A DNA stretch of 35,108 bases from Myxococcota bacterium (GTDB lineage: Bacteria > Myxococcota > XYA12-FULL-58-9 > JALHOP01): assembly GCA_041288095.1 (NCBI GenBank), contig JBGGMJ010000128.1, forward strand, positions 1 to 35,108, written 5' to 3'. The notes beneath the pieces were generated by a model. That model saw nothing but the letters and a program-made list of their open reading frames with translations. It searched no databases and was not told where the DNA came from. The first letter of the stretch is position 1. Every line of letters starts with the position of its first letter. This document shows positions 1-35,108 of this stretch, in pieces. Position numbers and translations under genes: made by a program.

Positions 1-1062
1 GGCATCGCCGAGCCTGCCTACCGCGAGCGGCAACAGCGCGCCGCCGACGATGCCGGTGCAGAGGATGCCGGCGAAGGTCCCGTGGTGGTCGGCGACGGAG
101 TTGAGCGCCAGCGAGAAGACGACCGACCACATGACCGACAAGGCGAAGCCACAGGCGGGAAAGGCGAAGACCGCTATAGAGGTCGTACCGAAGAGCGCCA
201 GGGTAACTGTCACCAGAGCCAGGGCGCCGAAGCCGATGAGCACCTTGCGGCTGTCGAAGAGCTTGAGCAAGACGAGGCCGACCAGACAGCCCGCGGTCAT
301 GGCGCCCCAGAATCCCGCGACCGCGCGCGCTCCCGCGACCTGCGGATCGAGCCCGTGCGCCGAAGCCAAGTACTGCGACATCCAGTTGGCGAGACCTTGC
401 TCGAGGCCGACGTAACTGAAGATGCCCACGAAGTAGAGCCAGACCAGAGGCCGCCGGAGCAGACTCACATGCACGGCGGTGCCGCCGACTCCATCGCCGC
501 GTTCGACATGGGGGAAGCGCACCACCGCGAGCAGCCCGATCATGAGCACGGCGACGGCCGCGAAGAGCCAATAGATCGACACCCACGGCAGCGCCAGTCG
601 GGTCACCATGTGACTGTAGACGAGCGGCGAGATGAAGCTCGCCGACCCAAATACGAGCTGGCCGAGCACCGAGTTGAACGCGAACCGTGCCTCGCCGCCG
701 ACCGCCCGCAGTAGCGGACTGAGTGTCACCTGCAGTCCCGCCATGCCGACACCGGTGAGAAACACCGCGACGATGGCGGTGCGGTAGATCGGCACGAAAC
801 ACACGAGCAATGCGCCCGCGAGGGCAATCGCGCAGGCACCGAGCAGCACGGGTTTTTCGCCGTGCAACTCGACGAGGAGGCCGGCAGGGATCGAGGTCAC
901 CGCGTACGCCGCGAAGAACGAAAACGGCAGCAGCGCCGCCATCGTCAGGCTCAAGTCGAACGCCTGGATGAGATCGGGGATGAGCGGCCCGGTGATGTTG
1001 GTGACGAGGGAGACGAAGAAGAACACCACCAGGATGATGGCGACGTGGAAGCGACTGCCCAC
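1..1062 (-). CDS. MFS sugar transporter, FucP/glucose-galactose transporter-like (3' end runs off the window)
   Basis: Not in the ORF track. Manual translation from GTG at 1062, which overlaps the upstream TAG: MGSRFHVAIILVVFFFVSLVTNITGPLIPDLIQAFDLSLTMAALLPFSFFAAYAVTSIPAGLLVE...YFVGIFSYVGLEQGLANWMSQYL...GILCTGIVGGALLPL. Many TM helices and FucP-type motifs; open to position 1. Confidence 0.88.
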   Translation of the reverse strand, partial: MGSRFHVAIILVVFFFVSLVTNITGPLIPDLIQAFDLSLTMAALLPFSFFAAYAVTSIPAGLLVELHGEKPVLLGACAIALAGALLVCFVPIYRTAIVAVFLTGVGMAGLQVTLSPLLRAVGGEARFAFNSVLGQLVFGSASFISPLVYSHMVTRLALPWVSIYWLFAAVAVLMIGLLAVVRFPHVERGDGVGGTAVHVSLLRRPLVWLYFVGIFSYVGLEQGLANWMSQYLASAHGLDPQVAGARAVAGFWGAMTAGCLVGLVLLKLFDSRKVLIGFGALALVTVTLALFGTTSIAVFAFPACGFALSVMWSVVFSLALNSVADHHGTFAGILCTGIVGGALLPLAVGRLGDA

Positions 1063-2111
1063 TATTGCGGGCGCACGAAGGGGTACGGCGGATCGAACGC
1101 GATCCCGCGCACCCGCAACGTGTCTAGGATGAATTGATAGGCCGCGTGATCCGTCGCGAGCTTCTCGGGTGGCACCACGCCCGCGAACTGCATCTTGCCG
1201 GCGGCGACCCAACGCGCGAAAGCCGCGCAGGCGAGCGCGCTCGTGCGTGCCATAGCGGACATGCCGTCACGGGCGCGATCGACCAAGGTGACGACGTCGT
1301 TGTCGCACTGCACGCGGAAGATCACCATGTCATCGCCCTCGACGCACTTCTCCGAGAGCTCCTTGACCAGCGTGCCGTTGGCGATGAGCGGTTTCACGGC
1401 TTCGACGTGGCCGGGCCAACGCACGGTCCGCTCGGTCATGTTCTTGATTCGCGGCACGCCGACCGGGGGATTCGCCTCGGCGAGCAGGGTACGCAGACCG
1501 TCGGTGAAGAAAGCCTCGACTTCGCCGACGCCGGGGATCTTGATGAGCTCGAGGCCGGAGAGGGCCGGCACCTCGACGACCTTGCCGTCGCGAATGATGC
1601 GTGCCGGGCGCAGGTAGCCGTCGAGCAGATCCTCGGGTGACCAGGTGATGACGTAGCCGTACGGCTTCTTCGGATCGGCCGCGATGCCGCCGACTTGGAT
1701 GTTGATTTCTTTCGGCTTGCGGGTGGCGAGCGCGCGGCCGGCGATGAGGTTCGACAGGCCCGGCGCGACGCCGCAGTCCGGCATGATGGCGACGCCGGCG
1801 GCCTGCGCGGCTTCGTGCAGTTGGGCCGCGTCCTCGATGTAATACGAGACATCGACGTAGTGGCGCTTTGCTTTCACGGCCGCCCGCGCCGCGGCGAATC
1901 CGAGGCGCGCGGGTAGGGCGCCGACCACGACGTCGTACGCATGCATGGTGCCGACCATCTCGTGCGGGCGCGAGAGGTCGCGTTGCATGCTCTGCACGCC
2001 GGGCAGATTCACCGCGGTGACGTCGGCGACGGTGACCTCGTGGTCGTACGCGAGGTCGTTGGCAATGATGCGACCCTGACGACCACCACCGAGTACGAGG
2101 ATTCGTGCCAT
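1062..2111 (-). CDS. Saccharopine dehydrogenase family protein, L-lysine 6-dehydrogenase-like
   Basis: Rossmann GxGxxG (VLGGGRQG); DCGVAPGLSN, YVITWSPEDL, EAFFTDGLRTL and TVRWPGH motifs typical of the LysDH/saccharopine dehydrogenase family. Confidence 0.85.
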   Translation of the reverse strand: MARILVLGGGRQGRIIANDLAYDHEVTVADVTAVNLPGVQSMQRDLSRPHEMVGTMHAYDVVVGALPARLGFAAARAAVKAKRHYVDVSYYIEDAAQLHEAAQAAGVAIMPDCGVAPGLSNLIAGRALATRKPKEINIQVGGIAADPKKPYGYVITWSPEDLLDGYLRPARIIRDGKVVEVPALSGLELIKIPGVGEVEAFFTDGLRTLLAEANPPVGVPRIKNMTERTVRWPGHVEAVKPLIANGTLVKELSEKCVEGDDMVIFRVQCDNDVVTLVDRARDGMSAMARTSALACAAFARWVAAGKMQFAGVVPPEKLATDHAAYQFILDTLRVRGIAFDPPYPFVRPQ

Positions 2112-2152
2112 GGCCGGGTGGTGTAGGTCCGCTCCGGCGACGTGTCAAACGG

Positions 2153-2833
2153 CTACTTTGCGTAACGCTCGAGCTGGTCGTCGACGCGCTTGCTTGCCCC
2201 CGCGTCGCGGGTCCGCAGCCTCGCGATGCGCGCGTCGAGCCCGGCGCGTAGCGGCTCGGTCTCGGGCGGCAGCGGGCCGTCGGTTGCCAACGCATCGAGG
2301 GCGGCGCGGAGCACGCTCTGCGCGAGTAGGCTCTGCTCGTGCCGCGCCAACATCGGCGCCATGCGCGTGAGCTCGGGTGTCGTCTTCATGTCCATGGCGT
2401 CTTCGGCTTGGCTCCGGAAGCCGCTGTTGCGGACGCCGAGGATCGAAAATGTGTACGCTATGGCGGCCGACTCGCTGTTCGGGTCGAGCACGAGCGCCTG
2501 CCGCAGATACGCGATGACCTGCCGCCCCGGCTCCGCTTTGTTCCAGAACAACGTGGTGAAATGCTCGATGAGCAAGCCTTCGCCCTTGGCTGCGAGCACG
2601 TAAGCTTCGGCGCGCTCCGTATTGGGCAACGTCGTGTCGGCTCCCATCTTGTCGAGGTCGGCGATTTGCAGCATCAGCCACTCGGGTGTGACGGTCGCCG
2701 GATGCTCATCGGCCTCTTCGAACGCCTGGCGCGTCGCCGCGAGAGTGGATGGCGGGGTGCTCGGCCGTGGCGGCGCGGCGGTGTGACATCCAAGCATGGC
2801 AAGCAGCCAAACGAATCGATTTGCGCGTCGCAT
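2153..2833 (-). CDS. Hypothetical lipoprotein with a TPR-like helical region
   Basis: Basic N-terminus, hydrophobic stretch and lipobox-like AMLGC; YLRQALVLDPNSESA resembles a TPR helix end. Same strand as the two downstream genes. Confidence 0.6.
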   Translation of the reverse strand: MRRANRFVWLLAMLGCHTAAPPRPSTPPSTLAATRQAFEEADEHPATVTPEWLMLQIADLDKMGADTTLPNTERAEAYVLAAKGEGLLIEHFTTLFWNKAEPGRQVIAYLRQALVLDPNSESAAIAYTFSILGVRNSGFRSQAEDAMDMKTTPELTRMAPMLARHEQSLLAQSVLRAALDALATDGPLPPETEPLRAGLDARIARLRTRDAGASKRVDDQLERYAK

Positions 2834-2874
2834 GACGTTGGTACGATAGAGTCGGCCGCAGGGTGATTGCCATC

Positions 2875-4062
2875 GTGAAGCGTCTCCTCATCGTTCTCGC
2901 GGTTCTCGGCGCCCTGGTTGGCGGCGCCGCCGGCTACATCGCCAGCGTTCCAGCGTTCGGCAAGCACGCCACGGGAGAGCGCCAGCGACGCATCGAAGAG
3001 TCGCCACAGTGGCGGGACGGCAAGTTCCGCACCGAGGAGCCGATGTGGTCGAATCTCTGGGGGTCGCTGCGCCGTGGCCTCGCGCCGTCACCCACGAGCG
3101 CACCGTCCGTCGATGTGCCACGGGTTCAAAGCCGCGGCGAGCTGCTTCAGGTCTTGCCTACGAGTGGCTTGCGCATCACCTGGTTTGGTCATTCGTCGAC
3201 GCTCATCGAGATCGACGAGGTGCGCGTGCTCACCGATCCCATCTGGAGCGAGCGTGCGTCGCCGGTCGATTGGGCCGGCCCCACACGTTGGTACGAACCG
3301 GTTCTACCGCTCGCGGATCTGCCGAAGCTCGACGCGGTCGTGGTGTCGCACGATCATTATGACCACCTCGACATGGGCAGCGTGTCCGCTTTGGCGGCCA
3401 ACAAAACGCGCTTCATCGTGCCTCTCGGCATCGGCGCGCACCTCGCGCATTGGGGTGTCCCCGACGCGCAGATCACCGAGCTCGACTGGTGGCAGCACAC
3501 GCGCGTCGGCCCGGTCGACGTCACCGCGACGCCGGCACGGCACGCATCCGGACGTATCAACCCGCAGGCCAATCAGACGCTGTTCGCGGGCTACGCCCTC
3601 GTCGGACCCAAACACCGCGTCTACTTCTCCGGCGACACCGGCTTTTTCTCGGCGCTAGGCACCATCGGCAAGGAGCTCGGGCCGTTCGACGTCACGCTCA
3701 TCGAATCGGGGCAATACAACGCCACCTGGCCCGACTGGCACATTGGCCCGGAGCAGGCCGTCGAGGCCCACCGTGTCGTGCGCGGCAAGGTGCTCATTCC
3801 CATTCACTGGGGCTTGTTCACCTTGGCCCCGCATGGATGGACCGAGCCGGTGGAGCGCGTGCTCGCCGCCGCCAAGTGCACGGGCGCGACAGTGATGACC
3901 CCACGCCCTGGCGAGAGCGTCGAGCCGGAAACCCAAAGCGCAAGCACGCGCTGGTGGCCCGACGTGCCCTGGGAGTCCGGGACCCAGGCGGCCATCATCG
4001 CCACACGTGACGGAACTACAGGGAATCGTTTCACTCTTCCGCCTTGCCCGACGGAGAATTGA
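2875..4062 (+). CDS. MBL-fold metallo-hydrolase (NAPE-PLD/RomA-like), N-terminally anchored
   Basis: ITWFGHSS, LTDPIWS, SHDHYDHLD (HxHxDH), PARH, YFSGDTG, IPIHWGLF; N-terminal signal/TM segment. Alternative start at 2863. Confidence 0.88.
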   Translation: MKRLLIVLAVLGALVGGAAGYIASVPAFGKHATGERQRRIEESPQWRDGKFRTEEPMWSNLWGSLRRGLAPSPTSAPSVDVPRVQSRGELLQVLPTSGLRITWFGHSSTLIEIDEVRVLTDPIWSERASPVDWAGPTRWYEPVLPLADLPKLDAVVVSHDHYDHLDMGSVSALAANKTRFIVPLGIGAHLAHWGVPDAQITELDWWQHTRVGPVDVTATPARHASGRINPQANQTLFAGYALVGPKHRVYFSGDTGFFSALGTIGKELGPFDVTLIESGQYNATWPDWHIGPEQAVEAHRVVRGKVLIPIHWGLFTLAPHGWTEPVERVLAAAKCTGATVMTPRPGESVEPETQSASTRWWPDVPWESGTQAAIIATRDGTTGNRFTLPPCPTEN

Positions 4063-4079
4063 GACCCACTCTGCGCGTC

Positions 4080-5024
4080 ATGGATACGCGCAAGATTGGC
4101 AAGCTGGACGTCTCCGTCATCGGACTCGGCTGCAACAACTTCGGTTGGCGGATCGACGAGGCGCAGACCCGCGAGGTCGTGCACGCGGCCTTGGACGCCG
4201 GCATCAACTTCTTCGACACCGCCGACACCTACGGTCAGACCAAGAGCGAAGAGCTGCTCGGCATGGCCCTCGCGGGCAAACGCAACCAGGCGATCATCGC
4301 CACCAAGTTCGGGATGCAGGTGACTCTGGAGAAGCGCGGCGCGAAACCCGAGTACATCCGTCAGGCGGTTGAGGACAGTCTACGGCGCCTGAAGGTCGAG
4401 ACCATCGACCTCTACCAACTCCACACTCCGGATCCCGAGACACCGATCGACGACACCATGGAGGCGCTGGGGCGCTTGGTGGAAGCGGGCAAGGTGCGGG
4501 AGATCGGGTGCTCGAACTTCGATGTGCCGCGCTTGCAGTCCGCTAGAGCGTCTGTACGCGAAGGCGGACCAGTGTTCGTGAGTGTGCAGAACGAGTACAG
4601 CATGATGCGCCGCGATCCTGAAGCCGGGGTTCTCGAGGAGTGCCGCCGGCAAGGGGCTCGGTTCCTGCCATACTTCCCACTCGCCTCTGGCGTCCTGTCC
4701 GGCAAGTATTCGCGCGGCAAGCACCCAGCGGGCACGCGCGTCGAGAAGGGCGGGCGCTACGACCGCTACCTCACGCCTCAGAGCTACGACTTGATCGACC
4801 GCGCCGGCTCATGGGCCGCCGATCACAAGCACAGTTTGCTCGACCTCGCCTTTGCCTGGCTGCTCGGGCACGAAGAGGTCGCGTCGGTGATCGCCGGTGC
4901 CACGACCGTCGAGCAAGTGAAGGCGAACGGCCGGGCGGGCATGTGGAGACTGACGCTCGAGGAGCACCGCGAAGTCGACATGATGCTGGACGACCTGGGC
5001 TTTCGCGCTCCACGACCGGCGTAA
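4080..5024 (+). CDS. Aldo/keto reductase
   Basis: VSVIGLGCNNFG, FFDTADTYG, IATKFG, SLRRLKVETIDLYQLH, IGCSN, QNEYS, PYFPLASG. ATG at 4080. Confidence 0.93.
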   Translation: MDTRKIGKLDVSVIGLGCNNFGWRIDEAQTREVVHAALDAGINFFDTADTYGQTKSEELLGMALAGKRNQAIIATKFGMQVTLEKRGAKPEYIRQAVEDSLRRLKVETIDLYQLHTPDPETPIDDTMEALGRLVEAGKVREIGCSNFDVPRLQSARASVREGGPVFVSVQNEYSMMRRDPEAGVLEECRRQGARFLPYFPLASGVLSGKYSRGKHPAGTRVEKGGRYDRYLTPQSYDLIDRAGSWAADHKHSLLDLAFAWLLGHEEVASVIAGATTVEQVKANGRAGMWRLTLEEHREVDMMLDDLGFRAPRPA

Positions 5025-5277
5025 GATGAGCGCGAGCTCACTGAAGACATCGACAGACCGGGACCATGACGTCCGTTTTTGCGCGCTCCGCTTTTGCCGA
5101 CCGTAGTTCGCGCCCAGGTCGCCACATGACGGCCTATCGCCTCACGTCGCAACGGGATGGGGTCTTGTACTCAGCTCAAATTGTTGGGTCTGCGCCGCCA
5201 GCGAGCGATGGGTCTTCATGGCGCGTATCGTGCACCTTCCCTCCCGCTTCCCTCCCGCACACAGATCCGGAGCTCCA

Positions 5278-7542
5278 ATGACCAGCTCGAACGAAGGGGA
5301 CCCAGCGGGCGATCTGTTCCACGCCTTCTTCGATAGCGCTCCCATCGGCGCGGCGGTGATCGCTTCCGATGGCTCCTGGTGCCGGGTCAATGCCGCACTG
5401 GCCTCGATGCTCGGGTATTCGGTTGATGAGTTGATGACCAAGCCGTTCTTTGATCTCACCCATCCCGCCGATCTCCGAGCAACTGCCGAGAAGCGATTGC
5501 GGGCCAGAGACGGCAACTACGTTTGGGTCCACACCACGGCCATGCACGAGCGCGACACCGACGGCGGTGGTGATCACTTCATGACCTACGTGCTCGATAT
5601 CGCGGCGCGCAAGGACGCCGACGCTGAGCTTCGCAGATCCGAGCTCCAGTATCGTCGCCTCTTCGAGTCCGCAAAAGACGGCATCTTGATTCTCGACGCC
5701 GAGACTGGGCGCGTCGTCGATGCCAATCCGTTCATGACCGAGCTGACGGGCTACAGGCGTGATGATCTCTTGGGAAAGCTTCTTTGGGAGATCGGCCCGT
5801 TCGCCGACGAGGCAGCATCCAAGTTCTCGTTCGCGGCGCTGAAAGACCGAGGGTATGTCCGCTATGACGATCTGCCGCTGAAGACCATTGACGGGCGCAA
5901 GGTCGAAGTCGAGTTCGTCAGCAACGTCTACCTCGTCAACGACGAGAAGGTCATCCAATGTAACGTTCGAGACATCACCGCGCGCAAGAAGGCCGAGGCC
6001 GCGCTGCGCATGCGCGACCGCGCCATCGAAGCGGTGTCGCAGGGCATCCTCATCACCGACACCGGCGCGTCGGACAACCCCATCGTCTACGCAAGTCCAG
6101 GCTTCACGGCGCTGACCGGCTATACGAACGAGGAGAGTCTCGGGCGCAACTGCCGCTTCCTGCAAGGCCCGGGCACCGATCCCGGGTCAGTCGCGCTGCT
6201 GCGTGGGGCCATTCAAGAAGGGCGAGCCTGCGCGGTCGAGTTGCTCAACTTCCGCAAAGACGGAACACCGTTCTGGAATAGCGTTGCTCTCTCGCCGGTG
6301 AAAGACGACGGCGGTCACGTCACCCACTTCATCGGTGTGCAGACGGATGTGACGGCACGCCGGCAATTGGAGTCGCAGGTCCTCCAAGCCCAGAAGATGG
6401 AAGCCGTAGGACGCCTGGCGGGCGGCATCGCCCACGACTTCAACAACATCTTGGCGGTGATCCTCAACTATGCCGAGCTCATCTGCGCCGACCCCAAGGC
6501 CGGCGAACCGTTCCGCACCGACGTCGAAGAGATCCGGACTGCGGCGCGGCGCGCAACCGGCCTCACGAAGCAGCTGCTCGCGTTCAGCAGGCAACAAGTG
6601 CTCGAAACCAAGGTTCTCAGCTGCAACGAGATTCTCTTGGGGATGCAGAAGCTGCTCGCCCGCCTGCTTGGCGCCGACGTCGAGCTGACGATGCTGCCGA
6701 GCGACAACCTGGGCAATGTCAAAGCCGACCCGAGTCAGGTCGAGCAGATCATCATGAACCTCGCCATCAATGCGCGAGACGCCATGCCCCAGGGCGGCAA
6801 GCTCACCATCGAGACAGGCAACGTCGAGCTCGATGACGACTACGCCGATGTCCACCATGACGTACGCCCCGGCTCGTATGTCCTCATGGCCGTGAGTGAC
6901 ACCGGAGTTGGAATGAACAAAGAGACCCAGGCACGGATCTTCGATCCCTTTTTCACCACCAAGGAGCAGGGAAAGGGTACCGGGCTCGGTCTCGCCACCG
7001 TGTTCGGGATCGTCAAGCAGAGCGGCGGTCACGTCTTCGTCTACAGCGAGCCTGGCAAAGGCAGCACCTTCAAGGTCTACCTGCCGAGAGTTGGCGCACC
7101 GCTCGATGTTCGTCCTGCTGAGGAGCCCCAATCAGAAGAGTCCGTGTGCACCGGCGGTACGATCTTGCTGGTCGAGGACGAAGAACAAGTGCGCACTCTC
7201 ACCGGAACCATTCTGCGCCGGCAGGGCTACGTCGTCCTCGAGGCACCGAACGGTGGCGAAGCATTTCTCATCTCCGAGCAACACGGAGGGAAAATAGACC
7301 TGTTGCTCACGGACGTCGTGCTTCCGCGCATGAGCGGCAGGCAACTCGCCGAGCGTCTCGCGCCCGTGCGCCCCACCATGAGGGTGCTTTACATGTCCGG
7401 GTACACGGACGACGCGATTCTCCAGCACGGCATCATCGACTCCGGCTACCCATTCCTACAGAAGCCGTTCACCCCGAGCTCACTCGCGAAAAAGGTGAAG
7501 TACGTGCTGAACCGTGCTTCTAGTGCGCCGCGGCTTGGCTGA
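5278..7542 (+). CDS. Hybrid sensor histidine kinase/response regulator: PAS-PAS-LOV-HisKA-HATPase-REC
   Basis: LOV motif GRNCRFLQG (6142-6168); H-box [38 protein letters not shown]-terminal receiver ([20 protein letters not shown]). GGAG precedes ATG 5278; alternative start 5218. Confidence 0.93.
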
Positions 7543-8209
7543 AGCCTTCATCACCGCGGATCATCGTCGACGGCGTCGCGTCTTCGCGCAGGAAGGCCGA
7601 CACCAACGTGACCAGCGCCTCGGCCTGGACGGTGTCGTGCACATTGAAGTGCGTGACGTCGAAGGTCATGACCGGGATGCCGTGTTTGGTCTTCAAGACC
7701 TGCGGTAGGGCGGCGTAGTAGCCGTTGAGCCCCTGGAGGAACTCGGCCTGCATGGCGCGCTCTTCGCGGCGGCCGCGGGTGTGGATGCGGCGCATGAGCA
7801 CGTCGAGGTCGTGGCACTGCAGGTAGATGACCTTGCTGGGCTGCTGGATATGGCGATTCAGGCGCTCGAAGTATTCGAGGTAGAGCTGCAGCTCGCTGTC
7901 GGTCATGTGGCCGAGGCCATGGAGATATTTGGCGAAGATCTCGGGATCCTCGAGCAAGGTGCGGTCCTGGATGCAGCTCTTGGGGAGGCGCTCGATGATC
8001 TCGTGGTGGGCCACGCGCTTGATCAGGAACTCGAGCTGAAGCGTGAACGACCAGCGCCGCATGTCACCGTAATATGGAGCCAAAAAGCGATTGTCGATGA
8101 CCGGCTCGTCGAACAGCTCGAAGCCCAAGCGTTGGCTCAAGAGCTTGGCCACCGTGGTCTTCCCGGATCCGATGTTGCCTGCCAGTGCGACGAAGGTGCG
8201 GTCGTTCAT
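7520..8209 (-). CDS. Deoxynucleoside kinase
   Basis: P-loop GNIGSGKTT, EP, YYGDMRRWSFTLQ, IQDRTLLED, RIHTRGR lid. 3' end overlaps the kinase gene convergently by 23 bp. Confidence 0.92.
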   Translation of the reverse strand: MNDRTFVALAGNIGSGKTTVAKLLSQRLGFELFDEPVIDNRFLAPYYGDMRRWSFTLQLEFLIKRVAHHEIIERLPKSCIQDRTLLEDPEIFAKYLHGLGHMTDSELQLYLEYFERLNRHIQQPSKVIYLQCHDLDVLMRRIHTRGRREERAMQAEFLQGLNGYYAALPQVLKTKHGIPVMTFDVTHFNVHDTVQAEALVTLVSAFLREDATPSTMIRGDEGFSQAAAH

Positions 8210-8271
8210 GGCCCCACCTTAGCGGCAGGGGCTGACGATTTTGTCCGGCGGTGGCATATGGCCAACCGGTG

Positions 8272-8985
8272 ATGCTCTCCGAAGCGGCCAAGAAGCTGGT
8301 GATCGCGGACAAGCGCCTGAAGGTCCTGGCGCAAGGCTCGCCGGATACCCTCGTGGTCCACGAGATCTACGCCAGCGTTCAGGGCGAATCGACGCACGCG
8401 GGTTTGCCGTGCGCCTTCGTGCGCACCAGCGCCTGCAATCTACGCTGCCGTTATTGCGACACGCCACACGCCTTCGTCGAGGGTGGTGCGATGACCTTGG
8501 ACGCGGTGATGCAGCGCATTGACGAGCTCGGCATCAAGCTCGTCGAGCTCACCGGTGGCGAGCCCTTGCTCCAGGCGGCGAGCTTCACGCTGATGAAGCG
8601 CTTGTGCGACGCCGGCTATACCGTGCTCCTCGAGACCAGCGGCTCGGTCGATATCCGCGACGTCGATCCGCGCGTGCACCGCATCGTCGACTTCAAGACG
8701 CCTTACAGCGGCGAGGAAGAGCACAACCTCTACGACCTCATCGACGCGCTACGCCCGCACGACGAAGTAAAGCTCGTGCTCGCCGACCGCAACGACTACG
8801 AGTGGGCTCGCGCTCTCATCCGCGATAACGGAATCGACCAACAATGCCCGGTGCTCGTCGGCTGCGTCTTCGGCAAGCTCGATCCGAAGGACCTGGTCGC
8901 GTGGATCCTCGAGGACAAGTTGCCCGTGCGCATGCAGATCCAGATGCACAAGGTCATCTGGGATCCCGCCAAGCGGGGGGTTTGA
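8272..8985 (+). CDS. queE: 7-carboxy-7-deazaguanine synthase (radical SAM)
   Basis: EIYASVQGES, FVRTSACNLRCRYCDT (CxxxCxxC), ELTGGEPLLQ, LETSGS, C-terminal QMHKVIW. Alternative start 8251. Confidence 0.9.
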   Translation: MLSEAAKKLVIADKRLKVLAQGSPDTLVVHEIYASVQGESTHAGLPCAFVRTSACNLRCRYCDTPHAFVEGGAMTLDAVMQRIDELGIKLVELTGGEPLLQAASFTLMKRLCDAGYTVLLETSGSVDIRDVDPRVHRIVDFKTPYSGEEEHNLYDLIDALRPHDEVKLVLADRNDYEWARALIRDNGIDQQCPVLVGCVFGKLDPKDLVAWILEDKLPVRMQIQMHKVIWDPAKRGV

Positions 8986-9050
8986 GCGTCCGCCCTAGGC
9001 CGCCGACTGGCGCTTGTGCACCTCAAATTGGCTTGGTATTTGGCGGCCAT

Positions 9051-10376
9051 ATGACCCTCTCTGCCGCGTCAGTTCACGAGACCCTGGGCAAATGGCTCCT
9101 TGCCGACGGTATGTCCGTCGTCTTCGACGGCGAAAAGAGCCACGGTCACTACTTGCACGACGCCAAGAGCGGCAAGGATTACCTCGACTTCTTCGGCTTC
9201 TTCGCGGCCCGGGCGCTCTCCTTCAACCATCCGAGGCTGCGCGAGCCCGACTTCGTCGAGCGTATGTCGGTCGCCGCGACCCACAAGCAATCGAACTGCG
9301 ACCTCTACTCGTCCGACTACGCCAATTTCGTCGAGACCTTCGCCACCAAGGCGCTCGGCGGTCACTTCAAGCGCGTCTTCTTCATCGAAGGCGGCGCGCC
9401 GGCGATCGAGAACGCGTTGAAGACGGCGTTCGACTGGAAGGTGCGCAAGAACCTCGCGGCGGGGAGGGGTGAGAAGGGGAAGCAGATTCTCCACTTCCGC
9501 CAGGCATTCCACGGCCGCACCGGTTACGCGCTGTCGATCACCGACTCGTACGATCCGCGCAAGACCATGTACTTCCCCCTGTGGCCTTGGCCGCGCGTCA
9601 GCAACCCGAAGATGCGCTTCCCATTCGACGAGGCCGCTAAAGCGGAGACGATCGCCGCCGAGACCCAGGCGCTCAAGGAGATCGACGAGGCCTTCGACAA
9701 GAACCCGCACGACATCGCGGCCATCATCATCGAGCCTATCCAGAGCGAAGGTGGCGACAACTACTTCCGCTCCGAGTTCCTGCGCACCCTGCGCAAGATC
9801 TGCGACGACCGCGAGTGCATGCTGATCTTCGACGAGATCCAGACCGGCATGGGCGTCACCGGCGCCTGGTGGGACTGGCAAAACCACGACGTGAAGCCCG
9901 ACCTCATGACCTTCGGCAAGAAGACGCAGGTTTGCGGCTTCGCGGCCACGGCGCGTGTCGACGAGGTCGACTCGGTGTTCAAGGTAGCGTCGCGTATCTC
10001 GAGCACGTTCGAGGGCAACATCGTCGACATGGTGCGCTGCCAGCGCATCGTCGACGTCATCGACAGCGATGGCCTGGTCGACAACGCGCGGACCATGGGC
10101 AAGTACCAGCACAAGCTGCTTGCCGAGCTGGCCGGGAACTTCTCCGAGATCAGCAACGTCCGCAGCCGCGGACTGCTTGCCGCCTTCGACCTGCCCTCGA
10201 CACAGGAGCGCGACAAGGTAGTGCGCGGGGCCTTCGACGAGATGTTGCTCATCTTGCCCTGCGGCACCAAGTCGGTGCGCATGCGACCAGCGCTGGACGT
10301 CGGGGCCGACGCTATCGCCCGTTGCATCGCGCAGCTCGAGGCTGGCGTCCGTCGTGCCTACGGGCGCGAGGCGTAG
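9051..10376 (+). CDS. lat: L-lysine 6-transaminase (class III PLP aminotransferase)
   Basis: LLADG, YLDFFGFFA, FFIEGGAPAIENALKTAFDWK, AFHGRTGY, IEPIQSEGGD, FDEIQTG, FGKK, SRISSTF. True start is likely ATG 9051 rather than the track's 8844. Confidence 0.9.
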   Translation: MTLSAASVHETLGKWLLADGMSVVFDGEKSHGHYLHDAKSGKDYLDFFGFFAARALSFNHPRLREPDFVERMSVAATHKQSNCDLYSSDYANFVETFATKALGGHFKRVFFIEGGAPAIENALKTAFDWKVRKNLAAGRGEKGKQILHFRQAFHGRTGYALSITDSYDPRKTMYFPLWPWPRVSNPKMRFPFDEAAKAETIAAETQALKEIDEAFDKNPHDIAAIIIEPIQSEGGDNYFRSEFLRTLRKICDDRECMLIFDEIQTGMGVTGAWWDWQNHDVKPDLMTFGKKTQVCGFAATARVDEVDSVFKVASRISSTFEGNIVDMVRCQRIVDVIDSDGLVDNARTMGKYQHKLLAELAGNFSEISNVRSRGLLAAFDLPSTQERDKVVRGAFDEMLLILPCGTKSVRMRPALDVGADAIARCIAQLEAGVRRAYGREA

Positions 10377-10389
10377 TAGCCTAGGGGCC

Positions 10390-11121
10390 ATGGAACGCAC
10401 CAAGGTCGTGGTCGTCGGTGCCGCTGGACGCATGGGGCGGCGTGTCGTGTCGTTGCTCGAGGGTCACGCGACGCTCACGTTGGGGCGCGCCTTCGACCGT
10501 GACGATGATCCGGAAGCGGCCATCGCCGGCAGCCATGTGGTCATCGACTTCGCGGCGCCCGCCGTGAGCGCTCGCATCGCGCCCATCTGCGCGCGCCAGG
10601 GCACCGCCTATCTCGTGGCGTCGACCGCGCTGACGTCGGCGGACGAAAGCGCTCTCGATCTCGCGGCGCAGAGCGTGCCGGTGCTGCAAGCCGCGAACTT
10701 GAGCATCGGCGTCAATGTCCTCGCCGAGCTGGTCGCCGACGCCGCCGCGCGGCTGGCGGGCTTCGACGTGGAAATTTCGGAGATTCACCACCGGCACAAG
10801 CGCGATGCACCGAGCGGCACCGCGCTCGCGCTCGGCGCGGCGGCGCGTCGCGGTCGTCCGGCCCTGAAAGACGTTCCGGGGCGCGCGGGCAGCAACGTGC
10901 GTGTCGACGACGAGCTGGGTTACGCCGCGATGCGGGGCGGTGACGTCGCGGGTGATCACACGGTGTACTTCTTCGGCGAAGGCGAGCGCATCGAGCTCAC
11001 GCACCGCGCAACCACCCCCGACATCTTCGCGCGTGGCGCCTTGATCGCGGCCGCCTGGCTCGTGAAAAAGCCGGCGGGCCGCTACACCATGCGCGACGTG
11101 CTCCAAGTCGCGCGTCGCTGA
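10390..11121 (+). CDS. dapB: 4-hydroxy-tetrahydrodipicolinate reductase
   Basis: GAAGRMG, VIDF, AANLSIG, EIHHRHKRDAPSGTA, RGGDVAGDH, ELTHRA, FARGA. Confidence 0.95.
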   Translation: MERTKVVVVGAAGRMGRRVVSLLEGHATLTLGRAFDRDDDPEAAIAGSHVVIDFAAPAVSARIAPICARQGTAYLVASTALTSADESALDLAAQSVPVLQAANLSIGVNVLAELVADAAARLAGFDVEISEIHHRHKRDAPSGTALALGAAARRGRPALKDVPGRAGSNVRVDDELGYAAMRGGDVAGDHTVYFFGEGERIELTHRATTPDIFARGALIAAAWLVKKPAGRYTMRDVLQVARR

Positions 11122-11125
11122 GCGC

Positions 11126-11626
11126 ATGGCCTCCGCGCTCGTAGGGCTCGGCGGCAATCTGGGCGACGTGCTCGCCTGCTTCCGGCGGGCGATCAGCGTC
11201 TTGGCGACGTTGCCGTCGACGCGGGTCGTGAAAGTGGCACGCGCCTATCGCACGCGCGCGCTCATGGCCGACGCGAGCCACGCCCCCGGCCCCGACTACT
11301 GGAACACCGCCGTCGAGCTCGCGACCACGCTCTCACCGCACCAGCTCCTGACCCACCTGCAGGCCATCGAGGCCGACGCCGGCCGAGTCCGCCGCCAACG
11401 CTGGGAAGCGCGGCCGCTCGACCTCGATTTGCTCTACTACGACGATCACGTCATCGACGACGCGCAGCTCACCCTGCCGCATCCTCACGCCATGGCGCGC
11501 CTCTTCGTGGTGGCGCCGCTTGCCGACATCGCGCCGGAGCGCGTCGCGGGCGGGCGCACCTTCAGCGAGCGTGTCGGGGATTTCGACAGCAACGACCTTC
11601 GCGAAATCCGCGACGCCTGGTTCTGA
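11126..11626 (+). CDS. folK: 2-amino-4-hydroxy-6-hydroxymethyldihydropteridine diphosphokinase
   Basis: GLGGNLGD, YWNTAV, LQAIEADAGR-R-QRWEARPLDLDLL, LTLPHP, RLFVVAPL. Confidence 0.94.
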   Translation: MASALVGLGGNLGDVLACFRRAISVLATLPSTRVVKVARAYRTRALMADASHAPGPDYWNTAVELATTLSPHQLLTHLQAIEADAGRVRRQRWEARPLDLDLLYYDDHVIDDAQLTLPHPHAMARLFVVAPLADIAPERVAGGRTFSERVGDFDSNDLREIRDAWF

Positions 11627-11696
11627 GCGCTGCCGGGCTTTCTTCAAAAAACTATTTCGATTTGTTGCGACGGCTCCCATGTCGTCTTCGACGTCG

Positions 11697-11702
11697 TAAA
11701 TT
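11697..11702 (+). promoter_or_regulatory. Putative sigma70 -10 hexamer (TAAATT) for the structured RNA
   Basis: TAAATT lies just 5' of the rod's first stem, with an AT-rich tract at 11638-11666 in an otherwise GC-rich region. No clear -35. Confidence 0.35.
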
Positions 11703-11706
11703 GATC

Positions 11707-11888
11707 ATCGCGGGTCGGGCGTGGAGCTTCGGCCCGCGACTTACACGCGGAGGAGCTTGGGGTTACGCGTCGGCTTGTGGGCACCTCTGGAATTAGCTGG
11801 GGGTTAGTCGAACGTGACGACCGAGCTCCTCCGCCTGTAAGATTTTCCGCCTCTCGCGCCCGCCGCGCGATCGCAGACGATCGTTTTT
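11707..11888 (+). ncRNA. Putative ~180-nt rod-shaped ncRNA (6S RNA-like or novel)
   Basis: Seven nested helices found by eye with an internal bubble (coordinates in findings). Non-Watson-Crick pairs inside the helices are G-U on the + strand. Flanked by a -10-like box and a terminator. Confidence 0.62.
11868..11888 (+). terminator. Rho-independent terminator
   Basis: CGATCG-CAGA-CGATCG hairpin followed by TTTTT. Confidence 0.55.
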
Positions 11889-12025
11889 CCTCGAGAATCT
11901 TTCACTTCACCCGATCGCAAAGGATCGCGATCGCAGATCTGTCGGACCCTCGATCAAGACTCTCCCCACGCTGAATCCTGCCCCGCCGTGATGGCGCGGT
12001 CAGCAGCGCATGGAGGTCTGCGGTC

Positions 12026-12388
12026 ATGTCGAAGAAGGTTGTCCATCTGTCCGATGACGCACACGAGCTCGCCAAGTTGTTCTGCAAAGAGTCGGGCATG
12101 AAGATGAGCGACTGGGTGGCGATGCTGATCAAGCGTGCGGTCGAGCCGCCAGCGCAGGTGCCTGCGCCGCCGCCGGCACCGGTGATGAGCCATCCGGCGA
12201 TTCGTGAGGTGGCGCCACGTTTGCCCGAGCAGCGTCCGGCGAGCTTCGCTACGCCGTCGTTCAATGTGTCGGGGGCGAGCAATCCGTCGCTGCCCAAGAA
12301 GAAGCCCATGCTGCGCGAGCTGTCGTCGGACGAAGACCAGGTTCCCGTCTACGCGCAACCGCCGTTCTGGGCGCGCAAGAGCTCCTGA
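12026..12388 (+). CDS. Small protein with an N-terminal ribbon-helix-helix-like domain and a Pro-rich tail
   Basis: GGAGG RBS at 12012-12016. KKVVHLS (strand), DDAHELAKLFCKESG (helix A), MKMSDWVAMLIKRAV (helix B) fit the RHH pattern; Pro-rich linker; C-terminal YAQPPFW. Confidence 0.65.
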   Translation: MSKKVVHLSDDAHELAKLFCKESGMKMSDWVAMLIKRAVEPPAQVPAPPPAPVMSHPAIREVAPRLPEQRPASFATPSFNVSGASNPSLPKKKPMLRELSSDEDQVPVYAQPPFWARKSS

Positions 12389-12449
12389 AGCTTCGCCCTC
12401 GCGTGGCCTGCTGTAGCGGCCACGGACCTTAGCTGCTAGACCTCCGCTT

Positions 12450-12484
12450 CGCTCGCGCTTGGGCACAAATCCTAGGCGCGAGCG
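12450..12484 (+). other. Stem-loop immediately upstream of the tRNA
   Basis: CGCTCGCGCTTGGG / CCTAGGCGCGAGCG pair with 2 G-U and a 7-nt loop; TGCTAGAC extended -10-like sequence at about 12434. Confidence 0.4.
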
Positions 12485-12492
12485 GCGCGCTC

Positions 12493-12576
12493 GCCGCGGT
12501 GGCGGAATCGGTAGACGCTAAGGACTTAAAATCCTTTATCCGCAAGGGTGTCCGGGTTCGAGTCCCGGCCGCGGCA
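12493..12576 (+). tRNA. tRNA-Leu (anticodon TAA), CCA not encoded
   Basis: Acceptor GCCGCGG/CCGCGGC plus discriminator A; D-arm GCGGAATCGGTAGACGC; anticodon arm AAGGA-CTTAAAA-TCCTT; long variable arm; T-arm CCGGG-TTCGAGT-CCCGG. Confidence 0.97.
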
Positions 12577-12680
12577 TGCGCGCCTGACAACGTCGCGTCG
12601 ATGTACGCCTGGCGCAGCGAATTCGCACCCGGCCAACCATTGCGCCTCCCCGACAAGCCGCATATTGGCGACAAGCTCCA

Positions 12681-14591
12681 ATGCAAACCGAGCCATCGCC
12701 AGAGATCTTGCGGCTGACTTTCCGCAAGCCCGCCTTCTGGTCCGGGACGTTGCTCCTCACCGTCGCGGTTTGTGCGATCGCGTCCCTGAGCCTCGTCCGC
12801 GGTGACGGACAGGTCAATCTGTTGTGGACGGGCAGTCTCGCGGTGCTCTGCCTCGCGATGGTGTTGGTGCGCGCATTGCGCTTACCGCGTTTCGTGCCGC
12901 CCATCGAGCTCGGAGCCAATCGCTTCGCGATGCCGACGGCCGCTGACTCGCGACGCGCCGTGGAGCTCGATTACAGCGATCTCCGTGCTCTGAGTCTGCG
13001 GCAGCGCGGCTCGCAGCAGATCCTGGTCATCGAGACGACCCGCGGCTTGTTCATGTTCCCGGCCGCGGCCTTCACCGACCCGAACGCCATCGAGCGCTTC
13101 TTCGTGGGCCTACGCGAGCGGCTCCAGACCCTGCCGAACGGCACCGATGTCCTCGACGTGATGGCGCGTCGCGAGGAGCTGATCCGCGGCGTCCTGGCGC
13201 TGCGGCCGACGGTCACCTACGTCATCCTGGGCTCGCTCTTGCTCGGGCTCGCCGCTCAGGTGTTCCTCGGTGCGCTCGTCGACGAGGGCGACATCATCAA
13301 GATCAGCACCCTCGGCGCCAATGTCCCGGAGCTGGTGCGCGCCGGTGAGTGGTGGCGGCTCGTCACCGCGAGCTTTCTGCACGGCAGCTTTTTGCACATT
13401 TTCGTCAACGGTCTGTCGCTCATCGTCGTCGGCCAGATCGTCGAGCGCATCATCGGGCCCTGGCGGCTCGGTATCGTCTACGTCGTGGCGTGCGCCGGCG
13501 GGGCGCTGGCGTCCGCGGTGCTGGGTAATGGCGCGGTGTCGGTGGGCGCCTCGACCGGCATCTTCGGTATTTTCGGCGCGCTCGCGGTCTGCAATTTTCA
13601 CTACCGGCGTGAGCTCGCCTTGGGTTTCAAGCAGCCGTTGGAGCTGTGGGCCTTCAACATCCTGCTCAACCTGCTCCTGCCCTTCATCTTCCCGTTCATC
13701 GATCTCTGGGGACATTTCGGCGGTCTCGTTGCCGGGGCGCTGATGACCTACGTGCTGGTCGCTCCGCACGAGCAGCTCATCTACAACCGGCCGGCGGGTG
13801 GCGTCGTGAAAGCCGCGGGAGTGCTGACCGCCGTCGTCGTGTCCGCCTGCTTGGGCTTCGCGACACGTAGCGCGCTCACGCTCACCGATGAGCGCGTCCT
13901 CGTGCTCGCCGAGCAAAGCACCGACTCGACCTGGATGAACGCCGTTGCCTGGGAAGTGGCGCGGCGCCCGGACGCTTCCGCGGACAACATCACGCGCGCC
14001 ACGCGCGTCGCCAAGCGTGCCCTCGAGCACAGCACGGGCGTTGGTGAAGTTGGCCAGGTGCGCGACACCTATGCGACGCTGCTCTACCGCGCCGGTGCCT
14101 TCGACGAGGCGCTGGACAGCGAAGACAAGGCCTTGCGCGAGGCGTCCGTCTTCGCGGAAGCGATCCAACAGCCCATCGACATCGTTCTCGGTGCACAGCT
14201 CGGGCGCTTCCTCGATGCGCGCTACAAGAAGCAGGGTGTGCGCGCGGTCGGCTTCGATGCCTCGCAGCTCCATGTGAATATCGTCGGGCAGGGCGTGCGT
14301 ATCCAGCTCGACGCGCCGGCCCCCAAGGGGCTGGTTGCTTACGGCTTGCTCAAGCGGGGCAGCGCCCGCGAAGGCATCGTCCGCGTCACGCTCGGGCCCG
14401 ACCGCGCCGCCGAGCGGGAGCACACCATTCCGCTCGGGGCCGCCGTCGTGCGCGGCAGCGATCTCATGCGCAATCCCCAAGGACTCGAGGTCGTGATCGC
14501 GTGGGTGGACGCGAACGACTGTCGCTGCGATGCTTCGTCGTACGAGGTGCGGTTCTGGCCGCACGACACGAGCATCGATGGCTACCCCTAG
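12681..14591 (+). CDS. Multidomain rhomboid intramembrane serine protease, paralog 1
   Basis: GEWWRLVTASFLHGSFLHIFVN, GAS(T)G catalytic Ser, GHFGG catalytic His; N-terminal 2 TM plus PH-like domain; C-terminal TPR-like and beta domains. Confidence 0.88.
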   Translation: MQTEPSPEILRLTFRKPAFWSGTLLLTVAVCAIASLSLVRGDGQVNLLWTGSLAVLCLAMVLVRALRLPRFVPPIELGANRFAMPTAADSRRAVELDYSDLRALSLRQRGSQQILVIETTRGLFMFPAAAFTDPNAIERFFVGLRERLQTLPNGTDVLDVMARREELIRGVLALRPTVTYVILGSLLLGLAAQVFLGALVDEGDIIKISTLGANVPELVRAGEWWRLVTASFLHGSFLHIFVNGLSLIVVGQIVERIIGPWRLGIVYVVACAGGALASAVLGNGAVSVGASTGIFGIFGALAVCNFHYRRELALGFKQPLELWAFNILLNLLLPFIFPFIDLWGHFGGLVAGALMTYVLVAPHEQLIYNRPAGGVVKAAGVLTAVVVSACLGFATRSALTLTDERVLVLAEQSTDSTWMNAVAWEVARRPDASADNITRATRVAKRALEHSTGVGEVGQVRDTYATLLYRAGAFDEALDSEDKALREASVFAEAIQQPIDIVLGAQLGRFLDARYKKQGVRAVGFDASQLHVNIVGQGVRIQLDAPAPKGLVAYGLLKRGSAREGIVRVTLGPDRAAEREHTIPLGAAVVRGSDLMRNPQGLEVVIAWVDANDCRCDASSYEVRFWPHDTSIDGYP

Positions 14592-16323
14592 CTCCCCGAG
14601 CGACAACACGATCATCTTGCCGCTGCGTCGCTCGCGCGCGGGGATTTCGTTTTTCGGGATGGCCGGCGAGAGGGCTCCGCCGCATCAGGTCGAGCTCCAT
14701 GCCGAGTATCTCGTGGTGCCGGCGAGTGACATCAGCGTGCGCCGCGTCGAAGTGCCGCTCGATCAAGTGACCGGCATCCGCGTCGTGCCCGAGCTCACGC
14801 GCTCCCTGCTCACCATCGAGGCGGGTCGCCGGGCTTTCAACCTCGGGCTTGCCGGCAAGGCGACGCTCCAAGCCGCGCGCAGCTTCGTGACCGCGACGCG
14901 TGACCGGATCGGGGCGCAGCCGCACGGTGACCTGACGCTCGAGCGGATTGCGGCGCGCGAAGCCGAGGTCGACGCCCTCGTCGCGCATCGAGCGCGGTTC
15001 ATCTGGCTCATGGTGCCGCTCCTCTTCGCGGCGTATTTCGCGCGGGTCGCGCTCACCTCCGAGCTCTTCGATCTCGATTACTTCGGAGCCAGCGCGCGCG
15101 CCTGGCTCAAGCATGGCGAGCTCTACCGCCTGGTGACGGCGGCCTGGCTGCACGCGAACCTCTGGCACATCGGCGGTAACCTCGTTGCCATCGTCTGGCT
15201 GGGGCGCGCGGTGGAGCGCGCGCTCGGCGTATCGCGGCTGCTCCTCATCATGACGGCGGCGACCCTCGGTAGCTCGCTCGGATCGACGTGGCTTACCTTC
15301 GGTCACACCATCGGCGCCTCGGGCGTCGGCATGGGCCTCGCGGCTGGATTCGCGGTGGTCGCCATCATGTATCGCCGCGAGCTACCCCGGCCGATCGCGC
15401 GGCCGGCGTGGTGGTGGGGCGTATTCATCCTCTTGCTCATGCCATCGCCCGATGGACCCGGCCCGTCGGCGATCGACCACGCGGCGCACGCCGGTGGCGC
15501 GTTTGGCGGAGCGCTCGCGGCCTACCTTTTGTGCATGCGCCGGCCGCTCTCGCGCTTGCGCACGCCAGACCTGCGCTGGCTCGCTAGCCTTACGGTGTTG
15601 CTGCACGTCGCGGCGTTGGCGATCATGAGCTATCGCGTGGCGACCACCGAAGCGCTCCCCGAGATGCAACGGCTGACCGTGCTGGTGCGCGAGAAGCTCC
15701 TCTCCGCCGACGAGGCCAACGCCATCGCCTGGCGCCTCGCCATCAAGAAGGACGTCGAGCCGCCGATGTTGCAGGCCGCCTTGCAGCTCGCGGAGGCGGG
15801 TCTCGTGATCGCGCCCCGCGACATTGGCCTCGCCGACACGGTCGCGACGTTGCATCACCGCACCGGCAGCGACCGTCGCGCCGCGGAGCTCGAGGCCCGT
15901 ACCCTGGACGACGTCGCCGAAGCCTTCGACGCCACGGGCTTTGCTACCCAGCTGGCGCGCTTCCTCGTGGCGGCTCCGCGGCAGCCGACCGGCATCACCA
16001 TCGAAGCGAGCGATCGGCAGGTGCGCGTCGCGTTCGCGGAAGACGCGCTCGGCCTCGCGCAGTCCGGCGTCACCATCTACGCCGTCGCCATGCGGCATGG
16101 CCGCATCGAGGGACTCATTCGCTTGCGGCTCGGCGCGGGTGAGCGCGAACGCTACGTGAAGGTGCCGCCGGCGACCGACAGCATCTGGAACGCCATGAGC
16201 ACGCCGATCGCGCCTGACGCCGACTACGGAATCATGCTGGTGCGTAGTGGCTGCGGCTGCAAAGACGGTTCCTCCATGCTTAATGTCTGGGCGGTGCATC
16301 CCGAGGTTTTGGGATGGCCGTAG
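14578..16323 (+). CDS. Multidomain rhomboid intramembrane serine protease, paralog 2
   Basis: GELYRLVTAAWLHANLWHIGGN, GASG, AHAGG; same accessory domains as paralog 1. ATG 14578 overlaps the paralog 1 stop by 14 bp. Confidence 0.86.
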   Translation: MATPSSPSDNTIILPLRRSRAGISFFGMAGERAPPHQVELHAEYLVVPASDISVRRVEVPLDQVTGIRVVPELTRSLLTIEAGRRAFNLGLAGKATLQAARSFVTATRDRIGAQPHGDLTLERIAAREAEVDALVAHRARFIWLMVPLLFAAYFARVALTSELFDLDYFGASARAWLKHGELYRLVTAAWLHANLWHIGGNLVAIVWLGRAVERALGVSRLLLIMTAATLGSSLGSTWLTFGHTIGASGVGMGLAAGFAVVAIMYRRELPRPIARPAWWWGVFILLLMPSPDGPGPSAIDHAAHAGGAFGGALAAYLLCMRRPLSRLRTPDLRWLASLTVLLHVAALAIMSYRVATTEALPEMQRLTVLVREKLLSADEANAIAWRLAIKKDVEPPMLQAALQLAEAGLVIAPRDIGLADTVATLHHRTGSDRRAAELEARTLDDVAEAFDATGFATQLARFLVAAPRQPTGITIEASDRQVRVAFAEDALGLAQSGVTIYAVAMRHGRIEGLIRLRLGAGERERYVKVPPATDSIWNAMSTPIAPDADYGIMLVRSGCGCKDGSSMLNVWAVHPEVLGWP

Positions 16324-16332
16324 GCTCCCGCG

Positions 16333-17157
16333 ATGCCCGAGCTTCCTGAAGTCGAGACCGTTCGCCGCACCGTGCTGCCGCGGGTCCAAGGACTTCGCAT
16401 CGCCTCGGCGCGGGTGCGCGATGGCCGGCTGCGCTCCGCGGTGAACAAGAAGGTGCTGGCTCGGCTCACCGAAGGCCGTGCCATTCTCGACGTGCGCCGG
16501 CGCGCCAAGTACCTGCTGTTCGATCTCGAAGGTGGCGGAGTCTTGCTCGTGCACCTTGGCATGACCGGCCGTCTGCGCTTCGTCAAAGCCACGGAGCCGT
16601 TCGCCAAGCACGACCACGTCGTGTTCGCGCTCTCCAACGGGCTCGAAATGCGCTTCAACGACGCGCGCCGCTTCGGCATGGTCGAGGCCTTCGCGAAAGC
16701 GGACGAGCCCGAGCACAAGAGTCTGATGCACCTCGGCATCGAGCCGCTCTCCCACGAGCTCACACCGGAGCGTTTCGCGGAGCTTGCCCGGGGCTCGAAG
16801 AAGCCGATCAAGAGCTTCCTCATGGACGGCACCAAGGTCGTCGGTGTCGGCAACATCTACGCCTGCGAGGCGCTGCACCTAGCGCGCATCCATCCGCTCA
16901 AGGCCGCGGGCAAGCTCGACCGCGCCAAGTGGGAGCGACTCACCCGCGAGGTGCGGGCGACGCTCGAGCGAGCCATCGTCGAAGGCGGCACCACGCTGCG
17001 CGACTTCGTCGACGCCGAGGGTGTGACCGGGAGCTACGCCACGCGGCTCGTGTGTTACGGGCGCGAGGGCGAGCCTTGCGACTGCGGCCGTGGACGCATC
17101 CGCCGGATGGTCACGGCCGGCCGCAGCACGTTCTACTGCGGATCTTGTCAACGGTAG
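16333..17157 (+). CDS. mutM: Formamidopyrimidine-DNA glycosylase
   Basis: MPELPEVET, RRAKYL, HLGMTG, DARRFG, GVGNIYACE (H2TH), C-terminal zinc finger CDC...CGSCQ. Confidence 0.97.
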   Translation: MPELPEVETVRRTVLPRVQGLRIASARVRDGRLRSAVNKKVLARLTEGRAILDVRRRAKYLLFDLEGGGVLLVHLGMTGRLRFVKATEPFAKHDHVVFALSNGLEMRFNDARRFGMVEAFAKADEPEHKSLMHLGIEPLSHELTPERFAELARGSKKPIKSFLMDGTKVVGVGNIYACEALHLARIHPLKAAGKLDRAKWERLTREVRATLERAIVEGGTTLRDFVDAEGVTGSYATRLVCYGREGEPCDCGRGRIRRMVTAGRSTFYCGSCQR

Positions 17158-17168
17158 GCGCGCGGCGC

Positions 17169-17753
17169 TCAGCGCTGCGCGATGACACCGCAGCTCACGC
17201 GCGGCCCAGCGTTACCCGCGGGCTGGCTCGCGAGATCATCCGTTTTAGCGTGCACGATGACAGCGTGACCCAAGATATTGCCGCGTGAATGTTCGCTTTG
17301 GGCGTTGGCGCCGACCGAACCGCCGACGATGAAAGCGCTCACCGTGGCACGGCCATCGGCGTCACTGACGATATTGCCCATGTCGCCGACGTGCGTGTCG
17401 GGTCCAGGCGCGCCGTGCTGGGCTTGGGTCGGGTTGTAGTGGTCACCCGCCGACGAGCCGTCCGGGGCGCTGCAGTCGCCCTTGTCGTGAATGTGGAAGC
17501 CGTGGGTGCTGTTGGGCGTGAGGCCCTTCACATAGCCCTCGACGCGAACGCCGCCGTCCGTCGGGAAGAAGGCGAGCTCGCCACTGACACCGCTCTCGGA
17601 GAGAGGGGCGAGCGCGACGGACGCCGCCGGATCCACGCGACCGGCCTTGTCCGCCATCGTGGTGCCTTGCTCACCGGCGCGCGGGTTCTGGGTGTCGACC
17701 TTCGAGCAGGCGAGAGCAGTCACGGCGACAGTGACGATAACGAGTGTGCGCAT
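17169..17753 (-). CDS. sodC: Cu/Zn superoxide dismutase, lipoprotein
   Basis: Lipobox ALAC; HGFHIH, CS-AGDHYNP, HG, HVGDMGN, IVHA-TDD, GPRVSCGVI. Confidence 0.93.
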   Translation of the reverse strand: MRTLVIVTVAVTALACSKVDTQNPRAGEQGTTMADKAGRVDPAASVALAPLSESGVSGELAFFPTDGGVRVEGYVKGLTPNSTHGFHIHDKGDCSAPDGSSAGDHYNPTQAQHGAPGPDTHVGDMGNIVSDADGRATVSAFIVGGSVGANAQSEHSRGNILGHAVIVHAKTDDLASQPAGNAGPRVSCGVIAQR

Positions 17754-17834
17754 CGGAATTCCCCTTGAGTGCGTGAGCCGAGGCAAATAAGCGTACGAGA
17801 CGTAGTCGGAGCAAGACGTAAAAGGGGACTAGCC

Positions 17835-18140
17835 ATGATGCGAGCGTTGACGTGGTTCACGATGTTGGGCGCCCTCTCTGGTGGCGCCGTCGGTTCCATC
17901 TTTGGCTACCGCCTGGCGCTCTTCTGGTTCGACCCAGGCAACAACACCCACGTCCAGGCGGCACTGTGCCCGTGCCTCGCCAACGCCCAAGACGCGATTC
18001 ACATGTTCTTCCGGTCGCAGGTCATCGGGTGCGTCATCGGCGTCGTCCTGTTCAACCTCGTCGGGCTGGTCTTCAGGAAGAAGCTCGCGCAGCGCGCGGC
18101 GGCCAAGGCGGCACGCACCGGGGCGCCGCCGCTCGCGTGA
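17835..18140 (+). CDS. Small 2-TM membrane protein with a CxC loop
   Basis: AAGGGGA RBS; TM-WFDPG...ALCPC-TM followed by a basic tail. Confidence 0.7.
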   Translation: MMRALTWFTMLGALSGGAVGSIFGYRLALFWFDPGNNTHVQAALCPCLANAQDAIHMFFRSQVIGCVIGVVLFNLVGLVFRKKLAQRAAAKAARTGAPPLA

Positions 18141-18179
18141 CCTGACAGGCTGTCGGACGCGGCTCGAGGCCGAGGGCGG

Positions 18180-18210
18180 GGTGGGAGCCGAGAATGTCGG
18201 CACTCCCACC
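18180..18210. other. Intergenic stem-loop
   Basis: GGTGGGAG-CCGA...TCGG-CA-CTCCCACC; ends directly at the RBS of the next ORF; no U-tail. Confidence 0.4.
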
Positions 18211-18222
18211 AAAGGATGTCCC

Positions 18223-18489
18223 ATGGCCGTCGAATCCATCGATAAGAAGGCGAATGTGTCTCCGGCGCCCGCCGCGGCATCGGCGCCCGCACCGGCGCAA
18301 TCGGCTCCAGCGCAGAGCACGCCGCCGCCCGCCAAGAGCGGCGACAGTGACCGCGACTCGCGGGAGCCGCGCCGGCCGCCCGTGGATCTATGCTGGCCGC
18401 CGCCATTCCACCCATCGTTGGCTGGAATCGCGCAGATCCGTCCGTACTGCTATCACCTGCGCCGCTTTGGTGGACCCGACGCGGAGTAG
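18223..18489 (+). CDS. Hypothetical 88-aa Pro/Ala-rich protein
   Basis: AAAGGA RBS before ATG 18223; MAVESIDKKANVSPAPAAASAPAP...LCWPPPFHP...PYCYHLRR; fills the gap before the convergent sigma gene. Confidence 0.5.
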   Translation: MAVESIDKKANVSPAPAAASAPAPAQSAPAQSTPPPAKSGDSDRDSREPRRPPVDLCWPPPFHPSLAGIAQIRPYCYHLRRFGGPDAE

Positions 18490-18507
18490 GAGCTAGCCGC
18501 GAACGAG

Positions 18508-20169
18508 CTAGCTGATCTTCCGACGCTCGCACATACGCCGCATCTTCATGAGGCCTTGGGCCTGAATCTGGCGCACGCGCTCGCGTGACAGGTTGTAGAT
18601 CTTGCCGATCTCATCGAGCGTCTGATCGGTGTCATCGCCGAGGCCGAAGCGGCGGCGGATGATGTCCTTCTCGATGGGATTCAAGAGGTGCAGGAGCTCG
18701 CGCACGCGCTCGTGCGTGTTCTCGCGGATCAGCGCTTCGTCGAGGCCGGGGGCGCTGTCGTCGCGCACCAGGTCGAGGAACTTGCGCGGATCATCACCGC
18801 CCACGCTCTCGTCGAGCGAGACCGGATCCTGCTGCACGCCGCCCAAGATCTGCTCGACCTTGGTCTTCGGCATCTTCACCGTCTTCGAGATTTCCGCCGG
18901 CGTCGGAGCGCGGCCGAGGCGCTGCGTGAGCTTCGCCGTGGCGCGGCCGATTTGTCGACGCGAGTCGATGACGTGAACCGGCAGGCGGACCTGCGAGCCC
19001 TTGTTGATGATGGCGCGCTCGATCGACTGGCGAATCCACCAGTGCGCGTAGGTGGAGAAGCGGAAGCCGCGACGATGGTCGAAGCGGTGAACCGCCTTCA
19101 TCAGACCGACGTTGCCCTCTTGGATGAGGTCGATGAACGGGATGCGGTAGTGGTGGAAGTTGCGGGCGACGCTGACGACCAAGCGGAGGTTCGCGCGCAC
19201 GAAGTTGTTGCGGCAACGCAGCGCGAGACCGCGCGCCTTCTCGATCTCGGTGAGGTCGGCGTGGGTGATGCGGAACGCCGGCGACGAGTCGAGCACACGG
19301 CGGCCCCAGACCTCGCGGCGCAGGCGCTGCATGGTCTGGTCGAGGACTTCCTTGTCGTAGTCGCCGAGACGCAGGCCCTTGCCGACCTTGTCGATGATCT
19401 TGGCGCGCGCCGGGTGCGGCGGGATCTTGCGCTTGCGGGTGCGCGAAGCAGCGCGCCGATAGCTCTGCAGGAGCGTTTCGATCTCGTTCTTGAGCGGCGC
19501 TTCGAGCTCGGTCGACTCCGTCCACAGGTGCTCGACGGCGCGCGGTGAAGAGAGGATGAGCGTCCAGGTCGCGAGGTCTAAGGTCTCGAGGGTGCGGGCG
19601 TTCTCGAGCTCTTGATCGGGTGTGAAGAGCGGGATGCGCGAGAGCTGATCCATGTAGCTCGCGAGCAGATCCTTGCCGGGCGCCGGCGTGTTCTTCGTCT
19701 TCTTCTTGAGCTCTTTCTCTTCCTTGACGATCAGGGTCTCTTCCGACGCCATCTCTTCGAGGGTCGGCTCGACGTCTTTCGACTTGCCCGCTGCCTTGGC
19801 GGTGCCTTTCGCGCTCTTCTTGCCGCGCTTGAGCGCGCCGTCGGCGGCTTCGTCATCGCCCGAGGCGAGAGCGAGCAGGTCGATGTCTCGCGCTTCCTCG
19901 GTGCTGGGCTCGGCCTTCTTGCCCGCTTTAGCGTTCACCGCCGGACCCTTCTTCTTGGCGACGGCCTTGCCGGCGACCGCTGGTCCGCTTGGTCCGCTGG
20001 CGCGGGCACCGCTGCCGCGACCGCCACGGGCGGCGCTGACTTTGCGTTTGGAATTCTGCTTCACGTTCGTGCGTTGGCCTGGGCGCTCGTGCACCGGACG
20101 TCCTTGCGTGGGGGTTCTGTTGCGACTGCTACCGGTGGTGTCCATGGGCGCTCGATTCTGGTGCGTCAT
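18508..20169 (-). CDS. Sigma-70 family factor, RpoS-like (group 2), with a long basic N-terminal extension
   Basis: Region 1.2 LLASYMDQLSRIPLFT; region 2 ANLRLVVSVAR, DLIQEGNVGLMKAV, FSTYAHWWIRQSIERAI; region 4 TLDEIG-LSRERVRQIQ. Start could be 20145. Confidence 0.92.
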   Translation of the reverse strand: MTHQNRAPMDTTGSSRNRTPTQGRPVHERPGQRTNVKQNSKRKVSAARGGRGSGARASGPSGPAVAGKAVAKKKGPAVNAKAGKKAEPSTEEARDIDLLALASGDDEAADGALKRGKKSAKGTAKAAGKSKDVEPTLEEMASEETLIVKEEKELKKKTKNTPAPGKDLLASYMDQLSRIPLFTPDQELENARTLETLDLATWTLILSSPRAVEHLWTESTELEAPLKNEIETLLQSYRRAASRTRKRKIPPHPARAKIIDKVGKGLRLGDYDKEVLDQTMQRLRREVWGRRVLDSSPAFRITHADLTEIEKARGLALRCRNNFVRANLRLVVSVARNFHHYRIPFIDLIQEGNVGLMKAVHRFDHRRGFRFSTYAHWWIRQSIERAIINKGSQVRLPVHVIDSRRQIGRATAKLTQRLGRAPTPAEISKTVKMPKTKVEQILGGVQQDPVSLDESVGGDDPRKFLDLVRDDSAPGLDEALIRENTHERVRELLHLLNPIEKDIIRRRFGLGDDTDQTLDEIGKIYNLSRERVRQIQAQGLMKMRRMCERRKIS

Positions 20170-20380
20170 GCGTCACATGCGTCTATGTCGATCAACGGCG
20201 GAGACGCGTGTAAAGTCAATACCGTCAGGGGAGTCGGAGCCACGCGACAGCGCGACGCCCAAGCGATTCAGACGATCCACGGCGCATTTTCATGCAGCGT
20301 GAATGCGGCAAATCGCCCCAACGAGGGCTTGATTCATCTCATTCGATTGTCCGATGCAATTGGCCGAACTGGAAGAAATT

Positions 20381-20470
20381 TCCCGCCTCAAGTGGCGGGA
20401 CAATGAAAACGTCCGCCTCAAGTGGCGGGACAACGAAAACGTCCGCCTCAGGTGGCGGGAAAAAACAACA
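20381..20470. repeat. Three tandem 30-bp units, each with the palindrome CCGCC-N6-GGCGG
   Basis: tcccgcctcaagtggcgggacaatgaaaac / gtccgcctcaagtggcgggacaacgaaaac / gtccgcctcaggtggcgggaaaaaacaaca. Confidence 0.9.
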
Positions 20471-20622
20471 TGCTGCGGACGACGCGAAGGGGGTTTGCTG
20501 AACTGCCGTGCGCCCTGCGCAAGCGCGACACGCCGCATGTCGCCCACAATGCGGGGACCTCGAAAAAAGATCAACAGCCTTGCCCGCCCGGCGGATGATT
20601 TCGCGAGGTGGGCTCGTGTGGG

Positions 20623-21078
20623 CTAGTTGCTCGCGGCCGCGCGCGCGTGCACCAACGTCTTCGGACCGGACTCGAAGAGCACCTCGATTTTGCTGTCCGA
20701 GAGCAGGCGCGTCACGATGCCGAAGCGGAAGCTCGGGTGGTCGATGACGTCGCCGGCCTCGAAGGTTTCGGCCGGCTTGTAACGGTGCGCTCGGGAAAGG
20801 TCTTTTCCCTGCATGGCGCGGTCGAAATCGCTCGCGCGCGGGGTGCTGCTTTTCGCTGAGGCGCCGCCGCTCATGCGCTTTGGCGCGGTCTTGCTGCGGC
20901 CGTCCACGGCCTGCTTGCCGCGGTAGGCGTGGGGCGAGCGGCAGGTCTTGCACTGCACGCGTACGACTCGGTCACCCACCATCGCGATGATGACGTGGGC
21001 CAGGTCGAGATCACATTTGGAGCAATAGGCATCAATGTCTGACCCGGCCTTGGGGCGGGTCTTCGGAACGGTTGTCAT
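20623..21078 (-). CDS. Hypothetical protein: Zn-ribbon plus C-terminal Tudor-like domain
   Basis: CSKC...CKTC zinc ligands, basic linker, FEAGDVIDHPSFRFGIV...KIEVLFESGPKTL. Confidence 0.8.
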   Translation of the reverse strand: MTTVPKTRPKAGSDIDAYCSKCDLDLAHVIIAMVGDRVVRVQCKTCRSPHAYRGKQAVDGRSKTAPKRMSGGASAKSSTPRASDFDRAMQGKDLSRAHRYKPAETFEAGDVIDHPSFRFGIVTRLLSDSKIEVLFESGPKTLVHARAAASN

Positions 21079-21202
21079 GCGGCGCGCAATGTAGCGCGTC
21101 TCTGGCATGCATAGCCACGCCTCCGGCTGCCGGAGGCCGACAAATTAGCGGGAGGCTCTAGCGCTGGCCATGTTCGATTCATCGGGTAAGCTTGGAAGAC
21201 GC

Positions 21203-22192
21203 ATGAAGTTCGCCCCCCCGCAGCTCAACGATCGCGCATTGCGCCATCATCTCCGTGCCTTCCGTATTGGAGACCTGGTCGCGTCGCGTGGTGTCTCGGG
21301 CGGCGTTCTCGGGATGCTCTACGAGCTCAACACCACGCGGGGGCGATACGTGATGCGGCTCCTCGCCGATCGCCAGCCCGCCGATGCGCGTTTCGAGGAA
21401 GCGCTGCTCAAACATCTCGAGGAGCGGTCGTTCCCCGTCGCCCCGGTTCTCAAGGCTCGCCACGAGAGCAGCTCGGTGCCGGTCTCGAAGCACGCCGACC
21501 TCTCGCTCTTTCATCCCGTGCCCGGCCGAGCGCTCGCGGCGTTCGAAGTGAGCCCCGAGCACGCGCGACAGGTGGGTGCGTTTCTTGGCTCGATGCACCT
21601 CGCTTTGAAGAGCTTCCGCCGTGTCCGCCGCAGCCGCGCGACGCCTCCGATGGTGGCGCGCCAACTCGAGCGTCTTCTAAAGCGGACAATGCCGGACGAA
21701 GTCGGCCGTGATGCCCGCGCGTTGGGGCTCGAGCTCGTTCGCCATCTGACGCAACGCCGCATGCCTCGAGGCGTAGTGCACGGCGACCTCACCATCGACC
21801 ACTCGCGCTTCGCACATGGCGAGCTGCGCGCGGTGCTCGGCTTCGGCAACGCCGCCGTCGGCCCGCTCGCGTGGGACTTGGCCGTCGCCCTCTGCGACTG
21901 GGGCTTCTCACACGATCGTCTGATGCTCGATCGCGCGGCCGCGCTGGTCGCCGGTTACGAGAGCGTGCGCCCGCTCGAGCCTTCGGAGAGGGCGGGCCTG
22001 TTCGATCTGACGCGATATGCCGCGACGCGCGGCGCCATCATGCACATGGGGGCCTTCGAGGTGCCGCCCCGTCAGTCCGTGCTGCGTTACCGCGATTATC
22101 GCCATTCCATGCGGCGTCTCGACGCGTTGCGCGCTCTCGGGGCGCAGCAGTTTCGCGACAAGATCCTTGGCCGCAGCGCGCGCGAGCGCTAG
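21203..22192 (+). CDS. Homoserine kinase type II (APH/ThrB)-like protein with degenerate catalytic motifs
   Basis: Overall ThrB-II layout (TTRGRYVMRL, RFEEALLKHL, LGSMHLA, PRGVVHGDL, AWDLAVALCDW, LVAGYESVRPLEPSE); Mg-binding Asn and Asp are substituted. Alternative start 21170. Confidence 0.75.
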   Translation: MKFAPPQLNDRALRHHLRAFRIGDLVASRGVSGGVLGMLYELNTTRGRYVMRLLADRQPADARFEEALLKHLEERSFPVAPVLKARHESSSVPVSKHADLSLFHPVPGRALAAFEVSPEHARQVGAFLGSMHLALKSFRRVRRSRATPPMVARQLERLLKRTMPDEVGRDARALGLELVRHLTQRRMPRGVVHGDLTIDHSRFAHGELRAVLGFGNAAVGPLAWDLAVALCDWGFSHDRLMLDRAAALVAGYESVRPLEPSERAGLFDLTRYAATRGAIMHMGAFEVPPRQSVLRYRDYRHSMRRLDALRALGAQQFRDKILGRSARER

Positions 22193-22203
22193 AGCCTTTG
22201 GAC

Positions 22204-23319
22204 GTGGGGCTCGTAACGACCGCCGGCGCCAAGTTCTTGCTCGTCTCTTTGCTGGCAGCGTCGCCCGCGAAGGACAAGGAGCCCGCCTTGCTGGCCGCTC
22301 CACCTGCCGGGGTGCCCGTGGTGAAGGAGAGCCCGCCACCCGCGAAGGCGACGCTCACCAAGGAAACGCCCGTGGCCAACACCGCGGATCCCGCTCAAGG
22401 TCCCGACATCGAGGCCTCGGTCTCGTTGTCGCGCTCGGGCTTGCCGCCGGTCGATCCGAACGCCGAGGTGGTTTGGAGTCTGCAAACCGAGGGCACGATA
22501 AGCCTGCTGCGGCCGCAGACCGTCGTCGACGGCCAAATCATGGTGGCGCAGATCGAAGGCTCACCCAAGTGCGAGCGCGTACGGGTCACCTGGATGGGTC
22601 AGCGTCATGACGCGTTTCCGGTCGACGGCGTGCATCAGGTGCTGTTGCCGGTGCGCCTCGCCTTGAACGCCGGTGATCAGACGCTGAAGGTCCGCTGCAG
22701 CGGACGGGAGGCGAAATTCATCGTCCAAGTCTCGGAGGGCACCTTTCCCGAGTCCAAGCTGTCGGTCGATCCGAAGTTCGACAAGGCGGCGCCACCGCGC
22801 GTCGTCGAAGAGAGCGCCGCCATCAAACATGCCTGGACGCTGGGTGAGACGCGCCGCCAGTGGAACAAGACGTTCACGCGGCCCGCCAAGGGCATCGACA
22901 CCAGCCCGTTCGGCGTACGCCGCACCTTCAACGGCAAGATCGAAGGACGGCACCGCGGCCTCGATATCGACGGCAAGAACGGCGACCCGATCTTCGCGAC
23001 CAACGACGGCAAGGTGGTCCTGGTGGCGGACGATTTCTACTACATCGGCAACGCCGTCTTCCTCGACCATGGCGCCGGCCTGTTCACGATCTACTTCCAC
23101 ATGACGAAGGCGATGGTGAAAGAAGGCGAGCGCGTAAGACGCGGCCAGCGCATCGGTACCATCGGCAAGACCGGCCGTGTCACCGGCCCGCATCTGCATT
23201 TCGGCGTCAAGCTCGCGGACACCTACGTGAATCCGATCGATCTCCTAGCGTACACCGGCGAACGCATCTACGCGACACGCACAAACGTCACGACGATGCG
23301 CGACGCGGCTCCGCGCTAA
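22204..23319 (+). CDS. M23 family metallopeptidase
   Basis: TSPFGVRR, HRGLD (HxxxD), GNAVFLDHG, YFHM, GKTGRVTGPHLHFG. Start uncertain (GTG 22204 or TTG 22198). Confidence 0.9.
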   Translation: MGLVTTAGAKFLLVSLLAASPAKDKEPALLAAPPAGVPVVKESPPPAKATLTKETPVANTADPAQGPDIEASVSLSRSGLPPVDPNAEVVWSLQTEGTISLLRPQTVVDGQIMVAQIEGSPKCERVRVTWMGQRHDAFPVDGVHQVLLPVRLALNAGDQTLKVRCSGREAKFIVQVSEGTFPESKLSVDPKFDKAAPPRVVEESAAIKHAWTLGETRRQWNKTFTRPAKGIDTSPFGVRRTFNGKIEGRHRGLDIDGKNGDPIFATNDGKVVLVADDFYYIGNAVFLDHGAGLFTIYFHMTKAMVKEGERVRRGQRIGTIGKTGRVTGPHLHFGVKLADTYVNPIDLLAYTGERIYATRTNVTTMRDAAPR

Positions 23320-23325
23320 CGTCGG

Positions 23326-23790
23326 CTACAGACCGCTGACGATCATCCATTTTTCGTTTTCGCGGATGAGCTCGATGCGGTTGAACTCGCGGTGAGCGTC
23401 CCAGCTGCCGCCTGACGGCAGCTCGATACGCGCCCGTGATGCGTAGCGCACATCGGCCCACGCCTTCTCGTCCTGGACGGTGATGGCGTGGATGTCGAGG
23501 ATGATGTGCATCTCTTTGGTGGCGCCGAAGCTCTCGCTGACGAGCGAGCGCAGCTGCTCGTAGCCGTAGTCGTCGTTCGGCTCGGTCGTGCCCATGTCCT
23601 CGAAGTACTTTGGCGAGACGTGCGACAGGACGCGCTCGCCGTTGCGCTCTTCCATGCCGGCGCGGACGTCCTCGATGACGTCGTAAACGGCGTGGTTTTC
23701 GCGGGTGTCCTCGACGCGCGTGCCCTTGATGTAGTGATGGCCGCAGGCGGTTAGGGCGATGAGGATCGAGGAGAGTGTGAGCTTCGTCAT
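23326..23790 (-). CDS. Lipoprotein with an NTF2/SnoaL-like domain
   Basis: Lipobox LTAC; helix-helix-SPKY followed by a beta meander ending in KWMIVSGL, typical of the NTF2-like fold. Confidence 0.72.
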   Translation of the reverse strand: MTKLTLSSILIALTACGHHYIKGTRVEDTRENHAVYDVIEDVRAGMEERNGERVLSHVSPKYFEDMGTTEPNDDYGYEQLRSLVSESFGATKEMHIILDIHAITVQDEKAWADVRYASRARIELPSGGSWDAHREFNRIELIRENEKWMIVSGL

Positions 23791-23910
23791 TGCGGTTTCC
23801 ATCATAAGGCGATGCGCACGAACATCGAAATAGCGCGCCAATGTCAACCGACCTGACCTCCCGCGGCATTCCGTTTGAACGAACGTCCTCTACCTGTTAC
23901 CCGTTTAGAT

Positions 23911-24477
23911 ATGAGCAAATTTCTGCTTTCGGTCGCCTTGGTTGGCCTCGTGGCGTGTGCGAGCAGCGGCGGCAATCAAGACGGTAAAGCCGCTTCGGTC
24001 GCAGCCGACGCCTCGAGCTACTCGTCGCACGGCATGACCATCGATCGCCCTTCGCAATGGCACTTCGTGCAGCCCGACAGCACCGTCGCGCCAGATACCC
24101 AGGTCATCCTGCACGGCCCCATCGGCAGCGCCACGCTCGCGCCGACGGTCGAAGTCTCGCGCCGCCCACTGACCGCCGCCGATCGCCGCCGCGCACCCGC
24201 GCAGATCCTGACCGCGCTCGTCAACGAGATCGCGCAGACCTTCGATGGCTTCGAGGCCCAAGGCTCGCCGGCGGACGTCGAGGTCGGCGGACGCAAGGCG
24301 GCACGCATGGACGTGAACCTGACCGAGTCACTCGCGGACGGCACCGAGGAGCGCCGCGCGGCACAGGTGTACGCTATCGTGGATGGCGAGCAGCTGTGGG
24401 TCGTGCGCGGCTTTGGCCCCGGCGACGGCAGCGCCAATGGTCAGATCAGCGACGTGGTGAAGGGCATCCACTTCTGA
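23911..24477 (+). CDS. Lipoprotein, PsbP/DcrB-like fold
   Basis: Lipobox LVAC; GMTIDRPSQW, VEVGGRKA and C-terminal VVKGIHF match the PsbP/DcrB-like pattern. Confidence 0.7.
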   Translation: MSKFLLSVALVGLVACASSGGNQDGKAASVAADASSYSSHGMTIDRPSQWHFVQPDSTVAPDTQVILHGPIGSATLAPTVEVSRRPLTAADRRRAPAQILTALVNEIAQTFDGFEAQGSPADVEVGGRKAARMDVNLTESLADGTEERRAAQVYAIVDGEQLWVVRGFGPGDGSANGQISDVVKGIHF

Positions 24478-24521
24478 TCGGTCATCGGCAATCGGCGCAC
24501 TCTGCGCCCGCCCCGCCTAAA

Positions 24522-24588
24522 AAAATGGGGACACTAACCATTTCTTTGTCCCCCGCGCTGCCTGGAAAATGGTTGGTGTCCCTATTTT
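24522..24588. repeat. 22-bp inverted repeat (REP/MITE-like) within 7-bp ATCGGCA-type repeats
   Basis: AAAATGGGGACACTAACCATTT (24522-24543) / AAATGGTTGGTGTCCCTATTTT (24567-24588); 20 of 22 pairs are Watson-Crick and 2 are G-T; 23-nt loop. Confidence 0.75.
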
Positions 24589-24623
24589 ACGGCAATCGGC
24601 AATCGGGTGATCGGTGATGGCCC

Positions 24624-25679
24624 TTACAGATCCAACTTCTGCGTATCCGCCGGCGACAGCTTCAGGTCCTCGCGCAGCTTGTGATTGTAGTCCGCGATCA
24701 GCTCGTCCGTTTCATTCGCGGTGAGCTTGTTGCCGTTCCCAATCGTCGGCGTCATCAGCGCCATGATGGCGCTGGCGACGCCGATGCCGAGCAACGAGAA
24801 GCCGATGGCCCGCGTGTCGTTGGTGTACTTGTCATCGTAGAGCAGCACGCCGCCGGTGATGCCGCCGATGGCGCCCAGGCCGAAGCCCAGGCCCCACCAT
24901 AGCTTCGGCTTGAAGCGCGCTTCCCGGACGCGCTCCTCGAGGGCGCGGTTCCCGAGCATTTGCGCGAGCTCGATCTCGTCGACGACGTCCGCCGGGCCGC
25001 GCACGACGACCCATTCACCCGCCTTTTGGCCAGGGAGCGGCGTCCCGCCCATCATGCCGTTCCCCCAGCCCCACGACGGATCCGCGAACCCTGGCGCCGA
25101 TTGGTATCCGCCATAGTAGATTGTCGACGGGCCGACCGGTGATTGCATGATCGGGCGCAAGGCGAGGCGCTCGCGCGCGTAGCGGCGCATGCGCGAGAAG
25201 CGCTCCTCGTCGTCGAGCCGCGCTTTTTCGCCGCTCGGCTTGGGCCAGGTGATTGCCTTGACCCAGAGGCGTTCGCCGGCGCGCGCCGTCAGCGTCGCGA
25301 GCACTTCGTTGGGCGACAAGCGCCGCAGCTGCAGAGTCGCCTGCGCGGTGTCGATGCCGACAACCACGAACAGACCGGTCTTCTCCAGTGCCTTGCGCGC
25401 CGCCGCGAGCTCGTGGCTCTCCATCGTGTCATCGGCCGCGAGAGCGAGCTCGCGCAGAGTACTGCCCTGGGCTTCGGCGAGATCGATGGTGAGCTGAGTC
25501 GCGGGGTCCGGAACGTACTCGCGGATGGCGTCGGGCGGCGCCGGCTCCGGCGGCTCTTTCGTGAGGTCGGTCGGCAGCGTGCCGATGACTTTGCGCTGTG
25601 GCTCGTCCGGCTTCGCGGGCGCGGCAGGCGTCTGTGCCTGGGCCTGAGCGACGAGCAGCATGATGGCGGACAGCTTCAT
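24624..25679 (-). CDS. Hypothetical exported/membrane protein
   Basis: Signal-like N-terminus, Pro-rich linker, POTRA-reminiscent ARKALEKTGLF-V segment, two Gly-rich TM helices near the C-terminus. Start at ATG 25679. Confidence 0.65.
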   Translation of the reverse strand: MKLSAIMLLVAQAQAQTPAAPAKPDEPQRKVIGTLPTDLTKEPPEPAPPDAIREYVPDPATQLTIDLAEAQGSTLRELALAADDTMESHELAAARKALEKTGLFVVVGIDTAQATLQLRRLSPNEVLATLTARAGERLWVKAITWPKPSGEKARLDDEERFSRMRRYARERLALRPIMQSPVGPSTIYYGGYQSAPGFADPSWGWGNGMMGGTPLPGQKAGEWVVVRGPADVVDEIELAQMLGNRALEERVREARFKPKLWWGLGFGLGAIGGITGGVLLYDDKYTNDTRAIGFSLLGIGVASAIMALMTPTIGNGNKLTANETDELIADYNHKLREDLKLSPADTQKLDL

Positions 25680-25730
25680 GCAATCAAGGTGCGTTGACAC
25701 CAGCCCCGAGCGCAACCGAATAACGGGTGC

Positions 25731-26810
25731 ATGGCGCGAATTGCGGTGATTGCTGGTGACGGTATTGGTGTCGAGGTGACCGCCGCGGCGCTCGAGGTCT
25801 TGCGAGCCGCCGCGAAGAAGCACGCCGTGCCCTTGGACATCGAGGAGCTCGACTACGGTGCCGAGCGCTACCTACGAGACGGCACCACCATGCCCGCGGG
25901 CGAGATCGACCGCTTCCGTCGCGAGGTCGATGCTATCTTCCTGGGTGCCGTCGGCGATCCACGCATTCCCGACATGCGGCACGCCCGCGACATCCTCCTC
26001 GCCACCCGCTTCGAGCTCGATCTCTACGTGAATTTTCGGCCAGTGCGCTGCTTGGCGGATACCCTTTGTCCGCTAAAGCGCAAGCAAGCTTCCGACATCG
26101 ACTTCGTCGTCTTCCGCGAGAACACCGAAGGCGCCTACGTGGGCATCGGCGGCATCTTCAAGAAGGGCACCGCCGACGAGGTCGCGACCAACGAAGACGT
26201 GAACACGCGCAAGGGAGTCGAGCGAATCGTCCGGGCGGCGTTCGACTACGCGGCCAAGAACGGCAAGCGGCGCGTCTGCATGGCCGACAAGTCGAACGCC
26301 CTGCGTTTCGCGCACGACCTCTGGCAGCGCGTCTTCGCCGAAGTGAAGAAGGAGTATCCGCAGATCGAGACACGGCATCTCTTCATCGACGCGCTCGCCA
26401 TGGAGCTCATCCGCGCGCCCGAGGCTTTCCAAGTCATCGTCACCAACAACATGTTCGGCGACATCGTCACCGACCTCGGGGCGGCCCTGCAGGGCGGGAT
26501 GGGGCTCGCCGCGAGCGCCAATCTCAATCCCAGCGAAGCCTTGCGCCGCCCTTCACGGCCCAACGGCATTGGCCTGTTCGAGCCGGTGCACGGGTCGGCG
26601 CCCGACATCGCGGGAAAGGGAGTCGCAAACCCATTGGCGGCGATCCAAACTCTCGCCCTCATGCTCGACAACTTAGGCTTCGTGGCGGCCGCCGCCGATA
26701 TCGGGCGTGCGGTGCAAGTAGTCGTCAACGCCGGGGATTTCACTCCGGACCTGGGCGGCAAGGCGACCACGGCGGCGACGCGCGACCGGGTGCTCGGGGC
26801 GCTCCGCTAA
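25731..26810 (+). CDS. Isocitrate/isopropylmalate dehydrogenase family protein (LeuB-like; substrate uncertain)
   Basis: IAGDGIGVEV, GAVGDP, RFELDLYVNFRP, RENTEGAY, DKSNAL, NNMFGDIVTD, FEPVHGSAPDIAGKG-ANP. Confidence 0.9.
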   Translation: MARIAVIAGDGIGVEVTAAALEVLRAAAKKHAVPLDIEELDYGAERYLRDGTTMPAGEIDRFRREVDAIFLGAVGDPRIPDMRHARDILLATRFELDLYVNFRPVRCLADTLCPLKRKQASDIDFVVFRENTEGAYVGIGGIFKKGTADEVATNEDVNTRKGVERIVRAAFDYAAKNGKRRVCMADKSNALRFAHDLWQRVFAEVKKEYPQIETRHLFIDALAMELIRAPEAFQVIVTNNMFGDIVTDLGAALQGGMGLAASANLNPSEALRRPSRPNGIGLFEPVHGSAPDIAGKGVANPLAAIQTLALMLDNLGFVAAAADIGRAVQVVVNAGDFTPDLGGKATTAATRDRVLGALR

Positions 26811-26827
26811 GATGTCAGGCTCCGGCT

Positions 26828-26850
26828 GACGAAACCCGGGCGGTTTCGTC
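26828..26850. promoter_or_regulatory. Perfect 9-bp inverted repeat upstream of the phosphatase gene
   Basis: GACGAAACC-CGGGC-GGTTTCGTC, followed immediately by CCGATAA; could be an operator or a terminator. Confidence 0.4.
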
Positions 26851-26865
26851 CCGATAAGGTTGCCC

Positions 26866-28047
26866 ATGCGCGTTCCCACCAACCGCGCTGTGACCCGATC
26901 GTCCCGGTCACAGACGGACACCTCTGCCCAAAATCCCCCCGCGACAACCCAGCAGCGGGCGCAGCCCCAAACGCTCGAGCGGACACTCGAAGCCCTCGAG
27001 CAGCGCGAGAAGCCGGCCAAGGCGACGCGGCCGGTGCGGCTCTTCGACGTCTCGGGCTACAGGTTCATCACCCATACCCGGCCTGACGGCCAGCCCGTGC
27101 ACATCGAGATTCACGGCAGCCTCGTGATCCCGCACATGTTGCTCCCGGGCGGCGCCGAGCTGCCGCCGCTCATCCTGCCCGGCAAGACCCTCAATTTCTT
27201 GGCGCTCGGCGATGGCGGACACGGCACCGATAACCAGCGCAAGACCGCCATGGCGCTCACCAAGATGGCCAAAGAGCGCGGCGTGAACTTCGGCGTTTAC
27301 ACCGGCGACATCATCTATCCGCACGGCATCTCGGGGCCGAACGATCCGCAGCTCAAGGAGAAGTTCGTCGACATGTACAAGGGGCTGCCGGAGATGCACG
27401 CGGTCCCCGGCAATCACGACTACGGCAGCGTTACCGGCGCCGGCATCCCCGAGGCCCTCGTCGAGGCCGCCAACCGCAACACCGAAGGCATGTTCCGCAT
27501 GCCGACGCGCTATTACTCGCGGCTCGTGAAGGTGGATGGGCTCACCATCCGCACCCTGTTCCTCGACACCGCGACGTTGGCGGTCGACCCGGTGCAGCTC
27601 TCCTGGATCCACAAGCAGCTCGCGAAAGACGCGGACTACACGCTCGTGTTCGGGCACCATCCCGTCGAGAACATCGGCTGGCACGGTTCGTCCGACATCT
27701 TGAAGGCCCTGCTCCTTCCGCTACTCGAGGCCCGCGCCGACCTCTACGTGTGCGGCCACGAGCACAATCAGCAGCAGCTGCGCACCAAGGGCGGTTTGCC
27801 CACCATCGTGAGCGGCGCGGCTTCTGAGTCGATGCCGACCATGAAGATCGGCAGGAGCGAGTTTGCCTCCATCCGCCGTGGCGGAGGGTTCTTCACCGTC
27901 GGCCGCGAGGGCATCAAGTACGAAGCGCTCTCGTCGTCGAAGGAGGCGGTGATGTTCACCAACACCTTCCAAAAGCGCGAGCGCACGGAGCTGCCGAAGC
28001 TCTCGTTGCCGTCCGGCTTAGGCCTTGAAGACGATAAATCTGCTTAG
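26866..28047 (+). CDS. Metallophosphoesterase, purple/tartrate-resistant acid phosphatase-like
   Basis: GDGG, GDIIY, GNHDY, VFGHHP and GHEH motifs; about 110-aa N-terminal extension with no signal peptide. Confidence 0.88.
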   Translation: MRVPTNRAVTRSSRSQTDTSAQNPPATTQQRAQPQTLERTLEALEQREKPAKATRPVRLFDVSGYRFITHTRPDGQPVHIEIHGSLVIPHMLLPGGAELPPLILPGKTLNFLALGDGGHGTDNQRKTAMALTKMAKERGVNFGVYTGDIIYPHGISGPNDPQLKEKFVDMYKGLPEMHAVPGNHDYGSVTGAGIPEALVEAANRNTEGMFRMPTRYYSRLVKVDGLTIRTLFLDTATLAVDPVQLSWIHKQLAKDADYTLVFGHHPVENIGWHGSSDILKALLLPLLEARADLYVCGHEHNQQQLRTKGGLPTIVSGAASESMPTMKIGRSEFASIRRGGGFFTVGREGIKYEALSSSKEAVMFTNTFQKRERTELPKLSLPSGLGLEDDKSA

Positions 28048-28530
28048 GTCGATACCGAACTTCTTCTGCGCCTGATCGAGGTAGTCGTTGTGCTCCTCGA
28101 TGCGCTTGTTCAGGAACTCCTGGAAGATGTCCACGAAGGAGCACGCGGCCTTGTGCGCCGTGGTCTCGGTTTGCTCGAGCGCCTGATTGAACTTGCGGAT
28201 GGCGTCGTCGCCTTGGAGGTCGGCGTACTCCTCGGCGAGGAGGCGGCGAATGACCTGCGGGAAGAGCAAGATGGCGGAGAGGACGTCGCTGACCTTGAAC
28301 TTCTTCGCGGCGTGGACACGCGACATGTAGCGGAAGACCTTCTCGAGCGCGTCGGTCTGACCGGTGACGAGCAGGTCGACGTAGCCGTCCAGCAGGTGCT
28401 CGAGCATCTGCTTGAGCTCAGTGCGCGGCATTTTGCTGTAGGCGGCGACGGACCTCGGGATCTTGGTCAACAGCAGGTTGACGATCTGCGCGTTGTAGTC
28501 CTCGAGAAAATTGAAGAGTTGAATGTTCAC
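28018..28530 (-). CDS. Stand-alone all-helical protein, RsbRD_N/globin-like sensor fold
   Basis: Strong GC3 bias. Pattern YSKMPRTEL...ALEKVFRYMSRVHAAKKFKVSDVLSAILLF resembles RsbRD_N. GTG 28530 with an AAGGCGG RBS-like sequence; alternative starts to 28560. Confidence 0.68.
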   Translation of the reverse strand: MNIQLFNFLEDYNAQIVNLLLTKIPRSVAAYSKMPRTELKQMLEHLLDGYVDLLVTGQTDALEKVFRYMSRVHAAKKFKVSDVLSAILLFPQVIRRLLAEEYADLQGDDAIRKFNQALEQTETTAHKAACSFVDIFQEFLNKRIEEHNDYLDQAQKKFGIDLSRFIVFKA

Positions 28531-28612
28531 CGCGAAACCGCCTTGAGCCATCCATAGCAAAGGAGGGCCGTGGATTGCACGTTGGCGGCCAAACGTGCGA
28601 TTTCAGCGCGCT

Positions 28613-29938
28613 ATGCAGCCTGTTCGCGACATCATGGTCCAGAAATTCGGCGGCAGCTCGGTCGGTACGGTCGAGCGCATCAAGCACGTCGCCGAGCTCG
28701 TCCATAAGGCCAAAGCCAAACACCCGCATCTGGTCGTGGTCGTCTCCGCGATGCGAGGCGAGACCGACCGACTGCTGGGGCTCGCCGGCCAAATGGCGGG
28801 GCGGCCCGACCCGCGCGAAACCGATGCGCTGGTCGCCACTGGTGAGCAGGTGTCCGCGGCGATGCTCGCCATCGCCCTTCGCGAGCGCGGTGTGCCCGCC
28901 GTCTCGATGAGCGGTCCGCAGATGTTGGTGCGCACCGACGGTATGTTCTCGCGCGCCCGCATCAAGAGCATCGACCGCAGCGCCATCGACCGCGCGCTCC
29001 TGCGAGGTCAGGTCGTCGTCGCGACCGGCTTCCAGGGCATGGATGACGAGGGCAACCTCACGACGCTCGGCCGTGGCGGCTCGGATACCAGCGCTGTCGC
29101 CTTGGCCGCCGCGCTCGATGCCGTCGAGTGCGACATCTACACCGACGTCCTCGGCGTTTACACCGCCGATCCGAATCTTTGTCCCGACGCCAGGAAGCTC
29201 GACGTCATCGCCTTCGAGGAGATGATGGAGATGGCATCGGCGGGCTCGAAAGTCTTGCAGATTAGATCCGTGGAGCTTGCGATGAATCACAATATGCCGG
29301 TGCGGGTGCGTTCGACCTTCAGTGACGACCCGGGAACCTTGGTCACCGGTGAGGACGAGCACATCGAGCGACTCGTGGTGCGCGGCGTCTCGCACGACAA
29401 CGGCGACATCAAAGTCACCGTGCGTCGCATTCCCGACCGCCCAGGCGTCGCCGCGACGCTCTTCCGCGGTCTGTCCAAGGCGGGCATCAACATCGACGTC
29501 ATCGTCCAGAATGCTTCCGAGGACGGTAAGACCGACGTCTCGTTCACGGTCGCCAAGGCGGACGCGGCCCAGGCCGAGGAGCTCGTGCGCGAGGCCGCGC
29601 GTGAGCTCCAAGGCGGTAACGTCGAGGTCGATCACGCGATCTCGAAGGTGTCCATCGTCGGCGTAGGCATGCGCGCCCACGCTGGTGTCGCCGCCGAGAT
29701 GTTCCAGGCGCTGCACGAAGCCGGCGTCAACATCGCGATGATCACGACCAGCGAGATCAAAGTCACGTGCGTCATCGCTCGTGCCCAGGTCGAGAAGGCC
29801 GTGAAGGCCCTGCACGCGCGTTTCGAGCTGCAGGCCGGCGGCAAGAAGGCGAAGCCTCCGGCGCGCGCCAAGAAGGCCGCCAAGCCGAAAGCCAAGGCCA
29901 AGTCGAAGAGCGCCGCGCGTCGCGGGAAGAAACGCTAA
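28613..29938 (+). CDS. lysC: Aspartate kinase with two ACT domains and a Lys/Ala-rich tail
   Basis: VQKFGGSSV, VVVSAM, TGEQ, GFQG, TTLGRGGSDTSAV, IYTDVLGVYTADP, DRPGVAA, VSIVGVGM, TSEIK. Confidence 0.96.
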   Translation: MQPVRDIMVQKFGGSSVGTVERIKHVAELVHKAKAKHPHLVVVVSAMRGETDRLLGLAGQMAGRPDPRETDALVATGEQVSAAMLAIALRERGVPAVSMSGPQMLVRTDGMFSRARIKSIDRSAIDRALLRGQVVVATGFQGMDDEGNLTTLGRGGSDTSAVALAAALDAVECDIYTDVLGVYTADPNLCPDARKLDVIAFEEMMEMASAGSKVLQIRSVELAMNHNMPVRVRSTFSDDPGTLVTGEDEHIERLVVRGVSHDNGDIKVTVRRIPDRPGVAATLFRGLSKAGINIDVIVQNASEDGKTDVSFTVAKADAAQAEELVREAARELQGGNVEVDHAISKVSIVGVGMRAHAGVAAEMFQALHEAGVNIAMITTSEIKVTCVIARAQVEKAVKALHARFELQAGGKKAKPPARAKKAAKPKAKAKSKSAARRGKKR

Positions 29939-29950
29939 AGCGGACCAAGC

Positions 29951-30127
29951 GTGTCTCGACGAGAAGGACCGAGCACCGCCCTAGGGCTCGCCGCCATCGT
30001 CGCGGCGGCCGCGCTGTTCATCGCCGCGCGCCTGCTCTGGCAACAATGGGCCGATTATCGGGACGCCTCCGCCGAGGCGTTCGAGGCCTCGCCGTCTCCG
30101 GGGCTTGGCGATGGGCGTCCGAAGTGA
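29951..30127 (+). CDS. Putative 58-aa single-TM small protein
   Basis: Manual translation MSRREGPSTALGLAAIVAAAALFIAARLLWQQWADYRDASAEAFEASPSPGLGDGRPK*; fills the lysC-psd gap; below the ORF-track cutoff. Confidence 0.55.
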   Translation: MSRREGPSTALGLAAIVAAAALFIAARLLWQQWADYRDASAEAFEASPSPGLGDGRPK

Positions 30128-30156
30128 GATACGGCCCGCCGATGCGGGCAGATACC

Positions 30157-31110
30157 ATGACGACTCCTGACAACGACGACATGCCGACGCCGGTTCCCTC
30201 GAGGGGCAACCCGCTCCAGAGCGGCTTCGTCGTCGACCTGACGCGTCGCTTGCCACAGGCGATGGTGTCGCGCGCCTGGGGGTGGCTTGCTCGACGCAAA
30301 CATCCGAAGCTCGGTGTTGCTCTTCTAAAGCGGACGTTCGTCCGAGCCACCGGCATCGACATGTCGGAGGCGCAAGAACCGATCGGCACCTATTCGACTC
30401 TCGAAGACCTCTTCGTTCGTCACCTGAAGACCGGCGCGCGCCGCATCGAGCCGCAGCCCGACGCCGTGGTGAGTCCCGTCGACGGCACCGTTGGTGAGGT
30501 GGGGCTCATCGAGGACGGCACGCTGATGCAGGTGAAAGGGCGCAGCTACAGCCTCGCGCGTCTCCTCGACGACGAGGAGGAAGCCAAGCGCTTCGAGGGT
30601 GGCGCGTACGCGACGTTGTATCTCGCGCCCCACGACTATCACCGCATCCACGCGCCGGTGTCCGGGAGCATCTCGCAAGGGGCGCTGGTGCCCGGGGCAT
30701 TGTTCCCCGTGTTCCGTGAAGCGCTGGAGCGCATCGACGAGCTGTTTGCGCGCAACGAGCGGATCATCACCTACATCGACAACAAGACCTGCGGCCGCGT
30801 CGCCGTGGTGAAGGTTGGCGCCACGCTGGTCGGACGCATCTCGCTCGCCTACGACGACAGCGTCCACACCAACGTCAAAGGTCAGGCGCGGGCCGCCCTT
30901 CGTTATGATCCAGCGCATGCGATGCAGAAGGGCGCGGAGCTCGGCGCCTTCGAGCTCGGCTCGACCGTGATCCTCGTCTGCGAAGAAGGTCGCATCTCCC
31001 TCGAAGAGCTCGCGCCCGGCCGCAAGGTGAAGATGGGTCAGCGCATTGGCACCCTCAGTGACAGGCCGCGCACCAAGCGTTCGCGTACACGCAAATCGTC
31101 GGAATCCTAG
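30157..31110 (+). CDS. psd: Phosphatidylserine decarboxylase proenzyme
   Basis: FVRHLK-GAR, VSPVDG, QVKGRSYSL, YLAPHDYHRIHAP, LFARNER, VGATLVG, FELGSTV autocleavage motif. Start at 30142, 30157 or 30181. Confidence 0.94.
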   Translation: MTTPDNDDMPTPVPSRGNPLQSGFVVDLTRRLPQAMVSRAWGWLARRKHPKLGVALLKRTFVRATGIDMSEAQEPIGTYSTLEDLFVRHLKTGARRIEPQPDAVVSPVDGTVGEVGLIEDGTLMQVKGRSYSLARLLDDEEEAKRFEGGAYATLYLAPHDYHRIHAPVSGSISQGALVPGALFPVFREALERIDELFARNERIITYIDNKTCGRVAVVKVGATLVGRISLAYDDSVHTNVKGQARAALRYDPAHAMQKGAELGAFELGSTVILVCEEGRISLEELAPGRKVKMGQRIGTLSDRPRTKRSRTRKSSES

Positions 31111-31113
31111 GCG

Positions 31114-31869
31114 GTGAGCGTTGCCATGCTGACATCGCCAATCCTCTCCGACGTCGCTGGCATTGTGCACGGCTTCACCACGCGTGACGGCGGCGTGAGC
31201 CAGGGGCCGTTCGCAAGCTTGAACCTCGGGGGCTCGCAGGACGAGCGCCCGGCAATCCAAGCGAACCGCGAGCGCGTGCTCGAGACCATGGGTCGGAAAG
31301 ACGCGGCGTTCGTGGCGTTGCGCCAGGTCCACGGGAACGACGTGGTCCAAGTCACCCGCCTCGCCGGTCGAACCATCGAGGCTGACGGGTTGTGGACGCG
31401 TGACCGCGGCGCGGTGATTTCCGTGCTGGTCGCTGACTGCGTGCCCATCCTCTTCGCCGATCAACGGGGCAGGGCCGTAGGGGCGGTGCATGCCGGTTGG
31501 CGTGGCACCGCGACGCGCATCGCCGCCGAGATGGTGAAGCGGATGAAAGACGCCGACATTCCGCCCCACGATCTGCGGGTTGCCATAGGGCCAGCCATCG
31601 GCCCCAACGATTTCGAGATCGGCCCTGACGTCGTCTTGGCTCTCGAGACCGCCTACCCGTCGCCAGGTGCCGCCATCAGGCCGGGAAACGACGATCGCTC
31701 GTACGCCGACCTCTGGGCGCTCAACAAGCGCTGTCTGATCGAGGCGGGGGTGCCGGAGGGTTGCATCGATGTCGTCGCCTATTCGACTGTCGGCGACGGC
31801 CGCTTCTTCTCGCACCGCCGCGATCAAGGCGTGACTGGCCGCCAGGCCGGAGTCATCTCTCTGGCCTGA
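31114..31869 (+). CDS. pgeF: Peptidoglycan editing factor / purine nucleoside phosphorylase YfiH
   Basis: HGFTTRDGGVS, SLNLG, QVHG, ADGL, VADCVPIL, VHAGWRG, IGPAIG, FFSHRR, GRQ. Confidence 0.94.
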   Translation: MSVAMLTSPILSDVAGIVHGFTTRDGGVSQGPFASLNLGGSQDERPAIQANRERVLETMGRKDAAFVALRQVHGNDVVQVTRLAGRTIEADGLWTRDRGAVISVLVADCVPILFADQRGRAVGAVHAGWRGTATRIAAEMVKRMKDADIPPHDLRVAIGPAIGPNDFEIGPDVVLALETAYPSPGAAIRPGNDDRSYADLWALNKRCLIEAGVPEGCIDVVAYSTVGDGRFFSHRRDQGVTGRQAGVISLA

Positions 31870-31920
31870 CGATCCGGCCGTTTTTTTGACCGCGCGCCCA
31901 GGACGCCCGAGACTCGGGCC

Positions 31921-32709
31921 GTGCGACTGCTATTCGTCTCACTGCTCCTCGTCCTGTCCGCTTGCGCGCACTCATCCGCGGGCGACATCGACAACAATCA
32001 GCTGGCGCGCAGCCTCGACGCTCTGCGCGCGCAGGTGGCGGCGCAAGGCCAACAGCTCGAGGTGCTGCAGGGCCGGCTCGACGTCATGTCCGCCGCCAAT
32101 ACCGTGCAGACCGCGGGCACGTCGCGCAACATGCGCGATCTCGAAGTGGTGAAGCTGACGCCGGCGCCAGCGCGCGCGGCCGAGCCCGAAGAAGAGCCGA
32201 TCATGCTCGAGATCACGGGCGAAGGTGAACGCCTCCAAGTCGTGAAAATGCCTCCTGCGCCACGGGCGCGCGCCGCTGCCAAAGCCGCGGCAAGCCCGAC
32301 CAACGCCGCAGCCGCGAAAGCGGACCCGCTCGACGGTCCGTTCTCCGAGGCGCTCGATGCGTACCGCAACGGGCGGACCGAAGAGGCGTTCGAGCGTTTC
32401 TCGAACCTCATGAAGAAGAGCCCCAAAGCCGAGAAGGCTTCGGCGGCGCTCTACTGGATGGGCGAATCGCGCTTCGACGACCAGCGTTTCGACGAAGCCA
32501 TCGCGCAGTACAAGCGCTTGGTCGACGCCTACCCTTCGAGCAGCAAGGCCCCCGATGCTCTCCTCAAGATGGGCATCAGCTTCGAGAAGCTGAAAGATTC
32601 GACCCATGCTCGCGAGGCCTTCCAGCGCCTGGTCGACGAACATCCGGAGAGCGCTGTCGCGGAGCTCGCGCGCGCCCGTCCTGGCATCCGTGGAGGACGC
32701 TCGAAATGA
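31921..32709 (+). CDS. cpoB: Tol-Pal protein CpoB/YbgF-like lipoprotein
   Basis: Lipobox LSAC, coiled coil, linker, three TPRs (ALYWMGES, YPSSSKAPDALLKMG, HPES). Confidence 0.82.
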   Translation: MRLLFVSLLLVLSACAHSSAGDIDNNQLARSLDALRAQVAAQGQQLEVLQGRLDVMSAANTVQTAGTSRNMRDLEVVKLTPAPARAAEPEEEPIMLEITGEGERLQVVKMPPAPRARAAAKAAASPTNAAAAKADPLDGPFSEALDAYRNGRTEEAFERFSNLMKKSPKAEKASAALYWMGESRFDDQRFDEAIAQYKRLVDAYPSSSKAPDALLKMGISFEKLKDSTHAREAFQRLVDEHPESAVAELARARPGIRGGRSK

Positions 32710-33818
32710 CGCGGCAACCGACGCCGGTGCGCATGGCGGTCGAGCATGTGCTCTTCGCCCTCATGATCTGTTCGATGGTGGGCTTGGTGCTGGTGGGGAA
32801 TTCCTCGTCGCACGCGCAGACGTCCAAGCGGAAGAAGCAGACGATCAACGTCGACGCCATCCCGTTCAAGCCGAACCTCGATACGTACATCGTCGAGCAG
32901 GGCGACAATCTCTGGAACATCACCCGCAAGGTCACGGGTTCGGCGTGGTTATGGCCGCGGGTCTGGGCGTACAACCCCGAGATCACGAATCCGAACTGGA
33001 TCTATCCGGGCGATCAGATCCGCTTCTTTCCTAGCGACGTCGAGCTCCCCAGCCTCTACGATCTGGCGTCAGCGCAGCGCGAGATGCCGCAAGAGCCGCA
33101 GCCGGCGAAGATCGTCGAAGAGGAGAACACTCGTCCGGCGCCGCGGGGCATCGATCCCGCGCGCTTCGTAGGACTCTTCGTGACCCCGAAGGAGTTGTCG
33201 GAGGCCGGCACGCTGCGTAACTCGGCGGACGAGCACATCCTGCTGTCGCCGGACGACCGTGTCTTTCTGTCGTTTCCACGCGAGAGCCAGCCGCGCAGCG
33301 GCGAGCGCTATTTCGTCTACAGGACCGTCGGCAAGGTCACGCACCCCGTCACCAAGAAGAACTTCGGCTACATGACGGAGGTCACCGGTTTTGCCTCCAT
33401 CGAAGAAGTCTACGAGAAGGTGAGCAAGGCGCGCATCGATGCGACACGTCTCGAGGTAGAGCGCGGCCAATTCGTCACCAAGGTCGAGGAAAACCTCAAG
33501 GAGCGGGTCACACCGACGGCCGCGTCATCCGCCCTCGAAGGTTACGTTTTAGCGGTCAATTACGACACCGGCGTCGTCGCCGGCACGCACAACGTCGTCT
33601 TCATCGACAAGGGCAAGAACGACGGCGTGCAGCGCGGCAATCAATTCACGGTGACGCGGAGCGATGACCCGATCGTCGGCGACCCGAAAGACCTGCCCCC
33701 GAAGCCGATCGCCACGCTCATGGTCGTGGATACGCGCGACAATGCGTCAACCTGCCTCGTGGTGGCCTCCAAGCAAGAAGTCGAGCCGGGTTTGAAGGTG
33801 AAGGCAGTTACGCGATAG
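32706..33818 (+). CDS. LysM peptidoglycan-binding protein, TsaP-like (type IV pilus secretin-associated)
   Basis: YIVEQGDNLWNI...WLWPRVWAYNPEITNPNWIYPGD LysM; HPVT; VFIDKGKNDGVQRG C-terminal domain. ATGA overlap with cpoB. Confidence 0.8.
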   Translation: MTRQPTPVRMAVEHVLFALMICSMVGLVLVGNSSSHAQTSKRKKQTINVDAIPFKPNLDTYIVEQGDNLWNITRKVTGSAWLWPRVWAYNPEITNPNWIYPGDQIRFFPSDVELPSLYDLASAQREMPQEPQPAKIVEEENTRPAPRGIDPARFVGLFVTPKELSEAGTLRNSADEHILLSPDDRVFLSFPRESQPRSGERYFVYRTVGKVTHPVTKKNFGYMTEVTGFASIEEVYEKVSKARIDATRLEVERGQFVTKVEENLKERVTPTAASSALEGYVLAVNYDTGVVAGTHNVVFIDKGKNDGVQRGNQFTVTRSDDPIVGDPKDLPPKPIATLMVVDTRDNASTCLVVASKQEVEPGLKVKAVTR

Positions 33819-33827
33819 GGTCGCGGG

Positions 33828-35108
33828 ATGCCCCGATCAGCGTTGGCTGTCTGCGTCCTTCTGGGTTTCGCATCGGTAGCGTCCGCGGTCGAGCCCGCGA
33901 CTGTCCGTCTCCCCCTCGAACAATGGCAGCAAGCCGTCGACGGCGTGCGCGAGCTGGAGAAGCCGCCGGCGCCGCAACATCCTTACGCGGTGGTCCGCCG
34001 TAACGTCGACGTGGCCTTCGCCCGCGGCGTGCTCACCGGCAGCATGGACGCCGAAATCGACGTCGACACCCTGGACCGGACGGTGACGGTGCCGCTCCTC
34101 GACGAGCAGGCGTCATTGTCGTCGATTACCGTTGACGGGGCGGCCGCGGTAGCCACCCGCGCGGACGGCATGAACGCGGTGCTCATCGCCACGCGCGGCC
34201 GCCATCGCGTACACCTCACCTTCGCGAAGGGCCAAGACGAAGACCGCTTTACGCGCGGCTTTTCACTCATGTTGCCTCCCGGGCCGGTAACCCGCGTCGT
34301 GGCGCAGCTCCCCGAGGCTGACGTCGAGGCCGAGCTCGACGGCGGTGTCATCCTTTCGCAGAGCCGAGGCGGCTCGGGTACGCGCATCGAGGCGGCGATG
34401 GGCGCCTCTGGAGAGCTGTCCCTGCACTGGCGCCGGCGGGCGGCGGAAGCGAGCAGCGCCAAGCGCGAGCTCGAGGCGCGCATGTTCGTGCTCGCGAGCG
34501 TCCACGAGCAGACCGTGCGGACGCGCACCACCATCGCGTATCGCGTGCTCTCGGGAGAAGCGTCGCGCTTCGAGCTATCGATTCCCGACGGCGTCGAGGT
34601 CACCCAGGTGAGCGGCGACGCGGTGCTGCAGTGGACGGCGGAGCGCCGCGGCAACGAACGCGTGGTTTCGGTGTTGCTGAAGTACCTCGTCGACGACGCG
34701 ACGAGCATCGACGTGGCGACCCAGCACCCGCGCGGCTCCGGCGGTGGGGCCGACCTCAAGCTGGTTCGTGCGAGCGACGCCACGCTCCGCGAAGGCTTCA
34801 TCGCGCTCGAAGGTCGAGCCGGCTTCGAGCTCGCGGTCACGAAGAGCGAAGACGCGTCCGCGATGGCGACCGGCGACCTGCCGAGTGAGCTGCTGTCCGC
34901 GACCGACAAGCCGTTGCTCGCGGCGTTTCGCTTCGAGAAAGAGCCCAAGGTCGCGGTGACCGTGACTCGCAACGAGCAAGTAGAGCTCACCCAGGCGGTC
35001 ATCGACGACCTCGAGGCTGTGACCATCGTCGGCGAAGAGGGTGTCGAGATCGTCAAGCTCAAGCTCTTTGTCCGCAATAACACACGACAGTATCTTGGTG
35101 TGACGCTA
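33828..35108 (+). CDS. Large secreted beta-rich hypothetical protein (3' end runs off the window)
   Basis: Not in the ORF track. MPRSALAVCVLLGFASVASA signal peptide, then VEPATVRLPLEQW...ELSLHWRRR...FVRNNTRQYLGVTL; open for 427 codons to the window end. Confidence 0.85.
   Translation, partial: MPRSALAVCVLLGFASVASAVEPATVRLPLEQWQQAVDGVRELEKPPAPQHPYAVVRRNVDVAFARGVLTGSMDAEIDVDTLDRTVTVPLLDEQASLSSITVDGAAAVATRADGMNAVLIATRGRHRVHLTFAKGQDEDRFTRGFSLMLPPGPVTRVVAQLPEADVEAELDGGVILSQSRGGSGTRIEAAMGASGELSLHWRRRAAEASSAKRELEARMFVLASVHEQTVRTRTTIAYRVLSGEASRFELSIPDGVEVTQVSGDAVLQWTAERRGNERVVSVLLKYLVDDATSIDVATQHPRGSGGGADLKLVRASDATLREGFIALEGRAGFELAVTKSEDASAMATGDLPSELLSATDKPLLAAFRFEKEPKVAVTVTRNEQVELTQAVIDDLEAVTIVGEEGVEIVKLKLFVRNNTRQYLGVTL

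Follow-up and report, generated by a model that had tools for sequence, protein, structure and literature searches.

A candidate small RNA family defined by an invariant UGGGCA bulge, upstream of orf120 in an uncultured order of Myxococcota

What kind of structured element is found in the gap of 399 nt that separates a folK-type gene (11126-11626, Pfam HPPK) from the small gene orf120 (12026-12388)? The window analysed here is the whole stretch of 35,108 nucleotides (positions 1 to 35,108 of the forward strand of contig JBGGMJ010000128.1, assembly GCA_041288095.1), and an earlier note on it had read the gap as encoding a rod-shaped RNA, either a divergent second 6S RNA or a new noncoding RNA. 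We compared the locus among four species of the genus (the window's genome together with G001, G002 and G003), in an order set of 22 genomes that includes the window's genome, and in 379 further genomes outside the order. The covariance models included R1, built from the genus hairpin 11740-11841 alone, and R3, built from 13 sequences outside the genus. In its 5.85-Mb, 90%-complete genome (G000) the element is present as a single copy, which rules out a repeat or mobile element. A coding reading was rejected as well: the 65-aa ORF at 11777-11974 has no Pfam match, and a 41-nt insertion falls inside it in G003.

The proposed fold of the region was borne out. All seven nested helices claimed for it were found, each at its coordinates, and for 11707-11871 on the plus strand the minimum free energy (MFE) fold and the centroid are both the claimed nested rod. 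The energy of this fold is -94.2 kcal/mol, compared with -70.6 +/- 4.4 for shuffled sequences (z -5.38), and none of 200 shuffles was as good. The central 102-nt hairpin (11740-11841) reaches -58.4 kcal/mol with z -6.51 on the plus strand and -44.5 kcal/mol with z -6.00 on the minus strand. The plus strand is 14 kcal/mol more stable because seven G-U pairs would be A-C on the minus strand; the pair table thus upholds the observation that all in-helix deviations are G-U on the plus strand. When longer flanks are included (11700-11895), the MFE fold trades both outer helices for a local 5' hairpin. The RNA and its immediate flanks comprise the following features.

11650..11706, plus strand: conserved upstream block, ATTTCGATTTGTTGCGA ... 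GACGnCnTAAATT; 84, 67 and 65% identity to the three other species, with invariant stretches
11707..11723, plus strand: outer helices, 5' strand (ATCGCG 11707-12; CGGGCGTG 11716-23), present in the MFE fold of 11707-11871
11724..11739, plus strand: internal loop (the 'bubble'), 5' side, unpaired or weakly paired in the folds
11740..11841, plus strand: arm A, a long hairpin with 40 base pairs (extended in the genus)
11770..11811, plus strand: apical module, which defines the family (P1, 5' bulge, P2, loop, UU spacer)
11770-75 with 11806-11, plus strand: P1, a helix of the apical module
11776-83, plus strand: 8-nt 5' bulge, UG+UGGGCA, with the invariant UGGGCA at 11778-83
11784-90 with 11797-803, plus strand: P2 of the apical module, with loop AAUUAG (11791-96) and UU spacer (11804-05)
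11842..11854, plus strand: internal loop, 3' side; relatives bear arm B here, the genus does not
11855..11871, plus strand: outer helices, 3' strand (CGCGCCCG 11855-62; CGCGAT 11866-71), in the MFE fold
11867..11888, plus strand: terminator-like hairpin CGATCG/CGATCG with 7 pairs and a loop of 4, then TTTTT, from a terminator scan

Within the genus the element is present in all three other species. Its best-kept part is the arm A hairpin, 94-95% identical in G002 and G001, where the immediate flanks are 39-79% identical; the segment 11707-11739 is poorly conserved (39-70% identity within the genus). Pairing follows the same gradient, with 83% and 71% of cells paired in the two outer helices and 97.6-100% in the inner ones, and the RNAalifold consensus of arm A for the four species retains 40 pairs, two of them with compensatory changes. 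Over the whole element 92.5% of cells are paired versus 91.9% in shuffles, and 130 of 500 shuffles score as high, but this test is without power because the four sequences are near-identical. One outer-helix pair changes on both sides, from C-G to U-A, in the MAFFT register, and in G003 two further double changes preserve the second outer helix once the alignment is shifted by one column by eye. Between hairpin helices 1 and 2, position 11746 faces 11835 as C/C in two species and as U/U in the remaining two; both sides of this non-standard pair have thus changed together. As for gene neighbours, orf120 lies downstream in all four species, and two of the four have dapB, not folK, directly upstream. 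The folK context on which the earlier note had drawn is therefore incidental, the constant neighbour being orf120.

The hairpin tip extends far beyond the genus. When R1 was run against the orf120 loci of other families, the three best matches all lay on the sense strand upstream of orf120: G005 (24.4 bits, E 4.7e-4), G019 (22.5 bits, E 1.5e-3) and G016 (15.6 bits, E 0.09). These three share a tip made of a helix P1, a bulge ending in UGGGCA, a helix P2 and 0-2 nt before P1 closes. The layout of the family as we define it is accordingly P1, a 5' bulge ending in UGGGCA, a P2 hairpin closing with C-G, and 0-2 nt on the 3' side; window positions 11770-11811 fit it. Fourteen of the 22 order genomes have the motif, as do 10 of the 22 metagenome loci that were reached through the orf120 alignment. 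Wherever found it is on the sense strand and upstream of orf120 (14/14 genomes, 10/10 metagenome loci), with a single significant copy in each genome. The bulge lies 248 nt before the orf120 ATG in the window and 224-867 nt before it in other members. The remaining 8 of 22 order genomes showed no motif upstream of orf120, and in them a short gap separates orf120 from the gene before it (folK in several). All 22 members listed have UGGGCA without variation, and the bulge UGGGCAC is invariant across loci of about 41-72% G+C. In the 13 sequences outside the genus, whose alignment was fitted to the model, P1 and P2 covary strongly: 94.4% of cells are paired and 12 of 14 pairs change on both sides; none of 500 shuffles reaches the observed score, and slid controls give 33-54%. 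R3 ranks 11767-11814 first in the window, albeit as a weak match (11.1 bits, E 1.2). The window's membership in the family thus follows from the reciprocal R1 matches, from the invariance of the bulge, and from a layout and position in common with the other members, not from a significant model score.

As far as we searched, the family appears confined to one uncultured order of Myxococcota. Several further candidates were discarded. The R1 match in G010 (26.9 bits) is an unrelated hairpin in a different context, and the R3 matches G003:C219, G007:C126 and G004:C118 are weak and look like chance. A pattern scan of genome contigs returned 32 stretches, among which five are full-length model matches of at least 33.7 bits; those that could be traced are known order genomes, and L065 and the remainder are weak or due to chance. 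The phylum-wide pattern scan matched 150 of 401 genomes, and its reversed control matched too; such matches arise by chance in G+C-rich genomes and are uninformative on distribution. Among sequencing runs, no RNA run was found to contain the stretch. Run X1, with 0.04 of words shared, yielded four short contigs, three of them 90-95% identical to the window and one below 90%; they are probably DNA, without bearing on expression.

In other families the RNA has a richer architecture than in the genus of the window. A closing helix, P0, is followed by arm A (P1, bulge, P2) and often by a second arm, B, giving a three-way junction. P0, which was recognised by inspection of folds alone (duplex-energy z-scores were uninformative), has a different sequence in every lineage, and the outer closing helices of the window's RNA are its probable counterpart. 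Ten of the 22 listed members have in arm B a box, CG[C/T]GUACC (CGCGUACC), 81-93 nt past the bulge, and G017/M097 carry a nearby GUACC in its place. The CGCGUACC box is absent from the four species of the genus, L089 (which matches G001), G005, G016, G019, G020 and M092, and so marks a subtype rather than the family. None of the four species of the genus has a second hairpin either; the 'bubble' (11724-39, 11842-54) stands where relatives have a multi-helix junction. Many members have UGG triloops, both in the P2 loop (GA-UGG-UC) and in the arm-B hairpin loop (CA-UGG-UG). The GUACCC of the arm-B box is partly complementary to the UGGG of the arm-A bulge, and a pseudoknot between UGGG and ACCC(A/G) of the box is possible in many members, but it cannot explain why the bulge is conserved in members that lack the box.

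Known RNA classes offer no home for this element. With the covariance models of Rfam 15, the whole window gives a tRNA and nothing else at gathering score; no cis-regulatory or riboswitch family matches 11500-12100 at E<=10, and 15 relatives' loci searched at E<=1 give nothing but tRNA. The family is thus absent from Rfam 15, in that no Rfam family matches any member tested. A CsrA-type GGA loop was considered and rejected, since the GGA is not conserved and covaries as stem pairs. A limited search of the literature on structured and noncoding RNA of Myxococcota returned nothing on a UGGGCA-bulge RNA. Of the two options in the earlier note, it is the new noncoding RNA that is supported: the element is single copy, conserved in the genus, strand-specific and without an Rfam match, and its apical module belongs to an order-wide motif that covaries strongly.

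The gene context of the relatives gives a hint of what the RNA may do. In 11 of the 12 loci tested, the upstream neighbour is a divergent sigma-54 activator gene (PF00158). Three full-length RNA-linked activators are 404-439 aa long with an AAA+ domain near the N-terminus, and neither a receiver nor an HTH family was detected in these three. PspF is built alike: its AAA+ domain, too, lies close to the N-terminus, and it lacks receiver and sensor domains. In the activators at L146:1324-2643, L147:1144-2367 and L148:1122-2336 (minus strand) about 200 C-terminal residues have no Pfam match, and a conserved 257-259-aa ORF without a family lies downstream of the activator in two of these three loci. 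Of 15 distinct loci, 11 have the motif TGGC(A/C)C-N5-(T/C/G)TG 70-194 nt ahead of the bulge; by our estimate, chance would be expected to produce it in about 0.04 of 285-nt stretches. Judged by the sigma-54 promoter consensus, TGGCAC-N5-TTGC, four of the 11 matches have the canonical GC; most read TTGG, TTGT or TTGA, not TTGC. A run of at least five T follows the bulge at 82-133 nt in 8 of 19 distinct members, in some directly after P0. An activator gene, a sigma-54-type promoter and a U-run form a layout that, by analogy, suggests a stand-alone regulatory sRNA gene.

The genus of the window differs on the first two counts. A sigma-54-type motif was found upstream of the RNA in none of its four species. 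In the window there is no sigma-54 activator gene among the 33 predicted ORFs, 31 of which were scanned against Pfam (the remainder being a 90-aa ORF and a frame of 258 aa that lies antisense to dapB). Nor did the 90%-complete genome give an orthologue-like match to the RNA-linked activator, the best of 32 matches having 46-48% identity over the AAA+ domain only. Sigma-54 activators as such are plentiful in this 5.85-Mb genome, with at least 32 paralogues. The TAAATT said to precede the RNA is indeed there, at 11697-11702; it is -10-like and lies within the conserved block 11650-11706, which is a candidate promoter region of the RNA in the genus. No sigma-70 consensus pair was found upstream of the RNA, and no consistent site in relatives. 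The hairpin plus T5 claimed as its end is likewise present at 11867-11888 and is kept in three of the four species (G003 has no T-run), but as a signal it does not rise above shuffles, with two sites per 1.3 kb compared with a mean of 1.3. It is the probable 3' end of the RNA. The GCGATCGCAGA of this site (11866-11876) is repeated 61 nt further on, at about 11927, and a protein-binding repeat is therefore an alternative to a terminator.

Downstream of the RNA the following features were recognised.

11912..11962, plus strand: conserved box of GATCGC repeats and CUGUCGGACCCUCGAUCAAGAC (11939-60), 100, 98 and 88% identical in the genus
12026..12388, plus strand: orf120, 120 aa, with an RHH-like N-terminus, a proline-rich linker and a KKK...VPVYAQPPFWA tail
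12493..12576, plus strand: tRNA-Leu (anticodon UAA, taken from the printed alignment) with a long variable arm; Rfam tRNA, 60 bits

GATCGC occurs three times in the near-invariant region 11912-11962 plus 11866-11876. In other families TGTCGGACC, with the core CUGUCGGACCCUCGAUCAAGAC, lies about 90 to 140 nt before the orf120 ATG. A separately conserved box, CUGUCGGACC...GAUCAA (11939-60), stands just before orf120, and G004 has a similar one without having the RNA motif. The box at 11912-11962 is probably a control region or 5' UTR of orf120 and not part of the RNA; perhaps it is an operator/promoter through which the RHH-like domain of orf120 exerts autoregulation. In the metagenome locus L093 (520-1100), about 12 tandem copies of a 24-nt unit (GCCGTGCCGGATGCCGGTGCCCATT-like) occupy some 600 nt between the RNA and orf120. 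The protein itself is specific to the order, being present in 21 of 21 other order genomes, with two weak matches among the 379 genomes outside. Its N-terminus is conserved (MSKVVHLSDDAH..AK.FCK..GLKMSDWVA.LI). Searches of Pfam gave no match and of the PDB no useful one; weak RelB/ParD matches (NCBIfam) were obtained for 2 of 20 members, and Atlas provided RHH-like leads. G015 has three orf120 copies. The same tRNA-Leu follows orf120 in L027, L031, L032, L033 and L034. Directly after the tRNA the window has two adjacent genes, 12681-14591 and 14530-16323, for unusually long proteins (636 and 597 aa) with one rhomboid domain each.

Taken as a whole, these observations lead us to favour, with moderate confidence, a discrete and stable sRNA, the genus form of an order-wide family that would be activator-controlled in relatives. 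On this model the plus strand at 11707-11871 would encode a stable RNA of about 165 nt, in which two short outer helices close an internal loop, a 40-bp hairpin rises from the loop, and the hairpin displays near its tip, between P1 and P2, the 8-nt 5' bulge with UGGGCA. In relatives the neighbouring divergent activator (bEBP) would control the sRNA gene through the sigma-54 promoter, as for Pxr; in the genus, the conserved block that ends in TAAATT would be where transcription begins and the hairpin plus T5 where it terminates. The RNA would be its own transcription unit. A conserved partner, either a protein (orf120 is one candidate) or another RNA, may make contact at the bulge, and the gene context points to a regulatory function. 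Several observations count against this sRNA reading. A leader, too, would be consistent with the strict synteny between RNA and orf120; the terminator-like site is weak, lacks a T-run in G003 and overlaps the GATCGC repeat; no recognisable sigma-70 or sigma-54 promoter precedes the window's RNA; and the genus covariation and the R3 score given above are, respectively, no better than shuffles and weak.

The most serious competitor, which we nonetheless regard as unlikely, is that the RNA acts in cis as a 5' leader of orf120, whether as attenuator, riboswitch-like sensor or protein-binding leader, and would decide on read-through into orf120 at the hairpin and U-run. The constant strand and position of the RNA relative to orf120 is what such a leader would produce, in 8 of 19 distinct members the structure is followed by a stem and a U-run, and in the two long-gap pairs compared no conserved coding sequence separates the RNA from orf120. 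Yet the spacing from bulge to ATG is highly variable, tolerating even the roughly 600 nt of tandem repeats; a separately conserved box, found also in a genome without the RNA, stands between the U-run and the ATG; and orf120 does without the RNA in eight genomes. These three observations weaken the leader reading. Moreover, the RNA tracks the activator gene and not orf120 as such, the helix before the U-run is in several members the closing helix of the whole RNA rather than an alternative expression platform, and no known riboswitch family matches. It is also improbable that the genus retains just a decaying remnant of an ancestral sRNA, or a palindrome with a role in the DNA only. Searches there indeed found no activator gene, sigma-54 promoter or arm B, and genus covariation is not significant, but the hairpin is the best-conserved non-coding stretch of the region, its bulge sequence is invariant, and the differences between species mostly preserve pairing through G-U or compensatory changes, and do so on the plus strand only, which is unlike a DNA palindrome or a neutral relic.

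Two readings would place the RNA in contact with a particular protein. A new protein-targeting RNA, with the bulge as docking site for orf120 or sigma-54, has in our view a low probability. It draws on a bulge that is kept even where activator, promoter and second arm were not found, and orf120 is named with its RHH-like N-terminus and PPFW tail; sigma-54 is named because the bulge equals the -24 element TGGCAC plus one extra G. Were this so, the RNA would be a decoy for the sigma-54 machinery, as 6S is for sigma-70. Least probable of all we consider a second, divergent 6S-like RNA that would bind RNA polymerase as a mimic of an open promoter. In its favour, the genus form, and it alone, has a 6S-like shape: its roughly 165 nt form a closing stem, then an internal loop (16 and 13 nt) and a long terminal stem. 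Yet 11500-12100 has no 6S match even at E<=10. A canonical 6S RNA is already encoded on another contig of the same genome, C187, at 65.1 bits against a gathering score of 46.4 bits for RF00013, so the model works on this genome. Of the 22 order genomes, 19 have one canonical copy, and 13 of the 14 with the UGGGCA-bulge RNA are among these. The rod with its central bubble is not conserved among homologues, the loop being in other families a junction with a whole second arm, and what is conserved is the bulge in the terminal stem, not the pairs flanking the loop. The 6S assignment is thus not supported.

What the analysis adds is a well-supported family of structured RNA, in an uncultured order of the Myxococcota, whose helices covary and whose displayed bulge is invariant. 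It also provides a natural comparison: most lineages keep a module of activator, sigma-54 promoter and sRNA, and one genus has been rewired. In that genus those parts were not found and one arm is longer, yet the bulge is unchanged, which points to the functional nucleotides. At the same time, a plausible but wrong 6S call is corrected, and an unstudied, order-specific small protein, orf120, is flagged beside the RNA.

Among known systems, 6S RNA (RF00013) is similar in size, and the genus form likewise has its closing stem, internal loop and long terminal stem. 6S RNA binds the sigma-70 holoenzyme and templates product RNAs. In contrast to it, the window's RNA has relatives that form a three-way junction and are preceded by sigma-54-type promoters, and the conserved nucleotides lie in a bulge of the terminal stem. 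To our knowledge, few sRNAs have been characterised in Myxococcota, Pxr being the best known. As described in PMC5568312, pxr of Myxococcus (Cystobacterineae) adjoins the sigma-54 regulator gene nla19 and stands behind a sigma-54 promoter; as in the relatives described here, a lineage-restricted, multi-stem sRNA of the same phylum thus has a sigma-54 regulator as neighbour and a sigma-54 promoter. Pxr is an RNA of 108 nt with three stem-loops, encoded downstream of nla19 and with an NADH dehydrogenase gene as its other neighbour. In size and layout, the UGGGCA-bulge RNA differs in being about 150-180 nt long, in having a closing helix and in having orf120 as its other neighbour. The activator of the relatives, moreover, is divergent and without a recognisable receiver domain, and in the window neither activator nor sigma-54 promoter was found. 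More distant parallels are the sRNAs transcribed from sigma-54 promoters next to an activator gene, namely Qrr1/LuxO, CrcZ/CbrB and GlmY/GlrR. Qrr1, CrcZ and GlmY act via Hfq-dependent pairing or protein sequestration with known motifs, and no such motif was recognised in the RNA described here. These RNAs are unrelated to it in sequence and structure and come from different phyla, but the relatives of the window's RNA share with them the arrangement of activator, sigma-54 promoter and sRNA.
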